Assembly (NCBI GenBank): GCA_964016885.1
Contig: OZ024763.1
Span: 20,708,001 to 20,772,000 of the forward strand
Origin: Eledone cirrhosa
Taxonomy: Eukaryota
Direction of reading: 5' to 3'
Length of the DNA: 64,000 nucleotides
Shown here piece after piece: positions 1-64,000 of the stretch; the stretch's first letter is position 1, and each line of letters starts with the position of its first letter. The notes beneath the pieces were generated by a model. The model had not been told where the DNA came from, searched no databases, and saw only the letters and a list, made by a program, of their open reading frames with translations. A program made the translations under genes and the position numbers.

Positions 1-149
1 AACAACAAATATGTATAAATATATATATGTGTGTGTATTTATATTGAAGCACTCATTGTAACCAAAGCTTGTCAGCCTATTTAGACTTTCCATACGTCTG
101 TGTTGATAATTTTTATAAATCATTTATACTAAATATAATTATAGGATTC

Positions 150-184
<35 letters not shown>

Positions 185-266
185 GTTTCTACTTTTGGCA
201 CAGGGCCAGCAAATTATCCAGTGCATTACTGGTAATATAATGAATCCTATTATATTTAGTATAAAT

Positions 267-298
<32 letters not shown>

Positions 299-352
299 GT
301 GTGTATGTGGGGGGTGGGGTGGGGTTATACTGGCCTTGCGCTTTTATATGTG

Positions 353-453
353 CAGGGTGTCCCCAAAAATGTATACACATTTTGATTACCTGTACAGTCA
401 TTCTTTATTAGAATGTTGTTGAAGTGTGTATAGATTCTTTTCGAGACACCCTG
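353..453. mobile_element. ~100-bp Tc1/mariner-type MITE (inverted copy at ~2019-2121)
   Basis: TIR CAGGGTGTC...GACACCCTG in a TA/TG context. Confidence 0.7.
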
Positions 454-459
454 TGTATA

Positions 460-510
<51 letters not shown>

Positions 511-672
511 GTGGGAGGTGAGTTTTATTGTAGTACAATAAAGCAATGCAGATATCGGATAAGAAGCACTCTACAGTTTGTAGGACTGGAGTATACATAA
601 TATATAAGATCTTATATATTATATATATATATGTATATATATAATATACGTACATACATACACACATACACG

Positions 673-703
<31 letters not shown>

Positions 704-1897
704 GTCTTGTGCCTACGATTATATCTATACAGTATATATCCATATATATATAACCTGGTTTTGTTTGATGTATACACATTTATTTTTATATATAACCCTG
801 ATCAAGTATGGAGTCACCACATCTTTTAATATTGTCATTTATGGTTCCTTCAAATTTTACTTACTGACATTAATATCGCCGCCTCTATCTCTCCCTTTCT
901 TTCTCTCTCTCTATATATATATTTACACGCATGTATATATATTTGCATGCGTGTATGTATATATCTAAAATTAATTACAAATACGACCTATTACTTGCAG
1001 CCAAATAATTTAGTTGTCATGTATAAACACACATTTCGCGTATTACAAAGTGGTCGAAAATAGGGGGTGTTGTCTGACGTATAATGTTTACCTAAAACCG
1101 AACCCTCATTTTATGTGCTAGCTTTAGTCTTCTGTGTTGAAAATTTTCCTTTTATTTTTTCTGAAACGATGTTAAATCTTTTGGGGTACTCCTCATCAAT
1201 TAGGGTCCCTAGAAGAACCAGGGGGAAATAATCACCATTAAGCCATTTTTTCGCCTGTCCCCTAAAACTACTAGGATCGGATTGGAAATTTATAAATTTC
1301 TCTTTAATCGGGATTGATGTAAATAAAATATATAAATGTTATCTCGGAAAAATAAACATACATACAAACACAAACACACACACACGCAGACACAATTGTG
1401 TATATATATATAAATTGATTAATAAATATTTATTTAGTTTAGTTTAAGGGACAGCATAAGTGTTTATCCATTTCAAAGCGTAGGGTAATGATTAGAAATA
1501 TGATTACGTAAATTGTTGTGTATGTATGTGTCTGTGCTTGTATTTATGAGTATGTATGTATATATGTATGTGTATAATTCATGACATGAATTCATGAAAT
1601 TGACTTCGTTAAGTGGTTGTTTTGCACTCTACGTATTCTTTCCAAGCTGTTAATTAAGTCTTATTTTATTTACATAACGCCCCGATTACTTCCCCTTGGT
1701 TCTTCTTCTTTCATGCCCCCGCCGACCCCGTATAATAATTGTAGCTAGCTGTGTGTACCAAGAACCAGCAGATTATTAAATATATCGTTAATAATCTAAC
1801 TGTGAACACACCTCAATGATGTTCTCGTATTATATATATTTATTCCAAAGACGATTATAATGTCACTATCTTCTCTCTCGCTCTCTCTCTTTTTTTT

Positions 1898-1930
<33 letters not shown>

Positions 1931-1985
1931 TTATATCTATATCTCTCTATATAAACACACATACTTGTGTGTATATCATTACTAT

Positions 1986-2020
<35 letters not shown>

Positions 2021-2122
2021 GGGTGATCCCCCCCAAAAAGGTATACACACTTCAACAGCATTCTAATAAATATTACCTATATAGGTAATCAAAGTGTGTA
2101 TGCATTTTTTGTAACACACTGA

Positions 2123-2172
<50 letters not shown>

Positions 2173-2254
2173 CCAGCAACTATCGGAACACCCTGTGTAT
2201 ATATATATATATATGCCAGCAACTATCGGACTATCGGAACACCCTGTATGTATG

Positions 2255-2306
<52 letters not shown>

Positions 2307-2633
2307 GCAACTATTTGTATACCTGTAGTGTGTGTGTGTTTGAATATATAATTATTTCAGTACGCGTATTGATAAGGCGGTATATCTGCCTGTCAGTATA
2401 TTATTTGATAATCGATGAATCGCTTGCAGTTCATCACATTCTCACACCTTTTTAGCAACATAAAATCTCATTTTCACTAACACTCCAATAATTTCATACC
2501 TCACCAATATAATTTAAAGATCCACTTGAAACAAATTCTAACTGGTCATACACATACGGATAAATAAAAGTGTTTATATATATATATATATATATATATA
2601 GTTAAAAGAATAGAGGTGTAACACACAAGTTAT

Positions 2634-2951
2634 TATATATTGGTAAACGGAATAGAAAATGCTGACAAATTGTTCACAGTTGAAAAATGGTTTAATTAGG
2701 AATAAAAGAGTATTAGTGATTGTATGGGTTAGTATTCAGTTGTGGTTTTAAGTTTTTAAGTTTTTACCGGTTGCGCATTTCTAAATGCTTTTCAAAAATA
2801 ATTTTGAGATAGAGTGTCTGTGCTGTTTGCTCTGATCTGAAACTTAAAACCACAACTGAATACGAACCCATACAATCACTAATACTCTTTTATTCCTAAT
2901 TAAACCATTTTTCAACTGTGAACAATTTGTCAGCATTTTCTATTCCGTTTA

Positions 2952-2961
<10 letters not shown>
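2634..2961. repeat. Fold-back element, ~120-bp arms (to 2755 / from 2840), 84-nt loop
   Basis: The arms are reverse complements with one mismatch seen, and are embedded in (TA)n. Confidence 0.88.
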
Positions 2962-3009
<48 letters not shown>

Positions 3010-3013
<4 letters not shown>

Positions 3014-3100
3014 CAACAGTGACATAAACAGATACTTAAGTTTCGTTGGGTTCTGGACCCTAACCTCATTCACCTTGACTATTTCTACCAAACTTTTACA
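3010..3100 (-). mobile_element. Truncated second copy of the 46.1-kb hammerhead-bearing element
   Basis: Minus strand TGAATGAGGTTAGGGTCCAGAACCCAACGAAACTTAAGTATCTGT, joined to an inverted end piece AAAAGTTTGGTAGAAATA that is also seen at 46033. Confidence 0.75.
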
Positions 3101-4879
3101 ACAATATATATATATATATATATAAATAGTGTGTGTGTGTGTATTTATGTATATATTCCTGCGGTGCCGTGTCCTTGAGCAAGACACTTTATTTTACGTT
3201 GCTCTAGTACAATCAGCTGGCAAAATTGCGATCGTAGCAGATATTTCGAAGGGGCCCAGTCTTGTCATAGTCTGTGTCACGCTGAATCTCCCTGAGAACT
3301 TACGTTAAGAGTACGCGTGTCTGTGGAATGTTTGCTCCAGCCGCTTGCCTGTTAATTTCACGAGCGGGCTGTTGTTTCCGTTAATCGTACCAACCGGAAC
3401 ACACGTCTTCGTCGTAACCGACGGAGTACCAGTTTATATGTATATATATATATACGTGTGCGTGTGAGTATATATATATATATATATATATATCGTTCGT
3501 GCTATTGACTTTATATATGTTATTGACCTTATATATGTTGTTATACGGAATGTCAAATATGCCACGCTGATTCAGCTCGTGAATTAGGTTATATGTCCAC
3601 GTGTCTGTGCGAGACTCGGTCAGTTACACTGTAATACGTTGTACCTTCAACTTAAAGGTCCAACCTTGTCACATATTGTGTCACTGTATGTTAGCTTGGG
3701 GACTATTTTATCGGTCCACGTGTCTGTGGGAGGCTCATTCAGTCATGCTGTAATACAAGAGGGTTTGTACCTTCAATTTAAAGAACCAACCTTGTCACAT
3801 ATTGTCACTGTTAGCTTGGGAACTATTTTATGGGTCCACGTGTCTGTGGAGGACTCAGTCATACTGTAATTCAAGATTGATTCATCATCATCATTGTTTA
3901 ACGTCCATTTTCCACTCTAGCATGGGTTACACGGTTTGTCCCATTTGAGCTTAGTTGGGTCAGGTGACTGTGTCTTTCTCATACAGGACTGTTTCTGGGC
4001 AGATTTCTACGATTGGATGCCCTTCCTAATGCTAATGCCAACCACGCTTACTGTGTATGATGGGTGCTTTTTGTCGTGACACCTACACGACCACGTCACA
4101 GTGTGGACTGGGTGATTTTTGTCATGACACCTACATGACCACTTTACAGTGTGTGCTGGGAGCTTTTTGTTGTGACACCTACACGACCATCTTGCAGTGT
4201 GTGCTGTGTGCTTTTTGTTGTGACACCTACATAACCACTTTACAGTGTGGACTGGGGAGTTTTTGTCATAACACCTACACAACCACTTTACAGAGTGGGC
4301 TAGATGTTTTTTGTCGTGACTCCTACACAACCACTTTACAGTGTGCACTGGATGTTTTTGTGATACCAAAAAACCTTTACAGTGTGAGGGTGGTGTATGG
4401 AAAGAGGTATAGTAGATTAAGAGGGGCCTACTGGATGTTTGTTTGAGTCCATGTGCGTGCATTGAAGGTGAGTCTTCTGTATTACTGTATAATGCCAAAG
4501 ATCTTGCATAAGGTCCAGTTTTGTCACATATTGTATCACTGACTGTTACCTCGGGAACTATTTTATAAGTCCTCGGGTCATACTGTAATACAAAATAGAT
4601 TGTACCTGCAATTTAAAGGTCCTGTTTTGTCACATTATGTCACTGTGTGTTAGCTTGGGAACTTTAAAGGTCCATCTAGATTTTTCACATTTTATGTCAC
4701 TGTGTGTTTGCTTGGGAACTGTTTTATGGGTACATATATCTGTGGAGGAACTACTAATGTTTGTGCCCGTTGCCGTCTCATCATATATGCCAACTTCCTG
4801 TTATTTTTTGTTCATTTAAGTGTTTATATTAACTCATTGGACTGTGTAAAATGGTTGAGTAAGTGTGTATATGTGTGAT

Positions 4880-5025
4880 GTCCGAACGAGTATCCGCCAC
4901 CTTCAACTAACTTACTCATCACCTCTCGGCCCCGACGTCCGAAAGAATATCCTCCACCTTCAACTAACTTACTCTTCACCTCTTGGTCCCGACATCCGAG
5001 CGAGTATCCTCCACCTTCAACTATC
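4880..5025. repeat. ~57-bp tandem repeat, about 3 copies
   Basis: CCGA..GAGTATCC.CCACCTTCAACTAACTTACTC.TCACCTCT.GG.CCCGAC repeated. Confidence 0.8.
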
Positions 5026-5179
5026 TTATCGTCCACCTCATGGTCCCGGCTGACAGGATGGAGGAGAATACATTACCCCGGAGGACGGTGAGGGAGACAT
5101 GCTGGAATAGCCACACCACCTCTCTTGGTTTGCATTTGAGGACAACCTACTCCGCTCCGATAGAAGTAAGCAGAGATGT

Positions 5180-5520
5180 GGTCCAGGATGCTACATACTG
5201 TGACACCTTCTCTAGCAGCAACATGGTGCATTCGGCTACCAGCCCAAGTTTTATTGCTCACCAGGCCAAAGAGGGCAAACTGTTCAAGTATTGGCTGCTG
5301 ACTGATAGGTTTGTGGTAGACCTGTAGCAGTGGAGACTTCCGGGGTTCTTGACCCCCAGACCACCCTATTCTCTGATAGGTTTATTGTAGAACCTGCAGC
5401 AGTGGAGACTTCCAGCGTTCTTGGCCCCCGGACTACATAGAGGGTAAATTCATGGTCAGCTGCTCTCTGATAGGTTTGTGGTAGAGCCTGTAGCAATGGA
5501 GACTTCCTGGGGTCTTGCCC
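5180..5520 (+). mobile_element. Remnant of an RLE-type (CRE-like) non-LTR retrotransposon C-terminus
   Basis: DATYCDTFSSS...AHQAKEGKLFKY..LTDRF..PVAVETSGVL resembles the WDAT..DT...K..KY...PVAVET.G..G endonuclease tail. The last motif is repeated three times. Confidence 0.6.
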
Positions 5521-5559
5521 TCTCCACCCCCAGAGGCCTTTTCCTATTATTATGTAGAA

Positions 5560-5706
5560 CAGGGTCTCCCAAACATTTTCAAAGGCAGAACCCTTTTTCT
5601 TTCAGAAACTTTTCGGGGAACCCCAAAGTCTAATACTGTTATATGGTAGTAAATATAAATATACTCCTCTACCTTTTTTTCATGGAACCCACTTTGGAAA
5701 CCACTG
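5560..5706. mobile_element. hAT MITE (family copy at 27092-27252)
   Basis: CAGGGTCTCCCAAAC...TTTGGAAACCACTG with degenerate 8-bp TSD ATGTAGAA/CTGTAGAG. Confidence 0.75.
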
Positions 5707-6789
5707 CTGTAGAGTATCTAGTTTCAATTTGCTCCCTTCTTCCTGTTCTTTGTTCTTCAAATCCTGTCAAAATCTATGAAAGGTTTCTTCCTTATGTCTC
5801 TACTTTCATATACAGTATGACAGTGTGTTGCGGCTGTAAGGTTTGTTTATATTCCTGAATTCCTTTTCAAGATGTACTGATGAGGTTTCTAATTTAACCC
5901 CTTATCATTTTCATTACTTTATATATACCATTGTATTTTCACAGTAAAGGTTTTATCTCACAAAATATTGAATCTATGAGATTTTGATATTTATTTTGAG
6001 AACAATACCTTAACATCAGTATGAGCAGCCAGTTTGAACAGAAAGAGGTGAGAGAATTCTGGTTGGATATGACCAGTTTAATTGCTAAAGGATTAAACAT
6101 GTGTATATCGTCATTGTATAATATTTTTCTCCTTTGGTTTTCCTTGTTGTTCCTCATATCATCATTTAATATCTGCTTTCTCTGCTAGAAAGGGTTGGAC
6201 GGGTCTACATAGATTAAGTCAGTACTGAATCAGTGCCTACTGATCTCCCAAACAGGGATCTGTCATCTCGCTCATGTACAGTTACTATACGGTTACTATA
6301 TAAGTGAAGGCACGTGGCTGTGTGGTTAAGGTATTTGGCTCTCAATCGTAAAGTCATGAGTTCGATACCTGGTGGTGTGTTGTGTCCTTGAGCAAGACAC
6401 TTTATTTCACGTTCCAAAAATGAGTTCTACCTGGAATTTAAAGGGCCAGCCTTGTCGCGCTGAATCTCCCTGAGAACTATGTTAAGAGTAAGTGTGTCTG
6501 TGGAATGTTCAGCCACTTGCACATTAATTTCACGAGCACGCTGTTCTGATGATTGGTTCAATTGGAACACCCGTCGTCGTAACCAATGGAGTGCTTCTGT
6601 ACTATATAATATGATGGGCTTTTTGTACAACATCTGTCTACTAATTCCACTCCCATGACATTGACCCACTGCAGGCTACAGTAGAAGACATTTACAGAAG
6701 GTGCCAAACAGTGGAATCAAGCTTCTTTACCGAACAGTTATATCTGTGAAAACTTGTATGTTTTGCCACGAGAAATTGTCACCATGTAT

Positions 6790-7442
6790 AGAGTAAGTCG
6801 CCAACTTACCAATTCCTAGGGGTCATTCATTAGTTGATTTGTTCATAAGTTGATTGTCAAATACAGTACGTACCAGTAAGCCCATATATGTTACATTGAT
6901 ACTGCAGGCATCTATATGAGTGATATATATATATATACAGTATATGGAGGTATATATAACATAATCATGAAGTTAACCCTTTAGCATTTACATTACTCTA
7001 TATTTACTATTGTATTTTCATGGTAAAGGCTTTACCTCACATAATCTCAAATCTATGAGATTTTGATATTATTTATTTTGAGAACAATACCTTAACATCA
7101 GTATGAGTGGCCAATTATGGCTATAGAAAGAGTTGAGAGAATTCTGGTTGGCTACGGCAGGTTTAAATACTAAAGTGTTAAATACTGTAAAGGCGATGAC
7201 AATACATTGTTAAAGAAAAAAAGTACTTTTTCAATTATGTGAAAGCAAAATGGAATCCAATAACATAGGTACATTTTCGGCTTGTTTTTATGCTGCAAAA
7301 GAAGGAACCCAGGGTCTAGAAGAGCCCACAAAAACACGAATGTCAAACTCAGACAAATTAAAAAAAATTTTTTTATAAAAATGTTCATATCTGCAGAACT
7401 TCGTTCGTATGTAGGATGTTCATAAGGCGGGGACTTACTGTA
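6790..7442. mobile_element. Tigger/pogo-like non-autonomous element with a nested piggyBac-like MITE (~6974-7178)
   Basis: Ends are AGTAAGTCGCCAACTTA and TAAGGCGGGGACTTACTG-TA. Confidence 0.55.
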
Positions 7443-9249
7443 CTGTATTCTTCCATGTATTGCACACAATTGTGTATAACGTGCATCCCTTTTGGTGTAT
7501 AAACATTTAGTTATGGTGTATACTGTGCATCCCAAAACAAGCCAGGAAAAAAAGTGAAAAAAACTGCTCAGTATACACAGAAGAACACAGTACATTGATA
7601 TCTCAACTTTGTTGTTATTTTACCGTTTTGTTCCGTGAATAATTTCATGTGCAGTTGCTAACTTACTTGTGCCGTTTGTTCTAAATCTAAATATGCATAG
7701 CAAGTTTACATTTTGTGTCAAATACTAGCATTTAAACCAGCCATATCCAGCCAGAATTCTCTCACCTCTTTCTGTTCAAACTGGCTGTAATTGACGTTAA
7801 AGTATTGTTCTCAAAATATGGTAGATTCGATATTATGTGATAAAGTGTTTACCACAAAAATACAACAGTATATATAGAGTAATGTAAATGCTAAAGTATT
7901 AAATGGTAAATGATTAACCCCTTAGCATTTAAACTAGTTGTATTTGGCCAGAATTCTGTCACCTCTTTCTGTTCAAACCGGCTGTAACTGGCCACTCATA
8001 CTGATATTAAGGTATTGTTCTCAAAATAAATGACTTTGAAATCTCGTAGATTTGATATTACGTGAGATAATTGTGTGAAGTAAAGCCTTTTGGGAGAAGG
8101 GAAAATCGATTGAATCGACCCAGTACGTTACTGGTATTTTATTTTATTGACTCCGTAAGGATGAAAGGCAAAGCTAACCTCGGCGGGATTTGAACTTAGA
8201 AAGTAAAGGGCCGCTACTCTATGCTGCAAAGCACGTCCAATGCTCTACCAATACTGTCAATCTATCGCTCTAAAAAAAAAAAAATTTCTGTTTTAGCCAC
8301 ATGGGCAGAAATTTTGGGAGAAGGGAAAATTAATTAAATGGACTCTATTCTGGCACTTTATTTTATTGACCCCGTAAGGATGAAAGGTAAAACTAACCTC
8401 AGCGGGATTTGAACTCAATTTGTATTGTTCCCAAAATAAATAACATCAAAATCTCGTAGATTCAATATTATGTAAGGTAATTATGTAAGATAAAGCCTTT
8501 ACCACAAAAATACAACCGTATATATAGAGTAATGTAAATGGTAAATGATGATTAACCCTTTAATGTTCAACCCGGCCAGAATTCTCTATCTCTTTCTGTT
8601 GAAACTGGCTGTAACTGGTTGCTCAAACTGATAATAATAATAATAATAATAATGAAATTATTGTGTACAGTGCTCAGGTGCACTACAACTCATCAAAGGT
8701 GCATGTATAGTACATAGAATAATGTACAAATGTCAGGAAAATGAACAGTGTACGAGTCATGATATAAGGTATTGTTCTCAAAATCTCATAGATTCGATAT
8801 TATGTGAGATAATTATGTGAAGTAAAGCCTTTACCATGAAAATATAATAGTATATATATAAAATAATGTGAATGCTAAAGGGTTAAAAAAATCTTGAAAC
8901 ACTCCTAAAATGTTATCAATAGTTCCATCACAAATGCTTCTCTGACCAGGAGAGTATCAAGCAGTGAGTTATAAAGAATTGTCTCAAAGATTTGTGCAGT
9001 TCTAAATCTGATTTTGTTAAAATAACCCTTGGTTTTACATCCTGTTTCCTTGCTTTGTATTTTTTTTTTTGCTATTACCAATATGTATGATATCTAGTCC
9101 TTTTGTTCTTCTATCATTTTTACTGTTTGTTTGTAAAATATGGCTACATTTATATATTAACAGGCTATGGCTGCATGTCACCTGATTACAGAAAACTTTT
9201 ATCATGTGACAAGATAATATCATGAGAATATAACAACAGGATTTTGGTA

Positions 9250-9995
9250 TTAACCCTTTTGTTACCAAACTGCCCCTGGTTCTACAATACAAAATTGTTT
9301 GTGTTAAAAATGTTTATATTTATCTAAAAACCATCCATCATAATTCTGAGTAAAAACTTTTATGTTCCAAACACCTGCTTAATAATGAGAAAGTTAGTTA
9401 TATTACTAAGTCCCTAAATCCCTTCAAATTTCATGATTATTTCAAAAATTACAATTTAACCCGTAACCCTTTTTTTTTTTTTTTTTCACCAAACCACCTC
9501 TGGAACTATAATAAAAACTGTTATAAAATATTTATATTCATCTAAAACCCTGCCATCATAATTCTGTGTAAGAATTTTTGCTGTTCCAAACACCAGCTTC
9601 ATAAGAAAGTTAGTTATCCTAAGTCCTTTCAAATTAGTTAGTTATCCTAAGTCCTTTCAAATTAGTTAGTTATCCTAAGTCCCTTCAAATTAGTTAGTTA
9701 TCCTAAATCCCTTCAAATTTCACGATTATTTTCAGAAATCCGAATTTAACCTTTTTCTTACCAAACCACCTTTGCAACAATGATAAAAAGTGCTTGTTAT
9801 AAAGTATTTATATTTATCTGAAACCCTTCCATCATAATTCTATGTAAGAACTTTTATGTTATGTTCCATACACCAGCTTAATATTGAGGAAATTAGTTAT
9901 ATTACTAAATCCTTAAATCCTTGAAATTTCGTGATTATTTAAAAAAAATTACAACCCTTAATTTCATGTAAGAACTTTTGTTATGTTCCAAAAAT
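9250..9995. repeat. Tandem degenerate copies of a second TTAA-CCCTTT MITE family
   Basis: About three repeats of TTAACCCTTT..TTACCAAAC...CCATCATAATTC...TTCCAAACACCAGCTTAATAATGAGAAAGTTAG. Relatives lie near 15030, 25050, 38250, 47510 and 55480. Confidence 0.6.
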
Positions 9996-11879
9996 ATTTA
10001 ATTTTTGCAGTCCAAGGTTGGTATGTTATTTATACTAGAATTACCAGATTTGTGAACAATCATGCCACCTAGGAAATTTGAGTTTTGATAAAAGAAGCCT
10101 TATAGTTAATGTTGATTACTGACATGGAGAAGTGATTAAAGATAAGAATGATATTTAAATAATTTATTTCATTATCATCATTATTATTACCGTTAAATGT
10201 CTATTTTCCATGTTTGCACGAGTTAGCTGGTTTATTGCATTCTGAGGTTAGATAGATCAGGTGACCAAATCTTGCTCGTTTGTTCAGTTTTTGACTTGGT
10301 TTCTATGGCTGGATGCCCTTTCTAACACCATTTCTAGGATATAATTACATAAATGTTCAGCATCTATATATAAATTTAAGCGACTTCTGCCTGTCCTTCC
10401 CTTACACACATGTTCAGCATATGTACAAATGACATAACAGAATTAAGTGTATAAGCAACTTTGTGAAATGTAAGGTTAGAATCTGGAAAGGGCTGATTTT
10501 TAGATGGGACCAGTGAAGCAAAGTTTCCAGTGGTCTCTCCATTGCTGATATTATTTGTCGATCAAGGGTTAGAGCCTAGAGTCTTTGTATATTTTAAAGT
10601 ATAGATTTAAAGTTATAGGAAGTGTTTTTTATTAGAAATATGGCTGGGAAAGGGTTAATATTTGATTTTAATTCATAATAAAGAAGAAAGAATTAAGAAA
10701 CAAAAAAAAAAAACCCTTGAGAAATGGAGGTGCCCCAGCTTGGCCTCAGCCAGTTGGCTGAAACTGGTAAAAAAATAAATGTCAAATAAAAGGTGCAAAT
10801 CTCTTCTCTTCATTAACCGTTTAACATTTAAACCGGCCATATCTGACCAGAATTCTCAGACTCAATATTATGTGAGACAAAGCCTTTACTGTGAAAATAC
10901 AATAGTATATATAATGTGAATGCTAAAGGATTAAGAAAGACTAAGCAGAAGAGGCTATGGGCTTGCTTAGTCCTTGGTTCATCTGAAAATTGTCTTGTGG
11001 CATCAACAGCTCTTGAGCTCTTGTTTGTGCATATGGAATGTTTTATTTTTCCTATTGTTCTTTTTACCATAGTTGAACAGTAGATAGTATCAGCAATGGA
11101 AAGACCAATGGAAACATTGTTTCCTTGGTCTGATTTGACGAGTTCTACCTCACTTAGTAAGCAAATAAGGTTTGAGATTAATTGATCGTATAGGATGTTA
11201 GTAAAAGAAAATACTAGCATATTTGAAATGTATGTTAGCTTTGTTGTGATTTCAATACTATCACTTTACAGGGTAGACTGGGTCCTTTGTTGTCATGACT
11301 CCAGCACTCTCACCTCACAGAGTGGACTGGATGCTTTGTTGCCGTGACTCCAGCACTACCACCTTACAGGGTGGACTGGGTGCTTTGTTGTCGTGATTTC
11401 ATCACTACCACATTACGGTAGACTGGGTGCTTGTTGTCATGGCATCAACACAACCACTTTACAGGGTGAACTGGGTGCTTTTTTTTCGTGTCACCAGCAC
11501 AACCACCTTACAGGGTGAACTGGGTGCTTTTTTTCATGTCACCAGCATAATCACTTTATACACTATATACACAAATATTTTGTACAGAAGCACATACCTT
11601 TCAAACAAGGAAATAATGACATTTTGAGCATTGATGCTGACTTTACGCAAAGAAAAATAAAGTATAGTTTTGCTTATATTATTTTAAAATATCAGCAAAC
11701 TCTTTCTCTCCTTACGAATAACATTTATTTGGAGTCACAAAGAACAGTCCTACCCAAACAGAGGTTGGTCAAGAAACAAAAAGTATCAGAAAAGAAAAGG
11801 AGGAAGAGAAACCCACAGAGAAGTGGCAAGTCTGGACTAAAAGCATAAGAAATGCAACCAAATGATAACAACAAAGATA

Positions 11880-12816
11880 ATTCTGGCTATGGAAAGAGCA
11901 GTTGGAAGCAAGAGGACTGAGAGTGAACCTAGCTAAGACAAAAGTGTTGATGAGTAGAAAAGAGGACAAAACTCTGATTCCGTCAGGGAAATGGCCATGT
12001 TCGATATGCAGAAAAGGAACTGGCATAAATTCTATAAAATGCACACAATGCAGATCGTGGGTACACAAGAGATGTAGTGGGATAGCAGGCAAACTAACAG
12101 GTAGGGAGCAATACGTATGCAGTAGATGTACAGGGAAATTAGACAGTAGAAGTCGCATTGATAGACACATTTTTCAAATGCAGGTGGGTGCTATACAAGT
12201 GGTGGATAGCTTCCGGTACCTAGGAGATTAAATTAGCATGGGAGGGGGGTGTTCTGAGGCCATAGTATCTAGAATGACGGGTTGGAAAAAGTTTAGGGAG
12301 CTGCTTCCTCTGCTGACGAAGAAGGATTTCTCCCTGCATACGAAAGGCCGGTTATATGATGCCTGTGTGAGGAGCGCGATACTGCATGGTAGTGAGACAT
12401 GGGCAGCAACTGCAGAGGATATGCGACAGCTGGAGAGAAATGAGGCAAGCATGCTCTGTTGGATGTGCAATGTCAATGTGTGTGAATGACCCAGCATAAA
12501 TGTGTTGAGAGAGAAACTGTCTCTGAGAGGGATAGAACGTAGTGTGCGAGAGAGGAGACGGGTGGTATGGACATGTGATGCGCATGGAGGGTGACCGATG
12601 GGTGAAGAAGTGCCAGGAAATGACAGTTGAAGGAAGACGTAGTAGAGGTAGACCACGAAAAACATGGGCGGAGGTGGTGAGAACAGACCTCAGATCGCTG
12701 AAGCTCACGGTGGAGATGACAAAGGGCCGTGACAAGTGGAGAGATGCTGTGCTGAATAAGACCCGTCCCACCCTTGCAAGCAGGGAAAAGCGGACGTAAA
12801 ATGATGATGATGATGA
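11880..12816 (+). mobile_element. RTE LINE 3' fragment (frameshifted)
   Basis: GLRVNLAKTKV, KWPCSICRKG, RLYDACVRSAILHGSETW, WYGHVMR, RGRPRKTW, and a (TGA)n tail. Confidence 0.92.
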
Positions 12817-13914
12817 CGAAAGATAACATGAAATTCAGAATTCTAAGAAACCCCTTGTACAGAAAATGAAATTAATGTGAAGCAATGGATATTCATCATC
12901 TCTATAAAGTAGTTGTGTAGCTATCACGACAAAAAGCAGTAGTGTAGGTGCCATGATAAAAAGCACCCAGTCCACACTGCAAATGTGGAAGGGCATCCAG
13001 CTGTAGAAAATAAGCCAGAGACAGTTTTGTATGAGCAAGATACTGTCATCTGATCTGATTTGTTTCACAATGTGACAATTCATCTAACCCATGCTAGCAT
13101 GGAAAAATGGACGTTAAGCGGTGATGGATTGTGTCTTACTCATACAGAATCTGTTTTCCGTGCTAGCATGGGTTGGACAGATCTTCACAGATCAGTTAGT
13201 ACTCAAGCAGAGCGACAGAACTTCAGTTGGGCTGGAGGCCCAATATACGATCCTGTGTTCTACCATATGTATTTTATCATGGTATCAACATTCGGGAAGT
13301 TGTCATGTTCTTGGCATAGCTGAAGACTCCTCCTGACCCTTTGGCAAGTTTTCTATGGCTGGGTACCCTTCCTCTCATTAATCACTTCACAGTGTCCTAG
13401 GTGCAGACGGAGATCAGATAGACCCAGAACACAGGGTGACTTCATGTGTGAGGGTTCTGAGAAAAACAATACCTGACTATTGTGTCATACTTAGAGTTCA
13501 ACATCCAGAGGACATTGGAACCTTTCTTTTTAATTCATCCCAATCAAAGAATACTTTCTAATTTAGGCACCAGGTCAACAATTTGCGGGTAGGGGAAAGT
13601 CAATTACATCAAGCTCCAGTATGGGACTGGTACTTTATTTGAACATAAGGAAAATTTGGAAGGATTTAGTTATACAACTAACTTTCTCGTGATTAAGTTA
13701 GTGATTTAGCATTTAAACCAGCCATATCTGGCCAGAATTCTCTCACCTCTTTCTATTCAAACCTGTAACTGGTCATTCATACTGATATTAAGGTACTGTT
13801 CTCAAAATACATAACATCATCAAAATCTCATAGATTCCATATTATGTGAGATGAAGCCTTTACCATGAAAATATTACAGTAGAATAATGTTAAAGGGTTA
13901 AGGGATAGGAATTG

Positions 13915-14345
13915 GCAGTCGGTTATATGATGCCTGTGTGAGATGGGTGATGCTGCATGGTAGTGAGACATGGGCAGCAACTGCAGAAGATATGCAATGG
14001 TTGGAGAGAAATGAAGCAAGCTTGCTGTGAGATATGTGCAATGTCAATGTGCATGAACGACCAAGCATAGATGAGTTGAGAGTGAAACTGTATAAGACGG
14101 ATAAACTAGTTGTGCAGGAGAGAAGACTGCGTTGGTATGGCCATGTGATGCGCATGGAAGATGACCGCTGGGTGAAGAAGTGCCAAGAAATCCCAGTAGA
14201 AGCAAGACCACGAAAATCATGAGCGGAGGTGGTGAGAGCTGACTGCACATCACTGAAGCTTAGTGGAGAAGGGAGAGATGCTGAAGAAGACCTTTCTCAC
14301 TCTTGCAAGCAGGGAAAAGCGAACGTAAAATGATGATGATGATGT
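13915..14345 (+). mobile_element. RTE LINE 3' fragment
   Basis: Highly similar to 12350-12816. RRLRWYGHVMR and a (TGA)n tail. Confidence 0.9.
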
Positions 14346-16449
14346 AAGAGTGTCAAACAAATGCTAACAAGTATTTGTTCTCACTCTTTACATTCCGAGT
14401 TCAAATCCCTTCAAGGTCAACTTTGCCTTTCATCCTACTGGAGTTGATAAAGTAAAATACCAGTGATGTATTGGTGTCAGTGTGTAATCCAATTCACTTT
14501 CCTCTCTCTGCACAAATTTGTTGGCCCTGTGCCTAAATTAGAAACCATTATTAGATTCATGTTTAAATCCTGCCAAGTTTAGCTTTGCCTTTTATCTTTA
14601 CAGGGTCGATAAAACCAAGTACCAGTAACGCACTGGGGTCAATTCAATTGAATTTCCCCTTCCCGAAATTGTTGGTCTTGAGCTTAAATCAGAACCGATT
14701 ATTAAGTTGGTTTTTAATTCTCACCGAAGTTATCTTTGCCTTTCATCCTTATGGGGTCGATAACATAAAGTACCAGGAATGCACTGGGGTCGATTTAATC
14801 AAATGTTCCCTCCCCTTGAAATTGTTGGTCTTGTGCCTAAGTTGGTTTTTAAATCTCTCTAAGGTTGGCTTTGCCTTTCATCCTTATAGGGTCTACAAAA
14901 TAAAGGACCACACATTGGGGTCAATTTAATCGAATTTCCCCTCCCTCAAAAATTGATGGCCTTGTGCCTAAATCAAAAAACATTAAGCTGCTGTCTGGAA
15001 CATGACTCAACAAAGATTCTTATGTAAAATTATGATGGAAGGCTTTTAGATAAATATAAACACTTTAAAATATACAGTTTAGTATCTTTAAGCCAGGTGT
15101 GGTTTCAGTCAGATTGGTATCAAAAGGATTAAAACATTTTTTTTTTCTTTTGCTTATATTTGGCAAAAATCTAAAATTTATCTTTAAATAGATATTGCAT
15201 TTTGGTTACCACACTTGTAATTTAAACATGCTGAATTGAATTCAGGAAAAGTACAAACCAGCACCATGACTGCATCACATTAAAAATTTAAATCTATGCT
15301 AGTTTTCATGCCAATTTTCACAGCAACCTCTCCACTAATAAAGATACTACAAATATTTGAGTTAACAAACCCTCTTTTTTTTTAGATATTTAAGTCTATG
15401 TTCATACTAGTTTTGTGCCAATTTTCACAGCAACCTCTTCACTAGTAAAGATACTATAAACATTTGGATTAACAAAAAGTCTATGCCCATACTAGTTTAC
15501 ATGTCAATTTTCATAGCAACCTCTCCACTAGTAAAGATACTATAAACATTTGAATTAACAAACCCTCTTTTTTATAGATATTGTCCGATATATCATTGCA
15601 GGATTTTTAGGGCTAATAAACATCAAATATAGTCTTTCGTTGTGCATCTTCAGTTTAACTTTAGTTGCACCTGGTTCTTTTAAGGTCTTTATATTTTTCC
15701 AAAAACTTCCCATCATAATTTTCTGCATCCAAACCATAAAAACTTAATGGGAAAATTAGTTATATTACTAAATTACTCCAGATTCTTATTTTTAAAATGT
15801 GTTGTTGTTTTTTTCACTAGAAATATAGTAACGAAAGGGTTTTTAATGAATTTTACGAATGTAAAATTTAAAAAGAATTCGTTTATCTTTAACCATAGTC
15901 ATTTTGTTTTGTATATTGTTAGGGGAAGAATCGATCATAACCATCGTTTATTATTTATTTTCGGGCGTACCAGTAATACACTAGATAATTGCTGGCCTTG
16001 TGCCTAACGTAGAAACAATTATTTATTTTCGGGCGGTGGTGGATTGGCAGTATCGGTAGAGGGTCGGACGCCATGCTTTCCAGCATAGTTACGTCCCTTT
16101 ACGATCTGAGTTCAAATCCCGCCGAGGTTGACTTTGCCTTTCATCCTTACGGGGTCGATAAAATAAAGTACCAGTAATGCACTGGGTAATTGCTGGCCTT
16201 GTGCCTAAAGTAGAAACAATTATTTATTTTCGGGTGGTGGATTGTCCGTCGGTTCATTGCTTTCTGAGTTCAAATCTCGCTGAGGTCAACTTGGCCTTTC
16301 AACTTCCTTCTCGGGTCGATGAAATAAAGTACCAGTTAAATACTGAGGTAGATATAATCGACTTTCCATCCCTATAAATTATTAGCTTCGTGCCTCAATT
16401 AAAAACCCTTATTTATTAAATTTTTTTTATCATCATCATCATTTTTACA

Positions 16450-18800
16450 GTTCGTGTTTAGCTAGTTTCATCCGTCGTTCCCCTTCGCGTCTTGCTTGCG
16501 TAAATGTATTCTGTGTTTTGTTCACAAGCAACAACTTTACAGTGTACACCGTTCAATTATGGCTGCCTGAAATCGGTGACTGGTGGAAAATTCCTAGCAT
16601 TAACTCCCTTCTCTTTCAGTATTTTATATAGAGGCTTTGAAGGAGTCATTTTTTTTTATTGTGGTCTCTACGTGTGATTTGATAATAATACATTTAATTA
16701 TTTGGTCTAAGTAAGTGTGTATATTTTTTATTGTTGTTAGTGATGTAGTTAATGTTTTGGCGTTGGTTTTGACTGTGGGTGTTTACCGTGAGATTTTGTG
16801 CGCTCGTCTGTATGACGCATGCCTTGTGGTTTTTTTTTGCCTTTGTTTTATAAGTAGTATTTTTTTGAAAATGTATTTTACTACTACCATGGCCTTGTGC
16901 CAATACCAAGAATCATTATTATGTAATGGAGATTCCCTATTTTTTTTATTACAGCTAAGTATATTACGCGCGTATATGTTGGTCTTCGCTTCGGTTGAAT
17001 TTTTCATATTTCTGTGTGGCTGCATTTCGATAAGGGCTGCTAATTTTTCCTTCCAGTCCTTAGTTCGTATATGGTAATATCCTCCATACACCGCGCGCAC
17101 GCGCACACACAGACATACGCGGCAAATTGAACAACACGTGTAGAGTATGTGGATAAATTGTATATTTTAAAATTTGATAAAATAGCCAACCCATCCCCGC
17201 CTCACTCTTTACTGTCGATCCACCTTTGGGTGGGGTGGGGGTTCTTATTTTTTTTGTTTCTCTCTCTTTCTCTCCTACCTATATGTTTATTGGAGCGACA
17301 TCGTTAAACCCTGTCTCGTGTTCGATTTACTTAGTATTTCATGCGTGAAAGAAAAAAGAAACCCCCCCAAAATAAATAACAAAAAATAAAAAAACACAAA
17401 AATAATGATTTCTAACAATAACAAAAAATATAAATAACCCGAATCTTCTTCATATAAGGATTATTAATTGTAGAGCCGTTCAGAAGCTCAGTGATCTTGG
17501 AGTTTAGCGTACCGCTTTCATTTCCGCGAAAGATACTCTTAACTTTCAATTAGTAAATGTGTTAATTTCGTTTAATTTTGGGTTTCTTTTTCCCTTTTAG
17601 ATGTCATCGTTTTCCTCCACCTACCATTTTTTTTTTAACTTTCAGTTTCTCTGCTACAATTAGTTGTCATTTTGAAAAATGTTTTTGTTTTAATTTAAAA
17701 AAAAAATTATTTTGCGTCTGTTTACAAAACCTAAATGATTACTTTCTGTGATCTACGCATGTCCCCGTTCAACAATCCCCACTTTTGTTAAAGGGAAGAG
17801 GGCAAGCAAATAAGTCGGGGTCTCAGTCAAAGAGAAAGAAATCGGTCATCACGCGGTCGACGATGACAACAAAGAAATGCCAAGGTTCCTCTCTACAAAA
17901 TGTAGAAATTGTTGATAATCCGGTTGGGAAATCGTTAGCAAAAACGTACCCATAAGTCCATTGTGGGTATATATAGATATATTGGACTACCTTTTATTTT
18001 CTGTATCTATCTATCCTTTGTGATCCTGTCTATATTTTTGTACTCTCGAAGAAGGACTAAAGCCTGACACGTCAAACTTTCTTTCCCCTTTTCCATATAA
18101 AGCGTGAAACTAATACGACTTTTTATATTTGTTGACCCCCCTCTCTCTCTCTGTTTATATATATATATATATACGATGTGTGTGTGTGTTTTTGTACTAC
18201 AGCTAAGGCTGCTTTTTTTTTTTTTTTCAAGACTTTGAAGGAAGGATTAAATCGTGCGTACTCTTTCGGTATCGGTACGTTCAGTCTCAAATTTCGTACG
18301 TTGGTACTAAAAACGAAGAAAAAAAAAGGAAACAAATAACAAAAAAAAACCTTTCATTAACATAAATGACAAAATACACGGCTAAATCTTATTTTAGCGT
18401 GCTAACCCGGAAGTGACGAAAGAAACATGAGAAATGAAAGTAAATTTAGTGATGTTTTTACGGGAAAGAAAAAGTAGAGATAAAACGAAAACAAAAGTAG
18501 TATATAATTAATATATATAACATATGCATACATCATATATAATATATATATATATTCGAAAGTAAAATATTCGTTTAAACTCTTTCGTTAGCAGATTTTC
18601 AATAAGACACCCAATGTCTTTTTTTCTTGTGGGTCTTGCCGAGGGACCACTATAAAAACTGATTTGGTCGATCATATTGACTCCCTAGTGATTTTTTAAA
18701 ATATCGATCTCGTTTTGTCGAGCTGTTAAGTTAGGGAACATAAAGCCGCACCCGCACACATATACATCACGATCATCAGCATCGTCATCACCGTCTAACG
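16450..18800. promoter_or_regulatory. Candidate promoter / first non-coding exon region, probably of GIGYF
   Basis: Mostly unique sequence, visibly richer in CpG than its flanks. Contains YY1-like ATGGCTGC (~16559), NRF1-like GCGCACGCGC (17095-17104), E-box CACGTG (17135-17140), GC box CCCCGCCTC (~17195) and ETS CCGGAAGTG (18407-18415). A possible donor taa|gtaagt is at 16711. Coding exon 1 has an acceptor, so an upstream exon must exist. Confidence 0.45.
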
Positions 18801-20156
18801 CCTAGTTTCCGTCACAACATTGAGTCAGGTCAGGTGACTACGTCTTGCTTTTACGGAACTGTTTCCGGCTTTGGTTTCTACTGCTGGATGGATGCCCTTC
18901 CTAACAGCAACCACATTGCAGTGTGGACCGGGTGCTTTTTATCGTGGCGCCAAAATGACCATATGACAGGGTGGACTGGGTGCTTTTTGTCATTGCACCA
19001 AAACGACCACCTTACAGACTGGGCTGGGTGTTTTTTCATTGCGTCACCAGCACAACCACCTTACAGAGTGGAATGGGTGCTTTTTGTTGTTGCACCAAAA
19101 CGACCACCTTACAGGGTGGACTGGGTGCATTTTTAGTGTCACCAGCACGACCATCTGACAGTTGACTGGGTGTTTTTTATTGTCTCCAGCACAATCACCT
19201 TACAGACTGGACTGGGTGCTTTTTGTTGTGTCACCAGCACAACCATTATTACAGAGTGGAATGAGTGCTTTTTATTGTGGCACCAAAACAACCACCTGAC
19301 AGGGATGACTGGATGCTTTTTGATTGTGACACCTGCATGACCATCTTACAGAGTGAATTAGCAGCTTTTTGTAGTGTCCACCCACATGATCATTATTGTG
19401 GAGTGGACTGGATGTTTCTTTTTATCGTGACACCAAAACAACCATCTGACTGTGAACTGGGTGTTTTTTGTTCATCCTGTCACCAGCACAATTACCTTAC
19501 ATGGTGGACTGGATGCTTTTTGTTGATTCACCAGCGCAACCACTTTACAGGGTGGACTGGTTGCTAAATATATATACATATATATTTGAGGAGGTTTCCA
19601 CATAGTTTCTGTCTACAAAATTTCACTCAAGGCATTGGTCAATAAAAGGTGCCATGGAATAGGAATGAATACCCCCCCAAATCACATGATTGCAAATCGA
19701 ACTCCTTAACCACACAGCCGTATCTGCACCTATAATTTTCAAATAATTTTGAAAATAATAAAAAAAATTTGAGTGGTTTAGTAATATACTCATAGGTCTT
19801 GAATAATCAGCCCCCCCCCTCCCCACACACATACACCTTATTAATTTTTCAGATTTATTCCACCCCCTCCCCACTTATTAAATTTTGTTAATCTATCTAT
19901 CTCAGGTGAAATTTTGTGATTCATATTTCATATTGATTACAGCAGCTGGAGAATCTAATAATAATTTTATTTTACACTAGACCATTGTTTAAAGAGGACC
20001 TTGTCAAAGGTTCTTAGATAGAATTACAATAGTTTTTAGGTAAATTATGGTTGTTGATTCAATGAACGGAACTACCTGTTTGTGAAATTAACCTGTAAGT
20101 GGCTGGGCATTCCACAGACATCATCATTATTTTGTCTGTTGTTTCACGCTTGTGGA

Positions 20157-20470
20157 TACAATGTGCTGCTTGGTCCAGGAATCGAACTCACAACCTTATG
20201 ATTGTGAGCTGAATATGAATACTAACCACTTTAAAATATAGTTTCATAGCATAGAAACAGGTGCTGTTTCAGGTGGGTTGGTCTAATAGATATTCTATTT
20301 TAATTTAACCCTTATACAATGTACTGCTTGGTCCAGGAATCGAACTCACAACCTTATGATTGTGAGCTGAATATGAATACTAACCACTTTAAAATATAGT
20401 TTCATAGCATAGAAACAGGTGCTGTTTCAGGTGAGTTGGTCTAATAGATATTCCATTCTAATTTAACCCT
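20157..20470. repeat. Direct tandem duplication of ~157 bp
   Basis: TACAATGT.CTGCTTGGTCCAGGAATCGAACTC...TTTAACCCTT occurs twice with few differences. Confidence 0.9.
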
Positions 20471-23400
20471 TCAGAATTTACATTATATATATACTATTGT
20501 ATTTTCAAGGTAAGGCTTTACCTCACATAATATCGAAGCATGAGATTTTTATGTTATTTATTTTGAGAACAATACCGTAACATCAGTACAAGCGGCCAGT
20601 TACAACCAGTTTGAATAGAAAGAGGTGAGCGAATTCTGGCAAGATATGGCTGGTTTAAATGCTAAAGGGTTAAGCACAATTAATTTTGTTTTTTTAAAGT
20701 CTGTTCTAAGCCGAAGGCTTATCAGGCTGGTGTTTATCCCCCCAGTCTCCTTGCACTAAGCGATTGAGAGTACAAGATTCTTCCTGAACAGGACGCCGGT
20801 CTACTGCAGGTTTAACTCCCCAGCTACTACTGCTGGTACTCATCTTAGCTGAGTGTACTGGAGCTACGTGGAAGAAAGTGTTTTTCTCAAGAACACATCA
20901 CAGGAATCGAACCCACAAGATTACAATTGGCCAGCAGATTCTGGACGAAGGGCAAAATTAATTAACCTTTTAGCATTTACACATATACTATTGTATTTTC
21001 ATGGTAAAGGCTCTATTTCACATAATATCGAATCTATGAGATTTTGATATTATTTATTTTGAGAACAATACCTTAACATAAGTACGAGGGGCCAGTCTGA
21101 ACAGAAAGGATTGAGAGAATTCTGGTCGGATATGGCCGGGTTAAATCAACTCCAGTAATTGACTAGTACTTTATTTTATCGACCCCCTCCCAGAAGCATG
21201 AAAAGCAAAGTTGACCATGGCAGGATTTGAACTCAGAATGTAAAGAGTCAGAACAAACAGCAACATTCTAGCAATTCTGCTTACCCCCACCACTCCCTTC
21301 AATATTCCCAAGTCATCAATAATATTAATAACGAGCTTATTCAGCTTTAAAAATTGATTTAGATCCTGATATATCTATTATTAATTTTACATGGTTTATT
21401 TCTTTCTCTCTTCCCTCTCCTCTCCATTCTGCTCATTGATAAGGCAAATTACAAATTCTAGATGATGATTAGATTGCTGTTATTTAATTTGGGGCATCAC
21501 ATCATCATAGATCTAAATATATTTGGTATTATATTTGTATTGAAAATGAAACTAACTAGTTATTATTATTAGGATGATGCACTGGGTAATTGCTGGCCTT
21601 GTGCCTAAAGTAGAAACAATTATTAGGATGATTAGCAGTATCTGTAGCGGGTCTGACTTCATGCTTTGACACATAGAGTTACGGCCCTTGCCATCCTGAG
21701 TTCAAATCCCGCCGAGGATAACTTTGCCTTTCATCCTTATGGGGTTGATAAAATAAAGTATCAGTCAGTAGGCACCTCTTAACCAAATATACACCCACAA
21801 CCTACTACCCCGACTCCTTCCTCTCACTCCCACCAACACCACCCTTTCTCTGTAAAGTTATGTTGGTACCACAGAACGTTCAGTCCACACTAGAGAAGTT
21901 GTGTGGGTGTCATGACAAAAAGCACCCAGTCCATGCTGTAAAGTGGTCGTGTAGGAGACACGGTAAAAAGTCTACACTGCAAATGTGATTGGTGTTAGGA
22001 AGGGCATCTAGCTGTAGAAAACCTGCCAGATACGGTCCTATACAAGCGAGACACGGTCACCTGATCAATCTTGCCTCGAGTGGGACAATTCCTGTCTAAC
22101 CCATGCTAGCATGGAAGATAGACGCTAAATGATGATATAAAAACAAATACAATTTAACCCTTTACCATTTACGTTACTCTATATATACTATTGTATTTTC
22201 ACAGTAAAGGCTTTACCTTACATAATTATCTCATAATATCGAATCTATGAGATTTTGAGAACAATACCTTAACGTCGGTATGAGTGGCCAGTTATAGCCG
22301 GTTTGAATAGAAAGAGGTGAGAGAACTCTGGCTGGTTTAAACCTTCAACATTTACATTACTCTATATAGACTATTGTATTTTCTCAGTAAAGGCTTTAGC
22401 TCACATAATATCGAATCTACAAGATTTTGATGCTATTTATTTTGAGAATAATACCTTAATGTCAGTATGAGTGGCCAGTTATGGCTGGTTTGAATAGAAA
22501 GAGGTGAGAGAATTCTGGCTGGATATGGCCAGTTTAAATGCTAAAGGGTTAAACAACCTGCTCATAAAATTATGTAAGCATTCCTCAGACATGTGTTTTC
22601 TTAATGTAATTCTAAGGGAGATTCACCATGACTCATACATACCTTTAAATTCCATGTGCAGTCTTTTTAAACAGACTTTCAAACAATTTCCGTTTATTCA
22701 GTTTTTAATGACAAGTATGGGTCGACCAAAGACTATAAGGTAAATGACATTTGCCCAAGATTCCACATAGGGGGATTGAACCAAGGACCTAATGATTACA
22801 AAGCAAATTCCTTAACCATTTAGCATATAAACTGGCCATATCTGACCAGAATTCTCTCACCTTTTTGTGTTCAAACTGGCCGTAACCGGCTGCTCATACT
22901 TTAAGGTATTGTTCTCAAAATATATATCAAAATCTCATAGATTCGGTATTATGTGAGATAGTGTTTACCATGAAAATGCTATAGTAAATATAGAGTAACG
23001 TAAATGCTAAACGGTTAGCCATTTGGTTATGCTCACTGGCTAAGATATTATGGGCATGTGGTTAGAATGTCTCAGGCAAAAAATCACTGGATAGTTTTAG
23101 AGGCAAAAACCAACTGGCAGGAGACCCAGGAGTAGACCCAGAGCAAGATGGTTGGATAACATCCTTGAGCTTGGTTGGTCTCGCTTGAGAATCCAGCCGG
23201 ATCAGTTACAGATAGTTGCTTCTGATAGGACCTACTGGAAGAAGTGTTTGAGCACTCTGCCTCCACGACCTTCCCAAGAATACATGTAAAATTTTGGCCT
23301 TGGTTCACATTTCATCTATCTAGTACCAGTAATATTAGTGGGTTTGATTGTTAGCTATATCCTTCCCCCGACCCCCACATAATTGGATTCTTTGTGACTT

Positions 23401-23596
23401 GTTAGATTCATTTTCATTATTCTGAAGTTCCATTGAGTGAAGGTTAATTAGATAATGATCAATTTCTTGATAAATGTGGATGTGTGGGTGGAGTGGCAAC
23501 ACATACACACACATACATAAACATGATTAGATTTTATAAAATTAATTTATTTTATATTATTTCTCATTCTTTGGCTTCATGTTTATGTTGGTGAGT

Positions 23597-23959
23597 ACTC
23601 TTAGGTCTTCAATAATTGTCCTCCCCGCTTATTAATTTTTCAAATTTTTTCCAACCCTCTTGCTTATTTTTTAGATTTTTTTGCAACATCCCACACCTTT
23701 GCTTATCTATCTCTGCCAATATTTTATTGTGAGTGAGTCATATTGATACAGCAGCTGGAGAATCTAATAATTATTTTATTTTACATTAAAAAAAAACACA
23801 TTATATATGACAAAAAAGACTACAAAAAATTCTATATTTATAAACGTACACTATAGAATTACCGATTTCCCAACTCCCTGCTTATAAGAATTTAAGCAAA
23901 TGTCCCACCCTCCCGTTTAATCCAACCCCCCTTCTCCTATTATTTGGGACCTGAGAGTT
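23597..23959. mobile_element. MITE with TIR ACTCT(T/C)AGGTC (fragments at ~19786-19980 and ~39600-39690)
   Basis: Ends TACTCTTAGGTCTTCAATAAT and TATTATTTGGGACCTGAGAGT, with shared internal sequence between copies. Confidence 0.6.
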
Positions 23960-25392
23960 GGTGTTAAAATTATTACCTTTCTCTGTGTCAAACACTGTCA
24001 CCTCTAAGCCTTCCGTTACCATAATTCTAATTATATGAGTAATGAATAATTAGTAATTCTTTTTGTGAATCACTGAAAATTGTTTGTTAGTTAATTAAGA
24101 TAGAGTAAGTAGATTTCATTAGAAAGACAGTCATGAAATGGTTAATTCCTGTTCCCAAAACTTACTGAAATATTGCATCAAGTCATGAAAATATTCTCAA
24201 GTAATGTGGGAATATATACAGTGAAATTCACAGGGTATAAAACGAAATTCACAGGGTATAAAACAAAATTCCTTGTAACGAAAAATTCTTATTAATGAGA
24301 TGGACCGAAATAAATCCAGCGTTTGTTTATTATTTCAGAAGATTGAAAAAAATTTTGTTATAGTGAAAAAGTTTACCTATATTTAAAACTATTGCAACAG
24401 GTGTAGCTTCAGACTTTTGCTGCATTAACCCTTTTATGACTGTATTTCTCATGAAAAACACACTATTTTAATTATGTGCTTCTGGGGTTGATAAAATAAA
24501 GTACCATTAATGCACTGGGGTCAATTTAATTGACTTTCTCCTCCCTTCAAATTGTTGGTTTTGTACCTAAATCAGAAACTATTAAATTTATTTCTAAGAA
24601 CCTTCACTTAAGTTATGTTTTAACCCTTTACATTACTCTATATTTACTATAGTATCTCACATATTGAACCTATGAGATTTTGATATTATTTATTTTGAGA
24701 ACAATACCTTAACCTAAACATGAGTGGCTAGTTGCAGCTAGTTTGAAGAGAAAGAGGTGAGGGAATTCTGGCCGGTTAAGCACCAACTTGATAATGAGAA
24801 AGTTAGTTACACCAATAATTCCTTCCACATTTTTTATTTATTTTAAGAATCAATTTTACAGGGTTGATAAAATAAAGTGCCATTAATATAATGGGGTCGA
24901 TTTAATCAACTTTCCCCATCCCCCAAATTCTTGGCCTTGTGGTGCCTAAATCAGAAACCATAATCAGTTGAAAATCATAGGCTTTGTGTTCCATTAGAAA
25001 TATGGTAATGACTTTCATCTATTATAATTGTTTCTAAGAACCATTACTTAACCCTTTCATGACCACATTTATAATGAAATACACCCTGTTTTTGATTAAT
25101 GAAGAATTTTGTGGGATTTAAATTATTATTTCATTAAGATAGTAACGTAATGTAAGGTTTTTATATAAAATTATGTTGAAAGATTTAAATTTAAATTGGA
25201 AACTGTTAAAATGGGTGGTTTTATTTCATAGAACCAGAGCTGGTTTTGGCTGGGTTGGTAACTAAAGGGTTAAGTTGTTTGAGAAACCAGTTCAATAATA
25301 AGAAAGTCTGTTACATCAATAATTCCTTCTACATTTTTTATTATTTTAAAGAATCAATTGAAAATCATAGGCTTTGTCTTTTATTGGAAATA

Positions 25393-25770
25393 CTAGCTGG
25401 CCCCGTGCCATAAAAAATGACGGCTAATTGTAATATCTATACATAATATAAAAAAAAGATGTTTGTTGGTTCCATCGCACTCACTCACATAAATGATACA
25501 AACATACAGCTGGGACAAATCTTAGAACGCTGGACTTCTGTAGTTTCTCCTCCCCTTTCTCAGTTATCATATAGATGTGTGTATTAGACATCCCCCCCCC
25601 CTCCTTCCTCAGTCGACGTAATCACCCCTTCCTTCCTCAGTCGACATAACCTCCCTCTTTCCTCAGTCGACATAACCCCCCTCCTTCCTCAGTCGGCGTA
25701 ATCATCCCTTCCTTCCTCAGTCAACTCTAGTGTATGACAGACAAATACACAAGGCTATTATATTGGTAGA
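25393..25770 (-). mobile_element. Non-autonomous Helitron
   Basis: Minus strand starts A|TC and ends CTAG|T, with a subterminal hairpin CCGTCAT..ATGGCACGG. No TSD. Internal ~27-bp tandem repeats at 25600-25725. The empty site is reproduced at ~24995-25010. Confidence 0.85.
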
Positions 25771-26094
25771 TGGTAATGAAAGGGTTAGGCTCTGATCTTA
25801 GAAGTTTTTCAGTCTTGTTGGCTGTTGTGTGTTTCTGTTTGTAGTTTAGCACTGCTTTACACATCTGAAATATTCAACAAATGTTCTCATTGTTTGTGTA
25901 ATAGTGCAGCCTGCCGTCATGATAATGTTGGAGATAATGTTTATTTAAATATAACAAATTGTGTAGTGAGCTTTCTGACATATTTTACTGGCTGTGATTG
26001 TCATGTTGACAATATTTATAAAGTAAATAAATAAAAGACTTTTTTTTTAGTTAGCTCTTGTTAGTGTTGTGTGCAGTCACAGTTTTTTGAGAGG

Positions 26095-26995
26095 CTCCTA
26101 TGTCATAAGGCCAGCTATGGCACCTGTCTCATAAGGCCAGCTATGGTTCCTATGACATAAGGCCAGTTGTGGCACCTGTCTCATAAGGCCAGCTATGGTT
26201 CCTATGACATAAGGCCAGTTGTGGCTCCTGTCTCATAAGGCCAGCTATGGTTCCTATGACATAAGGCCAGTTGTGGCTCCTGTCTCATAAGGCCAGCTAT
26301 GGTTCCTATGACATATAAGGCCAGCTATGGATCCTATGACATAAGGCCAGCTATGGCACCTGTCTCATAAGGCCAGCTATGGTTTCTATGACATAAGGCC
26401 AGCTATGGTTCCTATGACATAAGGCCAGTTGTGGCTCCTGTGACATATAAGGCTAGCTATGGCACCTGTGTCATAAGGCCAGCTGTAGCTCCTACGACGT
26501 AAGGCCAGCTATGGATCCTACAACATATAAGGCCAGCTATGGTTCCTGTGACACAAGGCCAGTTATGGCTCCTATGTCATAAGGCCAGCTATGGTTCCTG
26601 TGACACAAGGCCAGTTATGGCTCCTATGTCATAAGGCCAGTTATGGCTCCTATGTCATAAGGCCAGCTATGGTTCCTGTGACACAAGGCCAGTTATGGCT
26701 CCTATGTCATAAGGCCAGTTATGGCTCCTATGTCATAAGGCCAGTTATGGCTCCTATGTCATAAGGCCAGTTATGGCTCCTATGTCATAAGGCCAGTTAT
26801 GGCTCCTATGTCATAAGGCCAGCTGTGGCACCTTATGACACGAGGCCAGCTGTGGCACCTTATGACACGAGGCCAGTTGTGGCACCTTATGACACGAGGC
26901 CAGTTGTGGCTCCTGTGACATGTCTAGCTATGACTCCTACAACATAAAGCCAACATAAGGCCAGCATGGTTCCTATGACAAGGCCAGCTGTGGCA
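26095..26995. repeat. 26-bp minisatellite, ~34 units
   Basis: Unit CATAAGGCCAG(C/T)TATGG(C/T)TCCTATG(A/T). Confidence 0.95.
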
Positions 26996-27091
26996 TTGAT
27001 GTAGTTTGGAGTTGACATAGAAGTCATAAAGGAGATTGAGGAAATAACCCCAAAGTAACTGATATAGGGAGAAAATGGAGATATACTAATA

Positions 27092-27252
27092 CAAGGTTTC
27101 CCAAACCTTTTCAAATGGGGAACCCTTTTTTGTTCAGAAACTTTTGGTGCAACCCCAAAGTCTAATAGTGTTATATGGTCATAATATACTCCTCTACCTT
27201 TTTACATGGAACCCCAGACACTCTTTTGCGGAATCTACTTTGGGAACCACTG
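27092..27252. mobile_element. hAT MITE, same family as 5560-5706
   Basis: Shared internal sequence (GAACCCTTTTT...CCCCAAAGTCTAATA). TSD TACTAATA/TATTAATG. Confidence 0.75.
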
Positions 27253-27937
27253 TATTAATGTATATTAATGTGTGCATTTAACCCCTTTGATACCAATCCA
27301 ACTGAAACCACCCCTTCTTCTTTGTTCACTTATTCCTGAGAGCGTCATCACATTCCTTCAAGCAGGTCCTGTGTGGGCTAAGCAACCATCTATTGATTTG
27401 GCTGGATCCCCAAATGATGTTATCTAACTTTCTCGCTCATGGTCTACCCCTGGGTCTCCTGTGGGTTGCTTTTGTCTGTAAATTTTTTCCCCGGCACATT
27501 CTAACCACATGCCTGTAATATTGGAGCTGTGATCTTTTGATTCAGAGAAGTAGTGGCTCTACTTGCAGTGACTCTCTCATCCTTCAGCTACACACTCTAT
27601 CAAGTAATGTTACATCAAAGACCCTTCGGAGGATCCCCCCCCCCATTTCGGCCTTAAGGTCATTACCCAAGATTCATGACCATAGGGTTGGCACGAATAG
27701 TGAGTTTGGCTTTTACACCTACCTCTCTGTTGATACAAAAATGTGTTTGTAAAGTGTGTATATTTATCTGAAAGCTAAAACAGGTCGCTCAATGTGATCC
27801 CTGATCCCTTATCACATCTACAAAAACGATAATTAATATAGTGATTAATTTTTAAATTAAAGTATAAATCTTGAATTTTTATTTGATTTTCCTTTGATTT
27901 TTTTTCTTTCTTTTTCTTTTTTTCAGAAGCAAGAAAA

Positions 27938-27963
27938 ATGGCAGAAACGTTTGGTCAAGAATG
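27938..27963 (+). CDS. GIGYF2: GIGYF coding exon 1 (MAETFGQE + TG); exon begins at 27927 after an acceptor
   Basis: Long polypyrimidine tract plus CAG ending at 27926, ATG at 27938, donor TG|gtaaga. Resembles the vertebrate N-terminus MAAETQTLNFGPEW. Confidence 0.8.
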
Positions 27964-30900
27964 GTAAGAGAAAATTTTTTTATTAATTTGTTATTTTCAA
28001 GAAATTCTTGTCATAACTTACAGATTTACAGATATTTCTGGTTCCGCGGTAAACAATTTGGTATATAAGGAAGGAAGGAAAGTTTTAGAGATGTAGTAAA
28101 GATATGTTATGGTCTTCAAGAACTTGCTGTTTCCTCCTCTCATGTTTGCTGGTTGTTGTTGTTATGTTATATGAGATATGCAACATGGCTTAGAGTCTGC
28201 ATACATCTTTATTGTATTTTATTTTATTTTATTTTTTAATCTTTTAGCATTTACATTACTCTATATTTACTATTATATTTTCATGGTAAAGGCTTTACCT
28301 CACATAATATCGAATCTATGAGATTTTGATGTTATTTATTTTGAGAACAATACCTTAACATCAGTATGAGCGACCGGTTATAATATGTATATAAGCTTAT
28401 CAAATCAAACGCACATAATATCAAAATCTCATAGATTCGATATTATGTGAGGTAAATCCTTACTGTGAAAATATAATAGTAACTATAGAGTAATGTAAAT
28501 GCTAAAGAGTTATGGTATTGTTCTTAAAATATATATCATCAAAATCTTGTAGATTCAATATTATGTAAGAGAAAGCCTTTACTGCAAAAATACAAAGCTA
28601 AGGGGTTAAGGTGGGTTCATATCAAAAGGGTTACTATTCTGTTGGGCATGCATGTGTGTCTCAGACACAAATTCTTTCACCTGTAGTGAATATTAACTAA
28701 TATTGGTGAAAGTAAGCACAACCAGCCATCAAAAAGACCCTACCAAACAAAGGATTGGGAAGATTCTTCGGCTGTGTTGTTGGAGACAAAATATACTCTG
28801 GAGTGCAGGAATATATGTATGCAAAAATTGGGGCCCTACCCCAGCTCAGCCTATTTAAGAGGTTAGTAGGTCCTGTTAAGTATTTTCGAACCTTGATGGT
28901 AGGTTTCTTTCGTCAATACTCATCCTTTTCCATTTTTTAGAGGGTTTAAACCCCATTATCAGGCTAAAATTTTGTTGGTCAAAAACACAGCAAAGGCTTT
29001 TATTTCTACTAAATTTCAAACTGTGCTGTTTCAAAACAAACTTACTTGTCATATATTTTGGGTCTGAACTTACAAAAATAAGTAAGAAATATATATATTT
29101 GCCAAACAAAAGGTCAAGAGGACTCTTTAACAATCTCCCTAGTTTTAGTACCATGATAAAACACATGGTACACTCTGAAGAGTTTGGGTATGTATGTAAA
29201 TTAGCTGTGGCATCCCTGAGAGGCCAGTAGTTTTGGTTGAAATACTGACTTTGTCTGTGATGCCCCATCCAACCCTTACTAGCAGAGAAGACAGACATTA
29301 ACCATTTAGCATTTAACCTGTTGACTGCCACATATATTTTACACAGCTACAGTTGCTGTGCCTGTTTTTTTTTCCAGTAAAATGACTATTTTTAAAAGAT
29401 AAACATTTATTAAGAACACACATCTGAATGATTGACAAATGTCACATCAATAAACTAGTAACTCCATCTAGCTTTGAAGTTAAACCTCCTGTATACAGCC
29501 AGAATTCTCTTACCTCATTCTGTTCAAAACAGCTGTAACCAGCCACGCATACTGACATTAAGTTATTGTTCTCAAAATAAATAACATAAAAATCTCATAG
29601 ATTTGATATTATGTGAGGGAAATCCTTTACCACAAAAATATAATAGTATATATAGAGTAATGTAAATGTTATGTGAGGTAAAGCCTTTACCACAAAAATA
29701 GAATAGTATATTTAGAGTAAAGTAAATGCTAAAGGTTAAATGATGATGATGATGATTCCCAATACCGCCAAAGTTAAGTTCAATATCTCTTTTACTGTAA
29801 AATACTAAGAATCAGCAGCTCTAAATAATTTGTTTTGATTTTGCTGCAGTTAATCTGATTGATAATAATAAATGTTTGCTAAATTTTACATTCTAGGATG
29901 TTTTCAATATGCTGATGCATATGTGTGTGTGTGTGTGTGTGTGCATATACATATATTTAAGTGCACACACACACACATATACATAAATAAACACACACAC
30001 ACACACATACATAAACACACACACACACACACACATACATATTCAAACACACATATATATATATATACACACATATACAGACACATACAGTCTATTATTA
30101 CAGTTGATGTTTAACCCTTTAGCATTTAAACTGGCTGTAACCGGCTGCTCATACTGATATTAAGGTATTATTCTCAAAATAGATGATATTATAATCTCAT
30201 AGATTCGATATTATGTGGTAAAGCCTTTACCGTGAAAATATGATAGTAAATGTAGAGTATGTAAATGCTAAAGGGTTAAGCAGTGTGGTTTCTTTTTGTC
30301 TAAAATTACTATGTGCAAAACCCTTTTCTGTTTGAACAAAAAAATGAGGTTTAGGATAATATCTGAAATATTAGTCACTGTTAATTTTTTTTTTTTTCTG
30401 TGGATTATTTTATTTATTTTTTTTAAATAGTTACTTAATTTTAAGCTAAACTTAATTTTTTTTTCTCTCTCTAACTCTGCAAGCAGTGTGGGCACCCCGC
30501 CTTCCTCTCCAGGTTTTGGGAAATTTAAGCTAGCTGGTTATCGCTATGGCCGAGAAGAAATGTTGGCACTGTTTGTGCCTTCATGCAAAATACCTGAAGA
30601 TTTAAAACATTTTCCCCATATTTTGGTTGACAAACCTCAAGATCCTTTGGCTTACATACCTCTTACGGAAGAGGAACTGGTGAGTGGTTGGGTTTATATA
30701 TTTATTATTATTATTGTTGTCATTATTTCTGTTTTTGTTTTTTCATGTATATTTTTGGCTGCATATTTTGGCTAGCTCTCTTTGTTTTAGAGGCAAGAAA
30801 AAGCAATGTTGAAGTTCATGATGTCTTCCGAGCAGCAGCTGGCTTGATTTGAATAACCCTGGCGCATGGAGAGATCTTCTTTTTTGGCCACTTATTCCTG

Positions 30901-33900
30901 AGAGGGTCATGGAGGCAGAATCCTCAAACACTCCTTCCAGCAGGTGCTGTCAGAAGCAACCGTCCCTGACTGATCCAGCTGGATCCCCCAAGCGAGACCA
31001 GCCAAGCTCATGGATGTTATCCAACCATATTGTTTGCTCGCTGTCAACCCCTAGGTCTTCTACATGTTGGTTTTGCCCCTTAAAATTTGTCCAGGAGAGA
31101 TATCTTCTTCGCCCACTTATTCCTGATCTGGTTGGATCCCCAAAGTGAGACCAGCCAAGCTCATGGATGTTATCCAACCATATTGCTCAGGGTCTACCCC
31201 TGGGTCTCCTACCTGTTGGATTTACCTGTAAAACTCTGTCTAGGAGAGATGTTTTAGAAAATGTTTATAAAGCCAGGCACATCCCACAGTATGACTGACA
31301 CCATCTGCTTCCTTCAAGGCCATTCCCATCATCCAGCCCTTCTTCTACCATGGTGTGTTGTCTGTTGTGTCTCCTACCTATCTCCAAAGACTGCCATATA
31401 GCCTGCACCTCTCTCTCATTTAGACCAATACAGAAAGCCAGACACATCCCACAATATTACAGACACCATCTACTTGCTTCAAGGTCACTCTCTTGACCCC
31501 AATTGCCTGGCTAGTTTCATATAGCCTGCATACCTCTTCTTCACTCCAATCAATGCCTCCCTAGCCTGACCAAGGACACACCGAGCACTTAGTGTTGTAA
31601 TGAGGAAGTGCTGGTGCCATGACGAAAAGCACCCAGTCCTCCCTGTAAGATGGTAGTGTCGGAGTCCTGATAAAATACTCCCCCTCTCCTTTCACCCCTC
31701 CCTTCTTCCCTCTCTTACACCTTCCCCCTTTCTCCTGTCATTCTCTCCTTTCACACTCTCTTTCTGCCTTTCTTCCCATCTCTCCCTCCCTCTCTTATTT
31801 CAAGAGCAATAACAGGATGGGTTTCCAACAATAAAACATCAACACAACAGGTAAACTCCTTAACGAGACAGTAAAACATCCTCAGGTAACCGTGAATCAG
31901 GTAGTTTACCTGTTACCTGACTGAACGACTGCATAATAAAACAAAAGGACAGCATAAAAAAAAAGTATTAACCCTTTAGCATTTAAACCGGCTGTATCCG
32001 ACCAGAATTCTCTCATCTCTTTCTGTACAAACCAGCCGTAACCGGCTGCTCATACTTATGTTAAGGTAAATATAAAGTAATGTAAATACTAAAGGGTTAA
32101 ATATTTTTTCATATTTCTTTTTCTTCACTTGTTTTAACTGATGATGATGGTTGTGTGGCTTGTCTCTTTCCAGCGACTTATGTCCCAGTCAATGAACAGT
32201 TGTGTGGTTCTTCGATTGTCTGCGAGAGGAGGAAGCAGTGGAAGAGGCGGCAGAGGAGGAGGTGAACGAGGTCGAGGGAGAGGTAGGCTGTTTTGGCTAC
32301 ATTGCATTTCTTTTAGCTTTTAGAATACAAAAAAAAAAAAAAAAAATATCACCCGGTCCACTCTGCTAGATGGTCTTTTGGCCTGACTTATCTCAAAATG
32401 CGATGGTTCGTCTGACACCATGCAAGCGTAGAAAATGGACGTTAAACAATGACGATGATATATATATATATATATATATCATCGTCATCGTTTAACGTCC
32501 ATGTTCCACGCTTGCATGGGTTTGGACGGGAGTTTTCCCACTTGAGGCAAGAGTGGTTGTCTTGCTCGCATAGGACTGTCTGGCGGGTTTTCTACAGCCG
32601 GATGCCCTTCCTAACACCAACCACATTTACAGTGTGGGGCTGGGAGGTTTTTACCTTGTTGCCTACACGGCCACATTACAGCGTGGACTGTGTGTTTTTT
32701 TTGTCGTGACACCTACACGATCTCATTTGTTTCGGCCTGGATGTTGTGGCACCAACATAACTTTACATTGAAAGGGGCGGTGTGGATGGGGTGGGGGTGG
32801 TGGGACGGGGGTGTATTTTGTTAGAGATGCCTACTGACTGTAGTAGGTTTTACTTTGTATTTAGGTAAGGCGGGTCTTCTCTATTACTGAGTACCGCCAA
32901 AGGTCTCGGTCCAGTGACATTGTCTTGGAGAGGTGTAAGTGTGTGAGGTCGGAATTTATCAGCTCGTCCCAGGTTTTTCTGGGTCTGCCTACTCCGTGGC
33001 TACCGTCTATCTTTATTGCCCTGCACTTTGTTATACAGCTGTCGTCTTTCATGCGCATCATGTGACCATACCAACGTAGCCTTCTCTCGAGTAAACAACA
33101 TCTGATCCCTCTTATTTCTAATTTTTTCCTTAGTTCGTTTATGCTTTGCCGTTCACGTATATTACTATTACACATCCAGCGGAGCATGCAAGCTTCGTTC
33201 CTCTCCAGTCTGCGTATATCCTCTGCACACAATGCCCAGGTCTCACTGCCATGCAACATTGCTGTTCGTATGCAGGCATCATACAACCTGCCTTTCATTT
33301 TTAGGGAGAACCCTTTAGCGGCTAATAGTGGTATAAGCTCTCTGAACTTTTTCCATCCAGTTCTGACTCTAGTTACTGTACTTTCAGAGCACCCTCCCCC
33401 ACTGCTGATTTTGTCACCCAGGTAACGGAAGCTGTCCACTATTTCTATAGAACCCTCTGCGCAATTGAAAGAGCTAGTAATTTGTGGGCACTTGCTGCTA
33501 CTTATTGCACCAGAGCACCGGCCACATGTAAAATCTATGTTCTTAGTTAGCTTACCTGTGATCCCACTACATCTTTTATGCACCCATACTTTGCATTTGG
33601 GACATAAAATGGAGTTTCTACCTACGCCTTTCCTACACACTGAGCATGGCCATTTCCCGGAAGGGACCGGCGCCTTATTTTCTTTCCTACAAACTAGAAC
33701 TTTAGTCTTAGCCAGGTTAATTTTAAGGCCTTTTGATTCTCGGCCGTGCTTCCATGTTTGGAATTTCTTCTCTAGCTCGGCCATTGATTCAGCTATGAGC
33801 GTTAGATCATCTGCGTATAGGAGTTCCCATGGGCAGCCGGTCTTGAACTCCTCTGTTATAGCCTGAAGGGCAATAATAAATAGTAGGGGGCTAAGAACAG

Positions 33901-35917
33901 AGCCCTGATGGACACCAACTTTTACGCTAAACTCTTCACTATATTCGTTGTTAATTCTAACCTTGCTGACTGTTTCTTTATACATGGCTTGTATAGCTCT
34001 CACAAGCCATTCGTCAACACCTAGTTTTCTAAGAGCCCACCAGATAATGGAACGGGGGACTCTGTCGAAGGCTTTCTCCAAGTCGACAAAAGCTAAGTAT
34101 AGGGGTTTACTTTTAGCTAGGTACTTCTCCTGTAGTTGTCGTACAATGAAAAGAGCGTCTGTGGTACTTTTGCCTGACACAAACCCGAACTGCATTTCAT
34201 CTAGATCAATTCTCTCTCTGATTAGTTGCGCTATTACTTTTTCCGTGACCTTCATGACCTGGTCGATTAATTTAATGCCTCTATAGTTACTCCTATCTAG
34301 GGCATCTCCTTTACCCTTATAACAGTTAATGATGATGCTGCTACGCCAGTCCTTCGGAACAACCCCATTCTGTACGACTTGGTTTACTATCTGGGTGACC
34401 ATGGTGTGTCCCACCGTTCCAGAGGCTTTCAGCATCTCAGCAACTATTTCCGAAGGCCCAGCCGCCTTACCCGTCTTCATATCTTTGATTGCCTTACTTA
34501 TTATACTACCTTCAACTAACACTGCTGGTCCCTCTATTGGGTCGATGTGGGGGAGACTGTCTTTCTCCCATTTATTCTCCTCATTTAGTAGCCTTTCGTA
34601 GTGACACTTCCAAGCTACCTTCTTATCAGCATCGGTGATGGCAAGTATGCCATCATCATTAAGTACACACTTCTCCCCGACAATATCACGTTTTTGGTCC
34701 TTGCGTTGTAGAACATGCTTGAACTTTCTTTCCTCTGCTTCCCTTCTTGCGAAGTACACTTGTCTCCTAGCTTCCCTCCTGGCCACTTAATAGTCTTCTC
34801 TACTTCCCCCATCCCGCCATACTTTCCAAGCCTGATTTTTGGCCTTAATTGACCCCTCCACCTTACTGTTCCACCACCATGTTACTCTCCTCCTGCCTAC
34901 AGGCCTGCTCCAGCCACAGACTTCGTCTGCCGCCATCAGCAGGTTTGCTTTCAGGAATTCCCACTGTTCCTCTATATATATATATAAATGAAAGGTATAG
35001 AAAATATTGTAGCAAAAAGCCAACAGTATTCCATAATATATATAAGTATATATATATAGGGTGCGGACGATATTTGTTCGCAAGATTACTGTCTAGGAAA
35101 AAATAACACAGTAGTTTTATTTTTTAAGATTTATTTATCAAACTTGGGTCAGTTTGTCTTCATGACTTGTTCTTTCGATCTCACTCGATAAACCCTGCCA
35201 TTGGCTTTGATGACGGCCTCAAGGCGGCCTCGGAACCGGCTACAGGCCTTTGTCACTGTCCTCCCACTTAGGCCCCTAAAGGCACTTGTGATCCTGGCCT
35301 TCAGATCGTCTTTCGTATTGCAGCTAGATCTGTTGGTGTCTCGTTCCACTGCGCCTCACACAAAGAAGTCGAGGGGGTTGCAGTCAGGCCAGATGTCAGG
35401 TAAAGTGCGGTCGACGAAGTTCTCTGACAGCCAGGCTTGGGTCTTTCGGCTGGTATGGCAGTGTGCTGAGTCTTGCTACCACACGTACAGCCTACGTGCA
35501 GCTACCTGGTCGATCCAGGGCTTTACTACCTCGCTCAGAACGCGGATGTAGCCATCGGTGTTCAGCTTGAGGCCCTCAGGGAAGAACTTGGGCGTTCTGA
35601 AGGCGTCAGATCGTCGATCATGTGTTTTCCTCTCTGATGTTGCTTCGTAGTCGAATCCTGAATCTTCCAATTCCTTTCTGACCTTTTCCACCATTCTCCT
35701 GCTGAAATTTCCTTCTTTGTCCTCCCGGCGCGGATTCCAAGAACTCCGTGTCTCTTCCACAAATTTGGAGGTTCAAAATTATTCATAATCAATTATTCTG
35801 AAAATAAATAATGGAAATATAGTCACTGTTTTTATGAAGACAAGAGTGACAACGGAAGTAAAAAAAAATTTGCATAAAATTAGCAGTTGAAAGTTGCGAA
35901 CAAATATCGTCCGCACC

Positions 35918-35973
<56 letters not shown>

Positions 35974-38900
35974 GCATATATATATAATGAATCAAAACAT
36001 ATCAAATAGTTTAGAATTTTTTTTGTCAATAAGCAAGCTCAGTAGACAATATCTAGAGACATAATAACCAAATGAAAAAAAAATATATATATATATAGAG
36101 GGAGAGAAAGAGCCATATATCGTATAAGAAACGCAGCATATTGTATATTTTTAATTTCCACGTGTCTAACACACGTGGGCATGCCTACAAAGTCAGAAAA
36201 CAGCACAGCTCCCATGACTTTCGGAAACATTTTTTCACGCTCAGAGTTGCTGAAGCATGGAACAAACTACCTGCATCAGTTGTTAGCTGTCGAGACACTG
36301 GATCCTTTAAAATTTCCATGGAACAAACTACCTGCATCAGTTGTTAGCTGTGGAGACACTGCATCCTTTAAAACCTCCATGCTTCCTGAGATTCGCCAAC
36401 ACTACACCTAATGTTCCCCCTCCATACACATACACACATGTATATCATGACTCCTACACTATTCACTTCCCTGACATGTGTATATTATTCTATGTACTAT
36501 ACATGCACCTTTGACGAGTTGTAGTGCACCTGAGCACAATAATTTCATTATATTATATATATGCCAAATACATATTCTATAGAAAAATATGTACACAGGT
36601 AAAGTTGTAAGTAATTCCACCTGTGTACATATTCTTCTATAGAATATGTATTTGGTATATATACAATATACTGTGTTTCTTATATGATATATGGCTCTCT
36701 CTCTATATATATATACATATATCTTTTTCATTTGGTTATGTATATCATCATCATCGTTTAATGTCCATCTTCCATGGTAGTATAGGTTGGACAATTTTGT
36801 CCCACTTTAGGCAAGATTGGTCAGGAGACCTTGTCTCGCTAGTACAGAACAGTGTCTGGCGGGTTTTCTATGGCTGGGTGCCCTTCCTAACACCAACCAC
36901 ATTTACAGTGTGGACTGGGAGCCTTTTTACCGTGTCTCCTACATATATAAATAAATCAGAATGGATGCAGTAAAAACCAGTTAGACCATTACTCGATACT
37001 TGGGATAGTAGAGTGGTTAAAATGAAGGATTTGGGACCCGGACGGCTGAGCTCCAGGAATAAGTGGGTGAAGAAAAAGATCAAGAATTTGGAAGGATTTA
37101 GTAATATGACTTTCTTATTATTTAACTGGTACAGTGGATTAGCGGAGCTGTTAGATCGTTGGACAAATGTTTTGCAGTATTTGGTCCGGTTCTTTGGATT
37201 TTTGCCAATTTCTCAAACATAAAATAGTGGGGCTGGCTTATACTGAAGTATATACAGTAGGCGGTGAATTGGCAGAGTCGTTAAGACGTCAGATAGAATG
37301 GTTTACAGCAGGCATGTCAAACATGCGGCCCTTTACAAGTACACCTGTGTCTTGCGCAAAGGTTTTTACAGCACAAGCTGTAAGCCCAGTAAGACAACCT
37401 CTCTACTGCTGGTGGCACAAATAAAAGCACCCAGTCCATGCTGTAAAATGGAGGGGTAGAGAGGGCCCCTGAGTCCAGTAAGACTGCCTCTCTAGTGCTG
37501 GTGGCCCGAATAAAAGCACCCAGTCCATGCTGTAAAGTGGTGCTGGTGTTAGGAAGGGCATCCAACCAGTATATATTAATGCCAAAAATTATGAGCACAA
37601 CAAATGCCCGTCCCACCCTTGCAAGCAGGGAAAAGCGGACATAAAATGATGAAGCATGTTTTATCTGCGTAATATAAAATAAAAAAATTGTGGTAATGTG
37701 CGCAATTAGTTGTCGTGTGTGGCCCTTGGAGGACCCTTAGTTTGCCATGCCTGCTTTACGGTATTTGTCCCACCTCATTGCACCCTCTGAGTTCAAATCC
37801 TGTTGTGGTCAACTTTGCGTTTCATCCTCTCGAGATCAGTAAAAAAAAGTACCAGTCCAGTACTAAGGTCGATACTACCTCTATAGTAGAGGGTTGGGTT
37901 CCACCTGGTTTAAAAGTGCCCTAGACACACCATATGACGATGCCTCTACAAGGAGTTATGGGATCTTTATCCTTTTTATACAGTAATTACTATTTATTTA
38001 TTAGAAATTAAGTTTTATATTTATATTTTATTTGATTGTTTTTTATTTTTTATTTTTTATTTTTTTGTAGGTCGTGGTCGAGCGGAGGGCTTTGGTCAAA
38101 GACTATCATATGATGATGGTGAAACAAGTAGCTTTACCCGGAACAGAACTCGAGAAAACTGGGATGATAGGTAGGGTGAGATCTATTTTGGCTTGAAATA
38201 TCCGTTATTTTTGTTATAAGAGAAACAAAGTGGGAGGCAATGGTTTTAACCCTTTAGTTACCAAAAGCCCCTCTGGTCCTATGAAAGAAAATCACTGATT
38301 TTAAAGGTTTCCAATTTAAATTAAAATCTTTGAATATAAATTTATATAAGAACCTTACATTAAATTAATATTTTAGTAATGAAATAATTAATAATTTTAG
38401 TAAGTCCCTCCAAATTCTTCATTAATTAATTAAATAGTGTATTTCACACGAAATAAGTTATGAAAGGGTTAAAGAATATCTGTTTACATCTATTTTGATA
38501 CAGATGACACAGGATGAGAATAAAATGTTTGTATCAAGTGGGACTTACTTTTTATTTATAACAAGAAGAAGCATTTTTAACCCTGTAGCATTTAAACCAG
38601 TTGTATCAGGCCAGGATTCGCTCACCTCTTCCTGTTCCAACCAGCTGTTCATACTTATGTTAAGGTATTGTTCTCAAAATAAATAATATCAAAATCTCAT
38701 GAATTCGATATTATGTGAGATAAAGTGTTTACTGTGAAAATACGATAGTAAATATGGAGTAATGTAAATGCTAAAATATTAAACCAATTTTCCTGCTAAA
38801 GCAGGGGTTGGACCTCGTGACAGTCATCATATTCATCGTGGGATTCCTTTTTTTAAGTCATTGTTTTACGGCCAGATGCTCTTTCTCGTACCAGTCCATT

Positions 38901-39147
38901 TAGTTGCCTTTCATGTCTTAACAAATTGATAGGATTTCTCAGCCCCAAGAAGATTTTTAACCCTTTCGCATTTAAACCGGCCGTATCTGGCCAGAATTCT
39001 CTCACCTCTTTCAGTTCAAACTGGCTGTAACCATCCTCTGACTGACGTTAAGGTATTTTTCTTAAAATAAGTAATATCAAAATCTCATAGATTCAATATT
39101 ATGAGATAATTATGTGAGGTAAAGCCTTTACTACAAAAATACAATAG

Positions 39148-39178
<31 letters not shown>

Positions 39179-42100
39179 ATGTAAATGCTAATGGGTTAAC
39201 CTGGCCGTGTCAGGCCAGAATTCTCTCACCTCTTTCTGTTCAAACCAGCTGTAACTGGCCACTGGTACTGATGTTAAGGTATTCTCAAAATGAGTAATAT
39301 CAAAATCTCAAAGATTCAATATTATGTGAGATAAAGCCTTTACCGTGAAAATACAATCGTATATATAGAGTAATGTAAATGCTAAAGGGGTAAATAAGAA
39401 AACTGAATTTTGATGTCCTCTTTCCCAAATAAAAAAAAAATAGAAGTCCAACCTTGAATCATGAAATAATTATTAAGATTCTTATGTAACTCGCAGTTCA
39501 CAACTGTTTAGTTGAGATTTATTCCATTATACAGCGTGAGTTGTAAGTAACTGGACAGTCTTACATTTATATTTCAAATGATATTCATTAAAGTTCTGAT
39601 TATACATTACGGAATTATAAATATATCAAACAAAAATCTGAAAAATTAATAATTGGTGGGGGATGATTTATTCAAGACTTGAGAGTAGTTAAAATAAATG
39701 TAACCATGGCTGACCACACAAATAAGTGGATCTTGAAAATGTTATGTGAACCTGGCAATATGACGCATATGTTTGTGTGTGTGTATGTGCATAGGCATAC
39801 ATTTATATGTATGAGTATATAAATATAAACACACAAACACAGACACACTTACAGAAATGCACTCAGACATACATTCACACAAACACATACTGACACAGCG
39901 TGTTTTTTTTTTACCATCCCTTCCTTCCTTTTACACACACATACATTCACGCAGGCAGCAGACGTAAAGAGAGAGGAGTAGTATGAGGTAGTCAAACTAC
40001 TCCCTCTCCCTTTACGTGTTATGACAGAATCGCAGAAATTTATATATCGATCGACTGCCCAGTTACTTATGACTCACTCTGTATATTGAACAAAATACCT
40101 CTTCATACCATCGTTATTTGCCATTTTTAATGCGATCAATAATAGATAAATAATCTATAGGAAATGTAGTTTCCTTTTGTTCGCTCACAGACGGTACGAA
40201 CGTAGTTATTCAGCTAGAAGCTTTGAGGACAGTGCCCACCCAGCTAAAGAATATTCCAGATCGTTCAGCAATGAGAATTGGCGGGATAAAAAATCACTAG
40301 ATGACGATGAAGGGGTTTGGAGGAAAGCCTGCCCTCGAGAACGTTGGGGTAAGTACGATTATTAATTAGCTTTGTGTGTATATATACGTAGAATGGTGGT
40401 GAATTGGCAGAGTTGTTAGAACGTCAGATAGAATGCTTTGTGGTATTCATTCTGGCTGTCTGAGCTCTGCGTTCAAATCCCACCGAGGTCAACTTTGCCT
40501 TTCATCCTTTCGAGGTTAATTGAAAAAAAAAAAAAGTACCAAAAAAAAGTACTGGGGTCAATTCTTCCTCTATATCTCTTTCTCATTTCCTCTCTCTCAC
40601 TTTCTCTGTCATTCTCTGGAAGAAATCTCCTGGGAGAGGGTTGGGCTCCACCAGGCTTAAAATACCCAAGGAACGCTGTATGGTGCTCCTATGGTGCTCC
40701 TATGGTGCTCCTATGACTCCATCAGGAGTTATGGGTTTTAAGAAGAATTATACATAGAAGGCACTTGGTCTAGTGGTTAGAGCAGCGTTTCTCAACCAGT
40801 GTTCCCCGGAACCCTAGGATTCCGCAAGAACCAGTGATAAATAAACTAATGTATTTTAAAAAGTAATTTTTGTTTAATTTTATATTCGTAATTTTACTAT
40901 ACATTTATGGCATATTGTCGGAAAATCCTTGTTTATTTTAAGAAAGGCTTCAACCTCTTATATTACTTAAAACTAGGTCAATATAAGAGATAGATATTAA
41001 TAATGGTATATAATAATTTTTATGTAATGGTTCCCTCAGACATGAACCTATTTCAAAGGTTCCACAAGAGTAAAAAAGTTGAGAAACGCTGGGTTAGAGT
41101 GTTGGAATCACAATCTTAAGGTCTTGAGTTCAATACCCAGACAGTGTATTGCATTGTGGCTTTAAGCAAGACATTTTATTTCATGTTCCAATCCAATGAA
41201 CTGGGGAAAAAAATAAGTTGCTAGTTACGACACACATATAATGGAATGAAGAATAACACAGATCAGCTATACTGTAGGGTTTATTCCAAGTATTAACATG
41301 TTCCATTGGCTAGTGTGTAGTTGGATGCATCTTAAAATTGTTATCTGCAATGATGTTGTGACACTTGATTTTAAATACTGCTTATACCAGTCAAATTATC
41401 AAAATACTGGTTTTGGATCTGGTGATACAACGTATTTATACAGAGGTGTTTAGACACATATATATATATACATATACACACACACACACACCTATATATA
41501 TATATATATATATGGAGGCACATGGCTTAGTGGTTAGAGCATTAGCCTTGCAATCGAAAGGTTGTGAGTTCAATTCTCAGATCGGGTGATGTGTTGTTTC
41601 CTTGAGCAAGACACTTTATTTCACATTGCTCCAGTTTACTCAGCTGTAGAAATGAGATGATAGGGATTGGGGTCCCTATCATTCCACTGCAAAGTGGTCG
41701 TGGAGGTGCCACGGCAAAAAAGCAGCCAGCACTCACTGTAAATGAGGTTGGTGTTAGGAAGGGCATCCAGCTGTAGAAATCAAGCCAGAATCAGTTCCCG
41801 TATGAGCAAGACAAGGTCAGCCGACCGGACACTGCTCATAACAGGACAACCCATCTAACCCATGCTAGCATGGAAGAACGGATGTAAAACGGTGGTGATG
41901 ATGATGATATATATATATATATATCGTCATTATTATATAGATTGAAGGTGAGAGAGGGGAAGTGAGAAAGATATAGAGGAAGATTCGACCCCAGTACTGG
42001 TTCTTTGTTTTTATTAACCTCGAAAAGATGAAAGCCAAAGTCTGTAAAACTTGTACATGTTTTTACTTCCATGGTTTCAGGCATAGTGATGTGGTTAAGA

Positions 42101-44383
42101 AGTCAGTTTTGCATTTCCTTGATTTTTAGGTTCAATCCCACACACTGTGCAATACCTTCGGTTAGCATGAGCAAATCAAATTTTCAGCTAATAACTGTAC
42201 ATACTGGCATGTATGATGTTCGTGGAAGCATATGGCCTAGTGGTAAGGGTGTTGGACTTAGGATCATAACATTGTGGGTTCGATTCTTTGACTGGGTTGT
42301 GTGTTGGGTTCTTGAGCAAAACATTTCATTCACGTTTCTGCAGTATACTGTGTTGTAAATGTGTACCAGTAATAGCTGGGGAGTTAACCCTGCAATGGAC
42401 TGGTGTCCTGTCCAGGAGAGAAGTCTTGTACTCATGCCATGGAAACCGGGATAAGCACTGGCCTGATGAGCCTCCAGAGTCGAGACAGACTTTAACCTTG
42501 TGATGGACTGGTGTCTAGTCCAGGTGGGAAGTATTGTACTCGCGGTCGCTTCATGCCAGGGAAACTAAGCACCGGCCAGATGAGCCTCTGTGTTTGAGAC
42601 AGACTTTAACCCTGTGATGGAATGGTGTCTCTGGGTTTGAGGTAGACTTTAACCCTGTGATGGAATGGTCTCTGGGTTTGAGACAGACTTTAACCCTGTG
42701 ATGGAATGGAGTCTCTGTGTTTGAGACAGGCTTTAATCCTGTGATGGAATGGTGTCTCTGGCTTTGAGGTAGACTTTAAATCTGTGATGGAATGGTGTCT
42801 CTGGCTTTGAGACAGACTTTAACCCTGTGATGGAATGGTGTCTGGCTTTGAGGTAGACTTTAACCCTGTGATGGACTGGTCTCTCTGGCTTTGAGGCAGA
42901 CTTTAACCCTGTGATGGAATGGTGTCTCTGGCTTTGAGGCAGACTTTAACCCAGTGATGGACTGGTCTCTCTGTGTTTGAGGCAGACTTTAACCCTGTGA
43001 TGGACTGGTCTCTCTGGGTTTGAGACAGGCTTTAATCCTATGATGGAATGGTGTCTCTAGCTTTGGGGCAGACTTTAACCCTGTGATGGACTGATCTCTC
43101 TGTGTTTGAGACAAACTTTAACCCTGTGATGGACTGATCTCTCTGTGTTTGAGACAGGCTTTAATCCTGTGATGGAATGGTGTCTCTAGCTTTGGGGCAG
43201 ACTTTAACCCTGTGATGGACTGATCTCTCTGTGTTTGAGAGAAACTTTAACCTTGTGATGGAATGGTGTCTCTGGGTTTGAGACAAGCTTTAACCCTGTG
43301 ATGAACTGATCTCTCTGTGTTTGAGACAAACTTTAACCTTGTGATGGAATGGTGTCTCTGGGTTTGAGACAGGCTTTAATCCTGTGATGGACTGGTGTCT
43401 CTAGCTTTGGGGCAGACTTTAACCCTGTGATGGACTGATCTCTCTGTGTTTGAGACAAACTTTAACCTTGTGATGGAATGGTGTCTCTGGCTTTGAGACA
43501 GGCTTTAATCCTGTGATGGACTGGTGTCTCTGGCTTTGAGACAGGCTTTAATCCTGTGATGGATTGGTGTCTCTAGCTTTGAGGCAGACTTTAATCATGT
43601 GATGGAATGGTGTCTCTGGCTTTGAAGCAGGCTTTAATCCTGTGATGGAATGGTGTCTCTGGGTTTGAGACAAACTTTAACCTTGTGATGGAATGGTGTC
43701 TTTGGGTTTGAGACAAACTTTAACCTTGTGATGGAATGGTGTCTCTAGCTTTGAGGCAGACTTTAACCCTGTGATGGAATGGTGTCTCTGGGTTTGAGGC
43801 AGACTTTAACCCTGTGATGGAATGGTGTCTCTGGGTTTGAGACAGACTTTAACCCTGTGATGGACTGATCTCTCTGTGTTTCAGACAAACTTTAACCCTG
43901 TGATGGAATGGTGTCTCTGGCTTTGAGACAAGCTTTAATCCTGTGATGGAATGGTGTCTCTGGGTTTAAGACAAGCTTTAATCCTGCGATGGACTGGTGT
44001 CTCTGGGTTTGAGACAGGCTTTAATCCTGTGATGGACTGGTGTCTCTGGGTTTGAGACAGGCTTTAATCCTGTGATGGAATGGTGTCTCTGGGTTTGAGA
44101 CAGCTGTTAGACTCTGACTCAATTCATTACTTGTTTTAAGACCATCCACTGCCTCTTGGGTGCATTCAGCAGGTGATACTCTTTTGCATGCAATTGATTG
44201 AACCTGGGCTCCAGTCTAGGGGGGTCACTACTCCCCTTCCTCTGTGGTGGGAGAAAGGAGAGACGTTACTTTGAAAATCATTGACCTTCCCATCACTAAG
44301 TAGTGTAAAGGGGTGGGTGGGAGATAAATTTGTACTGAGCCCTTCGAAGTATTTTATACCACAACACAAGCAAAAACTATCTA

Positions 44384-44447
<64 letters not shown>

Positions 44448-44621
44448 GGCACACACATACATATGGTTGCGCTAGGGCACATGAAGGATCCGTCGCAGAC
44501 ACTGCTGCTGGAATGAGTTCAGTCGTCTCTCTATCTTTCCTGTGCTCTTCCAGCTTTTGCTCACGTAAAGCACTGTCGGCAGCACGATGCTCTTGTACAG
44601 GCGCAGCTTGAGCCTGGATAG

Positions 44622-44667
<46 letters not shown>

Positions 44668-44764
44668 TTCATCATCGATTAACGTCCATTTCCATGCTTG
44701 CATGGGTTAGTCAGTTCATCCACATCTCGCCTTATCTTGCTCAGACGGTACTGTAAATTTGGCT

Positions 44765-44801
<37 letters not shown>

Positions 44802-45999
44802 TCATCATCATCTTCTTTTAACGTCATCTTCCGAAGATGATGATGATATATATATTCCAGATATATATATATGGAGGCACATGGCTTAGTGGTTAGAGCA
44901 TTGGCCTTGCAATCGAAAGGTTGTGAGTTCAATTCTCAGACCGGGTGATGTGTTGTTTCCTTGAGCAAGACACTTTATTTCACATTGCTCCAGTTTACTC
45001 AGCTGTAGAAATGAGATGATAGGGACTGGGGTCCCTATCATTCCACTGCAAAGTGGTCGTGGAGGTGCCACGGCAAAAAAAAAAAGCACCCAGCCCACAC
45101 TGTAAAGTGGACATGTAGGCGCCATGGAAAAAGAGCACCCAGCACTCACTGTAAATGAGGTTGGTGTTAGGAAGGGTATCCAGCTGTAGAAATCAAGCCA
45201 GAATCAGTTCCCGTCTTACCCTTGCAAGCAGGGAAAAGCGGACGTAAAATGATGATATATATATATATAAAGGAAATGATTTTTTATTTTTTTATTTATT
45301 TTTATTATAAAAAAACGAGATGTCCTACATGGGTGAAAGTATAATGAAAAGAAATCAAAAATGCAACTGGAGTCTTTTTAAGAATATTTATTTCCTTTAC
45401 CAGTTTCAAAAACATAAGAACTGTGAAACAGGTAAAGGAAATAAATAAATATTCTTAAAAAATCTCCAGTTGTATTTTCGATTTCTTTACCTTATATGTA
45501 TATATATGTATGTGTGTATATATATATATATATATATGTAAAGTTATATTTAAAATTGTTGGGTTACAACTAGTAAATATTTATAACTGATATAAAAGCA
45601 CTCGACAAATATTTGGAGTATATTTACAATATTAAATAAATGGAAAACTATATTTATAAAACCATATTTATTTCATTATATATATTTCGGGGATATCATA
45701 TTAACAATATGTTATGCCTTCATCAGACAAAATACAATATAAACAGTTTTATAGATAAATATATTCGACATACCGTAATAAACATCAACTTCATTTGAAG
45801 AGCTTAGAGTAAACTGCTAGAGTAAACCTCTTCAAATGAAGTTGATGTTTATTACGGTATGTCGAATATATTTATCTATAAAACTGTTTATATTGTATTT
45901 TGTCTGATGAAGGCATAACATATTGTTAATATGATATCCCCGAAATATATATAATGAAATAAATATGGTTTTATAAATATAGTTTTCCATTTATTTAAT

Positions 46000-46037
<38 letters not shown>

Positions 46038-48515
46038 TTTGGTAGAAATATCCAAGGGTAAGAGCACTCAGTCCAAGGGATGAGTTTGGTATAAATAGTT
46101 ACAACAGTGACATAAACAGGTACTTAAGTTTCGTTGGGTTCTGGACCCTAACTCATTCAGCCTGTCATAAGAAAAATATTATTTTCAAATGTCACGAGTT
46201 AGGGTCCAGAACCCAATGAAACTTAAGTACCTGTATATATATCACTGTTGTAACTATTGATAAATATATATATATATATTAAACAAGCTTAAAACGAAAA
46301 CGTTTTGCTTTATTCACTCTTTTATTTGCACAAATTCAGCACCTTGTCTGATGTTTTCATGGTTTCCTGTTAGTATTTTAACATTTTTTGGCTTTCTTTC
46401 TAACATTTAGCATGATCTGAACACTAACTTGAACTTATATTAACTGTTAACGACCTGTAATGATTTAGTAGAAAATACCTAAAAACGTATCTTTTAACCT
46501 TTTAGCATTTAAACCGGCCATATCTGGTCAGAACTCTCTCACCTCTGGCTGTAACCTTCAAACTGGCTGTAACTGGTGCTCATACCTATATTAACCTTTT
46601 ATCATTTACATTACTCTATATTTACTATTATATTTTTATGGTAAACATTGTACCTCACATAATATCGAATCTGAGATTTTGATATTATTTATTTTGAGGA
46701 CAATACTTTAATATCGGTATGAATGGCTGGTTACAACCAGTTTGAACAGAAAGAGGTGAGAGAATTCTGGCCGGATACAGCTGGTTTAAATACTAAAGGG
46801 TTAAGGTATTGTTGCCAAAATAAATAACTTCAAAATCTCCTAGATTTGATATTATGTGAGATAATTATGTAAGATAAAGCCTTTACTGTGAAAATATAGC
46901 AACAAATATAGAGTAATGTAAATGCTAATGGGTTAATTCAAATGTTTATAGTATCTTTATTAGTCGACATATCATTTTAGCATGAACTTAACACTAATTT
47001 GAACTTAAACAAATAACCAAACAATTTTTCAATGTTTCTTCTATTAACTCTTAAAACCGTATGGTGATTTTTGTAGAAAATGTCTAAAAACGAGTTTGTT
47101 AATACAAATGTTTATAGTATCTTTACTAGTGGACAGATCATTGTGATATTTTATAGTGTTAACTCTTAACACCCTGCAATGATTTTCGCAGAAAATATCT
47201 AAAAATGGGTTTGCAAATTCAAATGTTTATAGTATAATTACTAGTGGACAGATTGTTGTGAACATTTGTAGTATTATCTCTTAACATCCTCTAATCGTTT
47301 AGCTGAAAATAATTATAAAGCAAGTTTGTTGTTTCCAATGTTTATAGTGGACAGACTTGAATTTTTAATGTGATGCTGTCATAGTGTTGCTATATAACTT
47401 TCAAGGCTGCCTTGCCAATGTGGTTTCATGTGGTACAGGATATTGAATGTTAATGTATTACTGTGATTGTGTGAAACCCTTTAACCAATTCCTCCTTATT
47501 GGTGACCACTTTAACCCTTTTGGTACCAAAACTGCCTGAAACTTGTTCTATGATGCAAAACTGTTTGTTTTAAAATATGTAAATCTATCTTATAGATAGC
47601 GAATTGGCAGTAGTTAGGATGTCAGATAAAATGCTTTATGGTATTCATTCCGGTTCTCTGAGTTCAAATCCCGCCGAGATCAACTTTGCTTTTCATCCTT
47701 TCAAGGTCGATTAAAAAAAAAAAAAAGTACCAGTTTACTACAGGGGTCGAAAATTATACCTGTTACTAGATGCAACTCCTCTTTATGAAGGAAAATTGTT
47801 CTTCAATTATTTTCCTCCTTAATTATATAAATATTTTGTCATTGTATTGTTAATGAAAGACTTTGCTTGTTGTTTCCAAATGATTTTGAAATCAAGAATT
47901 TGGAGGGATTTAATAATATAACTAAATTTCTCAATCTGTAAATTTGGTTGCCATTTGGAAGGGCATCCAATTGTAGAAACTAAGCCAAAATCAGTTCTGT
48001 ATGAGCAAGAATGGTAACCTGACTTGGCATTTCTCACCACAGGACAACTCGTCTAACCCATGCTAGCCTGGAAAAATGGATGTTAAATGGTGATGATGAT
48101 GAAGTAAATGTTTGGAGCGTAATTTAACAAAGATTCTTATATAAAATTGTTGGAAGATTTTGTATGTATAGGGTAAAGACTCCCTTTGGTCACAAATGAC
48201 CATGGGATTTGCACCCAGAAAATTCCCATCCAAGGCACAAGTCTGGGCAAGGTTGTTTGTGGAAGACCAGCAATCACCCATGCATACCAGCCTCCCCTCT
48301 CCACGCCACCGATGTTGTCCAAGGGAAAGGAAATGGCCGATACAGTTTGGCACCAATGACATCACAACTCATTTCTACAGCTGAGTGAACTGGAGCAATG
48401 TGAAATAAAGTTTCTTGCTCAAGGACACAATGCAAAGCCCAGTTTGAGAATCACTCACAACCTCAAGATTGTAGCATGAAGCTCTAACCACTAAGCCATG
48501 TGCTTTCACACTGTT

Positions 48516-48562
<47 letters not shown>

Positions 48563-49182
48563 GGTAGCATGAAAAAATGGATGTTAAACTGTGATGATAA
48601 TACATTTTAAGACAAATAGTTTTGTACTATGGAACTCTGGGTACTTACAGGCAGTTTGATATCAAGTGGGTTAAAAGAAACGCATTGCTGTATATATATG
48701 TAAAATATAAGAAAATGGTGGAATGGTAGAACTGAAATGTTTCTTTAAGGGTCTTATTTAATTCCCAATTTTACTCAGGTCTCCTAATCCCTTTTAATGT
48801 AAAAACTCCAGTTCCATGTTTAAACCCTTTCATTATTATATTTCTAATGTAAGATATCACAGCATGATTGTCAATTAATTTTTAAAATAGTTTAAAATTT
48901 AAAGGGATTTATTAACATTACTAACTTTCTTATTTTTAATCCCCAACATTATTATCATCAGCCTATCACCCTAACGCTTAGCCCATACACCTCCTTCATC
49001 CTACATACATAGGCACATCTGAATGTTAGTTTTCTTTCTTCTTCATCGCCTTCTCCTCCTGCTCCTTCTTCTCCTCCACCTCCTCCTCCCATTTATTCCT
49101 GGGAAGGTCATGGGGGTATGGTCTCTTTCTCTCTCCTGCTATTTCTGTTAATATATATTTCATTTTTCTTCCTGTCTCTCTG

Positions 49183-49227
<45 letters not shown>

Positions 49228-49296
49228 TTCTCTCTCTCTCTCTCTCTCTGCTTCTCTCTCTCTCTCTCTCTCTGCTTCTCTCTCTCTCTCTCTCTG

Positions 49297-49333
<37 letters not shown>

Positions 49334-50944
49334 CTTGACTCTTCTCATCACATTACACTCTACCTCATGTTTAAGTCCTGTAATGTCTGTATACACTCTC
49401 TGTGTGTGTATGTCAGTATGTGTGTATATAATATATAAAATAAAATGATATATAGAGATATATCAATTGAGAACTAAGCAGGCCTTAATACATATATACA
49501 TATAAAAACAAATACTTTAGCATTTACATGACTCTACATATACTATTGTATTTTCACGGTAAAGGCTTTACCTCACATAACATTTACATTACTCTATATA
49601 TACTATTGTATTTTCACGGTAAAGGCTTTATCTCACATAACATTTACATTACTCTATATATACTATTGTATTTTCACGGTAAAGGCTTTACCTCACATAA
49701 CATTTACATTACTCTATATATACTATTGTATTTTCACGGTAAAGGCTTTACCTCACATAACATTTACATTACTCTATATATACTATTGTATTTTCACGGT
49801 AAAGGCTTTATCTCACATAACATTTACATTACTCTATATATACTATTGTATTTTCACGGTAAAGGCTTTACCTCACATAACATTTACATTACTCTATATA
49901 TACTATTGTATTTTCATGGCAAAGGCTTTACCTCACATAACATTTACATTACTCTATATATACTATTGTATTTTCATGGCAAAGGCTTTACCTCACATAA
50001 CATTTACATTACTCTATATATACTATTGTATTTTCATGGCAAAGGCTTTACCTCACATAACATTTACATTACTCTATATATACTATTGTATTTTCATGGC
50101 AAAGGCTTTACCTCACATAACATTTACATTACTCTATATATACTATTGTATTTTCATGGCAAAGGCTTTACCTCACATAACATTTACATTACTCTATATA
50201 TACTATTGTATTTTCATGGCAAAGGCTTTACCTCACATAACATCTCACATAACATTTACATTACTCTATATATACTATTGTATTTTCACGGTAAAGGCTT
50301 TACCTCACATAATATTTACATTACTCTATATATACTATTGTATTTTCACGGTAAAGGCTTTACCTCACATAACATTTACATTACTCTATATATACTATTG
50401 TATTTTCACGGTAAAGGCTTTACCTCACATAATATCTCACATAACATTTACATTACTCTATATATACTATTGTATTTTCATGGTAAAGGCTTTACCTCAT
50501 AACATTTACATTACTCTATATATACTATTGTATTTTCACTGTAAAGGCTTTACCTCACATAATATCTCGCATAACATTTACATTACTCTATATATACTAT
50601 TGTATTTTCACGGTAAAGGTTTTACCTCACATAATATCTCACATAACATCTACATAACTCTATATATACTATTGTTTTTTCACAGTAAAGGATTTACCTC
50701 ACATAATTATCTCACATAATACCAAATCTATGAGATTTTGATATCTATTTTGAGAACAATACCTTAATGTCAGTATGAGTGGCCGGTTATAAGCGGTTTG
50801 CTAAAGGGTTAAATTGTATTTATTTCTATATATATTATATATATATATGAGGTTGGTGTTGGGAAGGGCATCCAGCTGTAGAAATCAAGCCAGAATCAGT
50901 TCCTGTCCCACCTTTGCAAGCAGAGAAAAGCGGACGTAAAATGA

Positions 50945-51017
<73 letters not shown>

Positions 51018-54000
51018 TGTTTAAGATCCCAACGGCAGAGCTCAAACCGTTTCAACGGCTATTTCTGGACGCGTCCAGAAATCAGAAATAGCCGTCGAAA
51101 CGGCTTGAGCTCTGCCGTCAGAGTCTTGAACATTTTCCTATTACCTGCTCTACTACTCTAAGTATTGAGTACCCTGGTGCGTTATGGTCCATCTGGTCCC
51201 TCACCACACTTCCTTCGTTATCTATATATTAAAGCCTGATTAGTTTCTCAATTAATATATCTATATTTTGTTTAAAATTATTTCATATTATTGATGCTCT
51301 AAACAAGTTTATTGAGCTTTTACTAAGAAACATTATCAATACATATTTTATATGTATTGATTAAACCTAAAATTAAGTTATATATATATATATATATCTA
51401 TATACATACACACGAAAACAAACTCTGTCATGGCTGTTCATGGAACTATCATTGTCACCTCACTCGTGTTATCATCTTTCTCGTTTGAACAATCAGTCAT
51501 GCCTTTGGTTACTGAAGAAGACAATGATGGAGATTGGCAGAAGATGGGTCCACGTTGGGGTAAGTTGCCTACTGTTGGTATTGGGTTAAAGTATATATCT
51601 CTGATGAAATAAATAACGTTGGAAGCAGACAGCAGAAATATCCTAAATGGTTTTTTTTTTTTTTCTTCACCCCCACAAGATGTTTCCCTCCACACTGCAA
51701 ACTATCAGCAAAAAAAAGAGACAAAAAGCAACAAAAGAACTCACCATATGATAATATGATATAGTGCTTCCTCCGTTTACTATTGTGAGCTGTAATCTTT
51801 GTGTACCTATAGCGAGGAGATTTTATTTTACTATCACATAATGCCTACTACTAGTCGGTGAATTGGCAGAGTCGTTAGAGCATTGGATAGAAAGATTTGT
51901 GGTATTGGTTCTGGTTCTCTACTCTCTGAGTTCAAATCCTGCCGAGGTCAGCTTTGTCTTTCTTCCTTTCGAGGTCGATAAAATATGAAAGTACCAGTCG
52001 AGTACTGGGGTTGATTCTTTTTCTTCTTGTATATCTCTTTCTCGCATTCTCTCACTATAACTTCCTCTCATTCTTTCCTTCTCTGGAAGAAATCGGCTGT
52101 GCTCAGATCTGGAGAGGGAATGTGCACTGACAGGTTTTAAAATGCCCAGGATACACAGTATGTCACTACAGTGCCTCCTCGACTCCCAACAGGAGTTACA
52201 GGTCCATACATGCACTATTTACTTCTACAAAGTATTTATTTGAAACTAAATCATTGTGGAAGCTCATAGCCTAGTGGTAAGTGTTATTGGACTTAGGATG
52301 ATAATGTCATTGGTTTGATTCCTGGACTGTGTTGTGTTCTTGTGCAAAATACTTCGTTTCACGTTGCTCCAGTATACTCAGCTGAAAATGGGTACCAGGA
52401 ATAGCTGGGGAGTTAACTCTGCAATGGACTGTCATCCTGTCCAGTGGGGTGAGTGTTGTAATCTCAGTCGCTTAAAACCACGGAAACCGGGATAAAAACT
52501 GCCTTGATGAGCTTCCAGGTTTGAGACAGACTTTAACCCTGCATCATAACTGGCATCATAATCGGGGGCGTCTTGTTTGAGGCCATGGAAATTAGGATAA
52601 GCATTGGTCTGATGAGCTTCTGGGTACAAGATAGACTTTAACCCTGCAATGGACTGGCACCCTGTCCAGGGGGAAGTCTTGTACTCTATTGCTTAATGCC
52701 ATGGAAATTGGAATAAGCACTGACCTGATGAGGTTCCTAGTTCAAGGCAGATTTTAGAAATTAAATCATTGAGAATTTAGTGGGGTTTTTTGTTGTTGTT
52801 TTTGTTGTCTTTGTGTATATAGTACCGTTCTTTTAGGGAAGGCGGTATTAATAATTATTGGTCTATTAGACAGCTAGTCGGTTTCTTAAAGATTACATCA
52901 ACTGGTATATTTCAGTTATGATAGAGCGAAATTAACCCAAATCACCATCATCACATCATCATCATCATTGTTGTTTATCATCCATTTCCCACACTAGCAT
53001 GGGTAGGACGAGTTGTCCCTGTGAGAGATCAGAACTGATTTTGACTTGGTTTCCCCAAATATTTCACATAAAACATTTTATTTCAAATCATGTTGTTTTC
53101 TAGTACATCATCATCATCATCACACACCACCACTGTTACACATCTATTTTTCATGGTTGAACAAGTTAGACAGGTTGTCAGGTACTGATGTTAAAGTGGT
53201 CAGGTGACCATGTCTTGCTCCTATGCTGTATTTTTTGGGGGGCTTGGTTTCTATGGCTGGATGTTTTTCCTAATGCCAACTGGTTTACAGCGTGGACTAG
53301 GAGAATTTCATAATGACTCCAACACTACCACCTTACAGAGTGGACCGAGTGATTTTGTCATGGTGCCAGCACTACCACCTTCCAGAGTGGACTGGGTGCT
53401 TTTGTCATGGTTCCAGCACTACCTACCACCTTACAGAGTGGACTGGGTGCTTTTGTCATGGTACCAGCACTACCACCTTACAGAGTGGACTGGGTGCATT
53501 TTTATTGTGGCACCAACACTAGGGAGGCACTGATAGAAGTGTCAGTGATGGTCATAACACGATGGGAGTGTCAGGTGGTACATTGTGAGGGTTTAAAAAA
53601 AAACAACAACCTCTCTCAACTTCCCCCCAAAGTTCTTGAATTCATATCATTTTCTATTTTGGCATGAGATAACTGGTTTTCTTAAATCATTCTTAAGACC
53701 TTATGTTGTTTCAGCATCAGGTAACTCTCTAATGGTTTTCTTAAAGCATTCTTAACTCTTTAGCATTTACATTACTTTATATAAGCTATATTTTCGTGGT
53801 AAAAGCTTTATCTTACATAATTATCTCCCATGATATTGAATCTACGAGATTTTCATATTTATTTTGAGAACAATACCTTAACATAAGCATAAGCTGCCAG
53901 TTTGTGTAGAAAGAGGTGGGAGAATTCTGGCCAGATATGGCCGGTTTAAATGCTAATGGGTTATGGCCTTATATTGCTTCAACTTTGGGTAACTCTTAAT

Positions 54001-57000
54001 GGTTTTCTTCACCCTTTAGCATTTAAACTGGCCATATCCGGCCAGAATTCTCTCACCTCTTTTTGTTCAAACTGACCACTCATACTGATGTTAAAGTATT
54101 GTTCTTAAAATAAATAATATCGAAATCTCATAGATTCAATATTATGTGAGATAAAGCCTTTACCGTGAAAATACAATAGTATATATAGAGTAATGTAAAT
54201 GCTAGAGGGTTAAAGTATTTTTAAGGCCTTGTTTTGCTTCAGCTTTGGGTAACACAACAATCCTACAAAATATTAACTCTTTTTTTTTCTCAATTGTGCA
54301 TGGGCTATTTAGTTTACTGTAAAGTACTAATGCTGTTTGTTAACACTGATACTGTTTTCATGGTAACTGGTAGTCCATCATCATCATCATCTTATGTCCT
54401 CTGGCATGGGTTGGATGGGGTTTTATTAATGTCTGAGACTTAAACTGCTCAGTAAAACACATCAGACTCAAAATATATTCTATATGTTCGATGATTAATT
54501 TTAAAAAAAATATATATATATATACCATATATACTCAAATATAAACCAAGGAATACGGCACCCCAAAAAATCGATGGTAAAATTGGTGGGGGTGTGTTGT
54601 CGACTTATATATGCTATCTAAACGATGTGTTGATTAAGCTGCTTTGGCTTATAAATGGTGTTTGGAATTTTGCCCGTTTCTCAGACATAAAATAGTGGGA
54701 GGCAGCTTATATTTGAGTATATATGGTATATGTATGTGTGTGTGTGTGTGTATGTATGTATATACATATATATGTATGTGAGTGTGTGTATATATATACA
54801 CATACAGTGAAATTCCGTTCTAACGGAATTCACAGGGTTTTAAAACAATTTTGTAACGAACAATTCTTTATAATTAGATTGACCAAAACGAATTGAGCCC
54901 TTATTACCTCGGGGATTGAAAATAATTTTATTATCCTGAAAAATTCGTTATAACAGAATTTTACCTGTATACATACACACACACACATATATATATATAT
55001 AAATGTACACACACATATATGTAAGTCACTTTTAGGAATTTTTTTGTTTTTTCCAAACAATGAAACCTATGGAGAATATTCCGTATGTTCTATATGTTGA
55101 GAAACGGAGATTTTCATTAGATTCAGCAATTTATCTTGTATCTTCAAGTCATTTTCTATTTCACTCACCCGTCTGGTACAGTTTTTATGATTTGCTCTAA
55201 AAAGACCTCTTTACTACCCTTCATCTTGTCCAGCTTCTCCAAGATGGCGAGGGTTGGATTCTGAACGCACTAAAAGCACTGCCGGTATGGGTTTCTTCAA
55301 AGACAGGCAACACACATTTGACCGTGACCGCGACAGACCAAGGAGCTATCAACGCAGCCGAAGCACTGAGATGTGGGATGATGGAGGTAAGGTAACAGCC
55401 AACTGTATTAATAATGTTCACCCCTTTTTCCATTATTATATTTTCAATAAGGGATAAAAAAAAAAAATTCATTAGTTTTAACCCTTTTGATACTAAACCA
55501 GCTGAAACAGCCCCTGGTTTTACAATCCAAAATCTGTTTGTTTTTTCTTAACTTTTCTAACCATATTTCTGATGAAAGACATTATCTGAAATTTTCAAAA
55601 CATTTTGGAAATACAGTGTACCCCCAGGCATTTGAGGTCCTGGTTATTCGCAGAATTTTCCTGAGAACCTAACTAATAATTGTTTGTGGAAACCACCGCA
55701 TATTCGCAGAATTGTAAATATCTTCCACAATTTTTTTATGGCTTTTGGCTTTTTTCTTGGCAATATATATTTTGAGGCATTTAGTAATATAATGAACTTT
55801 ATAGTTATTAAGCTGGTATTTGGAACAAATAGTTCTCATAGAATTATGTTGGAAGGTTTTTACCACATAAAAAAGGCATGAGGAAGACATTCTTGAAAAA
55901 TACAAAGCTGCTCTATAACTGCATCACATTAAAAGTTCTTTACTCTGAGACTAAATTTTCGTAATAATCAGTCCATTTGTAAAGATACTGTAAACATTTG
56001 AATTAAGAAACCACAGAATTGAGACTTTCTTAGAAAGTACAAAACAGCACATTGACTACATATTAAAAATTATATTTACTTTAATATGGTAGGTTTTCAC
56101 AACAATCGTCTACTAGTAAATATACTGTAAACATTTGAATTAACAAAGAATATAAAACTACATTAGTAAGATATTCTTGAAAACTACAAACAGTACTATG
56201 ACTGCATCAAAGTATTTACTCTAATATTGTAGGTTTTCACAACAATCTAGTAGTAAAGATACTATAAATATTTGAATTAACAAACTATATTAACAAGTCA
56301 TTCTTGAAATGTACAAGACAACACTATAACTGCATCACCTTAGAAATTAAAGCTTTATCTAATACTACAAACTTTAAGAAGAATCGTCCACTAGTAAAGA
56401 TACTGTAAACATTTGAATTAACAAAGAATATGAAACTACATTAGTAAAACATTCTTGAAAAGTCCAAAACAGCTCTATGACTGCATCATATTAAAAATTA
56501 TAGCCTCTCTTTACTGTAAATTTCCACAACAATCTCTCTGCTAGTAAAGATATTATAAACATTTGAATTAACAAACTGACTTTTTGATATTCGGTGCTAA
56601 GTCCTTACAGGATGTTGAGTGTTAACTTTTAGCACGCTAGTAATTATTATGAATTATTTCCCTTGGGACTGCATTATTTATTAAGGGGAAATTACTCATA
56701 TGGTGCCATGTGTTGCCCACAGTATGCTGAAGTTAAATAGGATTTATGAAAATATGTGGAACCCTGTAGTAAGGTTACCTTTGCTATTTCTTACTTAGAT
56801 ATGCCTGAGTGGAGTGTTACTAATGATGAGGACTACAATGAAACTGGTACATTTGACTCCAATGGGATCTTTGTTTCAAATAAGGTGAGTCTATGGTTTC
56901 AATTATTATTATTGGCAGTAATTGGTAGTGTCAGACAACATGCCATAATTGACTACTCATACTTATGTTAAGGTATTTTTCTCAAAATATATAATATCAA

Positions 57001-60000
57001 AATCTTGTAGATTCGATATGTGAGATAAAGTGTTTACCATGAAAATACAATAGTAAATATAGATTAATGTAAATACTAAAGGGTTAAGATAATATTTAGA
57101 TCATAACTTAAGGGTTCTTTTGTAAAATTGATAGAAGGCTTAGATTTAAATATAAACATTTTAAAATACAGTTTTCTATCATAGAATGAAGTGAGGTTTT
57201 AACTCTTTAACACTTAAACTGGCTGTATCTGGTCAGAATTCTCTCACCTCTTTCTATTCAAACCAGCAATAACTGGCCACTTATACCAATGTTAACCCCA
57301 TAGCATTTAAACTGGCTGTATCTAGCCAGAAATATCTCACCTCTTTCTCTTCAAACTGATTGTAACCGGCAGCTCATACAGATGTTAAGGTATTGTGCTC
57401 AAAATAGATAATATCAAAATCTCATAGATTCGATATTATGTGAGATAAAGTGTTTCTGTGAAAATATAATAGTAAATATAGAGTAATGTAAATGTTAAAG
57501 GGTTAATTAATGCCAACCACTTTACAGGTGTATCTGGGTTTCCTAATTTTGTTTTCTATGTTGTTCCCTAATAAAGGATCCAGTGAAAGATGTCCCGATC
57601 AAAGGTCACAGAAGAGAAAAGAAAGAAATCACACTCACTCATGAAGATCACTGGGAAGATCAGGCAGAGACGAAAGATTCATGTGAAATGAAAGCGGTGA
57701 GAAAATGACTTTATTTTTACTATCTCTTAGACATTCACTCTGCCTGTTGCAGACTGCGCATCAACATGAGATATTCTTCTCCACAAAGTTCCATCACCAA
57801 CAGCAGAGTTGAACCCTTTAGCATTTAAACTGGCCATAACTTGCCAGAAGTTTCTCACCTCTTTCTGTTCAAACCAGCCATAATTGGCTGCTTATACTTA
57901 TATTAAGGTATTCTCAAAATAAATAAATATCAAAATCTCAAAGATTTGAGATTACGTGAGATAAAGTGTTTACCGCGAAAATACAATAACAAATATAGAG
58001 TAATGTAAATACTAAACGGTTAAAGAGCCTTGGTCAAGTTCCAGTCCATAAGTTGACATTATCAGGCCAGCATTTTGGCTGTTGACCTCTGCTTCTCTTA
58101 CCGGGTAACTTTCCTTCTAGGCATAACTTACTCATACCATGAGTTGATCTTTTGATATGACCATACAGTGTAAGTAGTCTTGATTTGATAACTGATATGA
58201 TTGGTTTAAGCTTGGTAATGTTGAGTAGCTCATTGATAGAGATATGGTCGCTGAGTTGTTTGTTAGTCACAGGTCACATGATGTGGTACTGGAATGTAGA
58301 GAGCTTCTGAAGTGACCTTGTTCAGCTTGCACAATCAAGACCATATAACACAATCTTAACTATGCAGACGATCTGGCCATCATGAGTTACTCCAGAACTG
58401 ATCTGCAAAACTTTCTGAGTGTACTGGCCAAACATTCACTGGAGGCTGGCCTACACATCAACATCTCCATAACAAAATGTATGACAACTGATAAAAACAA
58501 GACTAATTTCCGACTAGGAAATTGCTCAAGTTAGGGATTTAGTATATGTCAGTCACAAACTATCATCAAACAACAATGGAATTGTCGTGAGTGTATGTGT
58601 GTTTGTGTAAATGTATGTGTGTGTTTGTGTAAATGTGTGTGTGTTTGTGTGAATGTATGTGTGTTTGTGTAAATGTATGTATGTATGTGTTTGTGTGAAT
58701 GTATGTTTATTTGTGTGAATGTATGTATGTTTGTGTAAATGTATATGTTTGTGTTTGTGTGAATGTATGTTTATTTGTGTGAATGTATGTGTGTTTGTGT
58801 GAATGTATGTGTATTTTTCTGTGAATGTATGTCTGAGTGTATTTTGTAAGTGTGTCACACGTATAAATGTATGTATATGCACATACACAAACGCACACAT
58901 ACACACGAGTCAGCGTGTTGAAAAAATATCCTAGTATGTTTCAAATATATTTTCTGTCTTTCTTTAGGCTGATACGAGGAAGGTTCCACTGGAGAATCAG
59001 TCGGTTAAAAGTTCTAGTAAGCCAGTGGAAGCTGTCATCAGTATGACTGAAGAAACTAAGAAACTACGGACTAGCCCCATTGTAAATAGTGTACAGAAAT
59101 CCCCCAACAAACCAGCGCACTCTGCCGTCAACATGAATCCTCCACCATCACCTGCCTCAGATCCTGTGTCCGTTAAGAACAAAGTCATAGTGGCTGTGCC
59201 ACCAATGTTGACAAAAAACTGCTCCATGATCGATTCCGACGTCATATGCCCTCCACATTTAGATGCAATGTCTAAGGACAATAATTCTGGTGCTATCTCT
59301 GATGAAGATGCCCTGGACAGGCTTAAAAAGACTGCAGAAAACATTGTTGCTGATGTTACAAAGGAAGTAAGAATGGTTGCCCCCTTATTTTCTGTTTTGT
59401 CGCTGCCCACTGTGTTAGTGTTGGGTGTTCTAGAATTTCTCAATATCCTTCATCATCACCATTATAATCATCACCATCATTATCATCACCATTACCACCA
59501 TCATCACCATCTTAATCATCATCATTATAATCATCACCATCACCACCATCTTTATTGTGCATTTTATCGTGGATCGGGTGCTTTTTGTTGTGGCACCAGC
59601 ACTACCACATTACCAGGTAGACTAGGGTTTTTTTTTTATCATGGCACCAGCACTGGGTAGGCGTTGATAGCTGAAGAGGGCTCATACCACTGTGGGAGGG
59701 AAGGGTTTTAAAAAAAAAATATTTTTTTTTTATAGATTCATTGTTTATTTATTAATTTTTTTTTTGTCTTTTAAGGATGAAGAGCCTAAGAAGAGTGTGG
59801 AAACACAAGTGGAATCATCTAACCATGATGAATGGTTTTATCGAGATCCACAGGGAGATGAACAAGGTGAAAATGATCACACATTTTTTTTCTCCCCAAA
59901 ATTTGACAGGCTTTACAAAACCTTTCGGTTACATATTATTTCTCTGGGGGTTGTGACAGTATTTATAAACCTTTTCGGTTATATATTATTTCCTAGAAGA

Positions 60001-60329
60001 TGGGCAGTATCGGGAGAAGGTTGGACGCCATGCTTTGCAGCATAGAGTTACGGCCCTTTACGGTCTGAGTTCAAATCCCGCTGAGGTTAACTTTGCCTTT
60101 CATCCTCATGAGGTCAATAAAATAAAGTACCTGTAATGCACTGGGATAATTGCTGGCCTTGTGCCAAAAATAGAAACAATTATTTCTCTGGTTTGTGAAT
60201 GTTTCTTTATTTCTCCCTCTCAATATAAATATATCTTTTAGTTTGAATTATTATGGCTCTGGACAAAGTCAGATTTTTTATTAAGAAACACAAAAATCAA
60301 ACATATTTGATGTTTTGATACCTTAAATT

Positions 60330-60388
<59 letters not shown>

Positions 60389-62054
60389 CATTTTACATTT
60401 GCTTTTCATGGTTTTAAGTTAATGCTATTTGTCTGGCAAAGAGATACAAGGAGATCGTTGAGTTCAAGCTAGCTGTTGAACAGTGTGGTTTCCACCCTGG
60501 ATGCAGCACAGCTGACCAAATATTCACACTGCAGCAGGTTTTCGAGAAATCGGAGTATTGTCCAGAGGTGTTTTCTTGTTTTGTAGGCCTCGGAAAGGCA
60601 TATGACAGCGTTCCTTGGGACCTGCTGTGGAAGGTTGTGTGACCACCAGACAAAATACCTAACACAATCATTATAGTCGACTTCTTCACCCACTTGTTCC
60701 TGAGATGGTTGTGGGGGCAGAGTCCTCAAACACTCCTTCCAACGGGCCCATTATTGTAATGATTAAGCTATTTTGTTCCTCTTTTTTTTTAGTTTCTTGA
60801 CATTTTTTCCTCCAAATATGTTAAATATATTTTATATAAATATCTACATGCCATTTGCTGAAATTATCTGTATTATGTTATAAATTTCCAACACTTGTAG
60901 GGCCATTTTCCACAGAAGAGATGTCAGAGTGGTTTTCAGTTGGTTATTTTGCTATGAAACTCATGGTTAAAAGAAGCTGTGATGATTATTACCAACCTCT
61001 TGGTAAGGAAGGACTCTGTTTTTTAAAAATATGTTTTATACCACTTCCTTAAATGTTTGTCTCCAAATGCTGTTATAGTTTAAGCAGGCCATCATCATCA
61101 TCATCAACATTATTTCACATCTCTCATCTAGTTATTTACCCCATAAATTTCTCAGATTGTTGCTCCATGTGTAGGTAGGATACCATCATCATCATTAACA
61201 ACAGTATCTCACATTTCTCTAGTGATACACCCCATAAATCCCTCAGATTGTTGCTTCACAGGTAAGCAAATACCACCACCTTCATCATCATCAACAGTAC
61301 CTCTCATGTCTCTAGTTATTTACCCCTATAAGACCCTCAGATTGTTTCTCTGTAGGTAGGCCATCATCACCATCATTATCTCTCATCTAGTTACCCCCAT
61401 AAATCCCTCAGGTTGTTGCTCTGTAGGTAGGCTATCATCATCAATAGTACCTCACATCTGTCATCTAGTTATTTACCCCCATAAGTCCCTCAGATAGGCC
61501 ATCATCATCATCATCATCATCAATAGTACCTCACATCTCTCATCTAGTTACCCCCATAAGACCCTCAGATTGTTGCTCTGTAGGTAGACCATCATCAACA
61601 GTACCTCACATCTGTCATCTAGTTATTTACCCCAGAAGTCCCTCAGATTGTTACTCCTTAACCCTTTAGCATTTACATTACTCTATATATACTACAGTAT
61701 TTTTTTAGTAAAGACTTTATCTCACATAATATTGAATCTATGAGATTTTGATACTATATGCTTTGAGAACAATACCTTAACATCAGTATGAGTGGCCAGT
61801 TATGGCTGGTTTGAACAGAAAGAAGTAAGAGAATTCTGGCCAGATACAGCCGGTTTGAATGCTAAAGGGTTTACAAACAATCTTTCTTGAGCTTCCGTCC
61901 TCTTCAGTAAGAACAACAAGGAGTCTAAACTAAAATTTGAAATACTAACAGGCTGCTTTTTTACTTGAAATATTGTCTTCCCTTTTCAGGTGAACTGGTA
62001 AAAAGATGTGGGAGGGTGCCTTTTCTTGCTGGGCCACCCATCCCACCTTTCAAA
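27938..62054 (+). CDS. GIGYF2: GRB10-interacting GYF protein (GIGYF1/2 ortholog), spliced CDS of 13 exons in the window, 3'-incomplete
   Basis: Exons joined by hand at GT-AG sites give a continuous 1665-nt frame with consistent phases. The protein has KLAGYRYGREEMLALF (4EHP-binding YXYX4LΦ-type motif), an RG-rich region, MPEW...GTFDSNGIF and a GYF domain (WFYRDPQG..QGPF...M.EWF..GYF), in the same order as animal GIGYF proteins. No stop codon is reached. Confidence 0.95.
30487..30679 (+). CDS. GIGYF2: GIGYF coding exon 2 (4EHP-binding motif)
   Basis: Encodes VGTPPSSPGFGKFKLAGYRYGREEMLALF...PLAYIPLTEEEL. Acceptor aagcag| (NAGNAG, alternative start 30484), donor CTG|gtgagt. Confidence 0.92.
30872..31250 (-). 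mobile_element. RTE LINE 3' end, locally duplicated (plus-strand relative at ~23085-23280)
   Basis: RPRGRP..IWLDNIHELGWSRLG appears twice. Confidence 0.75.
32174..32282 (+). CDS. GIGYF2: GIGYF coding exon 3
   Basis: ttccag|RLMSQSMNSCVVLRLSARGGSSGRGGRGGGERGRGR|gtaggc. Matches the GIGYF 'SVNS.AVLRL.GRGG' segment. Phase 0-1. Confidence 0.92.
32861..34972 (-). mobile_element. RTE-clade LINE, 5'-truncated, near-intact reverse transcriptase ORF (641 aa after a premature stop at 34787-34789)
   Basis: RT motifs NYRGIKL, QFGF, AFVDLEKAFDRVP, GVHQGSVLSPLLF and LLYADD. C-terminal RLRWYGH and GRPRKTW. Cys-rich insert CSVC..CPKC..VHKRC..CGRC. No APE domain is present. Antisense, in the GIGYF intron after coding exon 3. 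Confidence 0.95.
35057..35920 (-). mobile_element. Internally deleted Tc1/mariner, maT (DD37D)-like
   Basis: TIR (C/T)AGGGTGCGGACGATATTTGTTCGCAA at both ends, inside (TA)n. Transposase remnant YVW*QDSAHCHTS...IWPDCNPLDFFV*G...CSRFRGRLEAVIKANG. D-D spacing is 33, or 37 if the usual PNSP residues are restored. Confidence 0.9.
36140..36555 (+). mobile_element. CR1-clade LINE 3' end with short internal duplication
   Basis: NTRGHAYKV...RKHFFTLRVAEAWNKLP. The 3'UTR is shared with a minus-strand (AAT)n-tailed copy at ~8631-8760. Confidence 0.85.
37309..37753. mobile_element. hAT MITE nested in a SINE and itself interrupted by an RTE-tailed repeat
   Basis: TIR CAGGCATGTCAAAC / GTTTGCCATGCCTG, degenerate 8-bp TSD GTTTACAG/CTTTACGG. 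Confidence 0.8.
38071..38170 (+). CDS. GIGYF2: GIGYF coding exon 4
   Basis: Poly-T tract plus gtag|GRGRAEGFGQRLSYDDGETSSFTRNRTRENWDD|gtaggg. Phase 1-2. Not in the ORF track. Confidence 0.88.
40191..40348 (+). CDS. GIGYF2: GIGYF coding exon 5
   Basis: cacag|RYERSYSARSFEDSAHPAKEYSRSFSNENWRDKKSLDDDEGVWRKACPRERW|gtaagt. Phase 2-1. Resembles the GIGYF 'RS.SENWR...EDGGWR' segment. Confidence 0.9.
40394..40735 (+). mobile_element. tRNA-derived SINE family 2 (copies at ~8100-, 14400, 16030, 21630, 37260, 47600, 51856, 60000)
   Basis: GGTGAATTGGCAGA...GTTCAAATCCC..GAGGTCAACTTTGCCTTTCATCC..AAAGTACCA. Confidence 0.8.
40783..41091. mobile_element. hAT (Charlie-like) MITE inserted in a SINE head
   Basis: TIR CAGCGTTTCTCAAC / GTTGAGAAACGCTG with a perfect 8-bp TSD GGTTAGAG. 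Confidence 0.93.
41514..41905 (+). mobile_element. tRNA-headed SINE with RTE-type 3' tail (near-identical partial copy 44873-45255)
   Basis: A box TGGCTTAGTGG, B box GAGTTCAATTC, core CCTTGAGCAAGACACTTTATTTCAC, and tail CCCATGCTAGCATGGAA..(TGA)n resembling RTE 3' ends. Confidence 0.8.
42590..44103. repeat. 43-bp tandem array, ~35 units, derived from the adjacent SINE
   Basis: Unit GAGACAGACTTTAACCCTGTGATGGAATGGTGTCTCTGGGTTT. Confidence 0.95.
44474..44622 (-). mobile_element. RTE LINE fragment
   Basis: LKLRLYKSIVLPTVLY.SKSW...RLNSFQQQCLRRIL. Confidence 0.8.
45348..45488. repeat. Imperfect fold-back (~60-bp arms)
   Basis: AAAGAAATC...TTTACCAGTTTCA / TGAAACAGGTAAA...GATTTCTTT, lying between (TA)n tracts. 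Confidence 0.75.
45669..45734 (-). ncRNA. Mirror copy of the hammerhead-like motif in the left arm of the fold-back
   Basis: Reverse complement of 45896-45961. Confidence 0.6.
45896..45961 (+). ncRNA. Minimal type-I hammerhead ribozyme-like motif (Penelope-like element type)
   Basis: TATTTTGT-CTGATGA-[AGGCATAACATATT gtt AATATGATATCCCC]-GAAA-TATATA(palindromic)-TA-ATGAAATA. Stem I is 8 bp with two G-U pairs; stem II pairs at 11/14. Confidence 0.62.
46033..46258. repeat. Fold-back element with hammerhead motif (arms ~46095-46155 / 46196-46258)
   Basis: An antisense copy is followed by a truncated sense copy, with (TA)n on both sides. A related copy lies at 3010-3100. Confidence 0.8.
46116..46165 (-). 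ncRNA. Minimal type-I hammerhead ribozyme-like motif with variant core CUGAAUGA
   Basis: Minus strand reads ACAGG-CTGAATGA-GTTAGGGT ccaga ACCCAAC-GAAAC-TTAA-GTA-CCTGT. Stem I is ACAGG/CCTGT, stem II is 7 bp, stem III is 2 bp with a palindromic loop, and the triplet is GUA. Confidence 0.65.
48170..48505 (-). mobile_element. tRNA-headed SINE with RTE-5'UTR-like body
   Basis: Minus-strand head ATGGCTTAGTGGTTAGAGC followed by a GC-rich body (GGTATGCATGGG...CCACAAACAACCTTGCC). Confidence 0.65.
49172..49332. repeat. (CT)n microsatellite punctuated by GCT
   Basis: Directly visible in the sequence. Confidence 0.95.
49517..50812 (+). repeat. 60-bp tandem array (~20 units) inside a single piggyBac-like MITE
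   Basis: Unit CATTTACATTACTCTATATATACTATTGTATTTTCACGGTAAAGGCTTTACCTCACATAA. The MITE resumes at ~50700 and ends GCTAAAGGGTTAA. Confidence 0.95.
51013..51137. repeat. Fold-back (55-bp arms) with a central 22-bp perfect palindrome
   Basis: Arms 51013-51067 / 51083-51137. ATTTCTGGACGCGTCCAGAAAT at 51061-51082. Follows a long (TA)n. Confidence 0.85.
51497..51559 (+). CDS. GIGYF2: GIGYF putative coding exon 6 (63-nt symmetric, possibly cassette)
   Basis: aatcag|VMPLVTEEDNDGDWQKMGPRW|gtaagt. Phase 1-1, open, in unique sequence. Confidence 0.68.
53752..54213. mobile_element. Two adjacent inverted copies of the ~200-bp TTAA-targeting (piggyBac-like) MITE; roughly 30 copies in the window
   Basis: Family ends are TTAA-CCCTTTAGCATTTA ... 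TAAATGCTAAAGGG-TTAA. Copies lie near 5896, 6974, 7728, 7915, 8553, 13707, 20464, 20963, 22154, 22813, 24620, 28238, 29470, 30111, 31969, 38577, 38958, 39199, 46494, 56960, 57199, 57811 and 61658. Confidence 0.85.
54805..54967. mobile_element. Tigger-like MITE (related copy ~24219-24380)
   Basis: TA-CAGTGAAATTCCGTTCTAACG ... CGTTATAACAGAATTTTACCTG-TA. Confidence 0.65.
55234..55386 (+). CDS. GIGYF2: GIGYF coding exon 7
   Basis: gtccag|ASPRWRGLDSERTKSTAGMGFFKDRQHTFDRDRDRPRSYQRSRSTEMWDDG|gtaagg. Phase 1-1. Confidence 0.88.
56799..56884 (+). CDS. GIGYF2: GIGYF coding exon 8 (DDX6/Me31B-binding motif)
   Basis: acttag|DMPEWSVTNDEDYNETGTFDSNGIFVSNK|gtgagt. Matches the conserved LPEW...GTFDSSGAF segment. 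Phase 1-0. Confidence 0.93.
57577..57696 (+). CDS. GIGYF2: GIGYF coding exon 9
   Basis: ataaag|DPVKDVPIKGHRREKKEITLTHEDHWEDQAETKDSCEMKA|gtgaga. 120 nt, phase 0-0, purine-rich unique sequence between MITEs. Confidence 0.75.
58030..58520. mobile_element. RTE LINE fragment with internal inversion
   Basis: Minus strand 58034-58320 encodes RLLTLYGHIKR...GKRSRGQQPKCW. Plus strand ~58345-58500 encodes IHNLNYADDLAIM...GLHINISITKCM. Confidence 0.8.
58590..58850. repeat. (TGTG/AATG/TATG) compound microsatellite
   Basis: Repeating TTTGTGTGAATGTATGT units. Confidence 0.9.
58968..59366 (+). CDS. GIGYF2: GIGYF coding exon 10
   Basis: ctttag|ADTRKVPLENQS...DEDALDRLKKTAENIVADVTKE|gtaaga. 399 nt, phase 0-0. 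The end resembles the GIGYF helix preceding the GYF domain. Confidence 0.88.
59450..59550. repeat. (CAT/CAC)n trinucleotide repeat, intronic
   Basis: Directly visible. Lies after the exon 10 donor. Confidence 0.9.
59776..59866 (+). CDS. GIGYF2: GIGYF coding exon 11 (start of GYF domain)
   Basis: tttaag|DEEPKKSVETQVESSNHDEWFYRDPQGDEQ|gtgaaa. Phase 0-1. Confidence 0.93.
60420..60745. mobile_element. RTE LINE fragment: + strand RT piece joined to an inverted 3' end
   Basis: Plus frame reads EQCGFHPGCSTADQIFTLQQVFEK...GKAYDSVPWDLLWKV. 60680-60745 matches the minus-strand 3' end seen at ~30875-30950. Confidence 0.75.
60901..61002 (+). CDS. GIGYF2: GIGYF coding exon 12 (GYF core)
   Basis: ttgtag|GPFSTEEMSEWFSVGYFAMKLMVKRSCDDYYQPL|gtaagg. 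Phase 1-1. Confidence 0.95.
61088..61655. repeat. Degenerate ~85-100-bp tandem repeat, ~6 units
   Basis: Recurring (CAT)n-CAACAGTACCTCACATCT..TCTAGTTA..CCCCATAA..CCTCAGATTGTTGCT..GTAGGTAGG. Confidence 0.85.
61990..62054 (+). CDS. GIGYF2: GIGYF coding exon 13 (end of GYF domain)
   Basis: tttcag|GELVKRCGRVPFLAGPPIPPFK|gtgagt. Matches the conserved G..K.WGRVPF.PGP segment. Phase 1-0. Confidence 0.92.
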
Positions 62055-62241
62055 GTGAGTTATTTCTTTTCCATTGCTCTCCCTAAATTGAATAATATCA
62101 AAGAAATCAATTATTACTCCTTTAATCCTTTCAGTTCAAGATATGAATATAACTAGTCTGTTTATTTATGTGTGTGTTCGTATATTGTAAATATTCTGGA
62201 TCTCTCTCTCTCTCTAAATATATATACACACACCCACACAC

Positions 62242-62293
<52 letters not shown>

Positions 62294-62454
62294 GTTGGTT
62301 TCTTACATTGAATCTTCTCTATGGAACTGGATTTGCTATGATTCTATGTGAATTTCCACCTGGACACTCCTTTGGGTCACTGGACCTTTCATTGCTTTAT
62401 ATATGTATTACAGCTATGTTTGAAGCTAAATTCTATTCTATTATAAGTTGAGCC

Positions 62455-64000
62455 AACTTACAGTGTGGACTGGGAGCCTTTTTACCGTGTCTCCTACACG
62501 GCCGCCTTACAGTGTGGAGTGGGAGCCTTTTTACCGTGTCTCCTACACGATCACCTTACAGTGTGGACTGGGAGCCTTTTTACCGTGTCTCCTCCACGGC
62601 CACCTTACAGTGTGGACTGGGAGCCTTTTTACCATGTCTCCTACACGGCCATCTCACAGTGTGGACTGGGAGCCTTTTTACCATGTCTCCTACACGCCCA
62701 CCTTACAGTGTGGACTGGGTGCCTTTTTTACCATGTCTCCTACACGACCACCTTACAGTGTGGACTGGGAGCCTTTTTACCATGTCTCCTACATGACCAC
62801 CTCACAGTGTGGACTGGGAGCCTTTTTACCGTGTCTCCTACACGACCACCTTACAGTGTGGACTGGGAGCCTTTTTACCGTGTCTCCTACATGATCACCT
62901 TACAGTGTGGACTGGGAGCCTTTTTACCGTGTCTCTTCCACGGCCACCTTACAGTATGGACTGGGAGCCTTTTTACCGTGTCTCCTCCACGGCCACCTTA
63001 CAGTGTGGACTGGGAGCCTTTTTACCGTGGCTCCTACACGGCCACCTTACAGTGTGGACTGGGAGCCTTTTTACCATGTCTCCTACACGGCCATCTCACA
63101 GTGTGGACTGGGAGCCTTTTTACCATGTCTCCTACACGGCCACCTTACAGTGTGGACTGGGTGCCTTTTTTACCATGTCTCCTACACGACCACCTTACAG
63201 TGTGGACTGGGAGCCTTTTTACCGTGTCTCTTCCACGGCCACGTTACAGTATGGACTGGGAGCCTTTTTACCGTGTCTCCTCCACGGCCACCTTACAGTG
63301 TGGACTGGGAGCCTTTTTACCGTGGCTCCTACACGGCCACCTTACAGTGTGGACTGGGAGCCTTTTTACCGTGGCTCCTACACGGCCACCTTACAGTGTG
63401 GACTGGGAGCCTTTTTACCATGTCTCCTCCATGGTCACCTTACAGTGTGGACTGGGAGCCTTTTTACCATGTCTCCTACACGGCCACCTTACAGTGTGGA
63501 CTGGGAGCCTTTTTACCATGTCTCCTACATGACTACTTTACAGTGTGAACTGGGAGCCTTTTTACCATGTCTCCTACACGACCACCTTACAGTGTGGACT
63601 GGGAGCCTTTTTACCGTGTCTCCTACACGACCACCTTACAGTGTGGACTGGGAGCCTTTTTACCATGTCTCCTACACGACCACCTTACAGTGTGGACTGG
63701 GAGCCTTTTTACCGTGTCTCCTACACGACCACCTTACAGTGTGGACTGGGAGCCTTTTTACCGTGTATCCTACACGACCACCTTACAGTGTGGACTGGGA
63801 GCCTTTTTACCGTGTCTCCTACACGACCACCTTACAGTGTGGACTGGGAGCCTTTTTACCGTGTATCCTACACGACCACCTTACAGTGTGGACTGGGAGC
63901 CTTTTTACCGTGTCTCCTACACGACCACCTTACAGTGTGGACTGGGAGCCTTTTTACTGTGTCTCCTACACGACCACCTTACAGTGTGGACTGGGAGCCT
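62455..64000. repeat. 49-bp tandem array (>30 units, runs off the window)
   Basis: Unit CACGACCACCTTACAGTGTGGACTGGGAGCCTTTTTACCGTGTCTCCTA. Degenerate short arrays of the same unit lie at ~4030-4385, 11260-11560, 18900-19560 and 53280-53520. Confidence 0.96.

Follow-up and report, generated by a model that had tools for sequence, protein, structure and literature searches.

The hammerhead motif on the minus strand of the 64,000-nucleotide stretch of DNA analysed here (the window) is, by its sequence hallmarks, what remains of the 3' end of a Hydra-clade Penelope-like retrotransposon (PLE), and its non-canonical core, CUGAAUGA instead of CUGANGA, is inherited as a lineage trait by the greater part of the family but not by all of it. 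The account we favour, and which we regard as fairly probable, is that the window holds an inverted insertion, truncated to the 3' end, of a lineage in whose three oldest age classes CUGAAUGA was kept, and that the hammerhead is likely slow and would cut only as a dimer or together with the element's protein. The shifted-core hammerhead does not amount to a new class of ribozyme, and both of its ingredients, a core with an A inserted after A6 (A6a) and the minimal hammerhead of PLEs, are known. We found no description in print of their joint occurrence, that is, of a shifted core in a PLE; the survey by Lunse et al. 2017 (RNA Biol), reportedly the largest of PLE hammerhead variants, could contain one. 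The lineage touches on the question of whether PLE hammerheads must cut or merely ride along (PMC8557442, PMC11167929).

From 46165 to 46116, the letters of the minus strand form the hammerhead fold exactly as given by the first-pass annotation, a reading of this DNA from its letters, with its three stems, palindromic loop III and GUA triplet (Table 1). Hereby, the three-stem junction, GAA and NUH of a minimal type I hammerhead are all present, and the CUGANGA core is replaced by CUGAAUGA. Of the one nucleotide counted in excess of CUGANGA, the spare position before G8 stands, but 8 nt is itself the normal length for the junction joining stems I and II, the PLE consensus of Cervera and De la Pena 2014 being CUGANGAH (PMC4209133). 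As a monomer, ACUUAAGU closes a 2-bp stem III at +2.9 kcal/mol, and as a dimer it forms an 8-bp duplex at -6.6 kcal/mol. A relaxed 8-nt-core descriptor has a single match in the window, at this site, and matches in none of 60 dinucleotide shuffles. That the extra A stems from decay after insertion, or from a chance match, would be in line with the monomer MFE fold, which is not the hammerhead (-7.9 kcal/mol for the hammerhead versus -11.6 kcal/mol; z -1.47), as is expected with a 2-bp stem III, and with an Rfam scan that returned no hammerhead model at E<=5, its matches being repeat-driven miRNA only. This explanation is refuted by hundreds of dispersed copies which have the extra A in common, and we give it practically no credence.

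Table 1. Features of the insertion and of the second family copy, in window positions.
Feature	Position	Strand	Remark
(TA)n target flank	46004..46033		
Tail of the element; in full-length copies the 5' UTR starts with it	46034..46115 (82 nt)	-	
Minimal type I hammerhead fold (lineage age class A)	46116..46165	-	
Stem I, 5 bp	46161-46165 pairing with 46116-46120	-	
Core CUGAAUGA	46153..46160	-	C3 U4 G5 A6, one extra nt, N7, G8 A9
Stem II and loop II	46133..46152	-	6 bp + bulge + 1 bp (7 bp, one bulged A)
Self-complementary ACUUAAGU	46122..46129	-	palindrome after GAA
Predicted cleavage site after GUA	46120..46121	-	placed by hammerhead numbering
3' UTR remnant	46166..46178	-	copy 5'-truncated here; loose ends at 46178 run on into the family UTR
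Second fragment of this insertion, inverted and without 5' core	46196..46258	+	
(TA)n target flank, opposite side	46265..46278		
Broken second family copy, without stem I 5' strand	3010..3072	-	UGAAUGA at 3066-3072
Inverted tail fragment fused to the second copy	3073..3102	+	

Between the two (TA)n runs, the insertion consists of the core-less inverted fragment, which like these runs had gone unmentioned in the first-pass annotation, followed on the minus strand by the sequence leading from 46178 through the ribozyme into the tail. The stub, which has neither an ORF nor a same-strand partner, is probably inert, and no host function is evident for it. The copy at 3010-3100, previously put forward as a second carrier of the variant core, does retain UGAAUGA but is broken: its stem I is lost, an inverted tail fragment taking the place of the 5' strand, and it has gained a G and a change within stem I. 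Adjoining the TA flank of the insertion lies a 397-bp fold-back with 95% inverted identity (45619-46011).

Walking upstream in longer copies leads to ORF remnants, which end 210-285 nt before the ribozyme. Here, RT motifs, DKT (present in L172 and L021), a CxCX5C linker and a GIY-YIG-type EN without CCHH are found, with terminal CxxC and CxH flanking the conserved E and N of the EN. The unit is about 2.6 kb long, L172, in which remnants of both RT and EN survive, spanning about 2.56 kb from the tail to the hammerhead, and follows a short (<3 kb) single-ORF layout of RT and then C-terminal GIY-YIG EN. The ORF motifs, the linker, (TA)n and the unit length support the Penelope-like parent put forward in the first-pass annotation and show the linkage to RT and GIY-YIG for which it had proposed to look, and the short unit, CxCX5C, DKT, absence of CCHH and (TA)n match the features listed for the Hydra clade (PMC8557442, section 11). 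The assignment to this clade rests on these motifs and on the 37-50% identity of the ORF of a sister family to mostly unnamed relatives; neither Pfam scans nor PDB searches with the ORF pieces gave a match. The Hydra RWK motif reads RWR here as well as in the sister family. Stops or shifts break all the lineage copies examined. Assignment to the Neptune clade was dropped, its CX2-5CxxC linker and CCHH being absent, and a non-LTR retrozyme was rejected because short head-to-tail hammerhead tandems are lacking and the copies are single or arranged as inverted pairs; the only same-strand repeats encountered were one segmental triplication and separate insertions.

The sister Hydra family (L136, L139-L144, L164-L166) is younger and more intact, with open frames of up to 628 aa. 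Its ribozyme combines a canonical core with a U.U-closed 2-bp stem II, the palindromic ACAAUUGU and a homologous tail, and in one copy (L165) it flanks the ORF at either end. Where copies of the element are nearly full length, the tail forms the beginning of the 5' UTR and leads into the ORF. The loci fetched include 52 head-to-head inverted pairs and no full-length lineage copy with a hammerhead at both ends. A tail hairpin at 46067-46090 (minus strand), common to the lineage and the sister family (L165, L172) with a changed loop, is a candidate RT-binding or promoter element.

Collecting copies genome-wide, as had been proposed, gave 2481 first-look candidates. With family flanks, the 8-nt core CUGAAUGA has 320 exact matches in the genome and 0 in the control, with AU in 97 of the 100 matches listed; this pattern required G10.1 and is biased against the canonical-register class (320 versus 1). 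In a core-blind sample of 30 loci picked by their 3' half, the 8-nt form is present in 27 of 27 core-bearing loci, 3 being without the 5' part, and among copies picked by protein similarity it is found in 14 of the 15 that bear a core. No indel at >=2% was seen across the core in 2376 and 2272 contigs from one sample, possibly the assembly's own. A core-open pattern has 374 matches, the first 100 of which, counted by eye, comprise 48 AUGAG, 20 AGAAA, 12 AUGAA, 4 ACGAA and 16 others; ACGAA, ACAAA and AGGAA occur as intermediate forms. The canonical-register core CUGAAGA+AA has 105 exact matches and makes up about 20 of the 100 listed copies; three canonical-core copies on C8 were set aside as one decayed copy triplicated with its flanks. 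As the first-pass annotation had foreseen, searches restricted to CUGANGA overlook whole lineages of hundreds of copies that carry the shifted core.

Two trees order the copies, one built from the upstream sequence only, with the ribozyme left out (54 copies with at least 290 nt), and one from the ORF ends, in which five copies of the sister family serve as the root (32 of the 53 copies retained). Both yield one ladder of C, B, A, early D and late D. Eight late-D copies form one tip clade in the upstream tree (100/99); in the ORF-end tree three late-D copies fall together with early D into a terminal clade (99/97), late D not being one resolved clade. Mean divergence from the class consensus, in which ascertainment favours clean copies, amounts to 0.106 for C, 0.079 for B, 0.056 for A and 0.04 for late D. 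Class D is distinguished by loop III UUGA, A at 10.1 and the cores CUGAAUGAA, CUGAACGAA and CUGAAGAAA, of which CUGAAGAAA, found in the youngest class, is a canonical CUGANGA. Since canonical cores are found in the sister family and in the published Hydra families, the ladder places the origin of the shifted core before class C, after which it persisted through classes A and early D until it was replaced. The earlier view of the extra A as a family trait rather than decay thus holds for the consensus of classes C, B and A, and the A is conserved into early D, but late D, the youngest subfamily, has returned to CUGANGA in the canonical register. Here, the G10.1-C11.1 pair and the perfect palindrome are lost, and the change of G10.1 to A together with the broken palindrome looks like relaxed constraint.

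Successive masters are set apart by changes at few positions of the core and stems and make up an ordered set of 50-nt RNAs. Tentatively, and with some reserve, the lineage may be read as a fossil time series, in which a long run on a throttled A6a hammerhead that kept the RT template uncut would have been followed by re-evolution of the canonical core through a one-base register shift (CUGAAUGAG to CUGAAUGAA to CUGAACGAA to CUGAAGAAA), with stems II and III being weakened instead and cleavage kept low by other means. In one inverted insertion (L247/L268, G000:C1:289556928-289557047) and in L228, the cores of the two arms differ, CUGAACGAA or CUGAAACAA versus CUGAAGAAA, hinting at two templates or at RT errors in one event.

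To compare the classes, consensuses were built from 18 copies of A, 15 of B and 8 of C. Over the 50 nt of the ribozyme they disagree at 3 positions, each of which lies in loop II, 5 nt long (chance 5e-4); identity among them is 70-78% in the UTR (aligned pairs) and 58-80% at ORF third positions. Conservation of the 90-nt tail equals that of the ribozyme (5/90 versus 0/45 non-loop changes, Fisher p=0.17), and hence it need not reflect catalysis. Covariation in the stems, for which the first-pass annotation had proposed a test, does not rise above shuffles among 30 distinct copies, the stems of the lineage being invariant; the same architecture with different stems is seen in the sister family and in the published Hydra rows.

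The equally conserved tail bears on a further possibility, which we hold to be conceivable and not likely, namely that the shifted core killed catalysis, that the fold was kept only as part of the whole 3' end (as promoter, 5' UTR or RT-binding element) and that the later canonical-looking core is drift. That every change among C, B and A falls in loop II would not be expected from a dead ribozyme, nor does the natural A6a example that has been tested, which keeps low activity (PMC3088659), point in this direction. Read in the canonical register, however, the core has U8 and G9, and changes of G8 abolish cleavage (PMC11167929); moreover, the shifted core and an A.C mismatch at 10.1-11.1 occur together in the intermediate classes. 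Cleavage is also dispensable for insertion by another PLE, where, according to Frangieh et al. 2024, catalytic mutants did not impair in vitro insertion (PMC11167929). Two changes at those sites would restore CUGANGA by chance in about 1 of 15 cases by an arithmetic estimate, which again argues against drift.

Regarding the core itself, the proposal of a core-variant hammerhead family stands in so far as this is an inherited family of minimal type I hammerheads, but the variant core is published: Perreault et al. 2011 report a natural A6a insertion with low activity in one hammerhead, for which loss of the U4-phosphate contact is predicted (PMC3088659, Fig. 5). The marine-metagenome A6a hammerhead of their Fig. 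S6 also has UGAAUG in its core, by a machine reading that depends on the layout. Their A6a is a rare single example with full stems, whereas the lineage comprises hundreds of copies with a minimal stem III. The long fixation of the shifted core, with all other catalytic nucleotides intact, could alternatively mean that the extra nucleotide fits a different core geometry and that the ribozyme is fully active and represents a distinct hammerhead subtype. In view of the low activity and predicted broken U4-phosphate contact of A6a (PMC3088659), the later abandonment of the shifted core by the lineage, and a genome search for other 8-nt-core families with 27 matches versus 12 in the control, none of them convincing (12 of the 27 with flanks, 8 viewed), we deem this improbable. 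A metagenome pattern scan gave 4 matches without stem I, which were dismissed as chance. We hence return to the slow hammerhead of the favoured account, for which residual ribozyme activity appears rather more probable than its complete loss.

All 26 rows of File S2 of Craig et al. 2021, which represent 25 Hydra families including Hydra-1_oBim, have CUGANGA (PMC8557442), versus CUGAAUGA in the older classes described here. In other respects the published Hydra-clade hammerheads are alike, being of type I, located within the 3' UTR some 100 nt short of the 3' end and equipped with a short self-complementary stem III, (TA)n targets and the ORF motifs (PMC8557442); the stems of the Hydra-1_oBim ribozyme are unrelated to those of the lineage. 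Metazoan PLE minimal hammerheads likewise share the palindromic stem III, the dimer model, the 8-nt junction and opposite-strand pairs 100-700 bp apart, and their in vitro activity is low (PMC4209133). Their spare nucleotide, however, follows A9, whereas in the lineage it precedes G8; the youngest class of the lineage matches the metazoan CUGAAGAA form.

In the favoured account, the hammerhead of a head-to-tail transcript would sit about 225 nt ahead of the next ORF. Pairing between two copies would run through ACUUAAGU, with cleavage after GUA releasing the unit RNA, and reverse transcription would begin downstream of the cut, on a template that is uncut or re-ligated there. Past the cut site, the 3' ends of 128 distinct copies lie mostly at 20-29 nt (59 copies) or 95-99 nt (23 copies), which suggests an RT template uncut or re-ligated at the site; with copies propagated from such RNA, a slowed core would be tolerated or even useful. 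A comparable case is the Poseidon PAc hammerhead from Anolis, which cuts only with protein, and for which the uncut RNA is the RT substrate, insertion proceeding from uncut RNA (Frangieh et al. 2024, PMC11167929). Two RT start sites past the cut site give optional tails there as well. PAc differs in belonging to another PLE clade and in having a canonical C3-G8 core with protein-aided cleavage, whereas the lineage is known from sequence. Against the favoured account stand the missing full-length lineage copy with a hammerhead at both ends among the loci fetched, the lack of covariation, the equally conserved tail, the erosion in class D and the unimpaired in vitro insertion by catalytic mutants of another PLE (PMC11167929).

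The 5' strand of stem I lies in a pyrimidine-rich stretch ending in CAG/G (46161-46178, minus strand), which resembles a 3' splice site and is present in classes C, B, A and D and absent from the sister family. Splicing at CAG/G would exchange the stem I strand; in D. virilis Penelope an intron ends at helix I (PMC4209133).

The genome contains several other canonical hammerhead repeat families (L092-L111; 120 pattern matches versus 23 in the control), two of these loci (L105/L106) lying near a Hydra-like ORF start. A 1129-residue open frame at L112:5994-9380 presumably resembles an endonuclease-RT LINE. Within the window, an abundant MITE-like repeat of ~215 bp with internal inverted segments occupies 46490-46940 and about 20 other sites, and tandem arrays are found at 49515-50720 (about 60 bp) and 62452-64000 (about 49 bp), the 60-bp array unit being derived from the ~215-bp repeat.
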